Shown here: positions 1-64,000 of the stretch, piece by piece
Position numbering within the stretch: position 1 is the stretch's first letter
Layout of the letters: each line of letters begins with the position of its first letter
IMG/VR virus record: IMGVR_UViG_3300023184_000025
Location: 62,001-126,000 of that record
Length of the DNA: 64,000 nt
Reading direction: 5' to 3' (one strand)
Translations under genes and position numbers: made by a program
The notes under the pieces: generated by a model
Databases searched by the model: none
What the model was told of the DNA's origin: nothing
What the model saw: the letters and a program-made list of their open reading frames with translations, nothing else

Positions 1-34
1 GCCCCTGGGGAAAATTATACCTCTACGCAAGTTT

Positions 35-484
35 TTATTTGGCACGATTGTTAAGATATTGTTCGTGTTGTATCCATTTATTTTTTACCAAGAATCCCCA
101 TTCACGTTTCTGTGTACCGGGCATGAACATGGTCCAACATTCTACACTAGGGTCTAGTTCAATGCGATGAAAACTATTAGCACTACAAGTGCGAAAATGA
201 CCAGGCTTCCGCCAATGTGCAATTTCTCCAACTTTCTCTCCTTGGTTATTAAACTGTGGAATCCATTCCCAGTAGCCACCTTTTAAAATGAGAGTGGCAT
301 AAGGCCAAGGATGGTCATGCACATCATCAGGATCTGATTTGAGAAACTTGTGTATAAAGATGTTAAATGGAAACCATTTCCTATCTTTGAGAAAAACATA
401 GTATCGTTCCAGATATGGTTCGTTGCTTTGTCGATCCAGAATCAATCGATACCGTCCTAGTCGATGCATGAGTGTTTTAATCAT
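35..484 (-). CDS. Cupin-like protein (HDHPW motif)
   Basis: HDHPW...FHRIEL cupin-type motifs; start moved to ATG 484, 6 nt after a -10 box. Confidence 0.6.
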   Translation of the reverse strand: MIKTLMHRLGRYRLILDRQSNEPYLERYYVFLKDRKWFPFNIFIHKFLKSDPDDVHDHPWPYATLILKGGYWEWIPQFNNQGEKVGEIAHWRKPGHFRTCSANSFHRIELDPSVECWTMFMPGTQKREWGFLVKNKWIQHEQYLNNRAK

Positions 485-490
485 ATATGT

Positions 491-519
491 ATTATACACT
501 AAAATAATTTATTAGTCAA
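491..519 (-). promoter_or_regulatory. Sigma70-type early promoter TTGACT-N17-TATAAT
   Basis: Consensus hexamers with 17-nt spacer. Confidence 0.8.
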
Positions 520-546
520 GTTTAATGTAGAGTTAAATATTGCACT

Positions 547-1206
547 ATGGAATTCTCCGCTACTAATTGGTTGACTTGGCAACGTGCTTCTAATGCTGTT
601 AATTTTTTGGATCCACCATTTAGATTAGGCAACTATTATCCAGATTGGTTCAAAAATCTTAAAGCTGACGTTAGACATTACTTGCCCCAAGGTCATATGC
701 AAAATAACACAGCCCGGGTATGTTTAGGCTTACGTGGTATCAATAGTGTGGGATGGACCATCATTGATCCAAAGTACCCATACATTGGCGGCGCCGTGGT
801 ATTCCATCCTGAGCAGTTACATGGTACCAAGTGGTGCGAAAAAGATTCTTCTGGTGAATATGTTTGGAAAATAGTCCTTAATGCATTACCCTGGAGAGCA
901 AAAATGGCTCCAGGATGGAGATTGATTGTTGGAGATTATCCATTGGCATTCAGTGAGGATTGGCATACATTTTCAGGTTGTGTGGATGCAAACTACAAGA
1001 TCAATGATGATGGCCAATTGGGATCCTTTTACAAATATGATGAGCCCATTGACCCCAACTTTAACTATTACAATATTGAATCAGTGATGGCTGTTAAACA
1101 GCACATGGTTGCTACTCCATCAGGAGCTGTGACTTTTTCAATCATTCCATATTATGATCCTGATTATCAGGCACCGATGTTCAAAGGCTATCCAAGTCTT
1201 GATTAA
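547..1206 (+). CDS. Hypothetical protein
   Basis: 219-aa ORF, TAAATA at 534-539, terminator after the stop. Confidence 0.7.
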   Translation: MEFSATNWLTWQRASNAVNFLDPPFRLGNYYPDWFKNLKADVRHYLPQGHMQNNTARVCLGLRGINSVGWTIIDPKYPYIGGAVVFHPEQLHGTKWCEKDSSGEYVWKIVLNALPWRAKMAPGWRLIVGDYPLAFSEDWHTFSGCVDANYKINDDGQLGSFYKYDEPIDPNFNYYNIESVMAVKQHMVATPSGAVTFSIIPYYDPDYQAPMFKGYPSLD

Positions 1207-1215
1207 TCAGTCAAG

Positions 1216-1242
1216 CAAAAGCCCTACTTGGTAGGGCTTTTG
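1216..1242. terminator. Bidirectional intrinsic terminator
   Basis: CAAAAGCCCTAC-TTG-GTAGGGCTTTTG between convergent genes. Confidence 0.8.
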
Positions 1243-1287
1243 GCAAATGTGTCCAGTTTGGGCTGGACAGCGAATCTAGATTCTAGA

Positions 1288-1557
1288 TTAGACTAAACCA
1301 AGGGCCAGAGCCTTGTAACCAGCGGCAACAATCTTGCGGCTTGGCTTGCCGAGTGCGTACTCGGTAACACGAATGCCATTACCGGCTGTGCGGCTGTTGG
1401 CATAAACAGCAAAGCCGTTTTGGCGGATGCGGCTTACTTCAGCACCCAAGTTACCAACGCCAAAGCGTTTCTTGGCCTCAGCTGGGCTGAGTGTTTCACC
1501 GCTTTGCAAGGCGCGGAAGACCTTGTAAGTTTTAGTAGTTTCGTTAAAATGTTTCAT
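1288..1557 (-). CDS. Small winged-helix/HTH DNA-binding protein
   Basis: LSPAEAKKRFGVGNLGAEVSRIR HTH-like pattern; SD AAAGG. Confidence 0.6.
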   Translation of the reverse strand: MKHFNETTKTYKVFRALQSGETLSPAEAKKRFGVGNLGAEVSRIRQNGFAVYANSRTAGNGIRVTEYALGKPSRKIVAAGYKALALGLV

Positions 1558-1612
1558 AGTTTTTACCTTTCAGATTTAAAATAATGATGTTTTGTTTTTG
1601 CATCATGTGCTT

Positions 1613-1641
1613 ATTATAATATGTTTAGCGTAGATATGCAA
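1613..1641 (-). promoter_or_regulatory. Sigma70-type promoter TTGCAT-N17-TATAAT
   Basis: Hexamers with 17-nt spacer. Confidence 0.65.
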
Positions 1642-1697
1642 TAGCGTTTGGCAAACTAAGTTAAAACAGTTTGCCGATTACATGGACAATGTTTATT

Positions 1698-1931
1698 TTA
1701 TGTCCACTTCAACAACGATATAGTGTAATCTTTTGGATCTGACCATGTAACCCATTCTATTTCGGCATCAACATTGAATCCGTTGATCTGCAAAAACTTG
1801 AGAGCTTCTTCTCGGGCCTGTAGTCGTTTGGTCTGATCAAAGTTGGCTAATCTTGCGCCAAATCTCTGATCCAACTCGGTGCGAAGTCTAGCAAAATTGT
1901 TAAGTTGGTGAAATCTAATGCGTTTGGTCAT
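1698..1931 (-). CDS. Hypothetical protein
   Basis: ATGA overlap with the upstream gene. Confidence 0.65.
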   Translation of the reverse strand: MTKRIRFHQLNNFARLRTELDQRFGARLANFDQTKRLQAREEALKFLQINGFNVDAEIEWVTWSDPKDYTISLLKWT

Positions 1932-2275
1932 ACTGTGATTTTAACGTGTTTACAGTCGCCGCGAAATCTAAAACCACTACAAGTACAAGAATAGGTTCCG
2001 TTAAGTTCTGACACTTTGTATTCATCACCTTTACTACCTTTTACAGTCCACACACGACCTTCAGGTTGTTCCTCTTTAGCCTGGAATTTCCATGAATTTG
2101 GCACTTCAACAAATTTGCGACCACGTACATCGAACCCAATGGGCTTTTTAAATCTAAATGGGGAGGCGGTGCCATGCCTTACATAGGCATACATTTTGCT
2201 TTTGGAATCATTTAAAAAGTAAACATGGTTTGGGAACTTATCGGCCCACTCGGTCACTTCAAGAAATGCTTTCAT
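1928..2275 (-). CDS. SWIM zinc-finger protein
   Basis: C-terminal CTC...CKH motif. Confidence 0.7.
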   Translation of the reverse strand: MKAFLEVTEWADKFPNHVYFLNDSKSKMYAYVRHGTASPFRFKKPIGFDVRGRKFVEVPNSWKFQAKEEQPEGRVWTVKGSKGDEYKVSELNGTYSCTCSGFRFRGDCKHVKITV

Positions 2276-2454
2276 GATTTTAACGTTACACTAGATTTGA
2301 ATACGCCACCTATTACCACTATGGCCAACCAAGTCTCAAACGAGTAAGGAATAGCCAGTGAAGGAAACAATGTATTCAATGACCAAATGGTTGCAACAGG
2401 GCCAATAACGACCAAAAATACAACGAATAGAATTGCAAGAAAAAGTTTTGACAT
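2272..2454 (-). CDS. Small two-TM membrane protein
   Basis: Hydrophobic 60 aa, SD AAGGA, coupled to the next gene. Confidence 0.65.
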   Translation of the reverse strand: MSKLFLAILFVVFLVVIGPVATIWSLNTLFPSLAIPYSFETWLAIVVIGGVFKSSVTLKS

Positions 2455-2458
2455 AAAA

Positions 2459-2617
2459 TTATCCTTTTATTTGATGACGGTATTCACGTTTAAGCCAATA
2501 TTTGTATTTGTGAAAATACTCTTTCATGGTCATACGTGGCTGGCCCCAACCATCGTGTTCGTCGCAGTTGTCTCTCCAGAGATCATTGAGCCATTGACGA
2601 AACGGTTTAGCAGTCAT
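2459..2617 (-). CDS. Small hypothetical protein (52 aa, not in the ORF track)
   Basis: MTAKPFRQWLNDLW...HQIKG; ATGA overlap; fills the gap exactly. Confidence 0.65.
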   Translation of the reverse strand: MTAKPFRQWLNDLWRDNCDEHDGWGQPRMTMKEYFHKYKYWLKREYRHQIKG

Positions 2618-2907
2618 ACTACCTCTAACATGTTAGCAGGAACTTTCCACAACCCAGTGGTCAATCGACCATTATTAGATTCACGAATTGTAATGTATTT
2701 GATAGCAATCTTTTCCACAGTACCAACAACAGTTACTCCACGTTTGGCACTGGTGAACTTTACGGTGCTACCAATGGTCACACTTCGTTTCTTTTGTTGC
2801 GTGAGTTGGACACGGGCAAATCGAATTGCATCACCAATGCTAACAAGCTCATCATTGGTAAATGATCCGGCAATAATTGCACTATTAATTTCTTGGATGG
2901 TAGTCAT
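2614..2907 (-). CDS. Hypothetical protein (C-terminal SH3-like beta barrel)
   Basis: SD AAGGA before MTTIQE. Confidence 0.65.
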   Translation of the reverse strand: MTTIQEINSAIIAGSFTNDELVSIGDAIRFARVQLTQQKKRSVTIGSTVKFTSAKRGVTVVGTVEKIAIKYITIRESNNGRLTTGLWKVPANMLEVV

Positions 2908-2915
2908 ATGTTTCC

Positions 2916-3122
2916 TTAACATTCAATATCAATATTACGACCTTTGTCTAGATCTAAACGAAGGTTTCTACTTACTCTCTCTGCAATGATTTGTTCAACT
3001 CTGCGTTCTTCAATCTTTTTAGCATAGTCTTCAGTTCGTTGTTTTTCCAGCCGATTTTGATCAATTCGATACTGTTCTAGATTGTGTTTTACAACACTTT
3101 GTTCTGCTCTTGAGATATTCAT
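2916..3122 (-). CDS. Hypothetical protein
   Basis: SD AAGGA; operon context. Confidence 0.6.
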   Translation of the reverse strand: MNISRAEQSVVKHNLEQYRIDQNRLEKQRTEDYAKKIEERRVEQIIAERVSRNLRLDLDKGRNIDIEC

Positions 3123-3134
3123 ACTTGCAATCCT

Positions 3135-3512
3135 TTACGCTACCTTGCGAAAATATTGGTAGGGCAGGCCCAGGTCGTAGCACAAGTATTCCCAATCACC
3201 ATTGGCTGAGCTAGATTGCATGATCCAGCGAAGTGCAGTCTCACGGTCACCAGCACCCATACAGATGGTGTTGATAACATGACGTTCAAACTTGTCGATG
3301 GCCTCGGCCTCAGAAGCCTTGCGAGCGATCTCTTCTTGCTCAATAGCTACACCAAGTCCTTCAAACTCAGCATCAAACTGCTCCAAAGTCCAAGTTGAAG
3401 TGTCAACACCACGTGGGCGAACACCGTAAGCGTCCTTGTACATATCCCAGTAAAGTTCCCGGGCTTGTTCTAGCTCTGACAGCTCGTCCCAAGATTTAAA
3501 TTCTGTAGTCAT
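3135..3512 (-). CDS. Hypothetical phage protein (YWDMYKDAYGVRPR motif)
   Basis: SD AAGGAG before MTTEFK; own promoter. Confidence 0.7.
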   Translation of the reverse strand: MTTEFKSWDELSELEQARELYWDMYKDAYGVRPRGVDTSTWTLEQFDAEFEGLGVAIEQEEIARKASEAEAIDKFERHVINTICMGAGDRETALRWIMQSSSANGDWEYLCYDLGLPYQYFRKVA

Positions 3513-3542
3513 TTGTGGCTCCTTATTTCTTACTATGTTCAT

Positions 3543-3571
3543 ATTATAGCAAATTGGGATTATTTGGTCAA
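3543..3571 (-). promoter_or_regulatory. Early promoter TTGACC-N17-TATAAT
   Basis: Member of a repeated promoter family. Confidence 0.85.
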
Positions 3572-3685
3572 CCGTTTTATCAACAACTGATTCAGGGTTG
3601 GTTTGAGTCCTAGCTTCTTACGGAGCAGTTCACCCAGAGTTGGCTTTTTGATTTTTGTCATCTTCTTTTGTTTTTTTGTTTTCAT
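3560..3685 (-). CDS. Highly basic 41-aa peptide (not in the ORF track)
   Basis: MKTKKQKKMTKIKKPTLGELLRKKLGLKPTLNQLLIKRLTK; ATG 6 nt after a -10 box. Confidence 0.55.
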   Translation of the reverse strand: MKTKKQKKMTKIKKPTLGELLRKKLGLKPTLNQLLIKRLTK

Positions 3686-3691
3686 GTTCTA

Positions 3692-3720
3692 ATTATAGCA
3701 AAAGGGCAATTATTGGTCAA
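3692..3720 (-). promoter_or_regulatory. Early promoter TTGACC-N17-TATAAT
   Basis: Repeated promoter family. Confidence 0.85.
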
Positions 3721-3950
3721 CCAAATGCTTTTACTAGCCCTGTGAGCCCAATAATTACACTTACAAAGTTAACAAACATCTGTGGTTTATTTGCAACACG
3801 GATTGTCCATATTAAAAATAAGATAGTTCCCACAAAAAATGTAAGGATATTGTAAGGATATGCCGCAGGTCCAACGGCGTTTAAGCTGTGGCCTGCAACA
3901 ATAAACAGGGCTCCAGCCCACTGTAGTATTTCGTTAGTATCTAATTTCAT
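3717..3950 (-). CDS. Small three-TM membrane protein (PnuC half-like)
   Basis: Three hydrophobic segments. Confidence 0.6.
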   Translation of the reverse strand: MKLDTNEILQWAGALFIVAGHSLNAVGPAAYPYNILTFFVGTILFLIWTIRVANKPQMFVNFVSVIIGLTGLVKAFG

Positions 3951-3956
3951 GTTATT

Positions 3957-3985
3957 ATTATAGCAAAATGGTAATTATTGGTCAA
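3957..3985 (-). promoter_or_regulatory. Early promoter TTGACC-N17-TATAAT
   Basis: Repeated promoter family. Confidence 0.85.
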
Positions 3986-4038
3986 CCAAAATTTGTTGTG
4001 AAAAAACAACAAGAATTTAATAAAATTTACCCATTTTG

Positions 4039-4068
4039 TGTCAACGATCTTGTGAGCGCAGGCGTTAT
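4039..4068 (+). promoter_or_regulatory. Putative ECF-sigma promoter TGTCAAC-N17-CGTT
   Basis: Same architecture at 49991-50020. Confidence 0.5.
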
Positions 4069-4119
4069 TATATTATACAGAGATAATTCTGTATATTTTA
4101 ACTTTAAAGGAAATTTACC

Positions 4120-4335
4120 ATGAAATTAGTCGCAACATTAATCGCTTCAGCATTTGCTGTCACTGCTTTTGCCGCAGAACCTGCCAAAAAAGAAGAAAAG
4201 AAAGCTGATGCCAAGCCTGCTGTTACAGCGCCGGCCAAGCCAGCACCTGCCGCAACTGCGCCAGCAACGCCTGCAAAAAGTGAGCCTGCTAAGAAGGACG
4301 CACCAAAAGCAGACGCAAAGACAGCCGCGAAATAA
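4120..4335 (+). CDS. Secreted Ala/Lys/Pro-rich small protein
   Basis: Signal peptide ending AFA, low-complexity body, SD AAGGA. Confidence 0.75.
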   Translation: MKLVATLIASAFAVTAFAAEPAKKEEKKADAKPAVTAPAKPAPAATAPATPAKSEPAKKDAPKADAKTAAK

Positions 4336-4499
4336 TCTAGAAGAAGATGATGACTTTGAGATCAACGACGAAGTCACATTTGGACGTAATCGCAGGAGTT
4401 CACAGTTTGGAAAAGTTATACACGAGGACGAAGACCTTTCCGATTATGTCCTAAATAGATTGTACTTGGCCAGGATGTTGGCCTTAAAAAAACGTCAGG

Positions 4500-4531
4500 A
4501 AGTTTGGGGGTAAAATCCCAAACTTTTTTTT
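4500..4531 (+). terminator. Intrinsic terminator
   Basis: AAGTTTGGG/CCCAAACTT stem plus T run. Confidence 0.75.
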
Positions 4532-4561
4532 GACTATTTTCTCAGTAGAAACCATTAGAGA

Positions 4562-4576
4562 TATTGCAACGCAACA
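4562..4576. promoter_or_regulatory. PhaR-like operator TATTGC-N3-GCAACA
   Basis: Near-identical to the palindrome at 11334-11348; abuts TAAATA 4577-4582. Confidence 0.5.
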
Positions 4577-4624
4577 TAAATACTCCGTAGAAACCACGAG
4601 TACCTACTGACAAGGACACATATA

Positions 4625-4801
4625 ATGACATATCTATCAAACAAAATGCTGTCTATCTTGGAACGTTTAAGTGAAATGTTCCCTGGTAGTAGTTACCAAA
4701 GCCGCTTGGAACAATATCTAAGCACCAAAGGCATTACCGATGCCGCACAGTTGGAAAATTATATCCGACATTTTAATTCTCAAAAGGAAAACTATCTATG
4801 A
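4625..4801 (+). CDS. Small protein, DUF3563-like (58 aa, not in the ORF track)
   Basis: SD AAGGA; RLEQYLSTKGITDAAQLENYIRHF. Confidence 0.6.
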   Translation: MTYLSNKMLSILERLSEMFPGSSYQSRLEQYLSTKGITDAAQLENYIRHFNSQKENYL

Positions 4802-4896
4802 AAAAAATCGTCAACACACTTTACAAAGGCTTAATTAACTGGGCCGAAACTATTGCCGCTTATCGCAACAGTAATGCCAGTAAACACTACTATTAA
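4798..4896 (+). CDS. 32-aa peptide
   Basis: ATGA overlap, SD AAGGA; MKKIVNTLYKGLINWAETIAAYRNSNASKHYY. Confidence 0.55.
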   Translation: MKKIVNTLYKGLINWAETIAAYRNSNASKHYY

Positions 4897-4897
4897 A

Positions 4898-4996
4898 ATG
4901 AACTTTATAGACACCGTAATAATGTTGCTACGCTGGAAGCAACAAGGGTGGGAAGTACATCCTGTTATTGATGATGACTTTACTGGCTGGTTTTAA
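4898..4996 (+). CDS. 32-aa peptide
   Basis: Starts 1 nt after the previous stop; MNFIDTVIMLLRWKQQGWEVHPVIDDDFTGWF. Confidence 0.45.
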   Translation: MNFIDTVIMLLRWKQQGWEVHPVIDDDFTGWF

Positions 4997-4997
4997 G

Positions 4998-5450
4998 TTA
5001 CAACAACCAACCTAGATCTAGACGCTGATGTATCCAGGGATAAATTGGCGTTTCAAAATCCATATACCAAATGCCATTCCAGCCCAGGTAATTGGCATGT
5101 ACGATCTTATCCTTGTTTCCTAGCCAATCGTCAGGATATGTTGGCTGATATTTAGAATAAACTTTGAAATCTGATTTGATATTTTGAAATCTAACAGAAT
5201 CAATAATCACTGCCATGTCTAGTTCTGGCGGCTGTATTTCTTTATAATTTTTATTAAAAAACTCAATGCTTAGTCTATGCTGTCCAGGATACACCGACTG
5301 TACAATTAGAAAATCCTGGCTATGTGAATCTGTAACTGTCCATAACACATGATCATCAAGCTTGATAGTATATTCAGGAACAGTTGTTACCATTCTTGTA
5401 CTGACTGAAAGATTAATTTTGATATCGTTTTTTTGCATAACCGTACTCAT
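4998..5450 (-). CDS. Hypothetical protein linked to radical SAM gene
   Basis: Overlaps the 3' end of the radical SAM gene. Confidence 0.65.
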   Translation of the reverse strand: MSTVMQKNDIKINLSVSTRMVTTVPEYTIKLDDHVLWTVTDSHSQDFLIVQSVYPGQHRLSIEFFNKNYKEIQPPELDMAVIIDSVRFQNIKSDFKVYSKYQPTYPDDWLGNKDKIVHANYLGWNGIWYMDFETPIYPWIHQRLDLGWLL

Positions 5451-6720
5451 CTAAAAATTCTGCTAGTTCTGGCACAAACTCACGCAAGTCATGTTCTCGC
5501 AATTGATCAAACTTAGTACAATAGTCAGTTAGCTCTTGTCTAACAGTTTCTATATTGACTCCAGTCTGGTACAACAATCCTATAACCATTTGTGCATGAT
5601 GGGATATTGATTCTACCACTCTTGATTGATTTCTAACATTAATATCGTGCAGTATATCTTTATCTTTAAGAATAAATCTTGACAGTCTTGATTTAATTAT
5701 TTCCTTAGCTGAATTAGGAAGGTAACAGGGTCTAAAAAACTCTGGACGATGCAGGACATTACTGTCAATAATAATAGAATGTTCTAGACAAAAATCTAAA
5801 AGTTTATCGTAATGCATCAGACTTAACAGTTGAGGAACTGAGCGTAATACTGTGCTAAATTTTTCATTGGTGCAAGCCAGATATTGTCGAATGTTGTCGA
5901 CAATCTTGTTAGTTTTTCCTGGGTATCGAATATAATCATTGCTAATATCAAGGTTTTCAATGCTGATTTCAATCTGCACAGATTTAAATTTTTCTAATTG
6001 TGTCATCAACTCAGGGTCGTAGATAGTTCCATTGGTTACAAAAGTCAGATGAAAATCTGTGTGATTGTTATTGCACAAGAACGTTATCAAATCTCTAAAT
6101 CGCTTGTGGTACAACGGTTCTCCGCCCATGACATGCAGACAAATAATATCATTGTTGTTTAACAAGTGATCACAGAATTTTCCCCAGGTGGGTGTATCGG
6201 TCCAGTCGTGTTTGATCGGAATACTGGAATCTCTTAGACCAATTTTATTCAAATCAGCGGCTAAGAGTGTGCTGTTAAATCCATCACACATTACGCAGGC
6301 CATATTGCAAATATTACTAAAACTGATATGATAAAATCTTGGACTAGATTTATCAGCATTAATAATTTTCCAAACAGGACTTTCTTCGGCGCTTTGTTGG
6401 AAATCCTGTCCCGGAAATATAGCAGCCTGCAGATTTCTGCGACTACGAAATGTTACTTCACTATGCTGATCTTCTTTATAACAACGATGACATCGGGCAA
6501 CAGAGTCTCCGTTGAGTATGTTTTTTCTTGCTGATTGAACTGATTTTGAATTTGAAAAATATTCATCCACAGTCATTAAATTAATATGCTCATTGCCCGG
6601 TAAGTCAGCACGATCAGCAAAATGACAAAAGTTCATTGTGCCGTCAGAATTGATCCTGACTTCAGTCCAGGGACTGATACAAAAAGTTTGTTGGTTGATA
6701 TTCAATTTATTTTGTTCCAT
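5413..6720 (-). CDS. Radical SAM protein with N-terminal SPASM/twitch-like Cys cluster
   Basis: CNMACVMC, GGEP, TNG motifs. Confidence 0.85.
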   Translation of the reverse strand: MEQNKLNINQQTFCISPWTEVRINSDGTMNFCHFADRADLPGNEHINLMTVDEYFSNSKSVQSARKNILNGDSVARCHRCYKEDQHSEVTFRSRRNLQAAIFPGQDFQQSAEESPVWKIINADKSSPRFYHISFSNICNMACVMCDGFNSTLLAADLNKIGLRDSSIPIKHDWTDTPTWGKFCDHLLNNNDIICLHVMGGEPLYHKRFRDLITFLCNNNHTDFHLTFVTNGTIYDPELMTQLEKFKSVQIEISIENLDISNDYIRYPGKTNKIVDNIRQYLACTNEKFSTVLRSVPQLLSLMHYDKLLDFCLEHSIIIDSNVLHRPEFFRPCYLPNSAKEIIKSRLSRFILKDKDILHDINVRNQSRVVESISHHAQMVIGLLYQTGVNIETVRQELTDYCTKFDQLREHDLREFVPELAEFLDEYGYAKKRYQN

Positions 6721-6748
6721 TGTTGTTACTTATCGTGGTAAATATAGG

Positions 6749-8326
6749 ATGCGAGACTTAATCAATATTCTAGATAACTTTGTGTTTGAAGCACGTGGTC
6801 TTAGTGCCAGAAATCCCGGCGATGAGTTTGTACGTACCGGATCCACTGATGATAAGGACAAAATTGTTTTTCAAGGCATGCAATTTTACCCAGATCCGGG
6901 AAAATATCCCAGTTACGAAGATATGATCGCGGCGTTTGATCAAGTACAACGATCAATCAAACACCCAATTGAAAAAATTAATCAACCGTCTGCACGTACA
7001 CTGGCATTTGCAATTGCACAATTTGATACTGCTGTTGGTCGTAGATATCTTGCCAAGTTTGCCTCGGACATTAAACCAGTACGCACCCAAAATACCTTTT
7101 TTCAAACAGTAGATATCCCTGGCGGATTTAATCAAGTTAGTGCAAGAGGCAGCAAAGAAAAAGTTGGATACAAGCCCAGCGATGTGTTAACTAATTTTAA
7201 GAGCCAAACTGCGGCCGGCATACTAGAACAAATTCGATCCAAGTTTGGCGCGGACAGCACTGAGTATCAGGCGGCAGCAATTTTTAACAAGTCCACACAG
7301 TTCCCAATTGTGGTTCCTGCAGGTAACATGGACTTTGGGGCTTTTCGAGATTATTTCTGCGAGATGTTACAACCTATTGCACTGATGAATAGCATGCCAG
7401 TCAAGGGCAACGCCGGTAAGGCCGCTGAACTATTTCTGGGTGGCAACTACAGTGATTGTGTTGTGTCATTCAATGAAGGTGTGGGCGGAGAACTCTATGA
7501 CAGTTTATTAGTAGCGCCAAATGGCAAACAGATTAAACTATCTAGTAAGGGCGCAAAAGGTGCAATGGCATCCAGTGTTAACTTACTCAAGAGTGTGCGT
7601 GAACTTGAAGCGGCAGGGATGACACAGTTTACTGAGCAGTATGCAGATGTAATTGATATCTTGGAAACCATCAACAAAGGCAATCACGACTCGGGACCAT
7701 TGAACCTTGCCATACAACTTGACATGATTGACAAAACTGAAGCACAACAGGTAATGACTTTAAAACAGTACGCTGGTGTAAAGGGCTTTGATATTGACAA
7801 TACCGACCTTACTGACAATCTCAAAGCAATCTACAAAGAACGCAAAGCTGATGATCCATCTAAAATTGTTCCGTTAAATCACCTGGTATCTAGCATTGCC
7901 TACAAAGTCTGTAACGAAATTAATTTAAAAACAAATTTCAGTGAAGCAGGTGCAGATATTCTCAACAACTCTGCGTTTGTTCAAATGTACACTGAAGCTA
8001 AAAAAGGCAAAGAAGAATTTATCATCACTGGGTTTACCACAGTATGGCCCAGCAAGTTGTTTACCGAAGTAACATTAGAAGCACAAAAGAGTTATTCAAG
8101 TACTTCAAGTTCAGGAGGCAAGCTGGTGTTTAATATCAACAAAGAACCTAGAGTAGAACTCAACGTAGAAAAGTCAGCTACTACAAATGCGCCAGGCGCA
8201 AACAAAGCCGGGGAGTTGGTAGACTATATTCCACCACGCAGTGATATCAAAGCGGCGGGTGATGTTGGCACTCCAAAGCACCCTGACCAGGCATTGGGTC
8301 GTAAGCGTCGCCCTGGTGGCCGTTAA
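6749..8326 (+). CDS. Large hypothetical protein, probably head-packaged; possible degenerate PD-(D/E)xK domain
   Basis: TAAATA 4 nt upstream of MRDLINIL; YDS...IKLSSKG motif. Confidence 0.6.
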   Translation: MRDLINILDNFVFEARGLSARNPGDEFVRTGSTDDKDKIVFQGMQFYPDPGKYPSYEDMIAAFDQVQRSIKHPIEKINQPSARTLAFAIAQFDTAVGRRYLAKFASDIKPVRTQNTFFQTVDIPGGFNQVSARGSKEKVGYKPSDVLTNFKSQTAAGILEQIRSKFGADSTEYQAAAIFNKSTQFPIVVPAGNMDFGAFRDYFCEMLQPIALMNSMPVKGNAGKAAELFLGGNYSDCVVSFNEGVGGELYDSLLVAPNGKQIKLSSKGAKGAMASSVNLLKSVRELEAAGMTQFTEQYADVIDILETINKGNHDSGPLNLAIQLDMIDKTEAQQVMTLKQYAGVKGFDIDNTDLTDNLKAIYKERKADDPSKIVPLNHLVSSIAYKVCNEINLKTNFSEAGADILNNSAFVQMYTEAKKGKEEFIITGFTTVWPSKLFTEVTLEAQKSYSSTSSSGGKLVFNINKEPRVELNVEKSATTNAPGANKAGELVDYIPPRSDIKAAGDVGTPKHPDQALGRKRRPGGR

Positions 8327-8898
8327 CGTGCTAGACGGCTGATACTATCGCAGATACCAAATGCAAGTGCTTCTTCTGCACTGAGCCAAACATCATGTGG
8401 TGGCAACAAGCATTGCTTGAGTTTTTCTTCATCAAGTCCAGTTGCCTGCTTATAAAGATTAACCATGCGTTTTTGGCACAGCTCAAATTCTTTAATTGTG
8501 GCAAACAATTCATGCGCTTTGCCTTCGGATCCCCAGCTGAACTGGTGACTTAGAATACTGGTATTTGGAGTTAGAAGTCTACGTCCAGGTGAGCCAGCTA
8601 AAAAGATCAATAAACCTGCTGAAGAAATTTGTCCTAACCCAACTGTTTTAATTGGGATATTGCTACTTTGCATAACATCAATTAGGGCAAAGGCAGATTC
8701 AACTTCTCCACCCTCGCTACAAATCATCAACAGCAATTCTTTTTTCTTTTTCTTAACAACATAGTTGGCATGCAAAATCCACTCGACTACTGGCTTAACG
8801 CTTTCGGTGTCAACTGGACCCATAAAGGCATACATACCAGCTTCAAGTAAGCTTTGTCCAGGGCTAATGTAATCTTCATCATCTTTAATTTGTGTCAT
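8323..8898 (-). CDS. clpP: ClpP-like protease subunit
   Basis: ICSEGG, GQISSAG, ILSHQ, DVWLSAEEA motifs. Confidence 0.85.
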   Translation of the reverse strand: MTQIKDDEDYISPGQSLLEAGMYAFMGPVDTESVKPVVEWILHANYVVKKKKKELLLMICSEGGEVESAFALIDVMQSSNIPIKTVGLGQISSAGLLIFLAGSPGRRLLTPNTSILSHQFSWGSEGKAHELFATIKEFELCQKRMVNLYKQATGLDEEKLKQCLLPPHDVWLSAEEALAFGICDSISRLAR

Positions 8899-8918
8899 GT
8901 AATTTCGCTCAAAAGAAA

Positions 8919-8962
8919 AGGGCTAGCTAAAAGTGTGTTATAATATACTTTTAGCTAACCCT
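8919..8962. other. Long intergenic inverted repeat
   Basis: AGGGCTAGCTAAAAGTGT / ATACTTTTAGCTAACCCT. Confidence 0.6.
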
Positions 8963-8978
8963 AGTACTTATGGTGAAC

Positions 8979-9566
8979 TTACTCGGGCTTTTGAGTTTCT
9001 TTCCGTTCCATCTCTTTAAAGCTTTCACGACTACGGGTTTCGGCTAGTCTACGCTGGTTACGAGCATCGGTCACTTTCTGGATTCCGTTTGCTTCCCCAA
9101 TTGGTAGTGCAATTAAAACATAAGCTCTAAAACGCCCATTTTCAGAAATAACCTTGATACCTTCTGCGGCAACTTCTACGCCCGAAATATCAACACCTGG
9201 GCAATAGGTTTTGATTGCCAGTTCGCTGAACTCAGTACTGGCATTCTCACTGTCTGTTCGGTAAATCTTGCTTTGCTGGTCTACACGACCGCCTGCACTC
9301 ATACAAATTTTGCCAAATGCAACAGTTTTAGCCTTGGTAACTGCCATGCTATAGTCTGGGCTCACAGCCGTACCATTCTGATATACAGCAGATTTAGAAA
9401 CTGGTAGATTAGTCATCCATTTGGGTGCTTTGTCAATGGCCTGTTCAGCCGCTTTTTCTCTACGCTGTTCATCATCATAGGCCCTGCGTTCGTAAGGGTC
9501 TTTGGGAGACGAACTACATGCCGCCAAAATAACCACAATGGGTGCCAATAAAATAAGTTTTTTCAT
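8979..9566 (-). CDS. Lipoprotein (LPP20-like)
   Basis: Lipobox LAAC; P.W motif. Confidence 0.7.
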   Translation of the reverse strand: MKKLILLAPIVVILAACSSSPKDPYERRAYDDEQRREKAAEQAIDKAPKWMTNLPVSKSAVYQNGTAVSPDYSMAVTKAKTVAFGKICMSAGGRVDQQSKIYRTDSENASTEFSELAIKTYCPGVDISGVEVAAEGIKVISENGRFRAYVLIALPIGEANGIQKVTDARNQRRLAETRSRESFKEMERKETQKPE

Positions 9567-9575
9567 AATTTTTCC

Positions 9576-9698
9576 TTAACGAGTTTTAATCCATTCGCCG
9601 GCTTTTTTAAGATCTTCGCCGGCACCACCTACTGCCCCGCCCATGGTTCCACAGGCTGTGAGCATCGAGACAAGTAAAATAACAACTGCTTTTTTCAT
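9576..9698 (-). CDS. Entericidin EcnA/B-like small lipoprotein (40 aa, not in the ORF track)
   Basis: LTAC-GTMGGAVGGAGEDLKKAGE. Confidence 0.65.
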   Translation of the reverse strand: MKKAVVILLVSMLTACGTMGGAVGGAGEDLKKAGEWIKTR

Positions 9699-9823
9699 TT
9701 TGCCATCTCCTGACTTTGAGTTTTAACCGAGTCCACTCCTTTGTCAATCATACGAGCAATACCGCTGAATCCAACAGTAGCAAGTATTAGACCAAAAATG
9801 GTTCCAATAACAAACATCTTCAT
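9695..9823 (-). CDS. Small single-TM protein (42 aa, not in the ORF track)
   Basis: SD AGGAGG; MKMFVIGTIFGLILATVGFSG... Confidence 0.65.
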   Translation of the reverse strand: MKMFVIGTIFGLILATVGFSGIARMIDKGVDSVKTQSQEMAK

Positions 9824-9855
9824 TATAGCCTCCTGGCGTTAATTAACATAGCACA

Positions 9856-9884
9856 ATTATACATAAAATGCAATATCTAGTCAA
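9856..9884 (-). promoter_or_regulatory. Early promoter TTGACT-N17-TATAAT
   Basis: Consensus hexamers. Confidence 0.75.
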
Positions 9885-9885
9885 G

Positions 9886-10443
9886 TCAAAATTTGTCTGT
9901 AACTACCCATTTGCCTTCTCGGATTTGGCAAATAACACCCTGGTATGTTCGGATATCTCTAGCAACAAAGTTAGATTCCACAAACCATTTACATTCGGTT
10001 CCATTATGATAAAAACGGTTTGGGTATTCTGGATGGGGCCTAAATTGACCAACATCACCAACTGTACCAACTTGTGTGCTGGACAGGACGGACAATGTTG
10101 GTTGGTCCTTGCAGATCAGAGTCTTTTCACTAGTGGTTTGATTTTTGCCCACACGTTCTCTAACCGAATCGTCGGCTCTAGAAACTGCAATAGCACAGGC
10201 TTCATTTTCGGGACGGTCGCCGGACCAATTGTACTCTCCAAAAGCAGTATGCCAATTTACCCCTACTCTGGCCCTAAAGTCAACTAGACATTTTTTGCCA
10301 GTTGCAGTAGCAACCACATCTCTCCTGATCTGACTGCGTTCTGCAATAACCACAGAAGTTTTGGTAACGGAACGATCTTGTAGTACACATTCTTGAGCAC
10401 CAACAGCCGCTGGTATCAGTAAAAGTATTAATGTTTTTTTCAT
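9886..10443 (-). CDS. Secreted Cys-containing protein
   Basis: Signal peptide, six Cys. Confidence 0.7.
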   Translation of the reverse strand: MKKTLILLLIPAAVGAQECVLQDRSVTKTSVVIAERSQIRRDVVATATGKKCLVDFRARVGVNWHTAFGEYNWSGDRPENEACAIAVSRADDSVRERVGKNQTTSEKTLICKDQPTLSVLSSTQVGTVGDVGQFRPHPEYPNRFYHNGTECKWFVESNFVARDIRTYQGVICQIREGKWVVTDKF

Positions 10444-10781
10444 GAGCAATCTCTTGTCAAGTGCAGTAGATGTTGATTAATCAACCAGTTTGTGCGACCA
10501 CTGTGAATACTTTGTCGCTGATAGTGTTCTTCATTGTCTGTCCAACGGCTCCAGGGTTGTGTTAAATTTCCCACACCTGCTAGCATACGTTCATCTCTTC
10601 CAGAACGCATGCTCTGCAGAAACTTAATTTGCTGTTCTTTAATACGACAATTAATTTGAAAGCTTTCCAAATCAATAGCATGTATCGGCTGTTGTACAGC
10701 ACAGCCACTAAACAGGCTGACAAATATAACGGATGCGCCAAATGCGGCTACGAACCTGGCGTTGAAATTCTGCAGAATCAT
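10440..10781 (-). CDS. Putative lipoprotein
   Basis: FSGC lipobox-like. Confidence 0.6.
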   Translation of the reverse strand: MILQNFNARFVAAFGASVIFVSLFSGCAVQQPIHAIDLESFQINCRIKEQQIKFLQSMRSGRDERMLAGVGNLTQPWSRWTDNEEHYQRQSIHSGRTNWLINQHLLHLTRDCS

Positions 10782-10923
10782 TTTGGGTACTCTGAGTTTC
10801 TAACCATCTGATTATGGCATGTCGATTGGCACAATCATCTGGAATGAGTGTGACGTCAACAGGCGGCCGGGTAGATGTACACCCTGTAATTAATAAAATG
10901 GATAAAAGAAAAATCCTGTTCAT
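10708..10923 (-). CDS. Putative small lipoprotein
   Basis: ITGC lipobox; ATG 6 nt after a -10 box. Confidence 0.6.
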   Translation of the reverse strand: MNRIFLLSILLITGCTSTRPPVDVTLIPDDCANRHAIIRWLETQSTQNDSAEFQRQVRSRIWRIRYICQPV

Positions 10924-10929
10924 GTAGCT

Positions 10930-10958
10930 ATTATACACAAACAGGATTTATTGGTCAA
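10930..10958 (-). promoter_or_regulatory. Early promoter TTGACC-N17-TATAAT
   Basis: Repeated promoter family. Confidence 0.85.
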
Positions 10959-10975
10959 CTAGACCGATAGCCAAA

Positions 10976-11251
10976 TTACTTCTTGGCTGTGGTATTTTGG
11001 TAAGCTTTCATAACGCCTTCACCAAATTTGGTGTAGTCAAATTTCATTGCTTCCTGGCTGGCTTTTACCATTTCTTGTGCCACTGTGGTAAACGTATCTA
11101 CTCCGACCTTGGCGGCTTTTTTGGTGTAGTCTGCTTGGGCGTCAATGAACTTGACCATTGAGTCTTTAACAGTTTCGTTTTGAATGAATGTGTTAACAAA
11201 AGTTTTTTTACCGGTTTGAACGGTGTCGATTAGTGCGTCTGCTGTGAACAT
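10976..11251 (-). CDS. Phasin-like amphipathic helical protein
   Basis: All-helical Ala/Thr/Lys-rich sequence; PhaR-like box upstream. Confidence 0.5.
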   Translation of the reverse strand: MFTADALIDTVQTGKKTFVNTFIQNETVKDSMVKFIDAQADYTKKAAKVGVDTFTTVAQEMVKASQEAMKFDYTKFGEGVMKAYQNTTAKK

Positions 11252-11257
11252 AGTGTT

Positions 11258-11309
11258 CTCCTTTAATTAAGCGAGTTTACGATTTAGGACCCGGCCTATC
11301 CAGCGTCCT
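11258..11309 (-). promoter_or_regulatory. ROSE-like RNA thermometer leader
   Basis: CUC-G-CUU pairs with SD AAGGAG with a bulged G; upstream hairpin. Confidence 0.55.
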
Positions 11310-11317
11310 TAGTCTAT

Positions 11318-11348
11318 ATTATATATGATAAATTGTTGCGTTGCAACA
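11318..11348 (-). promoter_or_regulatory. Sigma70 promoter (TTGCAA-N17-TATAAT) with PhaR-like palindrome TGTTGC-N3-GCAACA over the -35
   Basis: Perfect palindrome at 11334-11348. Confidence 0.6.
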
Positions 11349-11460
11349 TTTTTACGTGTTATTTTGGTATGTTTGGATAAATTGATAGTGTTATATGGAA
11401 GTGTACTAATAAAATACCATTATCTTAAAGATCATAGTAAATAACACATAGGAGAATCAA

Positions 11461-11754
11461 ATGATTACATTTATTAAAAAACTTTTTGGGCTAGAAAAAC
11501 CCTCAGTTACAGAAGCACCGTATAAGGTAGAGACACCGACATCAGTTGTAACACCACTGACGGTGGGGTCTGAAGGAGTTGCACCAGCGGTTAAACCCAA
11601 AGCTGTTGTGGTTGAAAACACCGAAATTATACCCGTGAGCTTTTCTGACATACCAGTAATGGTTGCTACAACAAAAACACCTGCTAAAAGAGGACCCGCA
11701 AAACCAAAAGTTGCTAAAACGCCGCGAACACCTACAAAACCTGCGGCAAAATAA
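11461..11754 (+). CDS. Protein with N-terminal amphipathic helix and histone-H1-like Lys/Pro/Ala tail
   Basis: TAAATA 11438-11443, SD AGGAG. Confidence 0.7.
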   Translation: MITFIKKLFGLEKPSVTEAPYKVETPTSVVTPLTVGSEGVAPAVKPKAVVVENTEIIPVSFSDIPVMVATTKTPAKRGPAKPKVAKTPRTPTKPAAK

Positions 11755-11763
11755 ACAAGGTCA

Positions 11764-12471
11764 CTAAGTCTTTGCGCCGGAGAAATAATGTGCGGCGATC
11801 ACCGACTGTACAAGGCTGTCTAGGCTGTTAACAATGGGTATGCCATCCTCAATGGAAATGTTGATACTCAAGGGCAATTCGGTACAGCCTAGAACCACAG
11901 CTTGTGCGCCACGATCGATCAAGCTATGAATTACTTTCATTAGCAACAACTGAGATTCTGTAATCTTGCCGGCCTTGACCAGGTCAATAGCAGGTTGTAC
12001 AAAAAAGTCCATTTCAGCACGATCTGGAACTATACATCTCCAGCCTTGTTGCTCTAGTCTTTCTTGATATAAACCATATTCTATTGTGCCTTGTGTGCCC
12101 ATGATGCCAATGGTGGTATTGTCAAGCTGTAATTTACGGAGCTCGTCGGCTATGCTTTCTACTATGTGTAAGATGGGCACACCCATTTTGACCATGTCAT
12201 TGTACCAAAAATGTGCTGAGTTACAAGGAATAACAATACTGTCACACCCTAGTGTTTTTAATGCCTGTATACCTTGTAACATCAACAGTAATGGCCGATT
12301 GTCGCCGGCCTGTATACTTGTACTACGATCAGGAATTCTTGGCTCATTCCACAACACAAAAGGTATGTGTTCTTGATCGCAAGTGGCCGGCGACTGCCTG
12401 ATTAATCTAGTTACAAACTCTGCTGACGCTGCCGGTCCCATGCCTCCTAGTATGCCAAGTTTTTTTACCAT
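11764..12471 (-). CDS. Aspartate/glutamate racemase
   Basis: GILGGMGP, PCNSAH and GCTELP (both catalytic Cys present). Confidence 0.9.
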   Translation of the reverse strand: MVKKLGILGGMGPAASAEFVTRLIRQSPATCDQEHIPFVLWNEPRIPDRSTSIQAGDNRPLLLMLQGIQALKTLGCDSIVIPCNSAHFWYNDMVKMGVPILHIVESIADELRKLQLDNTTIGIMGTQGTIEYGLYQERLEQQGWRCIVPDRAEMDFFVQPAIDLVKAGKITESQLLLMKVIHSLIDRGAQAVVLGCTELPLSINISIEDGIPIVNSLDSLVQSVIAAHYFSGAKT

Positions 12472-12530
12472 ATTAAAATTAATACTATTAGTATGACTAT
12501 GATGCCAGCAATGACTCCTGGTAGTCTCAT
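12465..12530 (-). CDS. 21-aa single-TM peptide (not in the ORF track)
   Basis: MRLPGVIAGIIVILIVLILIW; overlaps both neighbours. Confidence 0.55.
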   Translation of the reverse strand: MRLPGVIAGIIVILIVLILIW

Positions 12531-13132
12531 TTTTTATCAAACAGTAAACTTGACGCAACAATTAGTACAGTCTGTGCTAACTCTACTTCTGTTGGTTGCT
12601 CTTTCCAACCTACACTTATTTGTCCTATAAACAATCCAGGGTCTGCTGGCACGCTTATGCGACACATGTATGTTACTCCATAGTTTTTATAAGTAAATCC
12701 AATATAACTTTGTGGTGTTAGATACGGACCGCATGGAATTTTGCCTGACATTAATCCAATTACATCTTCGTTGTTGCTGTGATTCTTAGTAAGCAACCCC
12801 ACATTGGTTCCATCATGGACTGTGTCATGTCCTGAGCCTCGTGTAGTTAGATATACTAATTTTCTGGTGTTCAGTAATGTGTTAACTTGGAATACAGCCA
12901 CAAGCTCTGCATCTGTATTCTTTAGTATAAAATTGACTGCTTGTTCATATTTGCCGTTCATCTTGGGCAAGGCCTGTTGAGCACGATAACTTGCCATGAA
13001 GTTATCTTTTTCAGTATAGGCTACCCATCCTAAAAAAGTGAATAGGCAAAGGAACACAACTGTAAATAGGCGAAATGGACTTTCGCCTATAAACTTTAAC
13101 AGTTCAAGCAGTAACTCTTTAAGTTTGTCCAC
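12527..13132 (-). CDS. T4 holin T-like protein (N-terminal TM plus periplasmic GAF-like domain)
   Basis: Size, topology and pattern similarity to T4 T, aligned by eye from memory. Confidence 0.5.
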   Translation of the reverse strand: MDKLKELLLELLKFIGESPFRLFTVVFLCLFTFLGWVAYTEKDNFMASYRAQQALPKMNGKYEQAVNFILKNTDAELVAVFQVNTLLNTRKLVYLTTRGSGHDTVHDGTNVGLLTKNHSNNEDVIGLMSGKIPCGPYLTPQSYIGFTYKNYGVTYMCRISVPADPGLFIGQISVGWKEQPTEVELAQTVLIVASSLLFDKK

Positions 13133-14396
13133 CGGCAGTTACCTCTTTGTCGCATACAAATGCTGTGACTGCTACGTTGCCGTGTACATGACTTGCTGTG
13201 CGAATCATATCCATTAATGGATCAACTGCTATCAACAATACCAATACAGCTTCGCTTGGTAGTTTTAACAAATCACAAACAACTGCTACAGTAGCAACTG
13301 TTAAGATACCTGTTGTACCTGCACTTGCTAATCCGGCTAAAATACTACCAAACAATACAACTGCTAAACCGGTAAGTCCTAGAGGAGCATCATAGATGTT
13401 GGCAATGAATACTGTAGCAATAGCATAGTAAACAATGCTACCAATACGGTTAACAGTGAAACTTAGTGGAACTGTTAGTTCAACTCCACCTTTGTCAAAA
13501 TGTAGTTTATGTAAGGCTTCTTGTGCGTATGGAATACAAGCCAATGAACTACGTGAACTAATAGCAACAATTAATGTTTCTTTAGTTTCACGGATAACAG
13601 TGGCAAGGCTTAATCCACTACGTGCCCAAATCACAGCAGTACCTGCGGCAACTACTAATAGTCCGCCAATGAACTGTTGGAACACAAAGTCAAACATTGT
13701 TAAGAAAATACCAACTCCAACTTTACCAACTTGACTGCTGATCATTGCCAACAATGCAAATGGTAGGAAGTAGTTTAAGAATTTGAAAATACTAATACTT
13801 GCTTGTTGAACACTCTTCAGTACTTCAACCAACATACGTTGTCCTTCTGTTTTCAAGTGACCCAGTGCAACTCCAAATATCAAACAGAAGATAACAATCT
13901 TCAAACTTTCACCATTGTTCAGTGTGGCAAAAATGTTTTCTGGGATAAACTTCTCTGCCATTTTACCAGCACTGACTGCGGGTGCCGTTGACATTGGTTC
14001 GTGAAGGGTAATGTTTAATTCAGTTCCGGTATCTTTGTTGTTGACTAGTACACCAAATTCTGTTTTCTTCTCAGGAGTCATTTCTGTACCTGTTACTAGT
14101 ACAGTTCCTACACCAATAACAGCAGCCAAGAACATACTGCCAACAAAGCCCACAATAATTTTGCGAATTAATTCCTGACTACCTTCTTTTTGTAATAGCC
14201 CAATGATACCAACTAGAATAGTTGCTAACAAAAATGGTAGTACAACTACCTTTAGCAAACTAATATAGATACTACCAATACTGTCAAGACCCATACTAAA
14301 CTCAGGTGCGTAAACGCCGCCTAAAATACCTGCGATAATTGATCCTAAAATAGTCCAAGGACTAGTCAGGAAACTTTTTAAATGTGTTGTTGTCAT
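13119..14396 (-). CDS. Dicarboxylate/amino acid:cation symporter (DAACS, GltP family)
   Basis: IPENIF, SSRSS hairpin-1 motif, DMIRT TM8 motif. Confidence 0.9.
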   Translation of the reverse strand: MTTTHLKSFLTSPWTILGSIIAGILGGVYAPEFSMGLDSIGSIYISLLKVVVLPFLLATILVGIIGLLQKEGSQELIRKIIVGFVGSMFLAAVIGVGTVLVTGTEMTPEKKTEFGVLVNNKDTGTELNITLHEPMSTAPAVSAGKMAEKFIPENIFATLNNGESLKIVIFCLIFGVALGHLKTEGQRMLVEVLKSVQQASISIFKFLNYFLPFALLAMISSQVGKVGVGIFLTMFDFVFQQFIGGLLVVAAGTAVIWARSGLSLATVIRETKETLIVAISSRSSLACIPYAQEALHKLHFDKGGVELTVPLSFTVNRIGSIVYYAIATVFIANIYDAPLGLTGLAVVLFGSILAGLASAGTTGILTVATVAVVCDLLKLPSEAVLVLLIAVDPLMDMIRTASHVHGNVAVTAFVCDKEVTAGGQT

Positions 14397-14405
14397 GCTA
14401 AATCC

Positions 14406-15239
14406 TTATTTCTTTTCAGCTTTGTAGCGATCCATTAACTTTTTAGTGTCAATGTTGTTGTATTCATTCTTAATAACGTAATTAACAATGCTTAACAATT
14501 GAATCGATTTGGGATTTACTGCTACTGCAATATAGTCCACGCTGTCACTAATTGCAATTGTTTTGGTACTAATTGCGGCATCTGGCTTTTCGAAGGCAAT
14601 TTTCTTAATTTCAAATTCGTCACGGTAAGCGGCAGCAATAGTGCCCTTGGTAACATTATCAATAATCACATCCCATTTTTCTTCAGGAATAAATGTTGCG
14701 TTAGGAAAGTTAATACGAGCAAATGTGTCGTAGCTGGAATTCTTGATAAAACTTATCTTGCCATTGAAGTCACGGATAACTTGATATGTTTCTTTACCTT
14801 GACTGTTTTGACTTAGCCATAGACGATTAACAATTAAACTTTGTCTTAGCTTAACATAAGGATCACTGAATCTAACTACTTGTAGTCGAGGACCAGTTAC
14901 TGACAGTTTACTAACTGCAATGTCTGCTTTGCCTTCTCTGATCTGTTCAACAACTTCAGCAAAGCTTTCTGCATCGCGTCTGAACTGCACAGGAACTCCA
15001 AGTAGGACACCAATTCGTCGAGCTATCTCGACGTCAAGACCATGAATGTTATCCCCTTCTCCGGAGAAGAAAGGAGGAACATCTTTTTTGGTCATTGACA
15101 CAACAAGAACATTAGCTTTCTTGATTGCGGCAATATCTGAAGGTAGTGGTACTGTTGAGTTAGCCAGCTGTGCTTGTCCCGTTGCCGGGGTAGTCCACAG
15201 GGTAACTAGTACGGATAGTAATAATAGTAGTTTTTTCAT
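14406..15239 (-). CDS. Periplasmic amino-acid-binding protein (SBP family 3)
   Basis: Signal peptide; PPF, GLDVEIA, GKADIA, FSDPY motifs. Confidence 0.9.
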   Translation of the reverse strand: MKKLLLLLSVLVTLWTTPATGQAQLANSTVPLPSDIAAIKKANVLVVSMTKKDVPPFFSGEGDNIHGLDVEIARRIGVLLGVPVQFRRDAESFAEVVEQIREGKADIAVSKLSVTGPRLQVVRFSDPYVKLRQSLIVNRLWLSQNSQGKETYQVIRDFNGKISFIKNSSYDTFARINFPNATFIPEEKWDVIIDNVTKGTIAAAYRDEFEIKKIAFEKPDAAISTKTIAISDSVDYIAVAVNPKSIQLLSIVNYVIKNEYNNIDTKKLMDRYKAEKK

Positions 15240-15244
15240 AATTA

Positions 15245-15252
15245 TATTTATA
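15245..15252 (-). promoter_or_regulatory. T4-like late promoter TATAAATA
   Basis: Exact T4 late consensus 5 nt before the ATG. Confidence 0.65.
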
Positions 15253-15319
15253 GTCAAATGTCCAGGACATACTTGCATTATGCCGAACAGTATCTAATAG
15301 AATTGTTGATTTAAAGAAT

Positions 15320-15346
15320 AAAAAAAGAGCCTTTTTTGGGGCTCTT
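15320..15346 (-). terminator. Intrinsic terminator
   Basis: AAGAGCC/GGCTCTT stem plus U run. Confidence 0.75.
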
Positions 15347-15427
15347 GGTACTGGTTACGCAAATCCAGCGACACGCTATCTTGTGCCCGGTTTTAAAGGG
15401 TTAAAAACTAACATTAAATGCTAGTCA

Positions 15428-16084
15428 TTACTTTCCTAATAATGTATCAACTTTAGCTTCAGCGGCGTCTAAACGTGCTTCAATAGCATCTAGTGCTGAA
15501 TTTGAAGGAATAGCAACTGCTTCAACAACTTGTTGAACTACTTCAGGAGCAACAGCTTCAACACCTGTTGCGGCAGCAATAACTTCGGCAACTGCTTCAG
15601 CAACTTGTTGTGCTACTTCGGCGGCCGGAGCTGGCATGTCAGCCACTGCTTGCATGATAGCTTCTGTGATTGCAATCGGGTCAACTACAACCTCTGGGTC
15701 GGCGGCGACGACTGCTTGAACTGCGGCTGAAATGATGTCAGCAACTTCTTCATGAGCAACTGCTTCTGATTCAACTTGTGCTGTAATAACGTCAGCAACA
15801 ATGTCAGCGGCTTCTGCGTGGTCAGCACTTGGAGAAAGTGCAACTACTTCTGCAACTGCGCTTTGAATGCTTTCAACTGCTTGTGCCGCTGCCGCAACAA
15901 TAGCGTCAACGTGTTCTTGAGTTTTTACAGCAATTAATTGCTCTACTTGAACTTCAACAACGGATAATCTTGCGTCTAGTTCTTCAATACTAGTAGCACC
16001 GTCTGTATTAACTGTTGTACCGGTTAAATTTGCTAATTTGGCTTCTACGGCTACTAATCTTGTAGCTAAATCATCTAATCTCAT
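15428..16084 (-). CDS. Acidic Ala/Val/Glu-rich helical protein with coiled-coil ends
   Basis: No F/W/Y/C; strong SD AAGGAG. Confidence 0.75.
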   Translation of the reverse strand: MRLDDLATRLVAVEAKLANLTGTTVNTDGATSIEELDARLSVVEVQVEQLIAVKTQEHVDAIVAAAAQAVESIQSAVAEVVALSPSADHAEAADIVADVITAQVESEAVAHEEVADIISAAVQAVVAADPEVVVDPIAITEAIMQAVADMPAPAAEVAQQVAEAVAEVIAAATGVEAVAPEVVQQVVEAVAIPSNSALDAIEARLDAAEAKVDTLLGK

Positions 16085-16148
16085 GGGTTTCTCCTTGTGG
16101 GGTTAGTTTGTGTGCCACCATGACACATAATTATTTAACAGATATTAT

Positions 16149-16166
16149 GTGACAGTGATGTTACAA
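16149..16166 (-). promoter_or_regulatory. Pho box TTGTAAC-ATCA-CTGTCAC
   Basis: Two 7-mers at 11-bp period matching CTGTCAY. Confidence 0.6.
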
Positions 16167-16167
16167 A

Positions 16168-16890
16168 TCACGACCAATATTTAGATGAGTCCAAACTATC
16201 CCAATATTTTTTATTGTTGCGATTTGCAAAGTTCTTGACAAGATACTTGGCCATGCCCATGTATCCCATTTTCTTAAACCTGCGCGAATCTTGGCCAAAG
16301 TGGTGTCGAACAATTCGAAACTTTCTAGGGCTGTATTTCCTAGATAAAAAGTAATCTTCCGACGTTGAAAACTGTTCAGGAAATCCTCCAAACTCCTCAA
16401 AACGATCTCTGCGGGTCAGCATGAATGCTCCCACAGCAAATGGACTAATGTATTTCAACACATGATTGATTAGGTTAAATGCTGTGAACCCAATCTTGGC
16501 ACGTAGGTCCTTGTCATAGCATTTAATATTGAGTCCAATAAGATCTAAATTTTTACGCTCAATTAAATTAACTGCATCACGTATAACCGTAGGTTTAAAG
16601 AAGCGAACATCAGCATCAATAAACAAGATGTAAGGTGTAGTTACCAGTCGTGCTCCACAATTTTTAGCAAAGGAAACAGGCCCACCATCTATGATTTCTA
16701 CATTCAAATTGCCCTTTGTTGCTTGGATAACTTCACGGGTATTGTCAGTTGAGCAGTCTGCAATAATAATTCTAGTGCTACCTATCATTTGATTGCGCAG
16801 ATGTGTTAGAAGATAGGAAATATAGTTTTCCTCATTCTTACAAGGAATCACAATAGTAATTTTATCACTGAATTTTATTGTTTCTTGCAT
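16168..16890 (-). CDS. Glycosyltransferase family 2
   Basis: IVIPCKNEE, DCSTD, FIDAD, SED motifs. Confidence 0.9.
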   Translation of the reverse strand: MQETIKFSDKITIVIPCKNEENYISYLLTHLRNQMIGSTRIIIADCSTDNTREVIQATKGNLNVEIIDGGPVSFAKNCGARLVTTPYILFIDADVRFFKPTVIRDAVNLIERKNLDLIGLNIKCYDKDLRAKIGFTAFNLINHVLKYISPFAVGAFMLTRRDRFEEFGGFPEQFSTSEDYFLSRKYSPRKFRIVRHHFGQDSRRFKKMGYMGMAKYLVKNFANRNNKKYWDSLDSSKYWS

Positions 16891-17045
16891 TCTGCTACCA
16901 CCTTAAAATTGTCAAACTTCAGTTTGTACTTAATTGTATTTAATGTCTGCAGGCAAGAGTGTTGATCCAGGAAAGTCAATTCTATCCGTCCCGGAACGTC
17001 CTGAGGATTGTTTACGTGAACTGCCAGTATTATCAGTATCCACAC
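16875..17045 (-). CDS. Small protein (56 aa, not in the ORF track)
   Basis: GTG start with SD AAGGAG; MWILIILAVHVNNPQDVPGRIEL...ECKKQ. Confidence 0.55.
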   Translation of the reverse strand: MWILIILAVHVNNPQDVPGRIELTFLDQHSCLQTLNTIKYKLKFDNFKVVAECKKQ

Positions 17046-17793
17046 GGTCTTTCTCCTTGGTCCATGTAACTATTTCCCATGTACCATCGTGGTGTTCTAC
17101 CAGTGCTGTACAACTTTCAACCCAGTCGCCATCATTCATATACGCAACACCATCTATGGTTTTTATTTCAGCGTGATGTATGTGTCCACAGATCACACCG
17201 TCAAACCCACGCTTCTTGCAGTAAGCGGCAAGATTCTGTTCAAATTTGAATATAAAGTCTACGGCTTTTTTTACTTTGTGTTTAAGATACTTACTAAGAC
17301 TAAAGTACCCAAAACCCATGCGATGACGGATCCAATTGAATTTGCTATTAAGCGATAAAATAATGTCATATGCTTTGTCTCCTAAAAATGCTAGCCATGG
17401 TGCCAGTCTGGTAATGCCATCAAACAGGTCACCGTGTGTGACTAGATAGTGCTTGCCGTTGGCACCTATATGTTCGATTTGATTGTGTATTTCTACATGA
17501 CCAAAACTAAAACCATACGGTATCATGGGTCTTAGAAACTCATCGTGGTTGCCTGCTATATAAACAACACGGGTGCCACGCTTGGCATGACCCAGAACTC
17601 TTCGTACTACATTGGTGTGGCTTTGCTTCCAACGCCATTTGTTTTGTTGTATGCGCCAGGCATCAATGATATCCCCTACCAAATATAATGTGTCGCAGGA
17701 ATTGTGTTTGAGAAAGTTGTTTAACTTATCCGCTTGACAGTCTTTGGTACCAAGATGAACATCGCTGACAAAGATACTGCGGTATGTCTTCAT
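16930..17793 (-). CDS. PlcP/LpxH-like metallophosphoesterase
   Basis: SDVHLG, GDIID, GNHD, HGD, CGHIH, GDWVES motifs. Confidence 0.85.
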   Translation of the reverse strand: MKTYRSIFVSDVHLGTKDCQADKLNNFLKHNSCDTLYLVGDIIDAWRIQQNKWRWKQSHTNVVRRVLGHAKRGTRVVYIAGNHDEFLRPMIPYGFSFGHVEIHNQIEHIGANGKHYLVTHGDLFDGITRLAPWLAFLGDKAYDIILSLNSKFNWIRHRMGFGYFSLSKYLKHKVKKAVDFIFKFEQNLAAYCKKRGFDGVICGHIHHAEIKTIDGVAYMNDGDWVESCTALVEHHDGTWEIVTWTKEKDRVDTDNTGSSRKQSSGRSGTDRIDFPGSTLLPADIKYN

Positions 17794-17824
17794 CTATTAT
17801 TTAAGATAAAGACTAACAAAGATC

Positions 17825-17842
17825 ATTACAATTTTATTACAA
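17825..17842 (-). promoter_or_regulatory. Pho box-like TTGTAAT-AAAA-TTGTAAT
   Basis: 11-bp period direct repeat upstream of the plcP-like gene. Confidence 0.55.
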
Positions 17843-17844
17843 AA

Positions 17845-18594
17845 TCATACTCTTGTTGATATTTTAGCCAACTTTAAAAAGCCAAATAATTTAAGATACA
17901 TCCATCCAACGTCAAATTCAAACCAGCGTCGACTCAGACGAGGATTGCCTGGATCAAGGTGATGGTTATTGTGTAGTTCTTCACCACCAATGACAATTCC
18001 CCAAGGACTGAAGTTACGACTATGATCTTTGGTTACGCCATTTCTGTACCCTATCCAATGCCCAACACCGTTGACAACACCTGCGGCCCAGAATGGAATC
18101 CATAACATCTGAACTCCCCACACTACAAATCCCCACCAGCTGAAACAAAGTAAATTTATGCCCAATAGCAAAGTAATTCCTAAACGACTGTGTGCGGAAT
18201 ATATGTTGTGTTCTATCCAATCATCCGGGGTTCCAACACCATAGGCATTGACCATGTTTGTATCTTTGCTTGCTGAATGATATAATCCTGCTCCTTTGAA
18301 TAACACATGCCAGAATCCATAAACATGCGGAGAGTGAGGATCGCCTTCTGCATCACTATGTCTGTGATGTTTGCGATGTATTGCTACCCACTGTTTGGTA
18401 ACCATGCCTGTTGTCAACCATAACCAGGCTCGCATAAAATGTTCAAGTATCGGATTGAATTCTATTCCCCGATGCGCTTGGCCACGATGTAAAAATAAAG
18501 TAACACATACTATGGTAATATGTGTCGCTGTCAATGTGTATATTAGTGCTATCATGTAGTATATAGCTGACAAAAATAGTGCTACATATAGCAC
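17845..18594 (-). CDS. desA: Membrane fatty-acid (delta-9-type) desaturase
   Basis: His boxes HRGQAH, HRKHH, HNNHH. Confidence 0.9.
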   Translation of the reverse strand: MLYVALFLSAIYYMIALIYTLTATHITIVCVTLFLHRGQAHRGIEFNPILEHFMRAWLWLTTGMVTKQWVAIHRKHHRHSDAEGDPHSPHVYGFWHVLFKGAGLYHSASKDTNMVNAYGVGTPDDWIEHNIYSAHSRLGITLLLGINLLCFSWWGFVVWGVQMLWIPFWAAGVVNGVGHWIGYRNGVTKDHSRNFSPWGIVIGGEELHNNHHLDPGNPRLSRRWFEFDVGWMYLKLFGFLKLAKISTRV

Positions 18595-18609
18595 TATTAC
18601 TACAAGGGA

Positions 18610-18897
18610 CTAAGCAAGCATCCTAATCAGGCCAATACTGTCAATGGTGGTTAGCAATAGGTAGTTAGCCAACATGCCAAATGATTTCCTAGTATAAGCA
18701 GCCCAAGCATAGAGAGCGCAGCCAGCAATCCAAATAGGGTACAGAATAAGTAGAGGCGGAGTTGGGACTGTTGTTGCCATAGTAATGGAACAGCCAATGC
18801 TAATAGCCCAAGCGAGCAACTCAATAACAAAACGAATTCTATTAGACTTAAAGTCATCTTGTATCCAATCAAATGTAGGTTTTAAAAGTTCATTCAT
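18610..18897 (-). CDS. Small three-TM membrane protein
   Basis: Hydrophobic; ATGA overlap. Confidence 0.7.
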   Translation of the reverse strand: MNELLKPTFDWIQDDFKSNRIRFVIELLAWAISIGCSITMATTVPTPPLLILYPIWIAGCALYAWAAYTRKSFGMLANYLLLTTIDSIGLIRMLA

Positions 18898-19952
18898 GAT
18901 TTGTTGGGGAAAAAATCCTGCATCACACCTTCTCTGTGCAGGTCAAGTGTTACACAATGTATGCCACCGTCCCAAAAATATCTATGTCTAAACGGCACAA
19001 TGTGAGGAGTAATACCATATCTATCCAAGGCATCAAACACTTGTTTGTTGTAGTTAAACACCATGACATTCTTGGGATCAATAATCAACATGTTGACATC
19101 AAACACAGTTTCTTCTACGTATCCTGTCCAATGTCCCAGCCAGGTTTCAATAGTTTCAATTACATCATTGTCGTATTCAAAACCTGGGATCCACCACTTG
19201 CCGCGATTTTTTTGTTTTAAATCTAAAAATGGTTTAACCTTGCTCCAACTTTGGTCTTGAAGATACACCACTTCCCATCCAGGAAAAGTTTTTTCATAAG
19301 TGGGGATGTCACACAAACTAATAATCAATCCAGGACAAACAGGGCAGAATACGCCATCGGCATGACCACCAGTTTTAACTATATGATTTCTTGTATGTAA
19401 AAAATTTTCATTAATTTCTTTTTCAAGATTTCTTACTTGATCTATATTGGGCATTGTTCCAAAATATAAATCTTTTCCTATCCTAGATATCATTGCACCA
19501 TTGATAGTTGGGTGATTACTTATTTTAATTTGATTGCCCTGAGATTGTACATGTTTTACAATATCTCCATAACAGTCTTGCATGGTGGCAGTTAGCTGAC
19601 TGCTATTCCACGTGCTGATATTTGTGTTAGAACCGAGAAACATTTCTGAATCTGGCTTAGATGTATAAAAATCTTCTCCAGCCATGATCATAATATCCCT
19701 CGGACACATTGGTGGTGGAATATATCTTTCGCCTAATATTTTTTCTGTAGGAAAATTAGGCCTTAGTATCTCTACTCCAAATTCTTGCAATTTTTCGATT
19801 ATGTGCTGGTAATCTTCTTCTGTTTCGGTGGCTATTTTTTCCATGAGTTTACGCACATGTGTTACCTTAATCCATGAATAAAATTCAGGTGGGTAGCTAC
19901 GACCTACTACACAAACTTTCAAAGGATCCCAGTGTTGGTACACACTATACAT
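18894..19952 (-). CDS. Amidinotransferase (glycine/inosamine amidinotransferase family), copy 2
   Basis: WDPLKVCVVG, CPRD, GHADG, GGIHCVT motifs. Confidence 0.85.
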   Translation of the reverse strand: MYSVYQHWDPLKVCVVGRSYPPEFYSWIKVTHVRKLMEKIATETEEDYQHIIEKLQEFGVEILRPNFPTEKILGERYIPPPMCPRDIMIMAGEDFYTSKPDSEMFLGSNTNISTWNSSQLTATMQDCYGDIVKHVQSQGNQIKISNHPTINGAMISRIGKDLYFGTMPNIDQVRNLEKEINENFLHTRNHIVKTGGHADGVFCPVCPGLIISLCDIPTYEKTFPGWEVVYLQDQSWSKVKPFLDLKQKNRGKWWIPGFEYDNDVIETIETWLGHWTGYVEETVFDVNMLIIDPKNVMVFNYNKQVFDALDRYGITPHIVPFRHRYFWDGGIHCVTLDLHREGVMQDFFPNKS

Positions 19953-19980
19953 TTACATGTCTTTCATAAACCTGTTCACT
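19927..19980. repeat. 54-bp exact direct repeat (second copy 21142-21195)
   Basis: Covers the uvsE 3' end and the amidinotransferase start. Confidence 0.9.
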
Positions 19981-20031
19981 GTTAAAGTTATCTTGAATAC
20001 ATTCAGGTGTGGGCTTTAGTAGTTCATTCAT
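19945..20031 (-). CDS. 28-aa chimeric ORF at the duplication junction
   Basis: MNELLKPTPECIQDNFN + SEQVYERHVNV. Confidence 0.55.
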   Translation of the reverse strand: MNELLKPTPECIQDNFNSEQVYERHVNV

Positions 20032-21167
20032 TTTTTATTTGGAAAAAAGTCTTGCATCACACCTTCTCTGTGTAGATCAAGTGTTACACAGTGGATGCCG
20101 CCGTCCCAGAAATATCTGTGTCTAAAATTAATAACGTGTGGAGTAATTCCATATCTACTTAGTGCTTCAAACACGCGATCGTTGTAATTGAACACAATGA
20201 CATTTTTTGGATCAATAATCAGCATGTTGACGTCAAACACAGTTTCCTCAACATACCCGGTCCAATGTCCTAGCCAATTTTCTACAACATCAACCACATT
20301 CTGATCGTATTCAAAACCCGGTATCCACCATTTACCGTTGTTTTTGGCTTTTAAATCTTTGAATGGTTTAATGTGGTCCCAACTCTGTCCTGGGAGATAA
20401 ACAACTTCCCAGCCTGGAAAAGTTTCTGCATAAGTTGGTACATCTTTTAAACTAATAATTAGTCCAGGACAAACCGGACAGTAAACAGCATCTCCGTGAC
20501 CACCGGTATTGATAACATGTGTACGATTATTTGGAAACTCTTGGTTGACCACTTGTTTGATCTTGTTCTGATCGTCAGTGTACGATTCTGTGGCAAAGTA
20601 TAAGTCTTTACCAATTCGAGATGCCATCATTCCTTGCACACAGGGATGAGGACTGGTCTTTATTATATTACCCTGTGATCGAATACGATCAAATATTTTT
20701 TTATAAGGGGAGTGATGACGAAATACTTCTTCTTTGCTTGCATCAAGCCAATTGTGTACTTCAAGGCATTCCTGTTGTACATGACTTGGTAAATCAGTGA
20801 TGTCTACTGATTTTTCTGGCCAGCTTGGATCTTTAACTACGTTATAGAATTCTTCCCACTGATTTTTTGGTCTATAAAATGTCTCACCAATCATAACCAT
20901 AATGTCTCTGGGTTGCAGAGGAGGAGGTGTAAAAGGAGTCCTTGTCTGATTAAACCATTCTACAGGAATCTCAGGACGCAATACCTCTACACCAAAAGTT
21001 TCTAGCACCGTTGCAATTTTTTGCAGATCTTCTTCTGTTTCAATGGCAATACGCTCAAACAGTCTGCGCACATGTGGGACTTTGATCCAGTTATAGAACT
21101 CAGGTGGGTAGCTACGACCTACTACACAAACTTTTAATGGGTCCCAGTGTTGGTACACACTATACAT
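20028..21167 (-). CDS. Amidinotransferase, copy 1
   Basis: Same motifs; paralog of 18894-19952. Confidence 0.85.
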   Translation of the reverse strand: MYSVYQHWDPLKVCVVGRSYPPEFYNWIKVPHVRRLFERIAIETEEDLQKIATVLETFGVEVLRPEIPVEWFNQTRTPFTPPPLQPRDIMVMIGETFYRPKNQWEEFYNVVKDPSWPEKSVDITDLPSHVQQECLEVHNWLDASKEEVFRHHSPYKKIFDRIRSQGNIIKTSPHPCVQGMMASRIGKDLYFATESYTDDQNKIKQVVNQEFPNNRTHVINTGGHGDAVYCPVCPGLIISLKDVPTYAETFPGWEVVYLPGQSWDHIKPFKDLKAKNNGKWWIPGFEYDQNVVDVVENWLGHWTGYVEETVFDVNMLIIDPKNVIVFNYNDRVFEALSRYGITPHVINFRHRYFWDGGIHCVTLDLHREGVMQDFFPNKK

Positions 21168-22179
21168 TTACATGTCTTTCATAAACCTGTTCACTAGCCA
21201 GGTTCTTGCCTTTGGCTTCGCATTGAATATCAAATGTATCAGCAAAGGTCAATGCCCAATCGGTCACAGCGTCGTTCCAATAGAAGTCACTGTGTGCCCG
21301 GAGTTTCTGTTTCTTATAACCTCTAGCAAGAAGTTTATCAAGATCGGGTCTAGTTCCTCGGTCATGGTCAACCAAAAGGTCCTCGCGACTAACACTATAA
21401 TGAAGTGCAGGACGAGCGCCGCGCCAAGAGTCAATAACCCGCTTGACACGATCGTCCTGCGCGGTAATGTACTCTCCCGAGTTAATCCAGTGGTGGTGTA
21501 GGTCCAATACAAGAGCCACATGCTGAGCCACAGCCAAAGTAGTGTCAAGTCCATTTGTCATCTCATCATTCTCGATGGTAATTAAGTTTCTTGCTTCGGG
21601 GCTGAGCCTACTCAGAGTCTGCAAGAATTTAGCGGCACCACCTTTACCGCTCAAGTGTACGTTGATCTTGAACCCGTTGTCATGCCATGTGTTACCATAG
21701 CCCATCCACCGTGCCATATCAGCGTGGTATTCAAATTCCAGGATTGAACGTTCTACAATTTCATCTGCTTCGCTTGCTAGTACACAAAACTGGCCAGGAT
21801 GGAAACTCAAACGCACACCGTATTTACGTGCGGCTTCGCCTACGGGGGCAAAGATCTTTGCACAGTGATCTTGAATTTCTTGCCGTTGCCACCAGGCAAT
21901 CCATGATGGTTCAGTATAGCCCTGGAGCATTTCGCTACCGAGACGAACCATTCTACGTTCAGGGGGTAGTGTGGCTACACGTTCGATCATCCGCACAGCC
22001 GCCGATGTATTGTGATTCATGATATCCCATTGGCGTTGGTCTGCTTCGTCCGCATGCTCACGAAGCCACCTCATGGTAGTTGATCTGCCGTTTAGGTCAC
22101 GGTCTTTTGCGTTAACTTTCATACCGCCACATTCTGTGGGGTCATTAAGCCATTTGCAACAAAATCCAATTCGTCCCAT
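21160..22179 (-). CDS. uvsE: UV damage endonuclease
   Basis: RLSFHPGQF, NVH, IENDE, LDLHHH, AHSD, EAKGK motifs. Confidence 0.9.
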   Translation of the reverse strand: MGRIGFCCKWLNDPTECGGMKVNAKDRDLNGRSTTMRWLREHADEADQRQWDIMNHNTSAAVRMIERVATLPPERRMVRLGSEMLQGYTEPSWIAWWQRQEIQDHCAKIFAPVGEAARKYGVRLSFHPGQFCVLASEADEIVERSILEFEYHADMARWMGYGNTWHDNGFKINVHLSGKGGAAKFLQTLSRLSPEARNLITIENDEMTNGLDTTLAVAQHVALVLDLHHHWINSGEYITAQDDRVKRVIDSWRGARPALHYSVSREDLLVDHDRGTRPDLDKLLARGYKKQKLRAHSDFYWNDAVTDWALTFADTFDIQCEAKGKNLASEQVYERHVNV

Positions 22180-22187
22180 AGTGGCTC

Positions 22188-22379
22188 CTACCATTGATGA
22201 ATAACGTTAACACAAATAAAGAAACATGTGATTATATGTATGATAACCCAAAATGTCTTAAGGAAAAGCGCAATTCTAGCTTCACGCAAAGAAAGAATGG
22301 GAACATCGGGTCGATCTTCATCTGTCTGGCCCATCAAATGCCCAGTGGCTCTGGACCAGATGCGTTCAAGTGAATTCAC
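22188..22379 (-). CDS. Small membrane protein
   Basis: C-terminal TM; SD AGGA. Confidence 0.65.
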   Translation of the reverse strand: MNSLERIWSRATGHLMGQTDEDRPDVPILSLREARIALFLKTFWVIIHIITCFFICVNVIHQW

Positions 22380-22401
22380 AATAAAATCCTAGTGAGTTTG
22401 T

Positions 22402-22956
22402 TTACACTAGTAATTTTAACACATTTGGCATTACATCGCAAGTGAGATTGGATAATTTTTTAAAGGATTTGTCAACAGAATTTGGATGATCAACCAAAAC
22501 CCATTGCGTATCTGGGCTAGCCATAATAATACTATGTATTAGGGCAAAATAATTGAAGTTTTTATGCTCTTGAAATCTGTCAGAGGTTTTTTCTTTTTCA
22601 GATAAATCAAATCCAGCTAATAATACAATATCCGAAATGTTGCTAACTAGGTGTAATGCCACAACATCTTCTGGGCAGTCTACTTCCTGTGTAAATGTAC
22701 CTTCGTAGAGTTTAACACCCATTGGTCTTCCTATAGATTGGTAATAGTCTTTAGGCACATAAAAATTACAAACAGCTTGAAATGCACGTTGAATTAATTC
22801 TTGTGCTTTTGTCATGTCGTGACATATAACATTGTCAGTGGAGCATCCACGCCAGGTCTTCCATGAACCCCAGGTTGGACCTATGCTTTTAATAGAATCA
22901 AGGTTAACTGTTGGATCAATTTGATAGCTGTCGGCAAATACCCAATTTATTTTCAT
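22402..22956 (-). CDS. Hypothetical protein, possible Maf/sialyltransferase-like fold
   Basis: ALHL...IVLLAGFD motif. Confidence 0.45.
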   Translation of the reverse strand: MKINWVFADSYQIDPTVNLDSIKSIGPTWGSWKTWRGCSTDNVICHDMTKAQELIQRAFQAVCNFYVPKDYYQSIGRPMGVKLYEGTFTQEVDCPEDVVALHLVSNISDIVLLAGFDLSEKEKTSDRFQEHKNFNYFALIHSIIMASPDTQWVLVDHPNSVDKSFKKLSNLTCDVMPNVLKLLV

Positions 22957-24230
22957 TCAACAGCCTTTAAAGATTGCCAACGAAATGCGCCAATACATAC
23001 CCAGGCAAACGGAGTGTTGGGTTTTGGATCACTGTTAAACACAATGTCTCCGCGTGAGCCACTATATCCAGGAACTGTTGGTTCAAATGCAATACGATGT
23101 TTGTCAATTCTAATTTTTTTGACAGTGGTCTGACCTTCGGCATCTATATCAATGCTGGCCTGTCTATTAACACCGATCGACAATCCTTGTTTCCGACCTG
23201 TTCCAAAATATGCTTGATCTTTAGAAATTTTGCCCGACAACAACGATACTTCTTCGTCCCACACACTCAGAGCCATCTCTGGTTGATTGGTATTGATACC
23301 CACACGTTTATTGATAACCGCTAGAGTATCAAAGATTTTGGCCTGGCCCAAAACAGCAAGTTCTCTAAGAGTGCCAACTTTTTGTAAATTTGATTCAACA
23401 ATTGTTGGATTAATACTGTCATTTGCAATAAGTGGTTTTCCGTTTAGTGTAACTTCACTGAAGTCAATTCCCCCAGCCTTGGCAATATCCAATACTTGAT
23501 TAACTAAATGATTTTTCCATTCATCGTTGGATAGTTCTAGTGTGAGTGACGCAATTTTTGTAGCAAGTTCATTCCACGAATTGTTATCGGTGTTGATTTG
23601 TCCTTTTACAACAAGATTTTGTACTGTTAATGTGTCATCAACAATGGCATTTTTAGAAATAAGATTATTTTCTACTATCACAGTATCGTCAGTGACAATT
23701 AATTCTAATTTGGTTGATTGATCAATAATGCCTGAAGTTTTAAAATTGGTAATTAGTCGATCTTGCCAACGAGTAATACCGTTGTCAATTTCATTAACTA
23801 ACATTTTGTTTAGATCTATTCCGCTGATCTTTTGCAAAAGTTTTAGTGACATTTGCTTGTGAATAGTATTTTCAATTTTGTTTAACCAAGTAGAATCAAC
23901 TACTAGATTATCAATTGTAGACTCAACAAAAGTCTGCACAGAATTATCAACTGCCATTGATATTTTACTAGCATCTATGTATGAATCTAATCCAGGCACA
24001 TGCCCTTGTTCAAATAATTTAGTAACACTATTTTGTACAGTGGATACCAAATCAGGAACTGTTGATATATTGCTAAATTTTGCAGTAATCCTATCTTGTA
24101 CATGTTTTGTAATTTGTTCTTCAATGGCATTGAGCCATTTGCCGTTGCTCATGACGGCAGCAACTTGTTCAGCAACTGCTTTTGCTATTTGTTGTTCTAC
24201 TAACTCTGTTACCGATTTGGTGTCAAGCAT
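22953..24230 (-). CDS. Putative virion/tail-associated protein
   Basis: Helical N-terminus, beta-rich C-terminus ending GDIVFNSDP...WVC. Confidence 0.5.
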   Translation of the reverse strand: MLDTKSVTELVEQQIAKAVAEQVAAVMSNGKWLNAIEEQITKHVQDRITAKFSNISTVPDLVSTVQNSVTKLFEQGHVPGLDSYIDASKISMAVDNSVQTFVESTIDNLVVDSTWLNKIENTIHKQMSLKLLQKISGIDLNKMLVNEIDNGITRWQDRLITNFKTSGIIDQSTKLELIVTDDTVIVENNLISKNAIVDDTLTVQNLVVKGQINTDNNSWNELATKIASLTLELSNDEWKNHLVNQVLDIAKAGGIDFSEVTLNGKPLIANDSINPTIVESNLQKVGTLRELAVLGQAKIFDTLAVINKRVGINTNQPEMALSVWDEEVSLLSGKISKDQAYFGTGRKQGLSIGVNRQASIDIDAEGQTTVKKIRIDKHRIAFEPTVPGYSGSRGDIVFNSDPKPNTPFAWVCIGAFRWQSLKAVE

Positions 24231-25140
24231 GTTCTCTCCATAAATCTAATGTCGTACAGTGAAAACCGCCGCCTAATGTTCTACTATGTCGTAATTCCAA
24301 CGGAACTACTGTAAAACCTCGTTGCTCTAGTATGCGTATCAACTCTGTTTGCTTTTGGTCAACAATCACTGTTGTTGGGTCAACCACTAACATATTTAAG
24401 GCAATCCACTTGCTAGCATACGGGTAATTATAGAAGTCTTGCTCAATAACTTCATCTATATAAATTTTATCCCATTTTTCAAAAATTTTAGGGCAATTTG
24501 ATGAATTAACCCTGCTACCATTCAACAATACAAGGCCTTCGCGCAATGCGGTAATTGTAGAGTCAATATGCACACCACTATAAAAATTACAAATTTCAAT
24601 CTCCACATCCGGGAACTGTTGTTGTAGCCAATCATATGCGGCACGATTGCCTGATGGTGACTCTAAAAATAGCATCTTATCGTTTAGACGCAGTAGATTG
24701 GCCGCATCCAAAATCATACCTTCATTCCTGGGCATGTGTAGATAATTTGGTGACAAGTCAACAATGTTGTGATAGCATTGTAATTCCATGTTTCGACATG
24801 GATACATCATGGCAGTATCTACAATGGTGTCTTTATAAACTAGCAATCTGTCACGTGGGCAATAGTTGTACATTCCATCATGTGTTTGAAAGTTAAGTGG
24901 TTCCGGACGCACAACTTCTACACCTAGGCTGATCAGGGTTGTTGCCAACTTATCCAGATCTTCATTGGCTTCGTCAATGATCCTTTGAGGCACAGGACCA
25001 CGTGGAACAGGAGTTTTTTTCCAGGAAGTTTTGTTACTTTCCAATTTAAACACAGGATCGTTCACAGGCCAGTTTGCATCTGTGGCAGATCCAACTACAC
25101 AAGTTTTAAGTTTATCCCATTCGTTTTGGCTATAAATCAT
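24223..25140 (-). CDS. Amidinotransferase, copy 3 (StrB1-like)
   Basis: NEWDKL, CPRD, HIDST, GGGFHCTT motifs. Confidence 0.85.
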   Translation of the reverse strand: MIYSQNEWDKLKTCVVGSATDANWPVNDPVFKLESNKTSWKKTPVPRGPVPQRIIDEANEDLDKLATTLISLGVEVVRPEPLNFQTHDGMYNYCPRDRLLVYKDTIVDTAMMYPCRNMELQCYHNIVDLSPNYLHMPRNEGMILDAANLLRLNDKMLFLESPSGNRAAYDWLQQQFPDVEIEICNFYSGVHIDSTITALREGLVLLNGSRVNSSNCPKIFEKWDKIYIDEVIEQDFYNYPYASKWIALNMLVVDPTTVIVDQKQTELIRILEQRGFTVVPLELRHSRTLGGGFHCTTLDLWREHA

Positions 25141-25655
25141 AGATGTCCAGTAATTTGAAGAGTGTACCTTGGTTCAAGTCCAATGTTAGCTGCCATATGT
25201 GGAGTATCGTATGACCATTCAACCACGGTGCCGGCTTGCCAATTAACAACAGGTTCTCCTAACACTTCAAGATAATGTCCTGACTTCCAGTCTTCTACCA
25301 GAACAATAGCTCGTCTTATTTTGTGCTCTTGACCTTTTAATTTAAAAATATCAACATACCTAACATAAAGATCACTATGGGCTGGCATCACTGTTCCAGT
25401 ATGCATTCTGTAATAAGCAGTACCAATATCTTTCCATCCCCGAGATTCAAACAAATTAATAAATTTTTGATTCCACGATGGTAATTGATGTCTCATGTCA
25501 CAAAGGTCACCAGTAATTTTGCTCTGATATCCTTGATTGATCCAATGGTTAACACTTATTGGATCGTTAAACGGTTCATTGATGTAGTCAAGATGTTTGT
25601 ATTCATTATCCCAGAATACATCAATGTTGTACTTACGACTGTCGTGTGTTGCCAT
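25137..25655 (-). CDS. 2OG-Fe(II) oxygenase-like protein
   Basis: HSD...H...RYTLQITG. Confidence 0.65.
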   Translation of the reverse strand: MATHDSRKYNIDVFWDNEYKHLDYINEPFNDPISVNHWINQGYQSKITGDLCDMRHQLPSWNQKFINLFESRGWKDIGTAYYRMHTGTVMPAHSDLYVRYVDIFKLKGQEHKIRRAIVLVEDWKSGHYLEVLGEPVVNWQAGTVVEWSYDTPHMAANIGLEPRYTLQITGHL

Positions 25656-26871
25656 AGTGGATAATTTTGTAACCTGTCATATCAACCATTTTGCGCCATG
25701 GATCTACAATGATACTGCCAGCTTCAATAGGAGTATAGAATGTATCGTCTCGTACATCTCCAGTGTATCCATAGGTAATTTGTCGATTGTGTGCCATTAA
25801 TAATACCACAGGGCCTTTGACAGATGCAATTACATCGTTGTTGTCATCTGCCAATGGATCTAAATATTTAACGGTGCGGCCTGCTTCTTTAATGTAGTGC
25901 CCAATTAAAGTGCTGTAGCTACCAATACAATAAGGAACATCAGGCTTGTATGCTTTGCCATGAATGATAATTGGTAAATTTTTCTTTTCAGCAATATCAA
26001 CAAGAAATAGTGCTAGATTTTTTGCTTGAACTTCTCGAGCATGCATGATTGTATCAAACAAGTCATATCCAATGTCATACTCTTCAGCCAGCCAGCGCAA
26101 GGCAATGTTGTCACGTGGGTGGCATGCTCCTGCATCGCCCATGCCAGCTGTCATGTACTTGGGTCCCATAATACGCATGTTTGACTGTGCCAGTGCGTCA
26201 GTGACAACGTCAACGTTGATGTTACCAATCTTTAGTGCAAAGTCTTGAATCATGTTGACCAGTCCTACCTTGGCACTGATGAATGTATTATAGAAGATTT
26301 TGATGGCTTCGCATTCGTCCCAGGTGCCAGTCACATAACGTGGATTGTTTTTCATCAATGGACGATAGATATCTATTAGATCTCGCATTTCGCTGGCATC
26401 GCCTGTTTCTGTACCAATCATGACCATTTCAGGATTGGCCATGTCCCATTTTACGCTTCCCATGGCAATCAAATAAGGGTTGTATAAAAACTGATGTTTG
26501 TTATCTAACAACGTGGCAAAATGTCTACGTGTAGTTCCTGGAAGTACTGTAGAAATCAACACTACTCGTTTTGGTGTGGTGGCAAATTTGTTTACTTTAA
26601 CCAGGGCATCCTTAACTGCGTCGTGTCCAAAATCTTTTGGCTCCATATGACTAGATGGTACACTTCCGTCATACCCTTCGGTATGCGGTGTTGGTACAGC
26701 AATGAAAATCCAGTCACTCTTGTTGACTACCTCTTCGATGTCACAAACTTTAACCGACTCGCTTTCTCGTGGGTAAATATCATAACCACGTACAGTATAT
26801 TTTTCAGCGAAGACTTCTGCGCAATCCAAACCTAGCTTACCTAGGCCAATAAACCCAATATTATTTGACAT
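25633..26871 (-). CDS. UDP-glucose/GDP-mannose dehydrogenase family protein
   Basis: GLGKLG, AVPTP, STVLPGT, GACHPRD, AYKP motifs. Confidence 0.9.
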   Translation of the reverse strand: MSNNIGFIGLGKLGLDCAEVFAEKYTVRGYDIYPRESESVKVCDIEEVVNKSDWIFIAVPTPHTEGYDGSVPSSHMEPKDFGHDAVKDALVKVNKFATTPKRVVLISTVLPGTTRRHFATLLDNKHQFLYNPYLIAMGSVKWDMANPEMVMIGTETGDASEMRDLIDIYRPLMKNNPRYVTGTWDECEAIKIFYNTFISAKVGLVNMIQDFALKIGNINVDVVTDALAQSNMRIMGPKYMTAGMGDAGACHPRDNIALRWLAEEYDIGYDLFDTIMHAREVQAKNLALFLVDIAEKKNLPIIIHGKAYKPDVPYCIGSYSTLIGHYIKEAGRTVKYLDPLADDNNDVIASVKGPVVLLMAHNRQITYGYTGDVRDDTFYTPIEAGSIIVDPWRKMVDMTGYKIIHYGNTRQS

Positions 26872-28174
26872 GTTAATTCCTATTGATAAAATGTATCACT
26901 ACCTCGAAAGTTGTGTTGATTGTGATGTATTAATTTATCACTTTTATCCACACGGTAGTAAAGAAATTGAAGACCTTTCACAGTTTTCTAGTAAAGATCG
27001 TTCTTGGTTTGAATGGAACACCAGTTTGCTTATGGTCATGCACGATCAGGAACCTTTGAATTTTGACTATTACGATGAGGATAATTTAACAAACAGTATG
27101 TTACCTTGGTTTGATAAACACGACAAGTTAACTGCAAAAACCATGGAATTGGTGCCCGAAACTAAAGATATTTTAAGTAGACAAAACTTAAACTTTGTCT
27201 GTTACGGTCGTTCAATCTATGATAAAACGCTAATTTGTCACAGTGAGCAAAGATCTGAAAATTTAAAAAAGTACCAAGAAAATAACATGGTAGGGGTTTA
27301 TTGGTGGAGTCATGCAATTATTTCTAGAGACTGGTATCGTTATGCCGAACTTGATCCGTTGTTGATTTATACAAACTCATTTAACAAAGACTTTAACATT
27401 TACAATCGAGCATGGTCTGGTTCTAGAGAATATCGTGTAAAATTTACAGACCTGCTTGTTGAAAACAATTTGATTAATAACTCAAACATTAAATTTTCTA
27501 CTACCTGTGATCAACAACATTATCAACAATATCTTTATAAAAATCCAAAATTTATACCTAACAATGATTTATCAATGTTGCCTGAACCAACAGCGTCATC
27601 GACTTATAGTGCAGATTATTCTGCGGACGACTACAAAGAATGTTGGTTTGATGTTGTGCTTGAAACACTATTTGATGATCAACGGTTGCATATCACAGAA
27701 AAAACCCTACGACCAATTGCCTGTGGCAAACCATTTATTTTGACAGCCACACACGGAAGCCTTGAGTATCTTCATAGTTATGGTTTTAAAACATTCGGGG
27801 ATTACATCAACGAAAGCTATGATTCGATCTCAGATCCGTATCAACGATTAGAAGCAATAATTCAGTTAATGACAAAAATATCAATGCTATCACCAAATGA
27901 AAAAGAAGAACTTAATAAAAAATTTCTTCCTATAATCAAATACAATCAGCAAAGATTCTTTAGTAAAGAATTTAGTGACCGGGTAATCAACGAATTTAAA
28001 ACAAATTATAAATTGGCCAGAGACATTGCTAATCAGCATTGCACTGGACAAGCTTGGAAATTTGTTAACAAACTTAACTGTACCAATCCTGAAATAAAAG
28101 AAAATCTGTTTAGCGAGAATCCCAAAAAATCCAAAGCTGATATTATTAAGTTTTTTAAACTAATTAAAAGCTAA
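26870..28174 (+). CDS. Putative glycosyltransferase-like protein
   Basis: VVLET...ITEKTLRPI...PFI...GFKTF motif; paralogous motif in 58783-59847. Confidence 0.55.
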   Translation: MLIPIDKMYHYLESCVDCDVLIYHFYPHGSKEIEDLSQFSSKDRSWFEWNTSLLMVMHDQEPLNFDYYDEDNLTNSMLPWFDKHDKLTAKTMELVPETKDILSRQNLNFVCYGRSIYDKTLICHSEQRSENLKKYQENNMVGVYWWSHAIISRDWYRYAELDPLLIYTNSFNKDFNIYNRAWSGSREYRVKFTDLLVENNLINNSNIKFSTTCDQQHYQQYLYKNPKFIPNNDLSMLPEPTASSTYSADYSADDYKECWFDVVLETLFDDQRLHITEKTLRPIACGKPFILTATHGSLEYLHSYGFKTFGDYINESYDSISDPYQRLEAIIQLMTKISMLSPNEKEELNKKFLPIIKYNQQRFFSKEFSDRVINEFKTNYKLARDIANQHCTGQAWKFVNKLNCTNPEIKENLFSENPKKSKADIIKFFKLIKS

Positions 28175-28529
28175 TCTTTTTTTCAATTACTCCGGCCCAA
28201 TGTTCTCCCGGATCTGCTTGTTTGTATTCTTTAATGCGTATAGCAACATCGTCATAAAAACTGTTGAGTTCACCTCGCCATTTGCCCATTAAATGCTCAA
28301 GTGCATCTTCGCAGTACTTCCAATTTTTAAGACGATAGTTTTTCATCATGTTATTGTGCAATTCTCTAAAACGATCCAGAGTCACAAACTCTTCAAGACC
28401 CACCTTTTCAACCAGGCAATATGCAGTTACTGGGGTAGCAGACCCTGAAAACAATAATGTATCTAATTCAAGTATTGTGTATTTTTGATCAATTTCTTTG
28501 ACGTTTTCTTCACCTAAAATTATGTTCAT
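28164..28529 (-). CDS. Hypothetical protein
   Basis: 121-aa ORF with SD AAGGA. Confidence 0.7.
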   Translation of the reverse strand: MNIILGEENVKEIDQKYTILELDTLLFSGSATPVTAYCLVEKVGLEEFVTLDRFRELHNNMMKNYRLKNWKYCEDALEHLMGKWRGELNSFYDDVAIRIKEYKQADPGEHWAGVIEKKISF

Positions 28530-28555
28530 GGTCTAAATCCTTTTAAATATGTATC

Positions 28556-29344
28556 ATGCAATTTTCATTTGATCTTATTTCAGACCTTCATTTAGAAACG
28601 TGGCCCGAGTTTAATTGGGAAGGCCAAGCCACCAGCCAATTCTGTATTGTTGCTGGGGATGTTTCAAAAAGTCACCAACTCCTTTCACAGTCCCTCAGTC
28701 ACCTTAGTGACTGTTACCAAGGTGTTTTTTATATCGACGGCAACGACGAGCATAAACAAAATCTCAATCAAATTGGGGGCAATTACAAAGAAATTCAAGG
28801 TATCCTTGATGAGTTTCCAAATGTCATTTATCTTCAAGACAACGCTGTGGTAGTCAATGGTGTAGCAATCATTGCAACCAATGGTTGGTGGACCTGGGAC
28901 TTTGATGCTGATCTTGATCCGGTCGAAAGCAAACAAGCATTTAGAGATAAGTTCAACTGTGAATCCTGGGTTCCTGAGGTTATTGAAAGTATTGCATTTA
29001 ATGATGTTGATTATCTGTCTTCGTCAGTTAAACGGCTACAAACTCATAGCGATGTTAAAAAAATTATTGTTGTCACACATACAGTACCGTCTAGAGATTT
29101 AATTAGTCACGACGTTGAACTAATAGGAACACATAGATACAATACCATGGGTAATAGTTTTATTCAACAAATACTACACGAAGATTCAGAAAATAAGATT
29201 AGTCATTGGTGCTTTGGGCATTATCATGGCAGCGTTGATCGAGTAATTGACGGAATACGATATGTTAACAACTGTAAAGGAAGAGGTGATACACAATGGA
29301 AGAAGTCAGTTTATCATCCTTTACGAATTGAAGTTGATTTTTAA
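28556..29344 (+). CDS. Calcineurin-like metallophosphoesterase
   Basis: SDLH, AGD, GNDEH, THTVP, FGHYH motifs. Confidence 0.85.
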   Translation: MQFSFDLISDLHLETWPEFNWEGQATSQFCIVAGDVSKSHQLLSQSLSHLSDCYQGVFYIDGNDEHKQNLNQIGGNYKEIQGILDEFPNVIYLQDNAVVVNGVAIIATNGWWTWDFDADLDPVESKQAFRDKFNCESWVPEVIESIAFNDVDYLSSSVKRLQTHSDVKKIIVVTHTVPSRDLISHDVELIGTHRYNTMGNSFIQQILHEDSENKISHWCFGHYHGSVDRVIDGIRYVNNCKGRGDTQWKKSVYHPLRIEVDF

Positions 29345-29643
29345 GCAATCTCGGGTTCTAATTTAATCTGCAGTGGGTACCCTTCGGTTCTGGCACTAAC
29401 AGTAATTTCAATTCCCTTTTGCTCGGCAATTTCATACGGCAAAACTGCAACACAGGCAGATCCTGCATCGTGAATATCTGTTGTAATTTTTTCAGCGGTA
29501 ACTGTGGTATATTCAAAATATTGAATTAAACTTCCAATTACAAATTCCATAGATGTTTGATTGTCGTTGATATAGATAACCTTAAACATTGGAGGCTCTG
29601 CCAATCTTACGTTTGGTTTAATTCTATTTTTGGTGTCGGCCAT
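29341..29643 (-). CDS. clpS: ClpS adaptor
   Basis: FKVIYINDNQTSMEFV, IHDAG, YEIAEQK, YPL motifs. Confidence 0.9.
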   Translation of the reverse strand: MADTKNRIKPNVRLAEPPMFKVIYINDNQTSMEFVIGSLIQYFEYTTVTAEKITTDIHDAGSACVAVLPYEIAEQKGIEITVSARTEGYPLQIKLEPEIA

Positions 29644-29664
29644 TGTTATTATCTTCCTTTGCGG

Positions 29665-29695
29665 ATACTTGTAGGGCACCGTGCCCTACAAGTAT
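29665..29695. repeat. Perfect 15-bp inverted repeat
   Basis: ATACTTGTAGGGCAC-C-GTGCCCTACAAGTAT. Confidence 0.85.
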
Positions 29696-29713
29696 TTAAC
29701 ATTAACTATTATA

Positions 29714-30148
29714 TTATGAAGCGTAGTTAATTGCAATAGTTTTTGGCTTGGCTGAGTCAGGAATTACACGCTCTAGCTTGACAGATAAGATTCCGTCTTT
29801 GGCCACAGCATCCTTAACTTCAACATGATCACCTAGACTAAATGTGCGAATAAACTTGCGAGCACTAATGCCCTGATGACGGAAAATATATCCTTCGGGC
29901 GTTGTTTCTGTTTTTTCGCCGGTGATAATAATTTCACCGTCTTTAACAGTGATTTCAAGATCGCCTTGATTAAATCCGGCCACGGCAACCTGTACTTCGT
30001 AGGTGTTTTCACCTGTTTCTACAATGTTATATGGAGGATAATTAGTTGCGGCGTGATCGATCTGATTAACAATACGATCAAATAGTCTATCAACGCCAAT
30101 AGCGTTACGATAGAAGGGGGTGATATCAAAAGATGTGATTTTAGTCAT
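29714..30148 (-). CDS. Small heat-shock protein (Hsp20/IbpA-like)
   Basis: NYPPYNI, AVAGF, GISARKF, GIL motifs. Confidence 0.92.
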   Translation of the reverse strand: MTKITSFDITPFYRNAIGVDRLFDRIVNQIDHAATNYPPYNIVETGENTYEVQVAVAGFNQGDLEITVKDGEIIITGEKTETTPEGYIFRHQGISARKFIRTFSLGDHVEVKDAVAKDGILSVKLERVIPDSAKPKTIAINYAS

Positions 30149-30155
30149 GTCATTT

Positions 30156-30206
30156 CTCCTTTATTAAGCAAGTTGACTATACATGTAGCCCGACCATCGG
30201 CGCTAC
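30156..30206 (-). promoter_or_regulatory. ROSE-like RNA thermometer leader
   Basis: CUU-G-CUU pairs with SD AAGGAG; upstream hairpin; precedes the sHsp gene. Confidence 0.7.
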
Positions 30207-30267
30207 AAAGTATATTTATACAGGAAATTTCTAGATAAGTCAATACTGTTTGGCGTTTTTGTCTACC

Positions 30268-30711
30268 TTAGCTGTGTAAGTTATGTTGTCGTTTGTCTTT
30301 AAGAATAGAAAGAGTCAGGCGAGCTACACAAGTCAATTTGCCAGCATCATTTTTTAAATCAATGGCCCACACATGAATAGAATTGCCTAATTGAATAGGA
30401 CAAGCTGTTGCAGTTACCCATCCTCTTTTTACTGGGGCAATATGATTGGCATTGATATCTAATCCCACGCATCGAAATCCTGATTCAATTGCATAATAGG
30501 CAGCATAAGATGCTACGGTCTCTGCCAGGACTACATTCATGCCACCGTTTATAGAACCCCAAGGTTGCATGGTTTTATGGTCAACAGGAATACGTGCAGT
30601 CACATAATTGTCACCAATGTCTGTAAATTCAATACCTACATGTTCCCCACTATTTCCTTTACTCAATGCATTGAGCAAGTCTAATGATATAGGTTTTTTC
30701 CAAATGGTCAT
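30268..30711 (-). CDS. Hotdog-fold thioesterase (PaaI/MenI-like)
   Basis: QPWGSINGG, LAET, VGLDINANH motifs. Confidence 0.85.
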   Translation of the reverse strand: MTIWKKPISLDLLNALSKGNSGEHVGIEFTDIGDNYVTARIPVDHKTMQPWGSINGGMNVVLAETVASYAAYYAIESGFRCVGLDINANHIAPVKRGWVTATACPIQLGNSIHVWAIDLKNDAGKLTCVARLTLSILKDKRQHNLHS

Positions 30712-30749
30712 TAATTATTCTCCCAACATTAATTGTGGTTACTATACCT

Positions 30750-30962
30750 CTATTTGATATTCCTGACCTTGTATTCGCAGTCTGCCCAAGTAATAAAAAA
30801 CAAAGTAAAGTGCTCAGGTTGATTTAATCCAAGTCGATATTTTAAACCCTTGGCTACTTTAGTTGTATAAGGTATGTTGTGTTTTTTTGCCCAGAGATCA
30901 ACTGCATCTTCAAGGTCATCAAAATTGTCCATTGCGTTTAAAATATCAAATTCAATGTACAT
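30750..30962 (-). CDS. Hypothetical protein
   Basis: 70-aa ORF in operon. Confidence 0.6.
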   Translation of the reverse strand: MYIEFDILNAMDNFDDLEDAVDLWAKKHNIPYTTKVAKGLKYRLGLNQPEHFTLFFITWADCEYKVRNIK

Positions 30963-31013
30963 TAATAAAGTTTTTTTTGGGAGCTCTTGACTTTATAGAA
31001 CTGCTTTCCCCAA
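30962..31013 (-). pseudogene. Possible deletion remnant of a phage bS21 gene
   Basis: SD + TTG-GKAVL-stop-SQELPKK(+1 A)LY-TAA overlapping the next ATG. Confidence 0.35.
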
Positions 31014-31023
31014 AATATTTTCC

Positions 31024-32220
31024 TTATATGTTATCAGGATTATTTATTAGGTCGGCATTGATATTCACGCATTTAATTTCTCGCTTGACATAGTCTCGTA
31101 GTTTAAACATGTGCGGCATTAGTGCTCGTTCAACTTCGGATTGCAAAGCTCTTGCTCCAGTTCCTGAATTAATTGCACGTTTTACAATTGCGTCAATACT
31201 GCTAGATTCAAAATTTAGTTCAACTTGATCTTGTTTGAAAATCCAACGATATTGATCTAAGATATTGTGTTTTACTTCAGTCAGTACACGAGTCATTGAT
31301 GACTCATCTAATTCTTCCAAAGTAACTACACTAGGAAAACGTCCTACAAATTCAGGAATCATTCCAAAACGCACCAGGTCGTCTGGAGTAACCTGGGTCA
31401 GGTCAACATCTCTGTTAGAAATCATTTCTGTGTTAAATCCAATATTTGATCCGTTGATACGATTTTTTAAAATGCTGTTAAGGCCAACAAATGCTCCACC
31501 TGTAATAAACAAAATTTTACTGGTGTCAATTTCGATCATTTCGCCTCCGGGATGTTTTCTACCACCGGAGTTTGGAATACGACATACAGTACCTTCAACT
31601 AGCTTTAGCAATGCTTGTTGAACACCTTCTCCTGATACGTCCCTGGTGATACTAGTGCTTTCACTTTTACGTGCAATTTTATCAATTTCATCTACAAATA
31701 CAATTCCATGCTGTGCTTTTTCAACGTCATTACCCGATGCCGCATATAATCGACTAATCAACATTTCAACGTCGTCACCAACATAGCCTGCTTCAGTAAT
31801 ACTGGTAGCATCTGCAATAACAAACGGAACATCTAAATATCTTGCCACTGTCTTGGCAAGAAGTGTTTTACCTGATCCAGTTGGGCCAAGCATAAGAATG
31901 TTGGCTTTGGATAGTTCAATTTCTGTTCCTATGTTTTGTAGTCGTTTGTAATGATTAACAATTGCAACGCTAAGAACAACTTTTGCACGATCTTGACCAA
32001 TAACGTATTGATCAAGAAATTCTTTAAGCTTCATGGGATCCATGCGTTCTACGTCATTGATGATTTCTGCTGGGGGCTGGTCTTCTAACAAGTCCTGGCA
32101 TAATGTAACACATTCGTTGCAGATTGCAACATCGTCACTGACAATTAGTTTTTTTACTACGTCTTTTTCTTTACCACAGAAGCTACAGGCGTGTTTGTGT
32201 TGTTGCAGTACAGCAGTCAT
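31024..32220 (-). CDS. clpX: ClpX ATPase
   Basis: CSFC/CNEC zinc domain, [28 protein letters not shown] motifs. Confidence 0.95.
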
Positions 32221-33701
32221 TAAATTGGTCCTTGTTTAAGTTTTTCTTCGATTTGAGAACGTTCACTGTCATTGAGCAGTTCAGGGTCGTACTCGCCTGA
32301 ACTTATTTTACTAATTAAATAATCAATATAAGAGTCATTGTATACATATCTGTCGGTTAATTTTTTATCAACTTCAATCCATTTTTGTCCATTATATTTA
32401 AATAACTTGGTTGGTTGGTATGTTATGTTAAGATACATGTCTCCTTTTGCAGAAGACTCGGGCAATTGGTCTCCATAAGGAATGTCTGAATCTTCATCAC
32501 TGGTGTTTAAATAATCCTCCCAGGGCGAATGATCAATAAAACCTGCGTCAACTAATCGCCGTTGATTTTTTAAAGTTTCTTTAGGATTATCTGCTTTCCA
32601 CCGACGTTTAGCTTCTTTGACTGCTTCGGAATCGTTATCAACTTCTTCTTGAACTTCTTCTTGAACTTCTTCTTCAACTGGGTCACAATCCGGGTTAGCA
32701 CAAACAAATCCTATGCTAGGCACATCGACTAATGGTATGCCACATTTTACACAAGGTATAGTATCTGGTTCAATTGATAGTATTTCAACTGGAGAAGTTT
32801 CTGGATCCTTAGGGAATAATTCTGTTTTGACTGCAACTTCGCCTTCGGGCAATCCAAATGCTTCTACTGATTTTTTAAGTTGGGCAATCTGTTCTTCGGT
32901 TAACGGCCCATCGTCTTCTTCGTATGCTGGTGTTTTTTCTAAATCTTCTTTACGCCACTTTAAACTTTCAGTTGCGGCCAACAACATCATGATAGCCAAC
33001 GGATCAAACACAGCAACAATGATGATAATAACCCAGGTAACTGCTTTTTCCAACAAGTTGGCATCGGGGTTATCCCCGTAGACAAATGCGGCAATGTATT
33101 TTATCGGTCCAACTTCGGCTTCTACTTTACGAACTTCTGCCGCAATCGGCGCTCGCTGTTCAGCAAGTATGCTAACTTTTTTCTGTTCGGCTTCAATTTC
33201 AGCAAGGAGACGCCCACGTTCCTTTTGTTGACTCCTACGGAGAGCCACGGACTTATCTGCACCCGTTTCTGTTGTACTTCGACCCATGACTTGGTCCACT
33301 GCCTCATCCATTTGTTTAAGCGCCTTACGATTTGCATCTATATTGTCCTTGGCTGTTTTAATTTTTTCATCGTATACTGCAATCTTGGCCTGCACATCAC
33401 CTGATACTAGGCTTTGGTCACTGTGTGCTTTTGACAAGAATCCAAAAATACCCATTGATGTTATTATCATCAATATACCAACTGCTGGCACTAGATACAA
33501 TTTCATGGTTAACCGGCAACGGTGCCAGTATTCATGTAGCCAGACCGTTACAACTAGTTTAGCAACCTCAAGTACGGACCCCATAATCATGATGGGCACC
33601 ACCGCCGCCGCAAATATAGCCGCTAGGCCTGCAATTGAATAGAAAGCGGCAATGGCAGATAAAGATAGGGCTATTGCCAAAGTTAGTAGTGACAAAAACA
33701 T
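32220..33701 (-). CDS. Membrane-anchored coiled-coil protein with acidic tail
   Basis: N-terminal TMs, coiled coil, fourth TM, CxxC pair. Confidence 0.7.
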
Positions 33702-33703
33702 AG

Positions 33704-33973
33704 TTAGTTATTTACCGGTTTTTTAATCTCTTCTTTGATCAACTCAACTCCTGTTTTAAGCGTAATCCATACACCAAACTTAGAATCCGGCACTTCAAAC
33801 CAAACATCAACTCGAGGGTCAATTGACCATTTAACTTTATCAAGTTTACGCCGTACCTTTCCTTGACAACACCATTCTTTACCAAACAAGCGGCGACACT
33901 CAGCCATGACATTATACCATTGCTGAGAGTTTTTTATTGCAAAATAAAACTTGTGGTATTCTTTATTTTCCAT
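33704..33973 (-). CDS. Hypothetical protein
   Basis: 89-aa ORF. Confidence 0.6.
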   Translation of the reverse strand: MENKEYHKFYFAIKNSQQWYNVMAECRRLFGKEWCCQGKVRRKLDKVKWSIDPRVDVWFEVPDSKFGVWITLKTGVELIKEEIKKPVNN

Positions 33974-34035
33974 CCATATCTTTATCTGCGACCTTCTTTA
34001 AAATAATAAAGTTTCTTCATTGAAGAATGGCTATA

Positions 34036-34251
34036 TTATTCTAATCCAAAATGTTTGAGTAAAGCTTTTTCCTTGCCAGATACTGTGGCACATTCGCGAA
34101 CAATGCCTTCAGCAAATAACTGTAATTCATCCAGGCGCAAGGCACAGAATAAACTTGGATTTGCTTTAAATGCATCAAGAAAGTCCTCCTCATTGAGTTT
34201 TTCTTTAAAAGCACTATCGGCAATTTTAATAAAATTTTCATGCATAGTCAT
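34036..34251 (-). CDS. Hypothetical protein
   Basis: ATGA overlap with the ligase; FAEGIVREC...KHFG motif. Confidence 0.65.
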   Translation of the reverse strand: MTMHENFIKIADSAFKEKLNEEDFLDAFKANPSLFCALRLDELQLFAEGIVRECATVSGKEKALLKHFGLE

Positions 34252-35621
34252 AATTTTTCTCCTTGTTCAAATCCACGGAATCGCAAAAATCGAGGAAACC
34301 TCAGACTGTACGATCCGTCTTGGTTTTGCGTAACTGCGTCAGCTTCAACTTCAACCACGCACCCCAAAAGTTTATCCCTAGCGGTCCAATACTCATCGCG
34401 ATCGCTATCAGACAAACCACTGCCAACATTAACCCTAATATTTCGGTCATTATCGACTCCTTCACAAATTATAGCACCCAACCGGCCAAGATTGCGACCG
34501 GTTCCTTCTTCGAAACCCACAATATCGAGATCAACAGTGATAGTAGGTTTCCATTTCATCCAAAAGTCTGAACGTTTGCACTCGTAAGGTGCATCCATTG
34601 TTTTGATCATAATGCCTTCGTAGCCTTCTTCTACTGACGCTTCGGCAAACCTACGCATGACATCATGCCCTTCTGCTGTGTCTAAGTCCACATCCATACC
34701 AGGCATGATTTGCACACACCCATTTTCTGGTAACATTGCTTGAGCACGTTTTAAGAGATCAATTCGCTTGTGCTGTTGCAAATTACAAAAGCCTTCACGG
34801 AACTCTGTCAACGGCAAGATGTCAAACACATGATACACCATGTTGTCTGTTCGAGCATTGCTCTTGCGTTGAGCCTGTTTCATCAGGTCCTGGAAATTCT
34901 TGCCCACAATCTCGCCATCCAACACAAACTGTCCACCAAAGGCAGAATTACGTTGAAATGCTTTGCGATGTTCTTCAACAAAGTCAACAATCTGTGGGAA
35001 GTTCTCAAACTCTTTGCCATTACGACTGTACAATGTACAAGCAGATCCATTCACAACTGCCAACACACGCACACCATCCAGCTTGACTTCCAGGCGCTTG
35101 ATGCCTTTTAGTTTCTTGGGCTGGTCTGTAGAGTCCTGTGCTAGCTGGCAACTGAAGATTGGTATCTTCCATTCAGTCTTGCCCAGTACTTTGTTTAGAG
35201 TTTTCTCTGAGATACCGCATCTCAAGTCCTTGATCAACACCCGTCGAGCCAAGTTATTCCACTCGTCTGAGTCAAACATTTGACTGCAAGTTTCAATTGC
35301 CTCTCTTGCACGATTACCGGTGACGCTTCTGGTACGTAGACTTTCTAACAAGGCCCAAAACGTAGTCCAGGGGTTAGGCATACCGGTCAGTCCGTTGGTC
35401 TCGGGTACCTGACGGATGTTAAAAGTGTAGAAAGGATTATAGGCCTGGTAGCAATTAAAGAGAAAACATTGTGCATCGGCACTACCAAGTCTTGCCGCCA
35501 TTAGTGCTTTTTCAATGGTTTTTTCTTTGTGTATGCGACTGTCCGAACTTTCTAAATCACGTATCCAGCCTGCGGCCATTGTGTTGTCAAACCTTTCGTC
35601 GCTAAAATTAATATCTTGCAT
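34248..35621 (-). CDS. ATP-dependent DNA ligase
   Basis: KLDGVR, LDGE, EGIMIK, WMKWK, SLRFPRF motifs. Confidence 0.95.
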   Translation of the reverse strand: MQDINFSDERFDNTMAAGWIRDLESSDSRIHKEKTIEKALMAARLGSADAQCFLFNCYQAYNPFYTFNIRQVPETNGLTGMPNPWTTFWALLESLRTRSVTGNRAREAIETCSQMFDSDEWNNLARRVLIKDLRCGISEKTLNKVLGKTEWKIPIFSCQLAQDSTDQPKKLKGIKRLEVKLDGVRVLAVVNGSACTLYSRNGKEFENFPQIVDFVEEHRKAFQRNSAFGGQFVLDGEIVGKNFQDLMKQAQRKSNARTDNMVYHVFDILPLTEFREGFCNLQQHKRIDLLKRAQAMLPENGCVQIMPGMDVDLDTAEGHDVMRRFAEASVEEGYEGIMIKTMDAPYECKRSDFWMKWKPTITVDLDIVGFEEGTGRNLGRLGAIICEGVDNDRNIRVNVGSGLSDSDRDEYWTARDKLLGCVVEVEADAVTQNQDGSYSLRFPRFLRFRGFEQGEKL

Positions 35622-35626
35622 AGTAT

Positions 35627-36121
35627 TTAACTTCCTGTAGAAAGGATAAGTGTACGTGGATCATCTTTGGCAATTTTAAAACCTTCAATAAACATGTGGT
35701 GTTCATCACCGCTGTCACGGATACAGGCATTGGCCGCAACATACAATGCCGACCAGGTCAGTCCATTGATCTCAGAAATCACTGTGTCGTCGCCCCAATG
35801 ATCTTTGTATAACACACGATTCACACCTTCAAAGGGATGACGATCGCTGAGATTGTTTGCGTCGTAGACACTCCACACAGCTGACAATCCTAGTTGATTT
35901 TGAACATCACTGTAATGCTCTTGTTTAAGTTCAAACGACTTGCTGTCTTGTTCGTATGCACTGGTAAGACCTTTGCGAATGTCTGTTGCGGCACGGGCCA
36001 GCTTGATGTACAGTTCAGGTTTGAGTACTTCTTCAAGCTGTGCCCTGACCTGATCCAACTCCCACAAGGCGTTGTGTATAGTCTTGAATTCTTCAGCAGT
36101 GATTGTAGGGCTACAGTTCAT
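35627..36121 (-). CDS. Hypothetical protein
   Basis: 164-aa ORF with SD AAGGA. Confidence 0.7.
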   Translation of the reverse strand: MNCSPTITAEEFKTIHNALWELDQVRAQLEEVLKPELYIKLARAATDIRKGLTSAYEQDSKSFELKQEHYSDVQNQLGLSAVWSVYDANNLSDRHPFEGVNRVLYKDHWGDDTVISEINGLTWSALYVAANACIRDSGDEHHMFIEGFKIAKDDPRTLILSTGS

Positions 36122-36127
36122 TATAAA

Positions 36128-36280
36128 TTATTCCTTAACAAACGACACACCTGATGCCATTATCATCAGACCAAATGATGCTGTCAATGCGGCGTAAAAT
36201 AAATCAAGATCTGTTTGACTGTGCTCAATGCCACCGACTGCACCAAAGGCAATCAATAACCCAATCATAATTCTAATCAT
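36128..36280 (-). CDS. Small two-TM protein (50 aa, not in the ORF track)
   Basis: TAATG overlap; MIRIMIGLLIAFGAVGGIE... Confidence 0.6.
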   Translation of the reverse strand: MIRIMIGLLIAFGAVGGIEHSQTDLDLFYAALTASFGLMIMASGVSFVKE

Positions 36281-36756
36281 TATGCTGTTTCCTTTACAGT
36301 TTCCAAGGCTTCTGACAGCAATACCAGTTTGTTATAAAACTTTGTATCACTCTCGTAAGTGTTACCCACATACCAGACACCATCTTGCATAATATAATAC
36401 CATTCTGCACAGCATCCGTCGGCACGTTCAAAGAACTTGGCAAAGGTTAAATCCACTGCAAAGTCGACGCCTTCTTCTCCACGGTCACGACCGTAGAACG
36501 TGCATGAATCTCCGTGGTCCAACTTGTATTGCTCACGTTCCGCTGGCGTGAGGTCAAAGTGACTGAAGGCATGTTTTTCGCCGATGTTCGGGCGGAGGCT
36601 ACTGAGGTCCCCAAGGGCCACAAGGTGGTTTGCTTTTGCTGAGTCATAGTGTTCCTGTAGAATAAGACCATTGTGTTCGAGATAGCCATCCCAGTGACAG
36701 TAAACTGATTTACATTTATCACCATGCATAACTGCGATGCGACTACGAGTACCCAT
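36280..36756 (-). CDS. Hypothetical phage protein (MGTRS...YCHWDGY)
   Basis: SD AAGGAG, own promoter. Confidence 0.75.
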   Translation of the reverse strand: MGTRSRIAVMHGDKCKSVYCHWDGYLEHNGLILQEHYDSAKANHLVALGDLSSLRPNIGEKHAFSHFDLTPAEREQYKLDHGDSCTFYGRDRGEEGVDFAVDLTFAKFFERADGCCAEWYYIMQDGVWYVGNTYESDTKFYNKLVLLSEALETVKETA

Positions 36757-36787
36757 ATCAAGCTCCTTTGTGTTTCAGTATATGTAT

Positions 36788-36816
36788 ATTATAGCAAATT
36801 GGGAATTATCGGTCAA
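36788..36816 (-). promoter_or_regulatory. Early promoter TTGACC-N17-TATAAT
   Basis: Repeated promoter family. Confidence 0.85.
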
Positions 36817-37235
36817 CCTAAAGGAATGACCCTGGGATTGTTGGCCAGTACCTTTTTGGCACTTGCAAGAAATTTGGTATCACGTTTAAAATCTGCAAGA
36901 CGGCTTTCGGGATAAAACTTGACAGTGAGTTCATCAATATTAAAGTGAGCTTTCTTAATCTGATCTGCTACCTTGTTATACGGTTGTGTCTCTAGCTCTT
37001 TGATTAGGGACTGTTCTTTGGCCACAGCCTTTTCAAATTTAGTTTTGTCTTTGTGATAGGTTGCAATGTAGTCTGTCCTAAGTTTAACATTAGTATGACA
37101 CATGTCAATTCCCCATTGTAAATGATGTTGGGCTTCTGCTAGATTCTTGTACTGCCTGGGCGTCTTACGCTCAGTCCAGCCCATGTCATTGACCTGCAAG
37201 TAGGTACCATTGTCTAATAGGATAGTGTGTTTCAT
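36813..37235 (-). CDS. Hypothetical protein
   Basis: SD AAGGA, own promoter. Confidence 0.7.
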   Translation of the reverse strand: MKHTILLDNGTYLQVNDMGWTERKTPRQYKNLAEAQHHLQWGIDMCHTNVKLRTDYIATYHKDKTKFEKAVAKEQSLIKELETQPYNKVADQIKKAHFNIDELTVKFYPESRLADFKRDTKFLASAKKVLANNPRVIPLG

Positions 37236-37268
37236 TTTGGTGGCTTCCTTTTTAATTGCAGTACAAGT

Positions 37269-37297
37269 ATTATAACAAAACGGGAATTATCGGTCAA
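37269..37297 (-). promoter_or_regulatory. Early promoter TTGACC-N17-TATAAT
   Basis: Repeated promoter family. Confidence 0.85.
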
Positions 37298-37623
37298 TCG
37301 ATATATTTTGGATACTTGGGACGTTTAGGGCAGAAGGGACAGTCGGCATCCTTGCAAACGCCTTCCAGCCACTTGTTGCAAGGGTCACAATAATTGCTGT
37401 CAAATTCAACATTATAACTACGGAAAGTTCCACAATGAAAACACCCAATATCTTCCTCAGGGTCGAACTGTAGTCGGACCTTGGGATTGGCATTACGACG
37501 ACTAAGATTTGGATTGCGGTCGTGCGCCTCCGCTTTCATTGTTGTGAGATACGGTCTACAATTTTCCCAACCATTATGCATCATAATCTTACTCCGAAAA
37601 TTCGTAAAACTTAACGCTGGCAT
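37294..37623 (-). CDS. Cys-rich small protein (true start probably internal)
   Basis: CxxC, CxxC and C-x4-CxxC motifs. Confidence 0.55.
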   Translation of the reverse strand: MPALSFTNFRSKIMMHNGWENCRPYLTTMKAEAHDRNPNLSRRNANPKVRLQFDPEEDIGCFHCGTFRSYNVEFDSNYCDPCNKWLEGVCKDADCPFCPKRPKYPKYID

Positions 37624-37849
37624 CCAACTTTTGTAATTCTTTTGCCGCCGCAGTCAATTCCTTGTAACGTGATTGGACCAGGCTACGGGGCAATTCACCA
37701 TCGCATGTGAGATTCTCAGGACTCAGATCTGAGTCGATTGAATCAGCAATCTTCTGACGGTCAGTAGCATTGTCCAGGGTAAGTTCTTTGGCGCCAAAGA
37801 TTGTGGCATAAGCGTTTTTACGAACTAGGTATGTTTTTAATGCTGACAT
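37589..37849 (-). CDS. Hypothetical phage protein (LSPENLTCDGE motif)
   Basis: SD AAGGAG, own promoter. Confidence 0.75.
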   Translation of the reverse strand: MSALKTYLVRKNAYATIFGAKELTLDNATDRQKIADSIDSDLSPENLTCDGELPRSLVQSRYKELTAAAKELQKLDASVKFYEFSE

Positions 37850-37879
37850 TGTTAACTCCTTTTTAATTACTATACAAGT

Positions 37880-37908
37880 AGTATAGCAAATTAACAATTA
37901 TCGGTCAA
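37880..37908 (-). promoter_or_regulatory. Early promoter TTGACC-N17-TATACT
   Basis: Repeated promoter family. Confidence 0.8.
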
Positions 37909-37916
37909 CCAAAAAG

Positions 37917-37942
37917 AAAACCCCAGGAATTCCTAGGGTTTT
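37917..37942. terminator. Intrinsic terminator
   Basis: AAAACCCCAGG-AATT-CCTAGGGTTTT. Confidence 0.65.
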
Positions 37943-37963
37943 TGTTGTAAAAAAGCCACAAAT

Positions 37964-38185
37964 TTAGGTTGACAAGCAACGAAATAATTGGGAATTCAGA
38001 TCATCAATTTCTTCGCGAGGAACATAGAAATCTGTAGTACTATCGTAGTACTCACCGGCTTTGGGGTCATAGTACAAAACCCTGCCATTGACATAATGAA
38101 ACGGACCTTCTAGCCCTTTGCGGGGCAAAAAACGGTCATCCTTTTGAAACTTTACCCAGGCCATTTCTGAACTCCTTGTCAACAT
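37964..38185 (-). CDS. Hypothetical protein (GLEGPF...YYDPK motif)
   Basis: SD AAGGAG before MAWVKF (likely true start). Confidence 0.65.
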   Translation of the reverse strand: MLTRSSEMAWVKFQKDDRFLPRKGLEGPFHYVNGRVLYYDPKAGEYYDSTTDFYVPREEIDDLNSQLFRCLST

Positions 38186-38369
38186 AAAATTGGATTAGTT
38201 CTCGTTGAATTTGTGTGATCAAATCACCGTGGTCTTCGTTGACAACAAAACGTACCGGGCATCTGCCCCAGGCTTCATTTTGGTTAAAGTCAGCAAACCA
38301 CTTTCGATGTTCTTTGTTGTAAGGGTTAAACACAACCCAGGGGCGACCGTGCAATGATAATCTACTCAT
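38136..38369 (-). CDS. Hypothetical protein
   Basis: SD GGAG; promoter at 38409-38437. Confidence 0.7.
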   Translation of the reverse strand: MSRLSLHGRPWVVFNPYNKEHRKWFADFNQNEAWGRCPVRFVVNEDHGDLITQIQRELIQFYVDKEFRNGLGKVSKG

Positions 38370-38408
38370 TTAATAGGCTCCGTGTTCTAAAGTTTTAAAC
38401 ATAACGCA

Positions 38409-38437
38409 ATTATAAAATAATTCCAATTTTGTGTCAA
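38409..38437 (-). promoter_or_regulatory. Early promoter TTGACA-N17-TATAAT
   Basis: Perfect sigma70 consensus. Confidence 0.85.
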
Positions 38438-38456
38438 CCTCTAAGTTAGTAACTGC

Positions 38457-40334
38457 TTACAATTGGGTATCTGTAGGAACACCAACAGCACCCAAAGCGG
38501 CAATATTTCTAGCTTCACGCATTGACGCAATAATTGCCTGGCCTGTCTGGTTGCTGGTATCAGCTACACTATTGATGTAGTCTGCGGCTTGTCCGGGCTC
38601 TACATCTTTACCATAAGAGTGCAGACTTGACGCAAACGACAGCACAGAAGATGTTGCATTTGGCTGTAGGTTAGCAAAGTCAATCTGTGCTTTAGTCTGA
38701 TTGGTTTTTTCTCTTTCCAACTGAGCTGCCATATTACCAAATGCCGATGTTGTTATAGCAACATTGGTGGAATTTGTTGTGGCAATGTTTGAAATATCGC
38801 TGGCCGCAATTGGGATTAGCACATCAAAAACACTAGCATACAAACTTGGAGCAGAGTTTGCTGGCCCATACGTTCCTGCACCGGGCTGTGGTGCTGGTAT
38901 TATAATTTCTCCCAGTTCTGCCGGTGGTGGCGACGGATTTGGATTAGATTGATTGTAGGATCCACTTAACACGTAATTCATCACTGTAAAAACGCCAAGC
39001 TTGACAGAACTATTTGGATTTCCGTTATCAAATGATAGAGTGTAAAATGCGTTTGCTGTTGCAAGGTTTGACATGGTTGCTGTCACAATCGGTAATTCAA
39101 CATTTTGTGTGGCGCCAGCGGCTGTACCGATTACGTCGTTTAATACAAGAGTATTCCCTGGACCAGTTCCTGATCCCAGCTGAGATTGTAGTGTAGAACC
39201 AACTGAAGCCGGCACCGGTGTTGTTAACGCATTTATATCTCCAAGACCTGTGTTGGTTTCTATGCCAGTAACAGCTTTGCTCATTGATACCAGCGTGGAA
39301 TTAAAAATTCCCTTGATCTGCATTAGAGATGCTACCAGTGCTTTGTTAGCCAAGGCTTGGTCTTGAGGGATAATTTTTTGTAACGTGTTATAAAGATCAA
39401 TGTATGTTTGTGGCAATACTGTTGCTAATTGTTGATTAACGCTGCCTGACTGGTCTACATAAATTTTTTGTAATCCGTTGGCAGTAGGTGCAGTAAATCC
39501 GCCAAAGCTGGTAGGGAAAATCTTAACAGGGTTTAATAAATCAGCCATTGTTGAAATATTACTTGTGGTAACTTTCATAATAGCATTGACCTGTGATAGT
39601 GCATCACCTGTAATTTTTGTCATGCCTTCATACAAGGCCTTGTTTACGTTTTCGGCAAACTCAACTTTGGCTATACTGTTTAATTGACTGTCAGTGGCAC
39701 CGGCAGCAATGGCCATGGCACGTATAGCAGGTGTTAGTCCGGCAACATTTATAAACTGTTTTAGTAATGCGGCTGGGCTACCAAGACTATTAAGGTCTTT
39801 AAGATTGATCAGGCTGCCAAGCTTTTGCAGATCTTCACCAAACTTTTGCAAATTTGAATTAACACTGGAAAATCCACCAGTGGTCAGATCATCCATGTTG
39901 GTAAACGTGGTTGCAAGTGTTTTAGATTTTTCGTTGGCCTTTAAGAATTCGTTGGCCTGTGAAATGTATCCTTTTGACTGAGAAAAGATTTGCGTAAATT
40001 TGCTGACATCACTGTTACCTGTTTCTGTATTGGCGATCATGGTGATATAGCCAGTAAACCCAGTGGTATAGGTATTGCCTAATACATTGGCCGCTGTTGA
40101 TGGGATAGCATTAGTAACAGCAGGAAAGTTTGATGCTCCTAGTGTTTGTAAATTGGCTATTGTGGCATTGCCAATATTGCCAGCAATGGCATTGGCCACC
40201 ACACCCATGAACTGCTTAACAACAGCAACGTTGTTGTAATTGGTAATATTTAAAGTTAGATTACCACTGACAGTGATGCCTTGATTTTCTGTAAGGCCTG
40301 CGCTGGCAATCAATTGAGAAGGACTCAGACCCAT
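38457..40334 (-). CDS. Putative virion (baseplate/tail) protein
   Basis: 625 aa, Ala/Asn/Thr/Gly-rich, directly after PAAR. Confidence 0.55.
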   Translation of the reverse strand: MGLSPSQLIASAGLTENQGITVSGNLTLNITNYNNVAVVKQFMGVVANAIAGNIGNATIANLQTLGASNFPAVTNAIPSTAANVLGNTYTTGFTGYITMIANTETGNSDVSKFTQIFSQSKGYISQANEFLKANEKSKTLATTFTNMDDLTTGGFSSVNSNLQKFGEDLQKLGSLINLKDLNSLGSPAALLKQFINVAGLTPAIRAMAIAAGATDSQLNSIAKVEFAENVNKALYEGMTKITGDALSQVNAIMKVTTSNISTMADLLNPVKIFPTSFGGFTAPTANGLQKIYVDQSGSVNQQLATVLPQTYIDLYNTLQKIIPQDQALANKALVASLMQIKGIFNSTLVSMSKAVTGIETNTGLGDINALTTPVPASVGSTLQSQLGSGTGPGNTLVLNDVIGTAAGATQNVELPIVTATMSNLATANAFYTLSFDNGNPNSSVKLGVFTVMNYVLSGSYNQSNPNPSPPPAELGEIIIPAPQPGAGTYGPANSAPSLYASVFDVLIPIAASDISNIATTNSTNVAITTSAFGNMAAQLEREKTNQTKAQIDFANLQPNATSSVLSFASSLHSYGKDVEPGQAADYINSVADTSNQTGQAIIASMREARNIAALGAVGVPTDTQL

Positions 40335-40337
40335 TTT

Positions 40338-40628
40338 TTATCCTGCAAATACATCGCCGGATCCTTGACTAATTTGTGTGCATTGTGGGCCAAGGGCGTC
40401 ACCAACTCTGGCAATGGGTTTACCATTCACAAATACAGATCCCGACCCACCAGTGACTTTTGATTCGTGAATAGGGCATTTGCCCTTTTTAAGTTTATGC
40501 GGATCAGTACTGTCGCCTTGGCGTACAACGCCAACGCCGTTTACTTTTACGTCTCCACTGCCAGAGATCAACGTAGGCGGACTACAATCAACCACACACT
40601 TATCACCAATTCTTGCTACTGCTGGCAC
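40338..40628 (-). CDS. PAAR-repeat spike-tip protein
   Basis: PAVARIGD, VVRQGD, PIARVGD; GTG start at 40628. Confidence 0.9.
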   Translation of the reverse strand: MPAVARIGDKCVVDCSPPTLISGSGDVKVNGVGVVRQGDSTDPHKLKKGKCPIHESKVTGGSGSVFVNGKPIARVGDALGPQCTQISQGSGDVFAG

Positions 40629-40818
40629 GTTCTCTCTCCATAAGATCTTTAAATCTACTTTTCCAAAGATCAATTTCATCGTGATCTTTATCATTGTGTG
40701 GCAGCGGAGGAATCTCCGGGTCAAACTCAATAACATGATCAAGAATTTCGGGAATGTCTTCGTACCTTAGATAGGTATTGACTTTCCCGTTAACCATAAT
40801 TTTAAAGCAATGCGGCAT
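40603..40818 (-). CDS. Small protein upstream of PAAR
   Basis: YEDIPE...HVIEF.P..PP.PH pattern seen in T4-like phages. Confidence 0.65.
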   Translation of the reverse strand: MPHCFKIMVNGKVNTYLRYEDIPEILDHVIEFDPEIPPLPHNDKDHDEIDLWKSRFKDLMERERASSSKNW

Positions 40819-41117
40819 TAGCCCGTGATAATTTGCTTGCTAATTGGTGCAATTCCAGTGGTAGCCTGAATGTAACTGTTACGAACATCCTCACGAGCTT
40901 CGGCAATCATTGCCCAACTAGAATTATTTAGTCGCATATCTTTGTCCTTGTTTGCACTAAACAAAGTTGGCATCATTTGTAAACCTTGTGGGCTTAGTAT
41001 GCAACTAATTGGTTCTTTGATAATCATGTAATCAGCATGAATTTCAAGTATCTTTGCAACTAGTTCTTCTCCGGTAATGAGTTTAAATGTATAAGTTTCG
41101 TTAATTTTTGGTGTCAT
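40818..41117 (-). CDS. Sm-like fold phage protein
   Basis: FKLITGEELVA...YIQATTGI. Confidence 0.6.
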   Translation of the reverse strand: MTPKINETYTFKLITGEELVAKILEIHADYMIIKEPISCILSPQGLQMMPTLFSANKDKDMRLNNSSWAMIAEAREDVRNSYIQATTGIAPISKQIITG

Positions 41118-41377
41118 AGTGTTCCTAAGTTAATACCCAAACGTGTTCTAATTTCGTCTGCGTTAAGCTTACTTAAACCTTGAAAGCCACCATCGACAAA
41201 TAATTTATTGCCGTTGTAAATTTGTGGAACTGTGCGGTGTCCTTCACCAACAATAAAGTCACGGGCACCGGTGTCTTGGTCAATTTTAACTTCATTAAAT
41301 GGTATTTCCCATTTTGTTAGTAGTGCTTTTGCCTGATCGCAAAATGGGCAATGATTTTTTGAATATACTGTTATCAT
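41114..41377 (-). CDS. Glutaredoxin
   Basis: CPFC, TVPQI, GGF motifs. Confidence 0.92.
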   Translation of the reverse strand: MITVYSKNHCPFCDQAKALLTKWEIPFNEVKIDQDTGARDFIVGEGHRTVPQIYNGNKLFVDGGFQGLSKLNADEIRTRLGINLGTL

Positions 41378-41402
41378 TATTGTTTTCCTAATATAGATTA
41401 AT

Positions 41403-42530
41403 TTATAAACTTAATCCTGTAAATGTATTTGAATCAACATCTTGTTTTGTGCCGCCGACAATGTAACTAGAGATTTCTGTTTCCTGTGGCGCTACCTGTA
41501 CCTCTGCGCCAGCAATCCATTTAGCAGTCCACGGTAATGGATTACTGCCCAGTTTCATTCCACAGTCTAACCCTATTGCAGTCATGCGTTTACAGGTCAA
41601 CCAGTCCACGTAGTCAGATAACAATTTTTCGTTGAGTCCAATCATTGATCCATCTTTAAACAAATACCGTGCCCAGGATTTTTCTTGTGAGGCAGCGGCC
41701 AAAAACATTTTTTCACATTCAACTTTGGTTTCTTCTCTGATAGAAGCAAAGTCGGGATCATCTTTAGGTAGGATTTTAATCAATGTTTGTGTAGATGCCA
41801 GGTGCAGATTTTCGTCGCGAGCAATTAATTTAATAATCTTGGCATTGCCTTCCATTTTCTTGAGTTCTGCAAATGCCCAACTACAAGCAAAACTAACATA
41901 AAAACGAATGCCTTCAAGTGCATTGACGCTGTTGATAGCTAACCATAGTTTTTTCTTAAGTTCATATTCGTTCACTACAATATCTTTGCCATTAACGACG
42001 TGATTGCCTGCACCCAGATATTGATATGCAGTACTTGCTTCGATGCAGTCATCATAATATTTACTGATGTCCTTGGCACATTCCATGATTTCTTCAATGT
42101 TAGTTAGTTCATCAAATACTACACTTGGATCAGAAAATACATTTCGAATAATGTGAGTGTAACTGCGACTGTGAATAGTTTCGCTAAATGCCCAGGTCTC
42201 AATCCAAGTTTCTAATTCAGGAATTGATACCAATGGTAAAAAAGCAAGATTAGGACTGCGGCCTTGTACACTATCTAACAAGATCTGTCGTTTTAAATTG
42301 CTAGTAAAAATATGTTGTTCAAAGGTTGTTAAGTCTTTAAAGTCTTTAGCATCTCGTAATACATCAACTTCTTCTGGTCTCCAAAAGAAACCCAATTGTT
42401 TGTCAGTCAACTTGTCAAATTGTTTGTACTTTAGTGTTTCGTATCGTTGTACGTTAACCGGTCCGGCAGGGTCCAGAAAAGCTAGTTTTTCCGTGTGGTG
42501 TTTTGTTGTTATTGGATTGAATACCGACAT
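41403..42530 (-). CDS. nrdB: Ribonucleotide reductase class Ia beta subunit
   Basis: [27 protein letters not shown] motifs. Confidence 0.97.
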
Positions 42531-42542
42531 GTTATTTCTCTT

Positions 42543-44861
42543 TTAAATCTTACAACTGTCACAATCATCCATGGATTGATCAACAGTAGAGTCAATACTT
42601 TCTAACAGTATTGACTTTCCTTGCGACAGTCTTTCTGCGTCAATTTCTCCGCTGCCATCGTATGTATTGAAATAGTATAGCTGTTTACCACCATACTTGA
42701 AGAACATGATAAGATGCTTGAGCATTTCGCTCATTGGAATCTTTTCATCTTCAAAGAATTGTGGATTATAACTTGTGTTAACACTAATACCCTGATCAAT
42801 ATATTTTTGCAGAACTGCCATAATTTTCAAATATCCCTCTGGGCTTTTTTGACTCCATAGCAATTCATATTTGTTTTTTAGTCGACGATACTCTGGCACA
42901 ACCTGCTTGAGCACACCATCTTTACTTTGTTTGATAGAAACATAACTACGAGGTGGTTCAACCCCGTTGGTACTGTTACTAATCTGCGCACTGGTTTCTG
43001 CTGGCATTAGAGCCATTAATGTAGAATTGCGTATACCATGCTCGCGCAGTTGACTACGCAGACCTTCCCAGTTAACATAGTCAACATGCGGTACTAATTC
43101 ATCAACTTCATGTTTGTATGTGTCAATGGGGAGAATGCCATCACCGTATTTGGTTTCATTGTTTTTAGGACATGCTCCTCTTTCTTTGGCAAGATCTGCG
43201 CTGGCTTTGATTAGATAATAACTCCAGTACTGTGCCCACTTGTCAACCACCGGCAATGCCCGTGGATCAGTATAGGTTAGATCATTTTTTGCTAACCAGT
43301 AGGCAAAATTGATAATACCAACGCCCAACGGTCTACGATTCTGTGTAGCAAGTTCAGCGGCAATAACAGGATAACTCTGATAGGATAACAAATTGTCTAG
43401 TCCTCGAACAGCAAGTGTGCAGGCTTTTTCCATGTCTTCAGGGTCCTTGAACACTCCCCAGTTGATAGCACTCAGTGTACATAGTGCAATTTCGCCTTCG
43501 GCGTCATGGATATCTTTAAGGGGTTTAGTCGGTAAATCAATTTCACAGCAAAGATTGCTTTGTTTAATTGGTGCAAGTTCAGGTTTAAAACTGCTGTGAC
43601 TGTTGGCATGATCAACATTTTGCAAGTACACACGACCTGTGTCTTTACGTTCTTGCATGAATGCAGTAAACAGATCAATTGCCTTGACTTTCTTTTTACG
43701 CAACTTGGTATTACGCTCGGCTGTTTCGTATAGTTCTCTGAACCGATCTACATCTGCATAAAATGCATCAAACATTTCAGGAACATCGTGTGGACTAAAC
43801 AAAGTGATGTCGCCGCCAGTGAGTAATCGTTCGTACATGACCTTGTTGAACTGTACTCCGTAGTCCATGTGACGAACACGATTGTCTTCAGTGCCTTTAT
43901 TGTTTTTAAGAACCAACAGATCCTCAACTTCTAGATGCCATACTGGATAATACAATGTTGCCGCTCCATTGCGAACCCCACCTTGACTACAACTGCGTGT
44001 GCCAGCCTGGAACATCTTATAAAAAGGAATAACACCGGTATGATATGCATCACCGTTACGAATAGGACTACCAATGGCACGAATACGGCCGGCGCCTATG
44101 CCGATGCCAGCCTTTTGACTTACATATTTTACAATACTAGATGTTGTGGCATTGATGCTGTCAAGACTATCGTCAGTTTCAATTAGCACACAGCTACTGA
44201 ATTGACGTTGCGGTGTTCTAACTCCAGCCATCACCGGAGTAGGCAAACTAATTTGATGTGTGCTAATTGCATCGTAGTAATCTTTGACCCACATCATCCG
44301 TGCTTCTCGAGGATATTTACTAAACAATGTTGCCGCAATAAGCAGGTATGCGATCTGGGGTGTTTCTAATATCTCTTTGGTTACACGATTTTGTACAAGA
44401 TACTTGCCGCGGAACTGTTCCATGGCTGCATAGGTCAACTGGTCATCACGATCATGTTTAATGTATCCATTTAAACGTTCCCACTCCTCGGAACTATAAT
44501 CATTTATCAACTCACGGTCGTAGAATCCACGAGCTACGTTTTGTTCCACTAATTGGAAAAGATTGCATGGTTCATATTTGCCATAGACTTCTTTACGCAG
44601 ATGATAGTTGATTAAACGACCAGCAACATATTGGTAATTTGGTGTTTCTTCACTGATTAAATCAGCGGCGCTTTTGATCAGGGTTTCTTGGATGTTTGCA
44701 GTTGGGATTCCATTATAAAACTGTAAATGGCTTTTGATTTCTAGTTCACTAGCACTGACTCCTGTGATTCCTTCTGTTGCCCAAAAAACTACTTTATGCA
44801 TTTTTTCGAGATTGAGTGGTTCTCGAGTACCATCTCTTTTTGTTACTTGTATTTGTGTCAT
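42543..44861 (-). CDS. nrdA: Ribonucleotide reductase class Ia alpha subunit
   Basis: ATP cone, SSC, SNLCCEI, YY, C-terminal CDSC. Confidence 0.97.
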   Translation of the reverse strand: MTQIQVTKRDGTREPLNLEKMHKVVFWATEGITGVSASELEIKSHLQFYNGIPTANIQETLIKSAADLISEETPNYQYVAGRLINYHLRKEVYGKYEPCNLFQLVEQNVARGFYDRELINDYSSEEWERLNGYIKHDRDDQLTYAAMEQFRGKYLVQNRVTKEILETPQIAYLLIAATLFSKYPREARMMWVKDYYDAISTHQISLPTPVMAGVRTPQRQFSSCVLIETDDSLDSINATTSSIVKYVSQKAGIGIGAGRIRAIGSPIRNGDAYHTGVIPFYKMFQAGTRSCSQGGVRNGAATLYYPVWHLEVEDLLVLKNNKGTEDNRVRHMDYGVQFNKVMYERLLTGGDITLFSPHDVPEMFDAFYADVDRFRELYETAERNTKLRKKKVKAIDLFTAFMQERKDTGRVYLQNVDHANSHSSFKPELAPIKQSNLCCEIDLPTKPLKDIHDAEGEIALCTLSAINWGVFKDPEDMEKACTLAVRGLDNLLSYQSYPVIAAELATQNRRPLGVGIINFAYWLAKNDLTYTDPRALPVVDKWAQYWSYYLIKASADLAKERGACPKNNETKYGDGILPIDTYKHEVDELVPHVDYVNWEGLRSQLREHGIRNSTLMALMPAETSAQISNSTNGVEPPRSYVSIKQSKDGVLKQVVPEYRRLKNKYELLWSQKSPEGYLKIMAVLQKYIDQGISVNTSYNPQFFEDEKIPMSEMLKHLIMFFKYGGKQLYYFNTYDGSGEIDAERLSQGKSILLESIDSTVDQSMDDCDSCKI

Positions 44862-44864
44862 TGT

Positions 44865-45290
44865 TTAACCTATTAAATGGCGTACTTGTTCGCCGTCGAC
44901 TGTTTTTTTAATTTTAATGTTTGCGGTAGAAATATTTAACAACTCTTCCGTGGACCAATTCAATATATATTTCCCTTGGTTGATTAGGACTAAATTAGTC
45001 TCTTCACAACTGGCCAATTCAATGTTGTTAATGTCTGGATGATCTATCATTATAGTAGTATACACTATTCCTAGAGATCTTGCAAGATCACAGAACAGAT
45101 TATCTGATAAAAGTTCCCAGGGATTTGGCCAAGTTTCCTGATCGTCCCAGTGTAGATGATAAGGAGTCCAGGGTGTTTGTTGCCACCACCGGTTTATTTT
45201 GTTTAAAGAAGATTCGAGGCTAAGATTCTTAGCCTCTTCTCGAAGAATGGACCATTGTATTAAACGGTCCTCAAATTTTACAGGCCACAT
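44865..45290 (-). CDS. Hypothetical protein
   Basis: 141-aa ORF in operon. Confidence 0.7.
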   Translation of the reverse strand: MWPVKFEDRLIQWSILREEAKNLSLESSLNKINRWWQQTPWTPYHLHWDDQETWPNPWELLSDNLFCDLARSLGIVYTTIMIDHPDINNIELASCEETNLVLINQGKYILNWSTEELLNISTANIKIKKTVDGEQVRHLIG

Positions 45291-45293
45291 TAA

Positions 45294-46880
45294 TTAAGCA
45301 AGGTGAGCAATAGAATAGGTTAGTGTTCCGGGGTCCCCGGTGTTGGTTGTTGCATATTTTACAGATACAGTATTAACTACCTGTGTGGCAGAAAGTGTGA
45401 CTCCAGCAGTTAAGTTTTCAGTGTAGTCATCACTGTAAGATAATGTTAAACTACTGTCATCGCTGACTTGCGCAGTAACAATCATTGTGCCGTGTCTGAT
45501 TGAACTAGAACGAGAGATGGTATAATCAAGTCTAAAGGCCTTGGTGTCAACTGAATTGACACTAAAGATTGTTTGGTTGGACTGATTATTACCTAGAGTA
45601 AAAGTTTTTCCTGATTCTCTAGCATATCTGCCCAGTTGAATCAATGTGGTAGTGTCCACTGACCCGCCAACAATGTCTATCCGTGGGTAGATGTTGTTGT
45701 CAGCATCTGTTCTTGCAAACAAATCACTGACTGAAATATTATTATCATTGCCAAATTTAACAACTGAACAAGCTGGGCTAGTTGTGTAATTGTTACCAAC
45801 GTCTAAGAATGCATTATATGCACTAACGTTTAATCCGACTTCGTCATAATATATGCCTTCAGCATATATTCTATCAAATATGTTGTGTACGGCACGGAAT
45901 CCCGACGGGCCTCCATTAATGGGTGTTCCTTCTCCAAGTACAATACCTCTATAGAGTGTGTCAAATTTACTGTTGCTAACTGTTATACCTTCAATTTGAT
46001 AATCTGTGTTTATACCATATGTTAGGCCTTGGAACTGACATTTATCAAATACTATTTGATTGCAAACCAAGTTTGTTGTGCTATAAAATCTCACACCGGC
46101 AACGTCGTCGATACTTTGATTTGTGCTAATGTCAGTGTCCGACAATGGTCCAATAAAGTTAACACTATCAAACCAACATTGTGTTGCATCTTCAACATTG
46201 AAAATATCCGTTACCACTGTACTTTCAAAAGTCATTGAAGAAATTTCAATGTTGCGAGGAGCAACTGCTCCATTGTTTCCAATATTTGCACCAGTTTGTT
46301 GTTGACTATCACCATAACGTGCAACATAAGCAGATAAGCTACTTAAATCAGTAGAAATATCAAGTTGGATGATAGAGCAGTTTGCACCTTCGCCGACTAG
46401 TTTTGCGTAAGTTGGAATAATAAGTGATTCTGTAATTTTATATGTTCCGGCTGGAAAATACAAAGTTCGACGTATCTGACTATTTGTGTCTCTACAATAA
46501 AGTTGGAATAATGCTCGATTAATGGCTTGGGTATCGTCAGCATGGCCATCACCTTTTGCTCCAAAATCTCGTACATCGGCAATATCATCTAGTTTGGCCT
46601 GAAGCGTTCTAATAGTTGGGTCGTCTGGAGTTGGCCCGGTCTGTGCGGCATACCCCACAGCAATATCTTGATAAGTGTAATTGCTTAAAACAGTGATGTC
46701 TGAAAATTCTGTTAAAATTTCAGTGTTGCCGATGACTGGAGCACCTTCGTCGGGTGTTCCGTTGCCTATAAAAAGTTGGCGACTGTCAATACACCAGCCG
46801 AATTCAGCTCCCGAAAGCTGTGGAAGGTTCTCCTGGAGACCTTTCCGATTTGTAATTCTTGATACTTGTACTATAGCCAT
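45294..46880 (-). CDS. Tail fibre/spike-like protein with pectate-lyase-like beta helix
   Basis: LPQL..AEFGW..D...LFIGNG N-terminus; VRDFGAKGDG..DDT, YFPAGTY motifs. Confidence 0.75.
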   Translation of the reverse strand: MAIVQVSRITNRKGLQENLPQLSGAEFGWCIDSRQLFIGNGTPDEGAPVIGNTEILTEFSDITVLSNYTYQDIAVGYAAQTGPTPDDPTIRTLQAKLDDIADVRDFGAKGDGHADDTQAINRALFQLYCRDTNSQIRRTLYFPAGTYKITESLIIPTYAKLVGEGANCSIIQLDISTDLSSLSAYVARYGDSQQQTGANIGNNGAVAPRNIEISSMTFESTVVTDIFNVEDATQCWFDSVNFIGPLSDTDISTNQSIDDVAGVRFYSTTNLVCNQIVFDKCQFQGLTYGINTDYQIEGITVSNSKFDTLYRGIVLGEGTPINGGPSGFRAVHNIFDRIYAEGIYYDEVGLNVSAYNAFLDVGNNYTTSPACSVVKFGNDNNISVSDLFARTDADNNIYPRIDIVGGSVDTTTLIQLGRYARESGKTFTLGNNQSNQTIFSVNSVDTKAFRLDYTISRSSSIRHGTMIVTAQVSDDSSLTLSYSDDYTENLTAGVTLSATQVVNTVSVKYATTNTGDPGTLTYSIAHLA

Positions 46881-46925
46881 GTTGTGAGATCCGTTTAGTT
46901 CTAGTATTTATTCAGGATTGCAAGC

Positions 46926-47645
46926 TTACTGTTGTAGATAGAATTGCTCTACTTTACGCCACCACTGGTCTCTATAGTGCTCAAACTCTGCGCCTTCAAT
47001 CACAAATTCTTGATATTCCGGGGGCTTAATGATGTTAAACTGGTCGTCTAAGTCTGGTTTAACGCACATTAAAACAACACCTTTTTTAATATTTGTTCCG
47101 TGCAGTTCGTTGTGCGCTTCGGCGTAGGCACACAATTGCATAAAATAATCATCTACCCATTCGCGTTTTTTAGGTTTATTAGTTTGTTTATAATCCAAGA
47201 TAGCTTCTTGGTTTAGGTGTATTCCTGCACCATCTGTGGTACCTGCATAGATATTAGGAAAATACAGCGGAACTTCAATACCCCAAAACTCATCGACGTT
47301 TTTTAAACCTTTGTCCGCTACAACTTTAGCCATGGCATGACTGGGCCATGAATAAGGGTTACTGCCCGGATCTTTAATTTCGCCGTCACGTACATACTGC
47401 TCAAGATATGTGTGCATACGTGTTCCTCGGTTGGCGGCTTCTGTGGTGATCTGTTGTGCTTTTTCTACCCCTACACTTCGGCGCCAGCGATTTAAAGCTT
47501 CGACTTTTTCTTGTGGTTTAGTTTTATCCAAAATTGTAGTTACGCTAGGAAGATTTTTGCCGTCGGGTGTGGCATAAAAACGTTTACCATCGACGGTGAC
47601 TCGAGGAATTGGTTGGTAGTTATATCGGTTAATTAATTTTGTCAT
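46926..47645 (-). CDS. PD-(D/E)xK exonuclease
   Basis: PSVTTIL, GTRMH, E...AGTTD...DYK, QLCAY motifs. Confidence 0.85.
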   Translation of the reverse strand: MTKLINRYNYQPIPRVTVDGKRFYATPDGKNLPSVTTILDKTKPQEKVEALNRWRRSVGVEKAQQITTEAANRGTRMHTYLEQYVRDGEIKDPGSNPYSWPSHAMAKVVADKGLKNVDEFWGIEVPLYFPNIYAGTTDGAGIHLNQEAILDYKQTNKPKKREWVDDYFMQLCAYAEAHNELHGTNIKKGVVLMCVKPDLDDQFNIIKPPEYQEFVIEGAEFEHYRDQWWRKVEQFYLQQ

Positions 47646-48240
47646 TGTGAATTTTATCAAGTTGGTTTTCTTTAAGTGGATCGTATGCGGTATGCGGTCT
47701 AAACACTTCTGATTCCATCATTGAATCAAACGTGTCTTTGCACTGATTATAATTTTTAATTAAAGTTTTAATATTATGTGGGGATTTTTGAGTTTCTTTT
47801 ATTTTTCTAATTGGAACAATGTTTAGTCTGTCAAATACCAGTTGATAGTTATTGATGAAATCTTCAAAATAAAAAATTTCTATGTTCTTATATAATTTTG
47901 CAGTTTCAGAAGTTGTGCAACTTTGTTGATACCACCGATGCCAATTAAACTGATATGCAAATTCTGAATCAGAGCCAGCACAATCAATATCAAATGGTTC
48001 TATAGTGTTTCCTGAATATTCAACATATTCGTTGGTTCGTTTGGCAATGCACATTGACAAAATAGATGCAAGAAGGTCTCTTCGGTCGCAAATTACTAAA
48101 ACTGAATTTTTATTGATAGTTGGTAATACCAGATCATGTGTATGTGTAACTTGGTGCCAGTCAACACAACATCCAATAAGTTTGCTTAAAAATATACTGC
48201 CGGTCCTGCCAGCAGATGTAACCAGGTACTCAACACTCAT
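47629..48240 (-). CDS. Sulfotransferase-like (Stf0-type) protein
   Basis: GRTGS PAPS loop, RRD...S, FEDF motifs. Confidence 0.65.
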   Translation of the reverse strand: MSVEYLVTSAGRTGSIFLSKLIGCCVDWHQVTHTHDLVLPTINKNSVLVICDRRDLLASILSMCIAKRTNEYVEYSGNTIEPFDIDCAGSDSEFAYQFNWHRWYQQSCTTSETAKLYKNIEIFYFEDFINNYQLVFDRLNIVPIRKIKETQKSPHNIKTLIKNYNQCKDTFDSMMESEVFRPHTAYDPLKENQLDKIHNDKIN

Positions 48241-48563
48241 TACACTCTAAAACTTTCTCCGCAACCGCAACGATCTCTTTCATTGGGATTGATAAAATCC
48301 ATGCCTTGTTTGAGACCATCGCTTTTCCATACCATGGTTAGTCCATTTAGATAAGGCATATCTTTTGGACTAACATAAACTTTAAAGCCGCTTGGATCTT
48401 CATAGTCTACTACATCATCCAGTGGGTTGTCAACAAATTCTACTCGATAGGCTAATCCACTACAGCCAGTGGTATGCACACTTATTCGTATTCCTAGACC
48501 TTTGCCTCGACTGACTAGTGCTTGTTGTATTTTTTCTGAGGCGTCATCAGATATATTAATCAT
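48240..48563 (-). CDS. iscA: Fe-S cluster carrier IscA
   Basis: GCSGLAY, CGCGESF motifs. Confidence 0.92.
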   Translation of the reverse strand: MINISDDASEKIQQALVSRGKGLGIRISVHTTGCSGLAYRVEFVDNPLDDVVDYEDPSGFKVYVSPKDMPYLNGLTMVWKSDGLKQGMDFINPNERDRCGCGESFRV

Positions 48564-49146
48564 TTTTAAAATAACCTCCGCAAGCAAAGCTAACACGTAA
48601 TATATCATCAACTACAGGGCCAAGTGGTTGATGCAGGCAAGAGCCGTTATGCCCCACTAGCTGGCCCGGCTCGGGCAAAATTCTCTCTGTGACATTTAAA
48701 TTGGTGTCATAATAGAGTAATGGGCCGCCCCAGCTTTGTTCCCAGGTTGGGTTTAAATAAATCACAGTTGATTCGTAGCTAGAAATATCATCTTCTAGGT
48801 CTCTATGAATTACATCATCCTGTCCTTTTGTTAGCCCGTTAATTACAAAATTAAATATTTGAAAATTTGGACCATATGCCTGCATAACTTTATTTAGAAT
48901 TGTAACCCAGATTGGAGATATGGTTGACTGCCAATTAGGCTGATTTATAAACCAGGTACTAGGGTCTGACTGTAATATTTTACCTGAGTAACTAGAAAAC
49001 ACTCGATAACGCCATACATTTTTAGTTACGCTGTTATCAAAAGAACACCTCTTAGAATATTGCCACTTTGGGATATTTTCAATTTCAGTCCAGGCCAGAT
49101 CTAATTCGTCTTTTGTTAAAAAATTTGGAATATTTCTTAAAATCAT
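48556..49146 (-). CDS. 2OG-Fe(II) oxygenase
   Basis: HRD, YLNPTW...WGG, H...R motifs. Confidence 0.8.
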   Translation of the reverse strand: MILRNIPNFLTKDELDLAWTEIENIPKWQYSKRCSFDNSVTKNVWRYRVFSSYSGKILQSDPSTWFINQPNWQSTISPIWVTILNKVMQAYGPNFQIFNFVINGLTKGQDDVIHRDLEDDISSYESTVIYLNPTWEQSWGGPLLYYDTNLNVTERILPEPGQLVGHNGSCLHQPLGPVVDDILRVSFACGGYFKND

Positions 49147-49529
49147 CTAGCATGTCTTTTTTTATAATCTTCTACAGCCGCTTTGATTGCGTCTTCTGCA
49201 AGAATAGAGCAGTGAATCTTAACAGGGGGCAGGGCTAGTTCTTCGGCAATTTCGGAATTTTTAAGTTGGCTGGCTTGGTTGATGTGCATGCCTTTGACCC
49301 ATTCTGTAACAAGGCTCGAGCTTGCAATAGCCGATCCGCAACCATACGTTTTGAATTTTGCATCTGTAATAATACCTGTATCATGATCAACCTTTATCTG
49401 TAATTTCATTACATCTCCGCAAGCAGGTGCGCCCACCATGCCGGTGCCCACATCTTCGTCGTCCTTTTCAAAGGAGCCCACGTTGCGGGGATTTTCGTAA
49501 TGATCAATTACCTTGTTTGAGTATGCCAT
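49143..49529 (-). CDS. iscU: Fe-S scaffold IscU
   Basis: GAPACGD, GCGSA, LPPVKIHC motifs. Confidence 0.97.
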   Translation of the reverse strand: MAYSNKVIDHYENPRNVGSFEKDDEDVGTGMVGAPACGDVMKLQIKVDHDTGIITDAKFKTYGCGSAIASSSLVTEWVKGMHINQASQLKNSEIAEELALPPVKIHCSILAEDAIKAAVEDYKKRHAR

Positions 49530-49537
49530 GTGATTTC

Positions 49538-49657
49538 CTAATTCATTATTCCGTGGGCTATGCACCATAGCTCTAAACTTATCTTATACAATAAGTATGT
49601 GCTGAGTAATCCTGTTAGCAACAACAAGATCTTGTTTTGTAATAACTTTGTTGTCAT
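49538..49657 (-). CDS. Small TM protein
   Basis: ATGA overlap; hydrophobic. Confidence 0.5.
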   Translation of the reverse strand: MTTKLLQNKILLLLTGLLSTYLLYKISLELWCIAHGIMN

Positions 49658-49965
49658 TGAGTGCAAGTCCGTGTGCGTGTGATTGTTCCGTCTGCGTGTT
49701 GTGTTTCTGTCCAAGGTGTACAATTTTGTTGCACAACCACTGGAGGATTTTGTACAATTACAGGCGGTTGAACAATAACCTGCTGTTGTTTGGCAATTTC
49801 ATAACCTATTACACCTGTTACAACAGGTGCAACCCACCACCCGATACCTGGACCACGATAATATCCATGATGATGGTGACTATAACGAATGCCGTTTCCA
49901 TGATGTTGTGCCAATGCCGGCAATGTTGCACAGGTTAATGCCAGGGTGATGAATAATTTTTTCAT
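49654..49965 (-). CDS. Secreted His/Pro/Val-rich small protein
   Basis: Signal peptide ending ALA; QPPVIVQNPPVVV. Confidence 0.7.
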   Translation of the reverse strand: MKKLFITLALTCATLPALAQHHGNGIRYSHHHHGYYRGPGIGWWVAPVVTGVIGYEIAKQQQVIVQPPVIVQNPPVVVQQNCTPWTETQHADGTITRTRTCTQ

Positions 49966-49990
49966 AACATTTCTCCGAAAGTATTATAAT

Positions 49991-50020
49991 ATAACGCCTT
50001 AGAACTGTTATTAGTTTACA
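49991..50020 (-). promoter_or_regulatory. Putative ECF-sigma promoter TGTAAAC-N17-CGTT
   Basis: Matches 4039-4068. Confidence 0.5.
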
Positions 50021-50046
50021 GGATTTAACTGATTAAGTCAAGTCTT

Positions 50047-50382
50047 TTATAAACCTTTTTTGTTCAAAGCTCGTTTGGCCATTTTGTCAACTGTGTCTCT
50101 AGCCTTGTCTACGGACATGGTAGAGTCTGGAACTTGTGCTCCTGCAAAAACGATGTCGTTGCCCTGAATATTATCTATTAGATTACTAAGGGGAGGTTGT
50201 TGTATTGCTGTTATCAATTGATCCTTACTAAGACTAATTCCCATACTTTGGGCTAATCTTAAAAAGGCATCAACTGATATTTGTTTTTGGGCGTTGGTGT
50301 CACCCGCACGTCCAATTAAAAATTGTGTTAACGCTTCGAGTTCTGAATTGTTAACACCTTGTTCAATCTCGTCTAGTCGCAT
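50047..50382 (-). CDS. Putative head-associated protein
   Basis: MRLDEIE N-terminus; TAATG overlap. Confidence 0.6.
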   Translation of the reverse strand: MRLDEIEQGVNNSELEALTQFLIGRAGDTNAQKQISVDAFLRLAQSMGISLSKDQLITAIQQPPLSNLIDNIQGNDIVFAGAQVPDSTMSVDKARDTVDKMAKRALNKKGL

Positions 50383-51287
50383 TATCGACGATCACGACCC
50401 AACGACGACGCTGGAGGTAAATCATCTTCGGCAGCGTCGACATCTAGGTCGGCAGCATCTGCGTCAAGATCAGCGGCATCGCCATCTAGGTCAGCACCAG
50501 CATCAAGATCGGCAGCTGGGTCAGCGGCTAAATCTTCTTCGCCAGGAACAACAGGTGCTTGTCCAGTTAATACGGCTTGGGCGCCTTCAAGTTGAGTTTT
50601 GCCTGCTTGCACAGCACCCAGCAATGTGCTCAATGCGGCTGTGGCATCAGCTTGGAACTTGGTGGCTTGATCAATCCCCATGTCGTTACGAATGCTGTCA
50701 GTCAATGCTGGTAAGTCTTTGAACTGCATTTCAGATATCTGTTCAAGCATTTTTTGAATCTGGTCAACCATGTCCTGTGCGGCTAGCACAACTTGAGCTT
50801 GTTGAATTTCGCTTTCTCTTAATCGACGTTTTGCAATTCTTGTTGTCTCTGCCATGCCTAAATTAGGTTGGCTTATTTGCTTCTGAATATTACGAACCTG
50901 TTCCTGCGCTGCCTTCAGTTGATCTTGTAGAGCTTTTTTCTGCTTGGCAATTTGAGCAGCCTGCTGTGCAGGGTTAACTGCTGGCTGACCAGGAACAGCG
51001 CCTGGAGCAGTAGGTGCAGTACCTGGTGTTGGAGGAATTTCCTCTGACAGTCTACTAGCAAGTCCTTGCTCAAGCATGATTAGCTTTAGGTAAGCAGGCT
51101 GTCTTTCACTCTTGTGAAAAGCAGGAGTGCGTTGATGCTCTTTGATTAGGTTTCTAACCTGTGTGAGCATCTGGCGTGTTTGGCCAGTGTTTAACCGGTC
51201 AAAGTGTACAGAATAACCTAAACGGTTTTCAAGTACCTTTTCGGTCTGTTTTGAAATTCGACGTGCGTCCAGTTCTTGCAGTTTCAT
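50382..51287 (-). CDS. Putative prohead core/scaffold-like protein
   Basis: Coiled coils, LxE sites, acidic DLDA repeats; TAAATA 51311-51316. Confidence 0.5.
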   Translation of the reverse strand: MKLQELDARRISKQTEKVLENRLGYSVHFDRLNTGQTRQMLTQVRNLIKEHQRTPAFHKSERQPAYLKLIMLEQGLASRLSEEIPPTPGTAPTAPGAVPGQPAVNPAQQAAQIAKQKKALQDQLKAAQEQVRNIQKQISQPNLGMAETTRIAKRRLRESEIQQAQVVLAAQDMVDQIQKMLEQISEMQFKDLPALTDSIRNDMGIDQATKFQADATAALSTLLGAVQAGKTQLEGAQAVLTGQAPVVPGEEDLAADPAADLDAGADLDGDAADLDADAADLDVDAAEDDLPPASSLGRDRR

Positions 51288-51756
51288 TATTGAATCCTCT
51301 AATTTGCCAGTATTTAGCCAGATTTACACATTTGTCTAGCTGTTCTTTTATAGATACTATGTGCATCTTTTTGCTTTGAACTTTAAGATATGCAATTTCT
51401 CTATGATTTTGATCTTTAAAACTTCGAGCCAGCAATTCACGAACGCCGACATCTCTAGATAAATGTGTGAGTTTTTCATCTAGCATTTTTATAGTATTAG
51501 ATAAGGTATACTGATTGTACTTGTCTGAAATGCACCAACTAATAGCATGGCGCATTACTGAAAATTCTCCACAGACAGTATCTCTTATTTTAACTACAAA
51601 TACGTTGTTTTCTTTAAAGATAAAGTATTTGTCAAACACCTGGTATTGATTGTTTCCTTCTAATGGAATAATCATATTGGTTTTCAACGAATCCAGGTCA
51701 GGCTGGACTAGTTGCTCAAGACGAACCAGTGCGTTTTTTATTGTTTGTTTTTTCAT
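51229..51756 (-). CDS. Hypothetical protein
   Basis: 175-aa ORF. Confidence 0.65.
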   Translation of the reverse strand: MKKQTIKNALVRLEQLVQPDLDSLKTNMIIPLEGNNQYQVFDKYFIFKENNVFVVKIRDTVCGEFSVMRHAISWCISDKYNQYTLSNTIKMLDEKLTHLSRDVGVRELLARSFKDQNHREIAYLKVQSKKMHIVSIKEQLDKCVNLAKYWQIRGFNNETARTGRTSNFKTDRKGT

Positions 51757-52013
51757 TTAAGTATATACTGTGTCACTAACCAAGCCACTGTGGCAGTTAG
51801 TGTCCCAATAATTCCTAAGCCCCAATTGATCAACTGAGTGTTTCGTTTTTCTGCCATTGACTGAACCATGGCATGCATTTCTTTAATGTCATTTTTAATT
51901 TCGTCGATGCAAACAATCATGCTGTCTATACGAATTTCCAATGCATTGTAGCGTTCTGCGCACAGTTCAACGTGTGCTTCTAAACTTTTCTTTTCAATAT
52001 CAGTTGTATCCAT
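51753..52013 (-). CDS. Coiled-coil protein with C-terminal TM
   Basis: LEAHVELCAERY motif plus TM. Confidence 0.65.
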   Translation of the reverse strand: MDTTDIEKKSLEAHVELCAERYNALEIRIDSMIVCIDEIKNDIKEMHAMVQSMAEKRNTQLINWGLGIIGTLTATVAWLVTQYILK

Positions 52014-52031
52014 GATTGTTTCCCCAATACG

Positions 52032-52457
52032 TTATTTATTGTGTGCAGACTCAAAAACAATGTTTGTTCTAGGGATTAACACACCATCAAATCTATCTGT
52101 TTCTTCTAAGTTAACCAACATAGGAACACCGTTGCAGTCGTAGTATAGTGCGCCTACACTATCGTTGCCTAATTGTAAGGCAGTTGGTTGTTCAACTGTG
52201 AATTCAAATTCCCAGATCTTTTTTCCATCTTCTATCACTGTCACAGGATCAGTAATGTCTACAGGAGAGGTTCTAAGACTAATGATTTGATTAACTGTTT
52301 CCCAGTTTCTCTGTTGATTTCTAGCATGATGCCAATCAGTCTGATTATTAACAGTTGTACCTGTTTTTGTTGTTAACGGTATCTGTGAGGATTTAAAATG
52401 ACTTTTTATACCAGTTGGCGTAATGTCAAAATACGTATAACATCTTAATCTTATCAT
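52032..52457 (-). CDS. Hypothetical protein (FDITPTG...RNQQRNWET)
   Basis: TAAATA 4 nt before MIRLRC. Confidence 0.7.
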   Translation of the reverse strand: MIRLRCYTYFDITPTGIKSHFKSSQIPLTTKTGTTVNNQTDWHHARNQQRNWETVNQIISLRTSPVDITDPVTVIEDGKKIWEFEFTVEQPTALQLGNDSVGALYYDCNGVPMLVNLEETDRFDGVLIPRTNIVFESAHNK

Positions 52458-52473
52458 ATGGTATTTAACGGCC

Positions 52474-52501
52474 AAAAAAAACCCTGGAATAAATCCAGGG
52501 T
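52474..52501 (-). terminator. Intrinsic terminator
   Basis: ACCCTGGA/TCCAGGGT stem plus U run. Confidence 0.75.
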
Positions 52502-52523
52502 AGTTTTACACGGTGAGTGTTGA

Positions 52524-52994
52524 TTAGGCCAACTTGAAGCCTGGGTTAGTAACAAGTGTGCCGCTAACGTTAACACCAGTCACTGTACCATCGCTGGCTG
52601 TGATCTGGATGTTGCCAAGAGCTTGCAATTGTGTCTGCAATGTGCCAGCAGTATAAGCGCCACTTGGGTAAATAGCGTAGCTGATTTGACCGTTTGAAGC
52701 GTCGCCTTCTACTTGGTAGATAGCAATAGTAGATGTAGTCTGGATCGACTGGTTGAGTTGAACAACAACACCTGGATTGAATACTGTACCGCCGCCACTG
52801 TAGTTACCCAGTTGTGGACGCAGATCGATTGCTGTAGCTGAGCCGTCTTTAACTAGAACTTTGAAAAAGTCTAGCTTTGGACCTTGCATCTGCACTAGTG
52901 CATCAGCTGAAATTGTACCAGTCTGTGGACCGTTGTTAATGTCTAACGCAAATACCGGTTGCGCATCACCGTTGAATGGTGGAAAATATGCCAT
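52524..52994 (-). CDS. Putative abundant virion structural protein
   Basis: TAAATA, strong SD, own terminator, G/T/A/N-rich. Confidence 0.55.
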   Translation of the reverse strand: MAYFPPFNGDAQPVFALDINNGPQTGTISADALVQMQGPKLDFFKVLVKDGSATAIDLRPQLGNYSGGGTVFNPGVVVQLNQSIQTTSTIAIYQVEGDASNGQISYAIYPSGAYTAGTLQTQLQALGNIQITASDGTVTGVNVSGTLVTNPGFKLA

Positions 52995-53063
52995 TTTAAA
53001 ATCTCCTTATGTTTGTGGCCTTGTTGGGCCTGCTTTTATTTATGTCAAATCGGAAAAAATGGC

Positions 53064-55016
53064 TTATCTGGGATTGTTTTGTTGGGCGTTACCAGCTGAA
53101 AAAACGCCGCGGTTTACCAGCTTAACCAGGCCGTGAGGTGTGTTAACCACAAACCCTTCGCCTTCGGCTTTACCAGCTGTGGTTTGTTTTAATCCATTCA
53201 CTTGTTGTTCAAGCTGTTGCGCCATGCCAAGCTTGGCATTATAAATGCCGTCCCAAATTTGTTGTAGGCCTGTGTATGCAGGACTGGGAACAATTTTACC
53301 TGCTCGATCTAAAGTGAACAATTTGCCTGGCAGGTTGTCAGTTTTAGCATTGTATTGTCCTTGAACATCCGGATTGCCAGCCACTAACTCAGCATATTGT
53401 TTGCCGCTGGTATTGACTTTGAGCCAGTTGTGTAGGCTCAGCGTTGTGCCGCCAATGATGCGCTGATTGAAATAGGTCTGAATTCTCTGTCTGACAGATC
53501 CAGGAAGCGAGTTCAGCAATTCGTCTACTGCCGTGCCGTATGTGGATACTGCTTTTTTGGCCGCTGAAAGATTGGGCTTAGACAGTTTGAATTTTGTGCC
53601 CAGAGTTGGTGTTAATATAGCCACACCACCCGGTACATTCTCTAATCCTTGTCCATCCCATACTTGTGCTGTTTTATCACCCAGCTTGTTAAAGTGTTGA
53701 TGCACAACAATGCCTCCCGACTTGCCATTGATAATTTGTCCTTCGGGGCTGTTGGCTGGGATAGAATATTGAACCAAATTGGGTCTGAACTGGTATTCAC
53801 CGCTGGTGGGTGTTAGCTTGCCAGCCCACAACAAATCCCCCCAGTAAAATCCTGAGCCTTTGGTAGCCGCATCTAGGCCAGGCCAAATAGCTTTTAACTT
53901 AGGGTATAAATCTGTTCTTAAATTGCCACTTTTCTTTTGTTGATCGTATTTGATCCAATCTTCAGGGCTTTGTGCGGCATAGCCAGCGTCGAACATGTAC
54001 TTGTCCATCACAGACAGACGTCCATTGGGCAAGCGACCAAAGACCAATGCAGGTTTACCGTCCCATTTGATTGTGATATTTTTGTCATTGCTGGCGGCAG
54101 CTTCTAGGCCTTGTATGGCTCGAGATGCGGCTTGGCTATTGCCCATAAAGAAAGCATCTTCGGGGTGCGGAATTCTTGGATCTTTCTTGGCAGGCATTGT
54201 TGTGTCGGCTTCAACCAAGGGTTGCATGCCTTGATTAACAATTCTGTCACGAAGTTTTGCAATAAAACTCACATCACTTTCTTGCACTTGCCCTGGCTCT
54301 TGTAAGCCGTCTCTGGTTAGGTATTCTCTAAAGTCCTGTAACTTGGCTTCACGGTCAGGATCTTTGGACAATGCGGTATAGATGTTTTCAACTGTGGACA
54401 AATCTTTAATAGTAGCTGTAGGGCCAAGTAAAATTTTTGCCGCTTGATCAGGATCCAGAGTTAACACATTTTCTGTGGCACGACTAATGATTCCTTTGGC
54501 ACTGGCCTTAAGTCCCAATGCTTTGGCCACGCTACTCATCAAGACATTTCTATACATGCCTTTGTATTCTGAACCGGCGCCTCCACCTAACCAAAAAGTA
54601 CCCCAATTGAGATTGGGCATTAACATAAAGTCCGTTTGCACAAATCCTTTTGTTGGATCTCCTGCAATAGGAGTTTTAAAATGTACTGCTTCGCCGCTTA
54701 ATTTTACCCATTCTTTTGGGTCTTGTTTCATTTTAATAATGAACTGGTCTAGATTTGCTTTTAACTGTGGTTTACTGATTTCGTTGCTATCAACTGCAAG
54801 GTCCAGGTCACCAGATGTGGGTTTTTTTCCTGTACTGCCCAGCCAGCGTCGCGGATATCCAGTGGATGGATCTTTGTCGTCGCTTAGATCAAGACCTGTG
54901 ACTCCTTCTAACCATTTAATGGTTGCCGGAACATCACTTTGACTGATACGCTGTGTTAATGGCTGACCCTGTGCATCTTTAAACACGTTGCCGCCTTCTA
55001 GCAACCTGTTGATCAT
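53064..55016 (-). CDS. Nucleotidyltransferase + ligase-like (KWDG) fusion protein
   Basis: LGSTG...GDLDLAVD; HPED, IKWDGKPA, EGFV, VKLVNR motifs. Confidence 0.65.
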   Translation of the reverse strand: MINRLLEGGNVFKDAQGQPLTQRISQSDVPATIKWLEGVTGLDLSDDKDPSTGYPRRWLGSTGKKPTSGDLDLAVDSNEISKPQLKANLDQFIIKMKQDPKEWVKLSGEAVHFKTPIAGDPTKGFVQTDFMLMPNLNWGTFWLGGGAGSEYKGMYRNVLMSSVAKALGLKASAKGIISRATENVLTLDPDQAAKILLGPTATIKDLSTVENIYTALSKDPDREAKLQDFREYLTRDGLQEPGQVQESDVSFIAKLRDRIVNQGMQPLVEADTTMPAKKDPRIPHPEDAFFMGNSQAASRAIQGLEAAASNDKNITIKWDGKPALVFGRLPNGRLSVMDKYMFDAGYAAQSPEDWIKYDQQKKSGNLRTDLYPKLKAIWPGLDAATKGSGFYWGDLLWAGKLTPTSGEYQFRPNLVQYSIPANSPEGQIINGKSGGIVVHQHFNKLGDKTAQVWDGQGLENVPGGVAILTPTLGTKFKLSKPNLSAAKKAVSTYGTAVDELLNSLPGSVRQRIQTYFNQRIIGGTTLSLHNWLKVNTSGKQYAELVAGNPDVQGQYNAKTDNLPGKLFTLDRAGKIVPSPAYTGLQQIWDGIYNAKLGMAQQLEQQVNGLKQTTAGKAEGEGFVVNTPHGLVKLVNRGVFSAGNAQQNNPR

Positions 55017-55978
55017 TTTTTACCTTTAGATTCAACCACTGCTATTTTTTTCTTTTTCTTGACTCTACTCTCTTTTAAGTCAGTACCTCCTGTGCGCATC
55101 CACATATTTCGTATGGCTGATCTCACAGCTGGAGAGCCAGTGGATCCATCAGCATCTGCAAACTCATCAAACATCTTGGTAATCTTTTCTGCAAACTCAT
55201 TTGAATTTGGTTTTACTGGTGCTGCCGGGGCAGACGCAGGTTCAGGAGTTGTGCCGCCTGCCATTTGTTGCTGTGCGGCATTAGCGGCAGCGGTTTGCTT
55301 TTGTTGTCTAATTTGTGCAGGTGTTTGTGCTGGTGTAATAGTTGGATTAGGCGCCATTTGTTGCTGTGCAGTGGTGGCAGCAGCCGCTTGCTTTTGTTGT
55401 CTAATTTGTGCAGGTGTTGGTTGAGCAGGTGTTGGTGTTGTTGCTGGAGTAGTAGCCGGTGGTGTTGTTGCTGGTGGCGTTGCTGGAGTAGTAGCCGGAG
55501 TAGTAGCTGGTGGCGTTGCTGGATTATTTCCGCCGCGTTGACCTTTGGGTTGTCTTTGTTGCATACGTGCGGCACTAGTTCTGACAGCCAACGACTGAAA
55601 TGCCGCAGGTAACTCCTTGGGAGCATTTTTCTTAGATGCAACATACTGAATAGCCTGATCTACCCGAGCCTTGCTGGTCGGGTCAAGTTGACTCATTTGA
55701 CCACCTAACATAACTTTGTTAACAAAATCTGAAAGGTTAGCAGTATATTCCTGATCACTAATAGGTTGTCCCATATTAGCACGTTGCAGATTCACGGTCT
55801 TGTTAATCCAATTTTGGGAGGCAACCTGTGCCAATTTTTTCATTGACTCGTCGTTTTGCATGGCTTTGATTTTTTGATCGTAGCTCATGTTTGCCAATGC
55901 AGGATCTCGGCTCACAGCCGCTTTTAAATAATCCATAACACCTGCTTCGGTAAGTTTTGTTAGCTCATGAATCTGCAT
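55013..55978 (-). CDS. Putative head-associated protein with Pro/Ala/Thr/Gln repeats
   Basis: MQIHELTKLTE N-terminus; internal repeats. Confidence 0.6.
   Translation of the reverse strand: MQIHELTKLTEAGVMDYLKAAVSRDPALANMSYDQKIKAMQNDESMKKLAQVASQNWINKTVNLQRANMGQPISDQEYTANLSDFVNKVMLGGQMSQLDPTSKARVDQAIQYVASKKNAPKELPAAFQSLAVRTSAARMQQRQPKGQRGGNNPATPPATTPATTPATPPATTPPATTPATTPTPAQPTPAQIRQQKQAAAATTAQQQMAPNPTITPAQTPAQIRQQKQTAAANAAQQQMAGGTTPEPASAPAAPVKPNSNEFAEKITKMFDEFADADGSTGSPAVRSAIRNMWMRTGGTDLKESRVKKKKKIAVVESKGKK
55260..55525. repeat. Coding repeats: 2 x ~66 bp at 93-bp period plus PATT array
   Basis: TPAQIRQQKQ.AAA..AQQQMA twice; PATT/PATP tandem. Confidence 0.85.
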
Positions 55979-56225
55979 TTGTTCTTCTCACTGTTCTAGT
56001 AAATTTACTTGGGTCTTTGTCCCTTATTGCATTGAACAGTTTGCGAACTAGATTTTCTGACTGCTCAGGCGTAAATGATGACTCAATTTGTTCAATCAAT
56101 CTTATAGCTGATGCTATAACATGGTCAGCGCGGCTTTCAATGATATAGCGTTTATCCTGATCTTTATGTCGATCATTGTATAAACCATCTAATTCTTCAA
56201 GAATACTACGTGTTTTCTTTTGCAT
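55965..56225 (-). CDS. Hypothetical protein
   Basis: TAAATA 56249-56254. Confidence 0.7.
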   Translation of the reverse strand: MQKKTRSILEELDGLYNDRHKDQDKRYIIESRADHVIASAIRLIEQIESSFTPEQSENLVRKLFNAIRDKDPSKFTRTVRRTNADS

Positions 56226-56288
56226 AATTTGCTCAGGACCTTTAATATTATTTATTTGATTATAACATAGTTTGTCTGTAAATACAAT

Positions 56289-57350
56289 ATGGATACATTT
56301 TGCGTATTACCGTGGTTTAGCAAAGAAATTGACTATAACCACAACGAAACACCGTGTTGTTTATTGCCCAAGAATCACAATCTTGAAGAAATTAAAAAAG
56401 ACTTATTATCTGGTCAACAATCATCTGCTTGTCAAAAATGCTGGTCATTGGAAGATCAAGGTTTAAAAAGTGATCGTCAAGTTAAAAACGAATCTTTAGA
56501 TTTTTATTGGGATAAAGACTTAACAAAAATCATGGAGGATGCCACACACGGTATTACTCCTACACGCATACTAAAATTAACAACCAGTTATACTTGTAAT
56601 GCTACCTGTGTAAGCTGTGGCGCTGGTGCAAGCAGTAGCTGGGCACAACTTGATCGTCGCACAGATCCAACTATACCAATTAAAAAATACAAATTCATTG
56701 ACATAGAAAAAATCAAGCAAGGTGTAGATTTTAAAGAATTAAAAATGCTAAGTTTGCTCGGCGGTGAACCACTGTACGAAAAGAAAAACTTTGACCTGCT
56801 AGAACATTTGCTCGATACAGGCAACGATCAACTATTTGTAAGTATGATAACAAACGGAAGTGTTGTACTGTCAGATAAACAAAAAAGAATACTGTCAAAA
56901 TTTAAAAATCTTAATTTTTCTCTCAGTATTGACGGAGTTGGACCAGTTTTTGAATATCTTAGATTTCCGTTAAAATGGGATCAGTTGATTCAGAATCTTC
57001 AATTCTTTAAAGAAATTTCTGAGAATGTTAGTTCAAATTATACATTAAGTAATTTGAATTTATTGTACCATAATCAAACAAAACAATGGTTTGATCAAAA
57101 TCATATAGTATATTCTGTAAATCCAATTTATAAACCAGTTTGGTTACAGCCAAGATCGTTGACATCAAGTATCAAACAGGTGCTTAAAGAAAAACTCAGC
57201 CCAATGGATTATAACATGTTTGTGGGAGTAGTACACACAGATCAAGACCAACAAAATTTTAATTTAATGTTGGAAAATATCAAATTACAAGACTCTTCAA
57301 AAAATATTTTAATTAAAGATTATTTGCCTGAACTTGTTAACCTGTTTTAA
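56289..57350 (+). CDS. Radical SAM protein with N-terminal Cys cluster
   Basis: CNATCVSC, GGEP, TNG, SIDG motifs. Confidence 0.85.
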   Translation: MDTFCVLPWFSKEIDYNHNETPCCLLPKNHNLEEIKKDLLSGQQSSACQKCWSLEDQGLKSDRQVKNESLDFYWDKDLTKIMEDATHGITPTRILKLTTSYTCNATCVSCGAGASSSWAQLDRRTDPTIPIKKYKFIDIEKIKQGVDFKELKMLSLLGGEPLYEKKNFDLLEHLLDTGNDQLFVSMITNGSVVLSDKQKRILSKFKNLNFSLSIDGVGPVFEYLRFPLKWDQLIQNLQFFKEISENVSSNYTLSNLNLLYHNQTKQWFDQNHIVYSVNPIYKPVWLQPRSLTSSIKQVLKEKLSPMDYNMFVGVVHTDQDQQNFNLMLENIKLQDSSKNILIKDYLPELVNLF

Positions 57351-58779
57351 TTTGTCCTAGCAATTGCTTTAATTTAGCACTTTGAACATCAGCTGACACC
57401 TTCGGTGGTTGTTCCCATGCTGGTGTTCCTGTAGGCTTTTCCCATTTGGTTGACGTTGGAGTTACAGTTGTGTTGTCAGTCACATTACTTTTTGTTTTGA
57501 TTGAGTCCATAATGTTAAACTTAGGACCTCCTCGAAAATTATCATTATCTGCAATGCCTGGATCAGTAATACGCATAGTTTCAATGTTGTATTCCAAATC
57601 AATCTTTTGTCCTACACCTGTTGAACTCCGACTCTTCATGCACTGGATTTGATACTTGCCACGCTCTTTCATAGCGCGACTTGTAAAGATACCAAACACG
57701 TTGTCAGCTGTATTAATTTTAGAAATACCACCTGAAATATGACTGTGGTCAAATTCAATTTCTTCCACAGCTGATCGATTCAACTGCGATGCTGTAACCA
57801 TTAACATGCCAAGTTCCTTGGCCAAGTTACGTAATTCCTCACTCACATACTTGTCTTTTACAAACAAGTCATTGGGGCTAACCTTGGCACTTACCGGCAT
57901 CAACAAGTCCAAATAGTCAATCATCATAAAGTCTACTTTGATTCCTGTCTGGATCTGTACTTCTTTAACATAACTCCTAATGTCATTAATGTTGCTTTGT
58001 GCTGGCAATGCCTTGACTCGATATTGTCCAGATTTTTTACTGACCAGTCGAACCTTCAGAGTAGTAGTATCAATGTCTTTGCGGATGTCTTTGGTACTCA
58101 TGCTGGTTAGCATAGCATCTGTGCGCAAACTAGTGAGCTCTTCACTAAGTTCCAGTGTAATGTACACTCCACTGAGTCCTTGTTGTAACCAGTTAAGCGC
58201 AATGTTCATCATGACCAAACTCTTGCCTGATCCTGATCCGCCTGCAAAGATGTTGAGTTCGCCCCTGCTAAATCCACCATACAACAACTTATCCAGTTGC
58301 GGCCAACCTGTTGATACTTGCCCACCCGAGTTAAAGTATTTGTTGATACGTGCCGCAGGATCAGCAAAGTAATCTGTGCCCATGTCTTTGGTGAGAGAGA
58401 TTTGCACAGCGTCTTTGATCAGTTTTTCTACAGGTTCAAAATCGCCTTTTTCCAACAGGTCTGCACTTTTAAGAATAGCACGTTCAAGTTCCTGACGCTT
58501 GGTAAACGATTCAAACTCTCCCATAAACCAATCAAAGTGTCCTCCGTTTAAATCTGGTACGGATGCAAGTTTGATTCCTGTGGTGGCACTGATCTGTGTC
58601 CTGTCAGGCATAGTTTTGTGTTTGTCGGTGTGTTCTTTAATGAACTCGGCTGCCGGTCTTAAACTACGATCAAAGTTTTGCGGATTGTAAATATTTTGAA
58701 CACGCACATAACTACTTGCGTCCTCAAGCATCATTTCTAAGAATAATCGTTGAACATCAACACTATAGTTAGTAAGCAT
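57337..58779 (-). CDS. DnaB/gp41-like replicative helicase
   Basis: GGSGSGKS, IDYLDL, TASQLNR motifs. Confidence 0.92.
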   Translation of the reverse strand: MLTNYSVDVQRLFLEMMLEDASSYVRVQNIYNPQNFDRSLRPAAEFIKEHTDKHKTMPDRTQISATTGIKLASVPDLNGGHFDWFMGEFESFTKRQELERAILKSADLLEKGDFEPVEKLIKDAVQISLTKDMGTDYFADPAARINKYFNSGGQVSTGWPQLDKLLYGGFSRGELNIFAGGSGSGKSLVMMNIALNWLQQGLSGVYITLELSEELTSLRTDAMLTSMSTKDIRKDIDTTTLKVRLVSKKSGQYRVKALPAQSNINDIRSYVKEVQIQTGIKVDFMMIDYLDLLMPVSAKVSPNDLFVKDKYVSEELRNLAKELGMLMVTASQLNRSAVEEIEFDHSHISGGISKINTADNVFGIFTSRAMKERGKYQIQCMKSRSSTGVGQKIDLEYNIETMRITDPGIADNDNFRGGPKFNIMDSIKTKSNVTDNTTVTPTSTKWEKPTGTPAWEQPPKVSADVQSAKLKQLLGQIKTG

Positions 58780-58782
58780 AAT

Positions 58783-59847
58783 TTAAATAATCTCTAAAAT
58801 TGTTTTTCCAAATTCTGCTAAATTGTTTGCCTGTCGTTGTCGATCAAAAAATAATTTTTGATTGTGTTGGCAAATGTCATCAATTTCATTTGTATGGGTT
58901 TTACTACTATCAACCAATTGTTTAATTGCCTGAACAACTTTTTGCATTCGTAAATCTAGGTTTTTTTCTGAATCATACGATTCGTCACAGAAATTTGCAA
59001 ATGTTTTAAATCCCTGGGTTTTTAATTTAGCTAGAATATTTGTATCTCCTAAAATAACAAACGGGCGGCGGTGCGCTAATATTTTAAATGTTTTTTCTGT
59101 ACAATATGGCTCCGTTATGTCTCTAACAGTGGTTTCCAATGCCACATTAACTTTGGCAATTGCATGCATTTTTTTGTGAGGCAAATGATCTAGAGATCTG
59201 CTCATATTGGTATCATAGAAACTAGGATAACATGTATGTAAAGAATACTTTTCTAAATTTACTTTATTAAAGTAAACTTCAATTCCCAATTGCTGAAATC
59301 TAAGATCAGTTTCTAAAATATCTTGCAAATTGTCTGTGACTATGGTTAAATTGTCTCGAAGCTGATCAAACAGTTTCATGAATTGTATTCTATGTGGCCT
59401 AGGACTACCAAATGGTATTACCACATCATATATTGCATTACCCAACGGTTCTCTGTTTATTTCGTAGTATAGTGTAGTGTTGGTAAACTCATTGAATATA
59501 TGGTGGTCCCAATAGTCAAACCCAACAGTTGTATAATTTTTAAAATTATTCAAATGTTTATGACCAGTTATCAATAGTGCATTTGGAGGGAACCATTCAT
59601 CAGATGTCCAATAGTCATGATGGCCTTCAAATACACAACCATAGTTATCAACTTCAGAATCTAGGAATCCTTTCCAATCTTTAATTACAAAATTTTTTTC
59701 AAAGTTTCCAAACTCAAGTTTGTCAAACTGATTTTGTTGACTATAGTAAGCACTAATTCCTGCATACACCCAAGATTGTGTATAAAATGGAGCATGCTGG
59801 GGGAGATCTTTTTTTAGTATTTCTAAAGATGTAAATTTATTTTTCAT
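58783..59847 (-). CDS. Putative glycosyltransferase-like protein
   Basis: RPHR, VALET, TEKTFK...PFV, GFKTF motifs. Confidence 0.55.
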   Translation of the reverse strand: MKNKFTSLEILKKDLPQHAPFYTQSWVYAGISAYYSQQNQFDKLEFGNFEKNFVIKDWKGFLDSEVDNYGCVFEGHHDYWTSDEWFPPNALLITGHKHLNNFKNYTTVGFDYWDHHIFNEFTNTTLYYEINREPLGNAIYDVVIPFGSPRPHRIQFMKLFDQLRDNLTIVTDNLQDILETDLRFQQLGIEVYFNKVNLEKYSLHTCYPSFYDTNMSRSLDHLPHKKMHAIAKVNVALETTVRDITEPYCTEKTFKILAHRRPFVILGDTNILAKLKTQGFKTFANFCDESYDSEKNLDLRMQKVVQAIKQLVDSSKTHTNEIDDICQHNQKLFFDRQRQANNLAEFGKTILEII

Positions 59848-60830
59848 GATAATTTTTTGACAAGTTGTTTTTTCTTCATTTCTATTTTGATTTTACTAGT
59901 TTCTCTATTTGCAAATATACTTTGCAATGTTGCTAGCTTGCCAAATTTAATTACAGCATCATTGACATCTTTAACGTCACTGGGCCAACTAGGAATACTT
60001 ACTGCCCATCCCAGTTCTACTGCACGATCAATTAATTCAACACCAGCTTTGTCCATATCGGGCACCACAGTGATTTCTTTGCCCAGGCTACGTATTAATC
60101 TAGCTTGACTATCGCTTACAGTATTATGCATTAGTGCAATACCGCCAATGCTTAGTGCATCAAATATACCTTCCATTACTAAAACATGCTGCCAGTTGTT
60201 GTGCTGTAAGTCAGTGCCAAATACGTAGCCTGGTTGTGAGTGATTAATATATTTAGGAATTTTGTTATCTAAGAATCTAGCACACCAGCCTATGATCTTG
60301 CCGTCATATGTGAATGGCACAGTGACATGCAGTCTGGTCCAGTGTATACTGTCGTTTTTGACAGCAGTCATGATTGGATAGTCTTCAGGAACACATCGTT
60401 GCCTTAGGTAATTCCAGTAGTACTGATGTTCGGGCGTGACTTGTTCAGTGTATGGTGGAAAGTCATCTGACTCGTCAAACTCAATTGCACTTACGGCATT
60501 GGATACCCGTTGTCTATCTTCCAAGATGCCGTGTATGTTGCGATGTCTTAGGCTTTCAAGATTGAGCATTTCAATTTCGTTGTCGGGTACACCCATCCAT
60601 CCCATAAGTCGTTTAGCTTTAAAGCTAACTGTGCGACCTAACACAAAACTGGCTGTGTAGGAACAGTTGAAACAGTGATAACTCCAACCTTGTTCAGTTA
60701 TCTTGATGCCCCCACGCCCACGGCGGTCCGCACTATTACCATTATGGGTACAACACACAGCATTAAAACTGGTCCAGCCCTGTGGGCTAGATTTTTTCTT
60801 AACAGGTAGATAATTGATTATGTCTATCAC
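59844..60830 (-). CDS. DNA primase (zinc-binding + TOPRIM)
   Basis: CC..H / HCFNC, EGIFDA, PDMDKAG, KDVND motifs. Confidence 0.9.
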   Translation of the reverse strand: MIDIINYLPVKKKSSPQGWTSFNAVCCTHNGNSADRRGRGGIKITEQGWSYHCFNCSYTASFVLGRTVSFKAKRLMGWMGVPDNEIEMLNLESLRHRNIHGILEDRQRVSNAVSAIEFDESDDFPPYTEQVTPEHQYYWNYLRQRCVPEDYPIMTAVKNDSIHWTRLHVTVPFTYDGKIIGWCARFLDNKIPKYINHSQPGYVFGTDLQHNNWQHVLVMEGIFDALSIGGIALMHNTVSDSQARLIRSLGKEITVVPDMDKAGVELIDRAVELGWAVSIPSWPSDVKDVNDAVIKFGKLATLQSIFANRETSKIKIEMKKKQLVKKLS

Positions 60831-61564
60831 TTAGACATTATAACACGATCTATCTCTTGTTGCAACATGTTTTGTAGTATTATATGTCCGTTTTCATTGG
60901 GGTGTCCGCCCGGAAACGTTAATTCCATTTCGTTTGGATGTTGGCGTAGCCAATGTACAAAATTAAATCCTGGCAATATTTTGGAAGGAACTGTGATTTC
61001 TTCTTGTGGCGGGCTTATGTCCCAGATCAACATTGGTAGATTTCTTCTAGCTGCCACACCATCAAAAAAGTACAACGCTTGTTCGTAGTTCAGCATTGAC
61101 AATGGGTCACTTTCACTCAGTACCATGTATCGTTTAATCATATCGGTCCATTCGCGAGTCACAGCACCGTCTTGGACTCCAGCATGTACCCACGAACTGT
61201 GAACAAATCTATCCCACGTGGGAGCATTAGGGTAAGTTTCATGATTAGGGTTATAAAAACTCATTCGACTACCTTCGGTTAATCCTACTAGAACAATACA
61301 TTCTTCAGGTCTAGGTTCGTTGCGTAACCACCACAAAAAAGTCCACATAGTGCTCTGTAAACTGCCACCAGGTATGCCAAAGTTTTTTGTGGGCAATTGA
61401 TAATGTCTACCAAGTAATCCCAGGAAGCATTTTCGTTCACGATAAGACGTATTCTCTACTAGACTTGGATGTGCATCAGGATTGTGTTTTAACAACTCTG
61501 GGTCAATTAACTCGTCGCCCCAGAACCAACTGTCTCCAAACCCAACAATTTTTTTAAATTTCAT
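60827..61564 (-). CDS. SGNH/GDSL hydrolase-like protein
   Basis: FGDSW, NFGIPGGS, GHPNENGH motifs. Confidence 0.7.
   Translation of the reverse strand: MKFKKIVGFGDSWFWGDELIDPELLKHNPDAHPSLVENTSYRERKCFLGLLGRHYQLPTKNFGIPGGSLQSTMWTFLWWLRNEPRPEECIVLVGLTEGSRMSFYNPNHETYPNAPTWDRFVHSSWVHAGVQDGAVTREWTDMIKRYMVLSESDPLSMLNYEQALYFFDGVAARRNLPMLIWDISPPQEEITVPSKILPGFNFVHWLRQHPNEMELTFPGGHPNENGHIILQNMLQQEIDRVIMSK
60837..60865 (-). promoter_or_regulatory. Sigma70 promoter TTGCAA-N17-TATAAT inside the upstream gene
   Basis: GTG of primase 6 nt after the -10. Confidence 0.6.
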
Positions 61565-62352
61565 CGGTACTGTATTAAATCAATGTTTCCGTCAGATATA
61601 CCAAATGATAATCTTAGATAAGGATGATACCCCTCAACGTTGATGCCTAATCTTTCAACTGCATGAATAAAGTTTATTTCTGACACAGTATTACTTGTTT
61701 TTAAATCTTCAAAGTCTACATCGTACCATTCAACAGTATTGGCTGTGGCATCTGACGATCCTTGTACTTGAAGTGTGCCAGTAAAGTCCACTGGATCAAT
61801 TTGGAATGTAGTAATACGTGTACCATTTGTGGTAATTGTACTGGTGTAATGGATAGAGCTGTCAGGGGCTTGGCTTGGGATAGTTAATTCTTGGCTGGCA
61901 ACAAAAGCTGGAAATACGCTGTCTACAATATCAATATTCCCACGAGCGCCTGCATAGTCGTCTGTGAATACTGCTTGATTTAAAACGCCGGACGTAATTT
62001 CTAAACTCCAACTAGCGGGCTGTGCTTGAAAATATGTTGTCTCTTCGGCAGTGACAGTTACTTTAGCTCTACCTGTTGGTGCATTAAGTGTTACAAGCTC
62101 TTTGGCATATAACAAATTTTCTCCGTCTTGACTAATCATACGAAACGTAAACGTTGCGCCTGTGATGTTTACAGGTTTTTGGTCCTGGTTTAGAAATTGG
62201 AATAAAATAACATTATCCACTCCTAAATTTAATTTTAAGTCTTTTGCGTACACTGGTTGCCACCTTCTATCAAAAGTTGAGCCAATGCCTGACGTGTCAA
62301 TCAGAATTACCTGTTGGATTTGCTGATATAAATAGGCAGTGGTTGAATACAT
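61561..62352 (-). CDS. Putative virion structural protein (BppU-like beta domain)
   Basis: TAAATA 62369-62374; F.NQDQKPVNITG motif. Confidence 0.55.
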   Translation of the reverse strand: MYSTTAYLYQQIQQVILIDTSGIGSTFDRRWQPVYAKDLKLNLGVDNVILFQFLNQDQKPVNITGATFTFRMISQDGENLLYAKELVTLNAPTGRAKVTVTAEETTYFQAQPASWSLEITSGVLNQAVFTDDYAGARGNIDIVDSVFPAFVASQELTIPSQAPDSSIHYTSTITTNGTRITTFQIDPVDFTGTLQVQGSSDATANTVEWYDVDFEDLKTSNTVSEINFIHAVERLGINVEGYHPYLRLSFGISDGNIDLIQYR

Positions 62353-62373
62353 TTGGATCTCCAACTAATATTT

Positions 62374-62751
62374 ATGGGTGATAATATCTTTACAAAATTG
62401 ACTAAAAAGTATCCGTTTATAACTCTGTGTTTATATGCAGGGATAGAATACGTAGGAATTATACAAAATCAAGATGACGCAATTACAACAATCTACGACT
62501 TTGGTGATGTTTCTGACCCTGAACTAAAAAAGCTGTTTATTGAGCTGGCCAATGATTGGTGGTGGGAAAGTAACCATAGTATACCTATAAACATATACTT
62601 AAAAGCAGAGTGGGCTCCATTTAAGCCATATTTAAGAACTTTTGCCAACAAAGACCTTGAAATATTACACGGACCTGTTTGCAGTTTAAGTGACATCTCT
62701 CGACGAAAAAGTAAACGTAAATCAATTACATTAGTCAGGAAGATTGACTAA
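62374..62751 (+). CDS. Hypothetical protein (WWWESN motif)
   Basis: TATAAATA at 62327-62334. Confidence 0.7.
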   Translation: MGDNIFTKLTKKYPFITLCLYAGIEYVGIIQNQDDAITTIYDFGDVSDPELKKLFIELANDWWWESNHSIPINIYLKAEWAPFKPYLRTFANKDLEILHGPVCSLSDISRRKSKRKSITLVRKID

Positions 62752-63331
62752 TTTTTTCAAATTGATCTGCTTCGTTTAACAAATTCATGTGCAGGGCCAC
62801 TAACACAGCATAGCTAATTGCATGTGATTTTTTAAATGTATATCCACGACTATCATCACCGTTCCAAACATCAGCAAAGACGGTGTTCCAATCTTTATTT
62901 TGTAAGTGTGCTTTTCCTGGCCTAATAATACTGATAAACGCAGCCATCCTAGTTATTGAATCTGGTTGCATTGACTTTAACAATTCTGTATAGTTTCCAA
63001 CGTGTACCAACCGAGAAGCCCAGGCGTTATCTGTCCATAGTCTTGTCCATGTGGGTGTGGTTTTGATCATTTGATCATAGTGTTCAGGATTTTTAACCAA
63101 CTGATAAACGCTCATGTTTAAAAAGTCTATCTTAAAATATCCACGTTGTTCGGCTTCTTCGTAGTTTATAGCCGCACACTGATTCACTGGATCAAATGGA
63201 ATATCAGTAACGTAAACACCACTGTTGTGTCGACGCACTTGTTCATTAATTGACTGTCGTGCAGGAATATGCTGTATTAATTTTAATACTGTTTCTCTGT
63301 CAGCAAAATCAATATCAATATCTGCGCTCAT
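62735..63331 (-). CDS. Miniature DNA polymerase III alpha (DnaE)-like catalytic fragment
   Basis: DIDIDF, HNSGV, KIDFL, IRPG, GYTFKKSHAISY motifs. Confidence 0.8.
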   Translation of the reverse strand: MSADIDIDFADRETVLKLIQHIPARQSINEQVRRHNSGVYVTDIPFDPVNQCAAINYEEAEQRGYFKIDFLNMSVYQLVKNPEHYDQMIKTTPTWTRLWTDNAWASRLVHVGNYTELLKSMQPDSITRMAAFISIIRPGKAHLQNKDWNTVFADVWNGDDSRGYTFKKSHAISYAVLVALHMNLLNEADQFEKISQSS

Positions 63332-63999
63332 TACCATCCTGCCTTTGCTAAAATATCCTTAGCATACTCTTGATCTGCCATGTAATCTTTAAATTTTTGT
63401 TGCCAAACATCTGCGTCAATGTATGGCCATATCATTGCAATTTGATTTTCATCTAAGCTGTTTAGGAACTCCTGGCCACTGTCACAGTTGTAAATTATCC
63501 AAGGACTAATCTTGCCAGTGGTAATTGCATGACAGATTATATTGATGTTACCGTATCTAAGATAATCCTTTGATGCATGACCATTCTTCTCTTCCCAGTC
63601 AATACTATGTTCAATGGACCTGGCCAAAGCATCATTGACGGACTCAATTTTAAGATACCACAACAGATACTCTGTGTAGATAGTATCTTTACACCAATAA
63701 TCAAGTTTTTTATTTTGTTTGACCACCCATTCAGTAAACCTAGCTGGATTAATTGCTCGAATATCCACACAGTATCTACCAAACTTGGCAAATGCTCGAT
63801 AATACGAACTGTTGGCAAAGTCATCAAATGTTTTTAATTTGGCCGACCCTTGTGTGACTTCATAGAATTTTAAATATGCTTGGAACCCAAGCTGGACTCC
63901 GCGTTCATTCTGATCTTGTCTGCGCTTCTTTTGTTCACAGACGTGTACTGCTAAACTATTTTCTCTAGAAAAGTCTTTTTTACAATACTGGCACTGGTA
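63331..63999 (-). CDS. Zinc-finger protein, 5' end outside the window
   Basis: Frame open to the window edge: YQCQYCKKDFSRENSLAVHVCE. Confidence 0.7.
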   Translation of the reverse strand, partial: YQCQYCKKDFSRENSLAVHVCEQKKRRQDQNERGVQLGFQAYLKFYEVTQGSAKLKTFDDFANSSYYRAFAKFGRYCVDIRAINPARFTEWVVKQNKKLDYWCKDTIYTEYLLWYLKIESVNDALARSIEHSIDWEEKNGHASKDYLRYGNINIICHAITTGKISPWIIYNCDSGQEFLNSLDENQIAMIWPYIDADVWQQKFKDYMADQEYAKDILAKAGW

Positions 64000-64000
64000 T

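Follow-up and report, generated by a model that had tools for sequence, protein, structure and literature searches.

Phage T4 holin T (gene t; Pfam PF11031, Phage_holin_T, class III holin) is a protein of about 200 to 220 aa with a cytoplasmic N terminus, a single transmembrane helix, and a globular periplasmic domain of about 150 aa, and it is this periplasmic domain at which the secreted antiholin RI acts (PMC11413866). GAF domains, which are classic small-ligand sensors, occur in phytochromes, cNMP phosphodiesterases, and sensor kinases. As for amino acid uptake, an SDF transporter and the racemase CuyB are neighbors in the cysteate locus of Bilophila wadsworthia, together with CuyA and RidA, and they import and racemize cysteate (PMC11193023). 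Furthermore, periplasmic binding proteins that serve secondary (non-ABC) carriers are found in the TRAP and TTT transporters. Here we analyzed a locus in which relatives of these systems, including a remote homolog of holin T, are joined in one operon of a clade of uncultured freshwater giant phages (contigs of 237 to 524 kb). A literature search for phage auxiliary genes combining a racemase and a symporter found no paper.

Organization of the operon

The window analyzed is a stretch of 64,000 nt (positions 62,001 to 126,000 of IMGVR_UViG_3300023184_000025). Five overlapping or abutting minus-strand genes were found behind a terminator-like hairpin and an exact TATAAATA, and the observation made in the original prediction was thereby confirmed, with the genes at the positions it had given. 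The features are as follows.

15325 to 15346 (-): terminator-like hairpin (7-bp stem, 4 GC pairs) followed by the T-run TTTTTATT, which ends the upstream gene (15428 to 16084) and insulates the operon
15245 to 15252 (-): exact TATAAATA, 5 nt upstream of the SBP ATG; candidate -10-type promoter element
14406 to 15239 (-): secreted family-3 solute-binding protein (SBP), 277 aa, with a Sec signal peptide
13119 to 14396 (-): DAACS/SDF secondary transporter of the Asp/Glu type, 425 aa
12527 to 13132 (-): p201, a 201-aa holin T-like membrane protein
12465 to 12530 (-): 21-aa hydrophobic mini-ORF (MRLP plus a hydrophobic helix)
11764 to 12471 (-): PLP-independent two-cysteine amino acid racemase (Asp-racemase family, CuyB-like), 235 aa

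For the SBP, a longer ORF runs to 15278, but the signal peptide starts at 15239. The DAACS gene begins 9 nt after the SBP stop and is preceded by AAGGA, and p201 has a GTG start preceded by AAAGAGG and overlaps the DAACS gene by 14 nt. The ATG of the 21-aa ORF overlaps the p201 TGA, and the racemase ATG overlaps the stop of the peptide by 7 nt.

Relationship of p201 to holin T

The original prediction had matched p201 to T4 holin T by eye, and this match holds, although it was not detectable by simpler searches. Pfam and NCBIfam gave nothing for p201, and neither p201 nor any of the 64 members of its family matched PF11031 at E values up to 0.01 to 0.1. PHROGs gave only a family of unknown function (phrog_31287), direct BLASTP against T4 T found nothing (E, 4.6), a profile against the single T sequence was weak (15%), and sequence and profile searches of the PDB gave only noise and did not find T. 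Only a profile-profile comparison was decisive: hhalign of 64 diverse family members against 29 T holins gave a probability of 94.9% (E, 4.8e-8) over 189 columns, end to end. The periplasmic domains alone gave 86.6% (E, 4.5e-6), whereas swapped-domain controls gave 0.2 to 0.5%. Thus, the homology is real but remote, and it rests on profile-profile and fold evidence at 10 to 13% identity.

A single-sequence AlphaFold run of p201 gave an unusable model (pLDDT, 44.8), but a run with the 64-sequence alignment gave a pLDDT of 96.5. The model shows an N-terminal amphipathic helix (residues 2 to 16) and a transmembrane helix (about residues 19 to 40), followed by an alpha/beta periplasmic domain, and accords with the architecture of T. 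In a Foldseek search, the T chains 6psk_T, 6px4_B, and 6pxe_F ranked 2, 5, and 6 of 350,542 chains (TM, 0.65 to 0.69; 0.62 to 0.69 over all T chains listed; rmsd, about 4.2 to 6.0 Å), among GAF domains. Isolated GAF domains such as 3o5y and 2zmf matched with TM up to about 0.6, and because GAF domains in general score as well as T, the fold alone does not prove a holin. Unlike the GAF sensor proteins, p201 has its domain in the periplasm, anchored by one transmembrane helix, with no output domain and no known ligand. The original prediction had taken the GAF-like nature of the T domain as established, but the papers that we read do not use this term, and the statement rests here only on our fold search. 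Hits in BFVD included annotated class III/T holins. The invariant cysteine pair of T (C175 and C207) is not matched in p201, whose family has C134 (invariant) and C157 (at least 90%) at other positions, as well as a conserved G170.

Relatives of p201 sit next to endolysins or spanins. The relative P0122 (40% identity) lies directly after a GH108 endolysin gene, P0124 (39%) lies after a LysC-like gene, and P0138 overlaps a Phage_lysozyme gene. In the phylogeny, the endolysin- and spanin-linked relatives P0122 and P0124 are the next sister group of the cassette clade after L021, a locus in which the p201 relative stands alone without SBP or DAACS. Besides, T4-like Cronobacter phage S13 has no canonical T (best E, 0.32), but its gp076 matches the p201 profile at 1e-45. 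An endolysin lies 0.5 to 2 kb from the cassette in about 10 related contigs, whereas none was found in this 64-kb window. In contrast to T, p201 is embedded in a transporter operon and not next to tail-fiber genes, and no RI-like gene was recognized beside it.

Putative uptake and conversion module

The SBP belongs to SBP_bac_3 (PF00497; E, 4e-17), and its closest solved proteins are amino acid ABC binding proteins. However, no ABC permease or ATPase was found in the operon, in the scanned window ORFs, or in any related locus, as the original prediction had noted for the operon. The symporter belongs to SDF/DAACS (PF00375; E, 1e-64), and its best solved matches are the aspartate transporters GltTk/GltPh and EAAT3. 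The D..RT substrate motif of Asp/Glu carriers, which lies in TM8, is kept, in that DplmDmiRT aligns to DrilDmaRT of an aspartate transporter and to DwllDrfRT of EAAT3, with N-to-H and GD-to-GN changes next to it. The combination of an ABC-type family-3 binding protein with a DAACS carrier, which differs from TRAP and TTT in both components, is not known to have been described.

The racemase belongs to Asp_Glu_race (PF01177; E, 2e-40), and both catalytic Cys motifs (ipCNsAH and GCTE) align to those of the solved aspartate racemases 3s7z and 1jfl. It passes the NCBIfam cutoff for cysteate racemase CuyB (216 bits against 190), and asp_race gave 167 bits. Since the Bilophila locus likewise pairs an SDF importer with CuyB, it is conceivable that the enzymes form a sulfonate (cysteate) auxiliary metabolic module in which the holin is a passenger. 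We consider this very unlikely, because neither a CuyA-type sulfo-lyase nor any other PLP enzyme was found among the window ORFs of 120 aa or more and because the closest solved enzymes are aspartate racemases. The phage cassette also lacks RidA and adds a family-3 SBP and a holin-like gene. Moreover, in some relatives (loci L090, L094, and L112) the racemase is replaced by a DadA-like D-amino acid dehydrogenase (434 bits), which fits D-amino acids in general. This replacement points to consumption of imported D-amino acids rather than to the production of D-Asp/D-Glu that the original prediction had inferred.

Conservation, covariation, and a second T-like gene

In every informative viral contig that carries the symporter (over 60), p201 follows it directly, whereas the racemase is sometimes displaced or replaced; when present, the fourth gene is always a D-amino acid enzyme. 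All four genes have dN/dS values of about 0.09 to 0.11 (about 0.09 for both the SBP and p201), indicating purifying selection. Whether the cassette is instead a common bacterial uptake locus had been set beforehand as a test, and a scan of genome contigs with DAACS found only one 3-kb MAG contig, which carries the phage cassette itself; this argues against a common bacterial locus, although the result does not extend to SBP-DAACS-racemase loci without p201. A blastn search of the locus against cultured phages found no match, and tblastn of DAACS and racemase there hit mostly bacterial or mislabeled records.

The SBP and DAACS covary (Spearman, 0.94; Mantel P, 0.0005), but p201 does not covary with them (r, 0.32 with the SBP, not significant). 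Besides, the same phage carries a second T-like gene (par2) about 118 kb away, with its own coupled lipoprotein and of a type often found beside endolysins, its clade including members directly beside endolysins. The idea that p201 is the only T-like gene of the phage is thus rejected, and p201 is not the only lysis candidate.

The strict coupling of p201 to DAACS could mean that p201 serves the transporter. In this view, p201 was taken over from a holin ancestor as a nonlytic accessory or regulatory subunit, perhaps a membrane tether or gate coupling the binding protein to the carrier, and par2 is the true holin. A DAACS carrier has no known way to use an SBP, so that an adaptor is plausible by inference. 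Nevertheless, this reading is unlikely, since p201 does not covary with SBP or DAACS as expected of a tight physical subunit, its nearest relatives outside the clade are lysis-cassette genes, and an endolysin lies next to the cassette in about 10 relatives.

The original prediction had proposed that the SBP and transporter sense extracellular or periplasmic amino acids to time lysis. In such a clock, the SBP (like RI) or the GAF-like domain of p201 itself would sense D-amino acids or Asp/Glu released when neighboring cells lyse, hole formation would be delayed or triggered, and the transporter and racemase would set or clear the signal. The architecture and predicted fold shared with T, the secreted SBP always coencoded with p201, the linkage of p201 to DAACS, and the D-amino acid enzymes speak for this idea, and free D-amino acids are cell wall derived. 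However, nothing shows that the SBP or transporter controls lysis, there is no direct evidence of interaction, the SBP coevolves with DAACS but not with p201, p201 relatives in ordinary lysis cassettes have no SBP, and L021, the closest outgroup of the cassette clade, stands alone without SBP or DAACS. We therefore regard ligand-timed lysis as possible but unsupported, and unlikely on present evidence. Overall, the interpretation given in the original prediction was supported only in part, namely, for the homology to holin T, the fold, and the conserved, translationally coupled operon.

Proposed role of the operon

We consider it somewhat more likely than not that p201 is a T-type lysis protein coexpressed with a scavenging module for acidic, probably D-form, amino acids. 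In this view, the SBP and symporter are inherited as a pair, and a cytoplasmic enzyme, the racemase here or the DadA-like dehydrogenase in some relatives, would make the imported compound usable. p201 most likely works as a holin, or as a holin partner of par2, and would accumulate in the inner membrane and take part in the triggered permeabilization that releases endolysin. Because p201 starts inside the end of the symporter gene, it would be made from the same mRNA and in step with the transporter. The gene content, homology, fold, conserved order, purifying selection, and lysis-gene neighborhoods of relatives come directly from our analysis, whereas hole formation and endolysin release by p201 (for which the evidence is only indirect, from relatives beside endolysin or spanin genes and from a relative that replaces T in phage S13), the substrate (D/L-Asp, Glu, or cysteate), and late timing are inferred, and a physical or ligand coupling between the uptake proteins and p201 remains hypothetical.

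Our results extend the T lineage, until now recognized mainly in T4-like phages, to a large unannotated family (PHROG 31287), which has about 600 clusters at 90% identity and is found in environmental and giant phages and in a T4-like phage lacking canonical T, and they indicate a sensor-type (GAF-like) predicted fold for its periplasmic domain. The operon ties such a protein to a binding protein, a secondary amino acid carrier, and D-amino acid enzymes, and it allows the hypothesis that nutrient or cell debris signals affect when the host bursts, giving a concrete, testable system for the long-standing question of whether phages can time lysis by small-molecule cues. If p201, with the SBP and possibly with par2, formed a ligand-responsive holin/antiholin system, in which acidic or D-amino acids from lysing neighbors reset the lysis clock, this would be a small-molecule counterpart of T4 lysis inhibition built on a GAF-like holin domain, but we consider it unlikely. 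Independently, the locus is a candidate case of an ABC-type binding protein working with a DAACS carrier and of phage-encoded D-amino acid scavenging.

Promoter-like element and the 21-aa ORF

The original prediction had called the operon late, but the octamer TATAAATA occurs only 3 times in the window against 4.6 expected by chance. These counts speak against its use as a genome-wide late promoter, and thus the T4-type late promoter reading is only weakly supported and late expression is unproven. As a candidate promoter element, it would give a leaderless or near-leaderless mRNA. The same octamer occurs at the same 5-nt spacing in 5 of 11 diverged orthologous upstream regions, and one-mismatch versions lie 4 to 6 nt before other operon-first genes.

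The 21-aa ORF is not a universal part of the operon. It is preserved as MRLP[GST]VI plus a hydrophobic stretch in 6 of 13 junction variants with diverged DNA, whereas in the other 7 it is absent and the racemase ATG overlaps the p201 stop.

Gene content and organization of the operon

The window is part of a very large uncultured phage, and identical copies of the locus were found on IMG/VR and ENA contigs of 192-345 kb. Neighboring genes encode ClpP, ClpX, ribonucleotide reductase, DNA ligase, a DnaB-type helicase, UvdE, and a tail-fibre-like protein. Besides, the phage is unusually rich in host-like helper genes: in addition to ClpP, ClpX, and UvdE, the window encodes NifU-like and IscA-like Fe-S assembly proteins, HSP20, a fatty-acid desaturase, a thioesterase, radical-SAM/SPASM enzymes, a UDP-sugar dehydrogenase, and a PAAR protein, and a GroEL is encoded elsewhere in the genome (L154:6445-8064; L154 is IMG/VR contig 3300023174_000044, from the window's own phage). 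On the minus strand, five ORFs are packed with overlaps or 9-nt gaps, as follows.

14406-15239, minus strand, family-3 solute-binding protein (SBP)
13119-14396, minus strand, DAACS symporter
12527-13132, minus strand, p201, with a GTG start, a Shine-Dalgarno sequence AAAGAGG, and a 14-nt overlap with the DAACS gene
12465-12530, minus strand, 21-aa ORF whose ATG overlaps the p201 TGA
11764-12471, minus strand, racemase whose ATG overlaps the stop of the 21-aa peptide

A hairpin plus T-run terminator lies upstream at 15346-15325, and a convergent ORF closes the unit downstream. Family searches assigned the three enzyme and transport genes to SBP_bac_3, SDF/DAACS, and Asp_Glu_race, respectively. 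The racemase also passed the NCBIfam cutoff for the cysteate racemase CuyB, and it aligned to solved aspartate racemases with both catalytic Cys motifs. The carrier keeps the Asp...Arg-Thr motif of aspartate/glutamate transporters, with two nearby substitutions. The five-gene arrangement described in the original prediction is confirmed.

Candidate promoter element

An exact TATAAATA lies 5 nt before the SBP ATG, although this octamer occurs only 3 times in 64 kb, against 4.6 expected by chance. In diverged orthologous upstream regions, the same octamer recurred at the same 5-nt spacing in 5 of 11 cases. Within the window, operon-first genes (15239, minus strand; 28556, plus strand; 56289, plus strand; and 62364, minus strand) are preceded by TATAAATA or one-mismatch versions ending only 4-6 nt before the start codon, which suggests promoters that give leaderless or near-leaderless mRNAs in this phage. 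It is probably a real -10-like element giving near-leaderless transcripts, whereas its reading as a T4-type late element, and hence of the operon as late, remains unproven.

Remote homology of p201 to T4 holin T

Simple searches failed to assign p201: no Pfam or NCBIfam hit and no PDB sequence hit was obtained, and BLASTP against T4 T gave an E value of only 4.6. The p201 family is nevertheless large, with 602 clusters at 90% identity and 96 representatives at 50% identity. We compared an alignment of 64 diverse members with an alignment of 29 T holins, all carrying PF11031, by a profile-profile method. This gave 94.9% probability (E value of 4.8e-8) over 189 columns from the N-terminus to the C-terminal helix, and these are the same segments that had been aligned by eye in the original prediction. 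The periplasmic domains alone gave 86.6% (E value of 4.5e-6), whereas mismatched-domain controls gave 0.2-0.5%.

With the 64-member alignment as input, AlphaFold gave a model with a pLDDT of 96.5. A Foldseek search with this model placed the solved T periplasmic domain (6psk_T, 6px4_B, and 6pxe_F) at ranks 2, 5, and 6 of the PDB, with TM scores of 0.62-0.69 over all T chains listed, and the surrounding hits were GAF domains. In the viral structure library, the hits included annotated class III/T holins and "GAF domain-containing" phage proteins. There is one clear difference, in that the invariant C175/C207 pair of the T family is replaced by a different conserved pair, C134/C157. p201 is a remote homologue of T4 holin T, and the assignment represents a new, large, and so far unannotated branch of a known holin kind.

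Evidence bearing on a lysis role

Relatives of p201 sit in lysis cassettes. The relative P0122 (40% identical) lies directly after a GH108/PG_binding_3 endolysin, P0124 (39%) lies after a LysC-like gene, P0138 overlaps a Phage_lysozyme gene, and the copy in MW202825 lies three genes from a lysozyme. In a maximum-likelihood tree, the cassette proteins formed one clade (support, 100/100), their immediate sister was a stand-alone copy (locus L021), and the next sister group was the endolysin/spanin-linked P0122/P0124.

Cronobacter phage S13 (NC_028773), a T4-like Straboviridae phage, adds support. Nothing in its whole genome matched the T profile (best E value, 0.32), there is no gene at T's syntenic place between the gp38-like gene and asiA, and the phage has no annotated holin, although it still has spanins, lysozymes, and an rIII-like gene. 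Its gp076 (L024:4905-5486, the S13 locus), annotated as hypothetical, matched the p201 profile at 1e-45 and is probably its holin.

A phrog_181 endolysin lies 0.5-2 kb from the cassette in about ten related contigs. It is absent from this window, where no endolysin family was found. About 0.8 kb downstream of the operon (10440-10938, minus strand), two overlapping ORFs of 76 aa and 113 aa both start with lipoprotein signal/lipobox sequences, and the 76-aa ORF hit "Rz-like spanin" PHROGs, although only weakly (E values of 0.002-0.005).

A second T-like gene

We found that two related loci, L013 and L014, carry a second paralog (par2, 29% identical to p201) just after the racemase, followed by two small ORFs and a convergent endolysin. 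The contigs of the window's own phage carry par2 as well (80% identical to the L013 copy), about 118 kb from the cassette (L154:3992-5300; also L153). There, par2 (244 aa, with a Lys/Pro/Ala-rich N-terminal extension) is translationally coupled to a 114-aa Cys-rich lipoprotein and followed by a 77-aa ORF. The trio is conserved in dozens of viral contigs, often near an endolysin, and the par2 clade includes members directly beside endolysins. The lipoprotein could be an antiholin or spanin partner. The phage therefore has two T-like proteins, and p201 may be a holin, a co-holin, or an antiholin-like partner.

Conservation of the operon

In all viral contigs carrying the DAACS gene with sequence available downstream (more than 60 loci; DAACS identity, 69-100%), p201 follows immediately, overlapping or abutting, and the SBP always precedes DAACS. 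The racemase usually follows p201, either directly or after the mini-ORF. The mini-ORF is preserved as MRLP[GST]VI plus a hydrophobic helix in 6 of 13 junction variants and is absent in the others. In three loci, unrelated genes are inserted between p201 and the racemase (L053:5890-7583, L065:5891-6935, and L102:5877-8012), encoding Gly-rich, Laminin_G_3/ConA-like, PA14, and metal-hydrolase (PF10118) proteins; the p201-racemase junction tolerates insertions, while the DAACS-p201 junction never has any.

In three other related loci (L090, L094, and L112), the racemase is replaced by a DadA-like FAD D-amino-acid dehydrogenase, which scored 434 bits on NF009074 and 1e-55 on PF01266, whereas in L095 no such enzyme follows. 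Two unrelated enzymes that both act on D-amino acids take the same slot, which argues that the imported compound is, or includes, a D-amino acid that is converted for use and not produced, although the original prediction had proposed that the phage makes D-Asp/D-Glu.

All four large genes are under strong purifying selection, with dN/dS of about 0.09-0.11. The distance matrices of SBP and DAACS agreed (Spearman, 0.94; Mantel p, 0.0005), whereas p201 and the racemase have discordant histories (r of 0.26-0.42, not significant). The operon is therefore a mosaic that keeps its order.

Interpretation

In the best-supported reading, a T-type lysis protein is co-expressed with an acidic or D-amino-acid scavenging module. 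The gene content, the conserved order, and the homology of p201 are shown by the analysis, whereas the lysis function of p201 and the nature of the imported compound are inferred. The original interpretation, in which the phage senses amino acids through the SBP and transporter to time lysis, is only partly supported: the resemblance to holin T held, and the sensing model is not excluded. A secreted binding protein always encoded with a T-like protein that has a predicted sensor fold echoes the RI-T pair (PMC11413866), but the model lacks any direct support, and the absence of SBP-p201 co-variation weakens it. It is also possible that p201 has been recruited as an adaptor for an otherwise unprecedented SBP-DAACS pair. 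To our knowledge, the obligate embedding of a T-like gene of this family in an operon of a binding protein, a secondary carrier, and a D-amino-acid enzyme has not been described, and a full-text literature search found no such description.

The pairing of an SDF carrier with a CuyB-type racemase, on the other hand, is a known bacterial uptake pair (PMC11193023). Another racemase-carrier pairing, probably bacterial in origin, was found in MT837652.1, a 6.5-kb "Bacteriophage sp." record from human faeces, in which an Asp-racemase homologue (33%) lies next to a DAACS homologue (24%). The phage cassette was most likely assembled once around a holin gene and has been kept since. A short contig binned into an "Alphaproteobacteria" MAG from Lac Pavin (L035; JAPLOJ010000301.1; 2,980 bp) carries the phage DAACS-p201 cassette (91% identity), which is either mis-binning or a hint to the host.

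Follow-up and report, generated by a model that had tools for sequence, protein, structure and literature searches.

Members of the DAACS/SDF family (Pfam PF00375, TCDB 2.A.23) are best known from GltPh and GltTk, the archaeal Na+:aspartate symporters, in which the Na+ ligands are [S/T]92-93, N310, [M/S]311, [D/E]312 and [D/E]405 (GltPh numbering; PMC12668577). The H+-coupled bacterial members GltP, GltT and DctA carry acidic substrates and share a signature of a hydrophobic residue at position 92, L311 and N405, with D312 retained, and the reconstructed ancestor AncInt (PDB 9BGY, 9BGZ, 9BH0) binds and moves aspartate without Na+ or H+ coupling and without any solute-binding protein (SBP), although it keeps D312, D405 and the T92/S93 pair (PMC12668577). 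An SDF transporter has also been proposed as the cysteate importer next to the cysteate racemase CuyB and the lyase CuyA in Bilophila wadsworthia (PMC11193023), and is itself uncharacterized. DctA acts as a co-sensor of DcuS/DctB, which ties a canonical, coupled DAACS protein without an SBP to a periplasmic-sensing kinase. SBP-dependent secondary transport is represented by the TRAP (DctPQM, SiaPQM) and TTT (TctABC) systems and by the proposed TAXI-GltS class (PMC12344293), in which a periplasmic SBP gene is translationally coupled to an elevator-type secondary transporter gene, natural SBP-transporter fusions exist and there is no ATPase. Phages also carry nutrient-uptake genes such as cyanophage pstS, a phosphate SBP that works with the host PstCAB and raises host nutrient uptake during infection.

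The window analyzed here is a stretch of 64,000 nucleotides (positions 62,001 to 126,000) of IMG/VR record IMGVR_UViG_3300023184_000025, a 345-kb freshwater phage record rated 99% complete. It carries a DAACS gene whose Na+-binding residues are largely replaced, next to an SBP gene and a racemase gene. A sequence-only reading had pointed to altered ion-coupling motifs in this gene and had suggested that the protein is uncoupled, SBP-dependent or signalling, possibly a transceptor. The observation of the altered motifs proved to be correct, whereas the interpretation placed on it was supported only in part.

The DAACS protein and its cassette

The DAACS gene, for which the sequence-only reading had given no strand, lies on the minus strand at 13119-14396 and encodes 425 aa from an ATG start. 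The protein matched Pfam SDF with 219.3 bits against a cut-off of 27.9, with residues 14-414 aligned to profile positions 3-384 of 387. The AF2 model was confident (pLDDT 89.3, pTM 0.88), with the eight TM segments plus HP1 and HP2 of the family and with TM7 unwound at residues 316-317, and Foldseek returned full-length matches to GltTk, GltPh, AncInt and ASCT2 (probability 1.00, TM up to 0.77). In contrast, all curated NCBIfam subfamily models scored far below their cut-offs (DctA 115.6 against 513, GltP 107.7 against 638, SstT 56 against 308), and identity to GltPh, GltTk and AncInt is 20-24%.

To determine which residues had changed, the protein was aligned with HMMER to PDB 9bgz/9bgy, and the motifs were verified by translation. 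NRIGS (residues 316-320; 13437-13451, minus strand) aligns with NMDGT in TM7, and DMIRTASHVHGN (residues 396-407; 13176-13211, minus strand) aligns with DMARTTVNVTGD in TM8. In GltPh numbering this gives M311R, D312I, T314S, N401H, T403H and D405N, with N310, G313, D394, R397 and T398 kept. The TM3 segment GFVGSM (14133-14150, minus strand) aligns with Y88-S93, so that the Na3 ligands T92/S93 read S/M. The HP1 tip SSRSSLACIP (13530-13559, minus strand) keeps the equivalents of R276/S277/S278, and the HP2 tip reads SAGTTGIL (13302-13325, minus strand) where GltPh has GVPG. The departure from NMDGT lies within the family and is not grounds to exclude the protein from the superfamily. The residues S92, M93, N310, R311, I312 and N405 do not satisfy the Na+ signature, and of the H+ signature only N405 is present. 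The residues expected of an acidic-amino-acid-selective DAACS protein are in place, as D396, R399, T400 and R282/S283/S284 of the phage protein align to D394 (amino group), R397 (side-chain carboxylate), T398 and the HP1 positions, but N401, which ligates the alpha-carboxylate in GltPh, is His here. The sequence-only reading had stated that the acidic-substrate Arg is kept, that the NMDGT Asp and the last TM8 Asp are Na+ ligands that are lost, and that Asn at the last position occurs in H+-coupled members; these statements agree with the alignment and with PMC12668577.

The cassette runs on the minus strand, and its 5' edge is marked by a terminator-like hairpin plus T-run (15325-15346, minus strand) that closes the upstream gene. 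The SBP gene (14406-15239, minus strand) encodes a periplasmic SBP_bac_3 protein of 277 aa counted from the MKK start, with a Sec-type signal peptide, although the ORF extends upstream to 15278. It ends 9 nt before the DAACS start codon, matched Pfam PF00497 at 4.5e-17, had amino-acid-binding proteins as its best PDB relatives, and is the only SBP_bac_3 gene in the phage genome. Downstream of the DAACS gene lies a gene (12527-13132, minus strand) for a 201-aa phage-specific protein with one N-terminal TM segment (residues 20-38), whose GTG start overlaps the DAACS stop by 14 nt and which is present only in the phage versions of the cassette. This protein, assigned to phrog_31287, gave no Pfam or NCBIfam hit and has no recognizable signalling domain, and its distant relatives in Cronobacter phage S13 and a spring-water phage are not next to transporters. 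An ESM Atlas look-alike cluster hinted at T4 holin T, but PF11031 found nothing in the genome even at E <= 10, and the AF2 model (pLDDT 47.8) was too poor for a fold search. The last gene (11764-12471, minus strand) encodes a PLP-independent two-Cys amino-acid racemase of 235 aa with predicted catalytic Cys83 and Cys196, and its ORF extends upstream to 12561 from a TTG. The racemase matched Pfam Asp_Glu_race at 3e-40 and PDB aspartate racemases, and scored 216.1 bits on the NCBIfam CuyB model (NF052483; cut-off 190) and 167 bits on asp_race. The sequence-only reading had taken the racemase to fit Asp/Glu specificity; since NCBIfam classifies it as cysteate racemase CuyB, just above the cut-off, the substrate may be cysteate rather than Asp or Glu.

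The sequence-only reading also did not place the gene in a T4-like jumbo phage, which is indicated by a Gp23 capsid protein (3e-100). The cassette was found on at least 75 viral contigs and is conserved at 76% identity with different flanks. Across viral copies dN/dS is 0.04-0.12, and N-R-[I/V/L]-G-S was found in 69 of 69 readable viral copies. The GC content of the cassette equals that of the window. In the GenBank phage collection the only hits to the DAACS protein were about 25% identical and mostly sat on mislabelled bacterial contigs, so no cultured phage in that collection carries a relative. The T4 late-promoter consensus TATAAATA lies 5 nt before the SBP start codon, but the motif is not enriched in the window (3 found, 4.6 expected) and no promoter is claimed; a sigma-70-like promoter scan likewise gave no more than chance.

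Subfamily signature and gene neighborhoods

To determine whether the motif is peculiar to this gene, relatives were collected by exhaustive search, which gave scores of 170-340 bits against about 100 bits for canonical structures. The motif is the hallmark of a large subfamily. Among 137 representatives, R311 is present in 113, D312 in 0, D405 in 1 and a hydroxyl residue at position 92 in 26, while D394 is present in 103, R397 in 89 and T398 in 111. R397 occurs only together with R311 (89/24/24/0), and His at position 401 is rare (3 of 137). In the tree, 17 canonical sequences fall on one side of a branch with SH-aLRT 100 and 59 SBP-linked sequences on the other, and the same motif is conserved across phyla in cellular genomes. 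The sequence-only reading would have failed if an NRIGS-type motif were standard in a characterized, normally coupled subfamily; as far as could be found this subfamily is uncharacterized, so that condition does not hold. Literature searches of open-access papers and bioRxiv, which cannot exclude an earlier description elsewhere, for example in TCDB notes, found no paper that links DAACS/SDF to an SBP.

The gene neighborhoods were then compared, using related loci collected with a 10-sequence alignment. A same-strand SBP_bac_3 gene lies within 300 nt in 50 of 54 Arg-type loci from named genomes, against 0 of 9 canonical loci (Fisher p = 3e-8, with loci that are not phylogenetically independent). 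Start and stop codons of the two genes overlap in some loci, for example by 4 nt in the related locus L008, and 45 of 65 adjacent SBPs show a signal-peptide-like segment. No ABC permease or ATPase family recurs beside these loci, and none was found anywhere in the phage genome. Natural fusions also occur. In the N-terminal fusions (representatives P0231 and P0233) the order is signal peptide, SBP, an extra TM, then SDF, whereas at least four C-terminal SDF-SBP fusions (P0201, P0207, P0212, P0165) have no TM segment between TM8 and the SBP-like domain, which is then predicted to be cytoplasmic, so that an SBP link does not always mean periplasmic delivery. Complex prediction for the SBP and the DAACS protein gave ipSAE values of 0.60, 0.60 and 0.61 with a best control of 0.00, partner pLDDT of at least 85 and agreement between runs in at least 98% of contacts. 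That mark was reached by 58 of 80 solved complexes and 2 of 110 mismatched pairs, but the values lie at the weak end of the range, since a score of 0.60 or under was seen in only 7 of those 80 solved complexes and in both of the mismatches that passed.

The racemase is the only other neighbor that recurs across phyla, lying within 1.6 kb in 30 of 60 Arg-type loci against 0 of 12 canonical loci, and these racemases score 174-235 bits on the CuyB model. True CuyB genes in Desulfobacterota score 220-284, which places the phage racemase at the low edge of that range. No PALP/CuyA lyase gene was found in the phage genome, and no lyase recurs beside the cellular modules. In the Desulfobacterota sampled, among which Bilophila itself was not identified, the CuyB-adjacent SDF genes are canonical (NMDG, R397, acidic TM8 end) and have no SBP. 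Two separate SDF lineages have thus been recruited to the same racemase type.

Some relatives are wired to signalling proteins. SDF-dCache-adenylate/guanylate cyclase fusions (P0163, P0225, P0230) carry a TM segment on each side of the dCache domain, 18 cyanobacterial loci have a dCache-HAMP-HisKA-HATPase-REC-cyclase gene beside the module, the P0140 SDF-SBP pair sits among FHA, PP2C and Ser/Thr-kinase genes, and Litoricola loci lie next to T6SS genes. Neither a fusion nor a conserved adjacency to a signalling output domain was found in the window or in locus L002, and the relative at 76% identity contains no signalling domain.

Proposed function and its implications

With moderate confidence, we propose that the gene encodes the membrane (elevator) component of a binding-protein-dependent, Na+-independent uptake system built on the glutamate-transporter (DAACS/SLC1) fold. 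In this model, the secreted SBP captures an acidic alpha-amino acid in the periplasm, with aspartate, cysteate or a close analogue in L or D form as candidates, docks on the DAACS protein and hands over the ligand, which would be held by the retained D394, R397, T398 and the HP1 serines. The Na1 and Na3 sites would not form because D312, D405 and the TM3 hydroxyl pair are gone, and the near-invariant Arg at the Met-311 position would stand in for a bound cation and/or ligate a substrate carboxylate, so that HP2 closure and translocation would no longer need Na+. In the cytoplasm the CuyB-like racemase would interconvert the enantiomers. The trio of SBP, Arg-type DAACS protein and racemase is a cellular module found in Proteobacteria and Cyanobacteria, with cellular carriers such as Nodosilinea, Limnohabitans and Rhodobacterales, and in this view a lineage of freshwater T4-like jumbo phages captured it from Proteobacteria, inserted a phage membrane protein of unknown role, and maintains it as an auxiliary nutrient-acquisition cassette under purifying selection. 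The family, predicted fold, motifs, clade structure, gene linkage, fusions and selection were established by the analysis itself, while SBP dependence, the substrate, Na+ independence, transport and binding as such, the role of the Arg and the benefit to the phage are inferred. Of the options raised by the sequence-only reading, SBP dependence is strongly backed by comparative evidence, yet it rests on linkage, fusion and one weak complex score. The role of Arg-311 is pure inference, the substrate remains ambiguous, and without ion coupling the system could only equilibrate, unless H+ is coupled through residues that could not be identified.

Compared with GltPh and GltTk, the protein has the unwound TM7 loop, both hairpins and the substrate ligands, but differs in the motif, the lost Na+ ligands, His at position 401 and the SBP partner. 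It shares N405 with GltP, GltT and DctA, which have no SBP, but has S92, R311 and I312. It may work like the TRAP and TTT systems but is not a member of them, because the membrane component is unrelated to DctQM, TctAB or GltS and the SBP belongs to SBP_bac_3, the ABC-type amino-acid binder family, and not to DctP, TAXI or TctC. The Na+ sites also appear to be abolished, whereas DctP-type TRAP needs Na+. TAXI-GltS was proposed as a new SBP-dependent class from the same kinds of evidence, and DAACS is not among the families listed there as recruiting SBPs (PMC12344293). As with the SDF gene of Bilophila, an SDF gene is linked to a CuyB-type two-Cys racemase, and unlike cyanophage pstS, the phage cassette also brings the membrane transporter and a downstream enzyme, which makes a self-contained three-part pathway plus one phage-specific protein.

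Other explanations were considered and appear unlikely. The protein could be an ordinary, self-sufficient H+-coupled transporter or uniporter for Asp, Glu or cysteate, with the SBP only raising the local substrate concentration or serving a host ABC importer. This would fit N405, the SBP-free and uncoupled transport of AncInt, which was the top PDB hit, and the pairing of canonical SDF genes with CuyB without an SBP, but only one of the three H+-signature residues is present, D312 is gone, and the adjacency counts, the tethered fusions, the absence of ABC parts nearby or in the phage genome and the weak complex score speak against it. About equally unlikely is the transceptor or co-sensor that headed the sequence-only reading, in which the SBP and DAACS protein form a ligand-sensing unit read by a signalling partner, as DctA is read by DcuS/DctB, with net transport secondary or absent. 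The signalling fusions and neighborhoods of relatives are consistent with this, the ancestral role of the clade could be sensing, and loss of the ion-coupling residues fits a protein that need not accumulate substrate. However, this reading has no support for the phage copy, whose cassette holds no recognizable signalling domain, the 201-aa protein included. In addition, the substrate-binding residues and both hairpins are intact and under purifying selection, and a cytoplasmic racemase that recurs across phyla makes sense only if substrate enters the cell.

Still less likely is an exporter or exchanger, in which the racemase makes a D-amino acid that the DAACS protein releases, for example for envelope modification, with the SBP acting in recapture or as a receptor. 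Uncoupled elevator transporters are bidirectional, envelope-modifying genes lie nearby in the window, and knockout of the Anabaena gene all0342, cited here as a member of the wider DAACS family only, raised net amino-acid uptake, which the authors read as loss of export (PMC4500139). On the other hand, periplasmic SBPs are hallmarks of import in ABC, TRAP and TTT systems and impose inward directionality, and translational coupling and tethered fusions argue for delivery to the transporter. A decaying passenger gene might explain the lost canonical motif and the low NCBIfam scores, but is very unlikely and is contradicted by the dN/dS values, the 69 of 69 invariant viral motifs, the confident model with its intact fold and the conservation of the motif across cellular phyla.

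A broader reading is possible but more tentative, at somewhat less than even likelihood. The Arg-type clade may be a previously unrecognized class of binding-protein-dependent secondary transporter on the SLC1/DAACS fold, in which the three Na+ sites have been replaced by a tethered arginine, an SBP_bac_3 protein, normally an ABC-importer part, gates an ion-independent or differently coupled elevator, different lineages have turned the same SBP-DAACS unit into a signal input for cyclases, kinases and T6SS regulation, and a lineage of jumbo phages carries the complete uptake-plus-racemase pathway as an auxiliary module.

Glutamate-transporter homologues are the main model for elevator transport and for ion-substrate coupling. 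A natural, widespread clade in which D312 is absent and D405 nearly so, an Arg sits at the Met-311 hinge of the NMD loop in most representatives, and a periplasmic binding protein is an almost constant neighbor would provide a direct test of how coupling can be replaced by a tethered charge and an external gate. It would also provide a further family of SBP-dependent secondary transporters beside TRAP, TTT and TAXI-GltS, and a case of an ABC-type SBP family recruited by a secondary carrier. The links to cyclases, kinases and T6SS genes offer a testable route to new transporter-based sensors. The recurrent racemase suggests a dedicated route for D- or L-acidic amino acids, or for the sulfonate cysteate, in aquatic bacteria, these being components of dissolved organic nitrogen and sulfur, and the presence of the cassette in at least 75 viral contigs shows that jumbo phages can carry the genes for a whole predicted uptake pathway (binding protein, carrier and enzyme) and not just single auxiliary genes.

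Rewired motifs in the DAACS protein and its subfamily

To determine whether the unusual motifs reported by the sequence-only reading are genuine, the ORF at 13119-14396 was translated and aligned by HMMER to solved structures. The ORF is located on the minus strand and encodes a 425-aa, full-length member of the sodium:dicarboxylate symporter family (Pfam SDF, 219 bits). In the alignment, NRIGS (residues 316-320; window 13437-13451) lies under NMDGT, and DMIRTASHVHGN (residues 396-407; window 13176-13211) lies under DMARTTVNVTGD. In GltPh numbering this corresponds to M311R, D312I, T314S, N401H, T403H and D405N, while N310, G313, D394, R397, T398 and the HP1 residues R276/S277/S278 are kept, and the TM3 pair T92/S93 reads S/M. 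The AlphaFold2 model is confident (pLDDT 89.3, pTM 0.88) and breaks TM7 exactly at the N-R position, and Foldseek matched it over its full length to GltTk, GltPh, the reconstructed uncoupled ancestor and ASCT2. The replacement of the two motifs, as originally observed, is therefore confirmed.

To determine whether this motif is restricted to one gene, the protein was compared with curated subfamily models and with its relatives. All of the curated NCBIfam subfamily models scored far below their cut-offs (DctA 116 against 513, GltP 108 against 638, and SstT 56 against 308). A word-based search returned only metagenomic relatives at 76% identity or more, and an exhaustive search of cluster representatives was therefore performed, which found 317 clusters below 1e-30; the best 150 scored 170-667 bits, compared to about 100 bits for canonical structures. 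Across 137 full-length representatives, Arg occupies the Met-311 position in 113, Asp-312 is never present (the position is F, Y, I, V or L), Asp-405 is present once with Asn the commonest residue at that position, and a hydroxyl residue at position 92 occurs in only 26. In contrast, D394 (103), R397 (89), T398 (111) and G313 (125) persist. R397 occurs only together with R311, as 89 sequences have both, 24 have R311 only, 24 have neither and none has R397 only. Asn-401 is kept in 35 of the 48 clade members that lack R397 but in only 17 of the 89 that have it (p about 1e-9, although the sequences are not independent), and the binding site seems to be remodeled in a coordinated way. His at this position, as in the window, is rare (3 of 137).

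The published signatures are [S/T]92-93, N310, [M/S]311, [D/E]312 and [D/E]405 for Na+ coupling, and hydrophobic-92, L311 and N405 for H+ coupling (PMC12668577), and this clade fits neither. In a maximum-likelihood tree, 17 canonical sequences fall on one side of a long branch with SH-aLRT 100, while all 59 sequences of this clade fall on the other.

Linkage to a binding protein and a racemase

In the window, an SBP_bac_3 gene with a Sec-type signal peptide ends 9 nt before the DAACS start codon. Among named bacterial genomes, 50 of 54 Arg-type loci have a same-strand SBP_bac_3 gene within 300 nt, compared to 0 of 9 loci with canonical motifs (Fisher p = 3e-8, although related species are not independent). 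Start and stop codons often overlap, for example by 4 nt in locus L008, and the adjacent SBPs mostly carry signal-peptide-like segments (45 of 65). No ABC permease or ATPase family recurs beside these loci, and the phage genome encodes none, whereas it has exactly one SBP_bac_3 gene and one SDF gene.

Natural fusions also exist. The SBP-SDF proteins have a signal peptide, the SBP domain, one extra TM segment and then the SDF domain. However, the C-terminal SDF-SBP_bac_3 fusions (proteins P0201, P0207, P0212 and P0165, and also P0202 and P0218, none of them in the window) have a purely hydrophilic linker after TM8 and no TM segment before the SBP-like domain. That domain is therefore predicted to be cytoplasmic, unlike that of the N-terminal fusions, and it may be a regulatory ligand-binding domain. 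Several cellular loci also carry a second, highly divergent SDF paralogue just downstream of the first or of the racemase (L013:3389-4720, L033:6558-8267, L034:6959-8407, L044:5787-7232, L057:5626-7158, and L068). In Litoricola, for example, this paralogue has LLCNMGIV in TM7 and no TM8 Arg. These paralogues might form heteromers or act as regulators.

A complex prediction of the DAACS protein with the mature SBP gave weak support only, with ipSAE values of 0.60, 0.60 and 0.61 and 0.00 for all three controls. That mark was reached by 58 of 80 solved complexes and 2 of 110 mismatched pairs, but scores of 0.60 or under are its weak end, as they were seen in 7 of the 80 solved complexes and in both of the mismatches that passed. 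Partner pLDDT was at least 85 and the runs agreed in at least 98% of contacts. No SBP-DAACS complex appeared among the PDB matches, and the score is thus unlikely to be recall of a known complex. A 2025 paper proposed TAXI-GltS as a new SBP-dependent secondary transporter class from the same kinds of evidence; it names only ABC, TTT and TRAP as SBP-recruiting families and does not mention DAACS (PMC12344293). Targeted literature searches of open-access papers and bioRxiv found nothing on SBP-linked DAACS proteins, and public annotations of clade members are generic.

The only other neighbor that recurs across phyla is a two-Cys Asp/Glu-type racemase, which lies within 1.6 kb in 30 of 60 Arg-type loci and 0 of 12 canonical loci. 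The racemase of the window scored 216 bits on the NCBIfam equivalog for cysteate racemase CuyB (cut-off 190) and 167 bits on asp_race. Racemases from the cellular modules scored 174-235 bits, while true Desulfobacterota CuyB genes scored 220-284 bits, so membership is borderline. The CuyB paper notes an SDF transporter beside CuyB and CuyA in Bilophila and proposes that it imports cysteate (PMC11193023). In the Desulfobacterota sampled here, the CuyB-adjacent SDF genes are canonical (NMDG motif, acidic TM8 end) and have no SBP. Two different SDF lineages, both bearing R397, have therefore been paired with this racemase type, which supports an acidic alpha-amino acid as the substrate (aspartate, cysteate or similar), without distinguishing among these or between enantiomers. 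Neither the phage nor the cellular modules carry a CuyA-type lyase, which fits simple chirality conversion feeding general metabolism.

Phage context of the cassette

The window is part of a 345,154-bp virus record rated 99% complete, which has a T4-type major capsid protein (Gp23, 3e-100). The Gp23 match, which lies outside the window (G000:C1:193317-194306 on the contig of the virus record; locus L090), contains one in-frame TAA that could be a gene boundary, a frameshift, an intron or an assembly error. The window itself holds a ClpP-like protease (8323-8898, minus strand) that also matches head-maturation protease PHROGs, a ClpX-like AAA+ ATPase with the ClpX zinc finger (31024-32220, minus strand), a DNA ligase and a ribonucleotide reductase. 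Just upstream of the cassette lies a run of envelope- or lipid-related auxiliary genes (16168-18594, minus strand) that includes a GT2 glycosyltransferase, a calcineurin-like (LpxH-like) phosphoesterase and a fatty-acid desaturase, and a UDP-glucose/GDP-mannose dehydrogenase lies further on (25633-26871, minus strand). Two tandem paralogues of 352 and 379 aa (18894-19952 and 20028-21167, both minus strand) have nearly identical N- and C-terminal stretches, no Pfam domain, and only an unknown-function PHROG (phrog_25854).

The four-gene cassette (SBP, DAACS, 201-aa protein, racemase) is conserved at 76% identity on a 192-kb contig with different flanks. In the relative at 76% identity, the cassette is followed by an acetyltransferase, a RimK-type ATP-grasp ligase and a GT4 glycosyltransferase (L002:11127-13642), and the ligase could use the acidic amino acid that would be imported. 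The DAACS gene occurs on at least 75 IMG/VR contigs, including genomes of 331-353 kb. One viral contig (IMGVR_UViG_3300027749_002876, 524,565 bp; loci L120 and L159) carries two copies of the cassette about 195 kb apart at 82-83% identity to the window, and it may be a concatenated or chimeric assembly of two related phages. The dN/dS values against the window copy are 0.04-0.12, and N-R-[I/V/L]-G-S is present in 69 of 69 copies. The GC content of the cassette equals that of the window. In the tree, the phage genes nest inside a proteobacterial clade beside Rhodobacterales and Limnohabitans-type sequences.

The 201-aa protein (12527-13132, minus strand), which is inserted between the DAACS and racemase genes, is found only in the phage versions of the cassette. 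It has one N-terminal TM segment and no assignable function, with 602 viral-type homologues and distant relatives in T4-like Cronobacter and Citrobacter phages outside any transporter context.

Signaling relatives and the inferred role of the system

The sequence-only reading had proposed that the transporter may have altered coupling (uncoupled, SBP-dependent or signaling) and possibly acts as a transceptor. Support for a transceptor was found elsewhere in the clade. Arg-type SDF domains are fused to dCache plus an adenylate/guanylate cyclase, with a sensible topology, in proteins P0163, P0225 and P0230 (Treponema and others), and in 18 cyanobacterial loci a dCache-HAMP-HisKA-HATPase-REC-cyclase gene lies beside the racemase-SBP-SDF module (among loci L014-L035, for example L035:7993-11250). 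These arrangements are a Rosetta-stone hint of transporter-coupled signaling. An SDF-SBP pair on the contig of protein P0140 is embedded among FHA, PP2C, Ser/Thr-kinase and DUF4280 genes, and Litoricola modules (loci L034, L037 and L038) lie next to the T6SS genes VasE and DotU; such pairs may serve as a sensory input to T6SS regulation. The phage cassette has none of these, and the proposed interpretation is therefore only partly supported, as the SBP link is backed by the comparative data while the signaling role finds its support in relatives.

The family, the motifs and the gene linkage are established by the sequence comparisons. In contrast, transport itself, its dependence on the binding protein, its substrate and any expression of the cassette are inferred, and the role given to Arg-311, as a tethered cation and/or carboxylate ligand, is likewise an inference that does not rest on inspection of side chains. 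In summary, the DAACS gene is a phage-borne member of a large, apparently undescribed, SBP-linked and Na+-site-free branch of the glutamate-transporter family, and on the present sequence evidence it most likely imports an acidic amino acid in a binding-protein-dependent way.

Follow-up and report, generated by a model that had tools for sequence, protein, structure and literature searches.

PlcP and phosphate-responsive lipid renovation

In phosphorus-starved proteobacteria, membrane phospholipids are replaced by glycolipids through PlcP, an LpxH-like phospholipase C, and a glycosyltransferase, both under the control of PhoB. PlcP–Agt operons of this kind include those of S. meliloti (SMc00171), Phaeobacter (MED193_17359), SAR11 HTCC7211 (PB7211_983/960), and P. 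aeruginosa (PA3219-PA3218) (PMC4796936, PMC8528852). PlcP is a calcineurin-like metallophosphoesterase that hydrolyzes phospholipids to diacylglycerol (DAG) and a phospho-head group; its gene is linked to one that consumes DAG (agt, pgt or btaAB), and its known role is phosphorus sparing (PMC4796936). Agt is a retaining GT4 enzyme of the GT-B fold that acts as a DAG glucosyl/glucuronosyl transferase. The promoters of such genes carry a Pho box, that is, two 7-bp direct repeats of CTGTCAT type with a 4-bp spacer, which lies about 10 bp upstream of the −10 element and replaces the −35.

Phages are also known to exploit the Pho response of their hosts. Cyanophages carry phosphorus genes (pstS, phoA) behind a host PhoB site, so that they are expressed only in phosphorus-starved hosts (PMC10976474); such genes were reportedly also treated by Zeng and Chisholm (2012). 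Known phage answers to phosphorus limitation are uptake genes and phosphatases behind Pho boxes. The locus considered here differs from the cyanophage genes in that its motif is of the proteobacterial (CTGTCAT-like) rather than the cyanobacterial type, and in that its cargo is a predicted lipid phosphodiesterase plus a glycosyltransferase rather than an uptake protein or phosphatase.

Organization of the locus

The locus lies in a 64,000-nucleotide stretch of DNA (hereafter, the window) from a 345,154-bp lake-water virus record, IMGVR_UViG_3300023184_000025. The record is 99% complete by CheckV's estimate and encodes ribonucleotide reductase, DNA ligase, a DnaB-like helicase, and a protein matching tail-spike/pre-neck-appendage families; it is a jumbo phage of lytic type. 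A megablast search of 8 kb against GenBank phages gave no match. A first-pass annotation of the window described a desaturase, a Pho box-like repeat, a PlcP-like phosphoesterase, a 56-aa protein, and a GT2 glycosyltransferase, and this observation is confirmed: all five elements are present on the minus strand, exactly within 16168-18594. All features described below are likewise on the minus strand.

The first gene, at 17845..18594, encodes a short membrane fatty-acid desaturase (249 aa) of predicted DesA type. It matches PF00487 at 1.2e-12 and carries three His boxes (HRGQAH, HRKHH, HNNHH), but its score on the NCBIfam DesA profile NF049918 is 378 bits against a cut-off of 400, and the match covers profile positions 9-240 of 385, the C-terminal third of the profile being absent. 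Although the gene immediately precedes the Pho box, it lies outside Pho control. In relatives it has no Pho motif upstream (best matrix score 3 or less) and no fixed synteny, and it is therefore regarded as a neighbor rather than as part of the regulated unit.

The phosphoesterase is of PlcP type

The phosphoesterase gene (plcP; 16930..17793) encodes a PF00149 protein with a conserved core (residues 1-250) and an unconstrained tail of the last ~37 residues. The metal ligands (DxH, GD, GNHD, H, GHxH) are complete, and D11, H13, D41, N82, H83, H120, H204, and H206 are invariant across 41 homologues. The first-pass annotation had named grouping with LpxH, the UDP-2,3-diacylglucosamine diphosphatase of lipid A synthesis, as an outcome that would overturn its reading, and this outcome was not found. 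The protein scores 43.9 and 34.2 bits on the two curated LpxH models (NF003743 and TIGR01854), whose cut-offs are 134 and 190 bits, respectively. Scores on the LpxH model are bimodal, with true LpxH proteins at 213-361 bits, paralogues at 36-55 bits, and the phage protein at 43-44 bits. In a tree of 87 sequences, LpxH (18 sequences) and PlcP-like proteins (69) split with 100% SH-aLRT support, and the 15 phage sequences form one clade inside the PlcP-like group, together with paralogues that coexist with true LpxH in the same genomes.

This placement is also supported by gene neighborhoods. The phage protein is 47-58% identical to its nearest bacterial homologues, which are proteobacterial, and 56 of 80 of those loci hold an Agt-like GT4 within 5 kb; in the nine such downstream genes scanned, the GT4 directly follows plcP. 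The upstream regions of the bacterial genes are enriched in CTGTCAT-N4-CTGTCAT (34% against 4% in background windows), which matches the published PlcP–Agt operons. The predicted structure (pLDDT 85) shares with LpxH the calcineurin-like fold, an inserted helical lipid-binding cap, and identical metal-ligand motifs, and its best 25 matches in the PDB are all LpxH. However, identity to these structures is only 16-20%.

Two Pho box-like promoters

The 51-nt intergenic region upstream of plcP holds TTGTAAT-AAAA-TTGTAAT at 17825..17842, two 7-bp direct repeats 11 bp apart (box 1). This exact repeat is unique in the 345-kb genome. On a matrix built only from relatives it scores 24.3 bits, against maxima of 15.5-19.8 in 12 simulated genomes. 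A strict pattern matches at the same position in 43 of 63 distinct relatives' upstream regions, and most of the rest hold near-matches, despite different upstream genes and flanking sequence. Several relatives have the canonical TTGTCAC-N4-TTGTCAC. The box is followed by an invariant TAAATA, a putative −10, at 17798..17803, 4 nt before the plcP ATG. There is no Shine-Dalgarno sequence, which implies a leaderless or near-leaderless mRNA. In relatives, TAAATA sits 11 nt (most) or 21-22 nt after the box and 4-7 nt before the ATG; in the window, the distance from box 1 is 21 nt, one helical turn more than in most relatives, with a weak third half-site in between. A generic sigma-70 scan gave no more hits than in shuffled sequence.

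A second copy of the motif, missed by the first-pass annotation, is found at 16149..16166 (box 2; TTGTAAC-ATCA-CTGTCAC), beginning 1 nt after the GT2 stop codon. Its matrix score alone (19.4 bits) is within reach of chance, since 3 of 12 simulations gave 19.1 or more, and only the composite architecture and its conservation make it significant. Box 1 and box 2 are the only two composite sites (box, then 11 nt, then TAAATA) in the genome, and none occurred in 10 simulated genomes. The TAAATA of the second promoter (16132..16137), also a putative −10, lies 11 nt after box 2 and is invariant in an alignment of 8 loci. A predicted hairpin (16110..16126; GUGUCAU-GGU-GGCACAC) lies near the 5ʹ end of the leader; its energy, −7.4 kcal/mol, is not exceptional, but the stem is kept in relatives through paired changes (GTGCC/GGCAC against GTACC/GGTAC). 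The gene downstream (15428..16084) has a normal Shine-Dalgarno sequence (AAGGAGA) and encodes a 218-aa acidic, Ala/Val/Glu-rich protein without a match to any Pfam, NCBIfam or PHROG family; the Atlas holds only viral clusters like it. The homologous gene carries the motif in 8 of 9 distinct relatives. The unit ends at an intrinsic terminator (15325..15346), the only convincing minus-strand terminator between 15200 and 19100.

The same composite motif precedes all 13 distinct upstream regions of phage pstS in related loci, the pstS products scoring 393-398 bits on NF008171 against a cut-off of 339. In its conserved position and its presence before phage pstS, the repeat behaves as a Pho box. 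In several relatives the genes form a pstS-plcP operon, although the present genome has no pstS. The genome encodes no winged-helix OmpR-type regulator, so a host factor must read the motif.

A small overlapping gene and the glycosyltransferase slot

Between plcP and the glycosyltransferase gene is a 56-aa ORF (16875..17045) that overlaps the plcP tail by 116 nt and the GT2 start by 16 nt. It has a GTG start here and ATG in relatives, a hydrophobic N-terminus, and two invariant Cys. The ORF is a real gene, selected in its own frame: it is open in 60 of 60 distinct relatives, variation peaks at its third codon positions (1.05 against 0.47 bits), and amino-acid identity is 63% in its frame against 38% in the plcP-tail frame, where 17 of 60 carry a stop. 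Searches of the Atlas, Pfam, NCBIfam, and PHROG returned no informative family; the Atlas holds clusters of 56-62-aa hypothetical proteins like it, and those with recorded taxa are viral. Prediction of a complex between PlcP and the 56-aa protein scored 0.18, below the threshold for an answer, and counts neither for nor against binding.

The glycosyltransferase gene (16168..16890) encodes a small, soluble-type GT2 enzyme (240 aa) of predicted GT-A fold (model pLDDT 82) with a DxSxD motif, a DAD motif, and a basic C-terminal amphipathic helix. It matches PF00535 (2e-19, 70 bits) and PF13506 (GT21; 27.6 bits, above its cut-off), and D45, S47, D49, D92, D94, E178, and D179 are invariant. The enzyme is not Agt, and the genome has no Agt homologue. 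Among 83 related phage loci, 64 have the GT2 and 18 have instead an Agt-like GT4 that is 41% identical to bacterial Agt, at the same overlap with the small ORF; none has both. This slot exchange is the only evidence for a DAG acceptor. Beyond the shared GT-A fold, the GT2 has no detectable kinship to any characterized DAG glycosyltransferase. Foldseek searches returned generic GT2 matches, including lipid-acceptor enzymes, without pointing to an acceptor. They included the cyanobacterial beta-monoglucosyl-DAG synthase (Q8YMK0, Q3MB01) at TM 0.67-0.68. Compared with GT2/GT21 lipid glycosyltransferases such as this synthase and the GT21 Pgt, the phage enzyme shares the GT-A fold and DXD motif but is about half the size and has no transmembrane segments, and the similarity is no better than to many non-DAG GT2 enzymes.

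None of the 80 bacterial plcP loci has a homologue of the GT2, the small ORF or the desaturase nearby, and a search for the GT2 in five proteobacterial genomes that carry plcP gave only marginal hits. Bacterial homologues of the GT2 (25-35% identity) were found in 12 of 401 Pseudomonadota genomes; they are not next to plcP, and five sit next to DedA/VTT-LssY_C membrane proteins. Word-indexed homologue searches for PlcP and the GT2 were swamped by near-identical phage relatives and gave no bacterial context. The nearest "bacterial" sister (L086) lies on a 348-kb contig and is probably a mis-binned phage.

Proposed function and alternatives

The cassette is best explained, with a probability of roughly 0.6, as a phage-borne lipid-renovation unit controlled by host PhoB. 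In this view, phosphorylated PhoB in a phosphorus-starved host would bind the two Pho boxes, which would stand in place of a −35 element upstream of the TAAATA elements. The first promoter would make a leaderless or near-leaderless mRNA for plcP, the 56-aa gene, and the GT2, and the second an mRNA with a leader for the 218-aa acidic protein. PlcP, a membrane-lipid-directed metallophosphoesterase of the LpxH superfamily, is predicted to cut phospholipids into DAG and a phospho-head group, from which host phosphatases could release phosphate for the phage. The GT2 would then most likely glycosylate the DAG, or another membrane lipid, so that the bilayer is refilled with a phosphorus-free lipid, a job that an Agt-type GT4 would do in sister phages. 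The analysis itself establishes the family placement of PlcP, the conservation and genome-wide specificity of the promoter motif and its link to phage pstS, the reality of the small gene, and the exchange of GT2 and GT4 in one slot. By contrast, PhoB binding and activation, expression (a search for RNA sequencing runs holding the sequence listed none), phospholipase C activity, the GT2 acceptor, and any benefit to the phage are inferred. The interpretation of the first-pass annotation is thus partly supported: its PlcP assignment, its Pho box, and its attribution to a phage held, whereas use of DAG by the GT2, the feeding of freed phosphorus into DNA synthesis, and preservation of the membrane remain inference, and the desaturase falls outside the module.

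Relative to the bacterial operons, the phage cassette retains an enzyme of the same clade, the order of phosphoesterase followed by glycosyltransferase, and an upstream Pho box. It differs in that Agt is replaced by a GT-A enzyme of a normally inverting family, in that a conserved 56-aa gene is wedged between the two genes and overlaps both, and in that the plcP message appears leaderless. A further possibility, tentative but not ruled out, is that the GT2, perhaps together with the 56-aa protein, is a previously unrecognized minimal inverting DAG glycosyltransferase that has displaced Agt in an abundant group of lake jumbo phages. The phage would then run a complete phospholipid-to-glycolipid conversion under host PhoB control to pay the phosphorus cost of a genome that holds about 690,000 phosphates per copy.

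Of the alternatives, the one that survives best, though doubtful, retains the promoter and PlcP as above but has the GT2 make another lipid-linked sugar, such as a polyprenyl-phosphate hexose, or modify envelope glycans, so that phosphorus release would be combined with surface modification rather than lipid replacement. This is consistent with the pairing of the bacterial GT2 homologues with DedA/VTT-LssY_C proteins, with fold matches to dolichyl- and undecaprenyl-phosphate glycosyltransferases (AglE/AglI, HVO_1613, GtrB, ArnC) at scores equal to those of the monoglucosyl-DAG synthase, and with weak GtrB-like hits in PHROG. However, the gene occupies exactly the slot held by Agt-like GT4 in sister phages, its model lacks the C-terminal transmembrane helices of GtrB and ArnC, and no partner flippase or GtrC-type gene lies in the unit.

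It is less likely that the cassette remodels the membrane for a purpose other than phosphorus supply, such as blocking superinfection by changing surface lipids, or supplying or altering lipids for jumbo-phage infection structures or lysis, with phosphate starvation only the cue. Lipid renovation alters phage adsorption in P. aeruginosa and Ruegeria (PMC9804370, PMC9938194), a desaturase and other membrane genes cluster nearby, and this genome lacks pstS. Nonetheless, the sharing of the motif with pstS in relatives, and the pstS-plcP operons of several, tie the cassette to phosphorus acquisition, as does the phosphorus-sparing role of PlcP.

It is unlikely that the repeat is the site of another OmpR-family response regulator or of a phage factor, marking a temporal class rather than phosphate control. 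Direct repeats spaced about 11 bp apart are common to OmpR-family sites, the half-sites of the window (TGTAAT) differ from the E. coli TGTCAT at one core base, and the assignment to PhoB rests on sequence alone. However, only two sites exist in 345 kb, which is not the pattern of a class-wide promoter, several relatives have the canonical repeat, every phage pstS examined carries the motif, and the phage encodes no OmpR-type protein. Finally, a phage LpxH that would modify lipopolysaccharide together with the GT2, as suggested by JGI and GenBank, which name the homologues UDP-2,3-diacylglucosamine hydrolase, and by the LpxH matches in the PDB, is very improbable given the low profile scores, the fully supported branch that separates the protein from 18 bona fide LpxH sequences, and its low identity to LpxH structures.

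Implications for phage phosphorus acquisition and annotation

Phosphorus often limits lake and ocean microbes, and a large phage genome is phosphorus-expensive. If the proposed function is correct, the cassette would add a third route to uptake genes and phosphatases, namely tapping the host's own membrane phospholipids, with a phosphorus-free lipid made in exchange. The motif also defines a small, clean putative phage Pho regulon (the plcP operon, pstS, and the acidic protein), which could help find the host.

The finding also bears on annotation. Viral "lpxH" genes that surveys file under lipopolysaccharide synthesis (PMC9611531, PMC10653327), and LpxH-annotated genes in cultured phages, may really be PlcP, which would change how they are counted in viral gene surveys. 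Two such genes, in Pelagibacter phage Mosig EXVC030M (Mosig_00120) and Synechococcus phage S-SRM01, are PlcP-type by BLAST, with 49% and 38% identity to the enzyme of the window and 24% or no hit to LpxH. Neither of the two Mosig papers searched mentions the gene. Neither phage has a glycosyltransferase next to it. In Mosig, the gene lies divergent from a pstS-type gene and is followed by a small overlapping ORF, which is unrelated to that of the window.

Genomic context of the locus

The window corresponds to bases 62001-126000 of a 345,154-bp IMG/VR virus record that CheckV rates as 99% complete. It encodes ribonucleotide reductase, an ATP-dependent DNA ligase, a DnaB-like helicase, and a protein matching tail-spike/pre-neck-appendage families. 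Near-identical DNA occurs in lake-water and freshwater metagenomes from several studies. All genes considered here are on the minus strand, and in order of transcription they comprise a 249-aa DesA-family desaturase with three His boxes (18594..17845; 378 bits on NF049918), a 51-nt spacer, a 287-aa calcineurin-like phosphoesterase (17793..16930), a 56-aa ORF (17045..16875), and a 240-aa GT2 (16890..16168). The first-pass annotation, which had described a desaturase, a Pho box-like repeat, a PlcP-like phosphoesterase, a 56-aa protein, and a GT2, was thus correct in what it observed and where. Its interpretation, a phage lipid-remodeling module under Pho control, was only partly supported.

The phosphoesterase is PlcP-type

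The phosphoesterase scores 43.9 and 34.2 bits on the two curated LpxH models, whose cut-offs are 134 and 190 bits. Across 66 proteobacterial genomes, the LpxH model returns two separate classes: real LpxH proteins, which score 213-361 bits, and a second paralog, which scores 36-55 bits. The phage protein falls in the second class. Limnohabitans, a Pseudomonas, and Amantichitinum each carry both genes, whereas the two alphaproteobacteria searched carry only the paralog. In a maximum-likelihood tree of 87 sequences, 18 LpxH sequences split from 69 PlcP-like sequences with 100% support, and all 15 phage sequences form a single clade, also with 100% support, inside the PlcP-like group. Grouping with LpxH, which had been named in advance as the result that would refute the PlcP assignment, was therefore not observed.

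The nearest homologs in the genome collection are 47-58% identical and come from Alpha-, Beta-, and Gammaproteobacteria. An Agt-like GT4 lies within 5 kb in 56 of those 80 loci and, in the nine downstream genes scanned, directly follows plcP, often overlapping its stop. This is the published plcP-agt arrangement (PMC4796936, PMC8528852; Agt is GT4 according to bioRxiv 10.1101/2021.03.25.437072). Moreover, the upstream regions of these loci are enriched in E. coli-type Pho boxes, which are found with 4 or fewer mismatches in 34% of them as opposed to 4% of background windows. The closest "bacterial" sister of the phage PlcP (L086) lies on a MAG contig of 348,090 bp (JBCCBQ010000005.1), about the size of this phage genome, and is probably a mis-binned jumbo phage rather than a bacterial donor.

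All metal ligands of the phage protein are invariant. Its AlphaFold model (pLDDT 85) shows the phosphoesterase core plus a helical insert at residues 122-194. Although the 25 best PDB matches to this model are all LpxH, they are only 16-20% identical.

A Pho box upstream of plcP

On the coding strand, the spacer reads TTGTAAT-AAAA-TTGTAAT, followed by 21 nt, TAAATA, 4 nt, and the ATG. Among 83 related phage loci, the upstream genes and flanking sequences differ and include a BPL_N gene, a racemase, a terminator, or pstS. Even so, a strict pattern, [N]TG[TC][AC]A[TC]-N4-same, matches in 43 of 63 distinct upstream regions, and most of the rest hold near-matches; some relatives have the canonical TTGTCAC-N4-TTGTCAC. 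After 11 nt in most loci, or 21-22 nt in others, the box is followed by an invariant TAAATA that lies 4-7 nt before the ATG, and there is no Shine-Dalgarno sequence. By inference, this arrangement may represent a -10 element and a leaderless or near-leaderless mRNA.

A weight matrix built only from the relatives scores the site in the window at 24.3 bits, whereas 12 simulated genomes peaked at 15.5-19.8 bits. The composite pattern of box, spacing, and TAAATA occurs twice in the real genome and not once in ten simulated genomes. The decisive independent test came from scanning the flanks of the relatives, where the same composite motif precedes a gene that scores 393-398 bits as PstS on NF008171 (cut-off 339 bits) in 13 of 13 distinct upstream regions. 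Furthermore, the relatives that seemed to lack a box in front of plcP have pstS immediately upstream, such that plcP rides on the pstS promoter. The phage encodes no OmpR-type winged-helix protein, so a host factor must read the site. It does encode a PhoH, but no pstS.

A second putative Pho promoter, absent from the first-pass annotation, begins one base after the GT2 stop codon with TTGTAAC-ATCA-CTGTCAC (16166..16149). This box is followed by 11 nt, TAAATA, a 47-nt leader with a hairpin and an AAGGAGA ribosome-binding site, and then a gene for a 218-aa acidic Ala/Val/Glu-rich protein (16084..15428). The homologous gene carries the motif in 8 of 9 distinct relatives, and the protein has no known family. 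The hairpin (16110-16126), near the 5ʹ end of the leader, is kept across relatives (related loci L008, L025, L028, L047, L055, L056, and L070) through paired changes, GTGCC/GGCAC as opposed to GTACC/GGTAC, although its predicted energy is unremarkable. The only convincing terminator on this strand between 15200 and 19100 follows the acidic-protein gene, at 15346..15325.

The desaturase gene, in contrast, sits upstream of the first box. In relatives it has no Pho motif (best score 3 or less), and it occurs at variable positions in 18 of 83 loci. It is therefore a neighboring lipid gene and not part of the regulated unit, although read-through from it into plcP is possible because no terminator intervenes.

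An overlapping small gene

The 56-aa ORF is a real gene. It is open in all 60 distinct relatives, where it starts with ATG rather than the GTG seen here. Variation peaks at its third codon positions (1.05 bits, compared with 0.47 bits at second positions), and mean amino-acid identity is 63% in its own frame but 38% in the overlapping plcP frame. In that plcP frame, 17 of 60 sequences carry a stop, and the plcP stop codon wanders. The conserved part of PlcP therefore ends near residue 250, and its tail is an unconstrained read-on. The small protein has a hydrophobic N-terminus and two invariant cysteines, and it is present whether a GT2 or a GT4 follows; in one relative, a RimK-like ATP-grasp gene is inserted between the small ORF and the GT4 (locus L069, 4901-5791). 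A complex prediction of the small protein with PlcP gave no answer.

The glycosyltransferase

The glycosyltransferase is a GT-A/GT2 enzyme with conserved DxSxD, DAD, and ED motifs and a basic C-terminal amphipathic helix. It is not Agt, and the genome has no Agt homolog. Its bacterial relatives, which are 25-35% identical and were found in 12 of 401 sampled Pseudomonadota genomes, are not near plcP; five are followed by a DedA/VTT-LssY_C membrane protein. Structure searches return many GT2 enzymes with lipid or polyprenyl acceptors, including the cyanobacterial monoglucosyl-DAG synthase, but none stands out. The Pfam GT21 model passes its cut-off, which is treated here only as a weak lead.

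The real argument for a diacylglycerol acceptor comes from gene position. In 18 of 83 related loci, the gene that starts at the same overlap with the small ORF is a GT4 that is 41% identical (E = 5e-83) to a bacterial Agt, and no locus has both a GT2 and a GT4. This non-orthologous replacement in a fixed slot suggests an equivalent function but does not prove one.

Relationship to known systems

The proposed mechanism matches bacterial PlcP-Agt lipid renovation and the principle of cyanophage genes placed behind host Pho boxes (PMC10976474). Whereas the placement of PlcP, the conservation of the promoter motif and its association with phage pstS, the coding status of the small gene, and the exchange of glycosyltransferases rest on the comparisons described here, PhoB binding, phospholipase C activity, the acceptor of the GT2, and the benefit to the phage are all inferred. 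By arithmetic from its length, one genome copy holds 690,308 phosphates, and whether membrane lipid phosphorus matters on that scale would depend on the host.

In the literature searched, no paper was found that describes a phage PlcP, and viral "lpxH" appears only in lists of lipopolysaccharide genes. However, GenBank holds PlcP-type genes annotated as LpxH in Pelagibacter phage Mosig and Synechococcus phage S-SRM01, and neither of the two Mosig papers searched mentions the gene. Phage carriage of plcP is therefore present in the databases but, as far as could be found, unrecognized. What is new here is the full Pho-box operon with a displaced glycosyltransferase and an embedded overlapping gene. 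In Mosig, the plcP-type gene lies next to, and divergent from, a pstS-type gene. The spacer between them (3851-4003 of the Mosig locus, L218) holds a TTTAACA-AAAA-CTTAACA direct repeat with an 11-nt period, and TAAATA lies 5 nt before the plcP ATG, a layout that echoes that of the window but uses a different half-site.

Other genes of the neighborhood

Additional genes flank the unit, likewise on the minus strand. At 13119-15278, the phage encodes a sodium:dicarboxylate-family symporter (PF00375, 219 bits) and a family-3 periplasmic solute-binding protein with a signal peptide. The pair is conserved in two related phage contigs (L002 and L003), and in L002 the binding-protein gene is preceded by a composite Pho-like motif. 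The neighborhoods of the relatives (L002, L003, and a third related contig, L004) hold many host-like genes, namely, TerC, porin, TctC, rubrerythrin/rubredoxin, APS kinase, nitroreductase, Asp/Glu racemase, and carbamoyltransferase. In the window, two tandem paralogs of 352 and 379 aa (18894-19952 and 20028-21167) share the same N-terminus and hit PHROG 25854, and one gives a faint arginine-deiminase-fold hit. At 21160-22194, a 344-aa protein matches PHROG 8420 (endonuclease, 241 bits).
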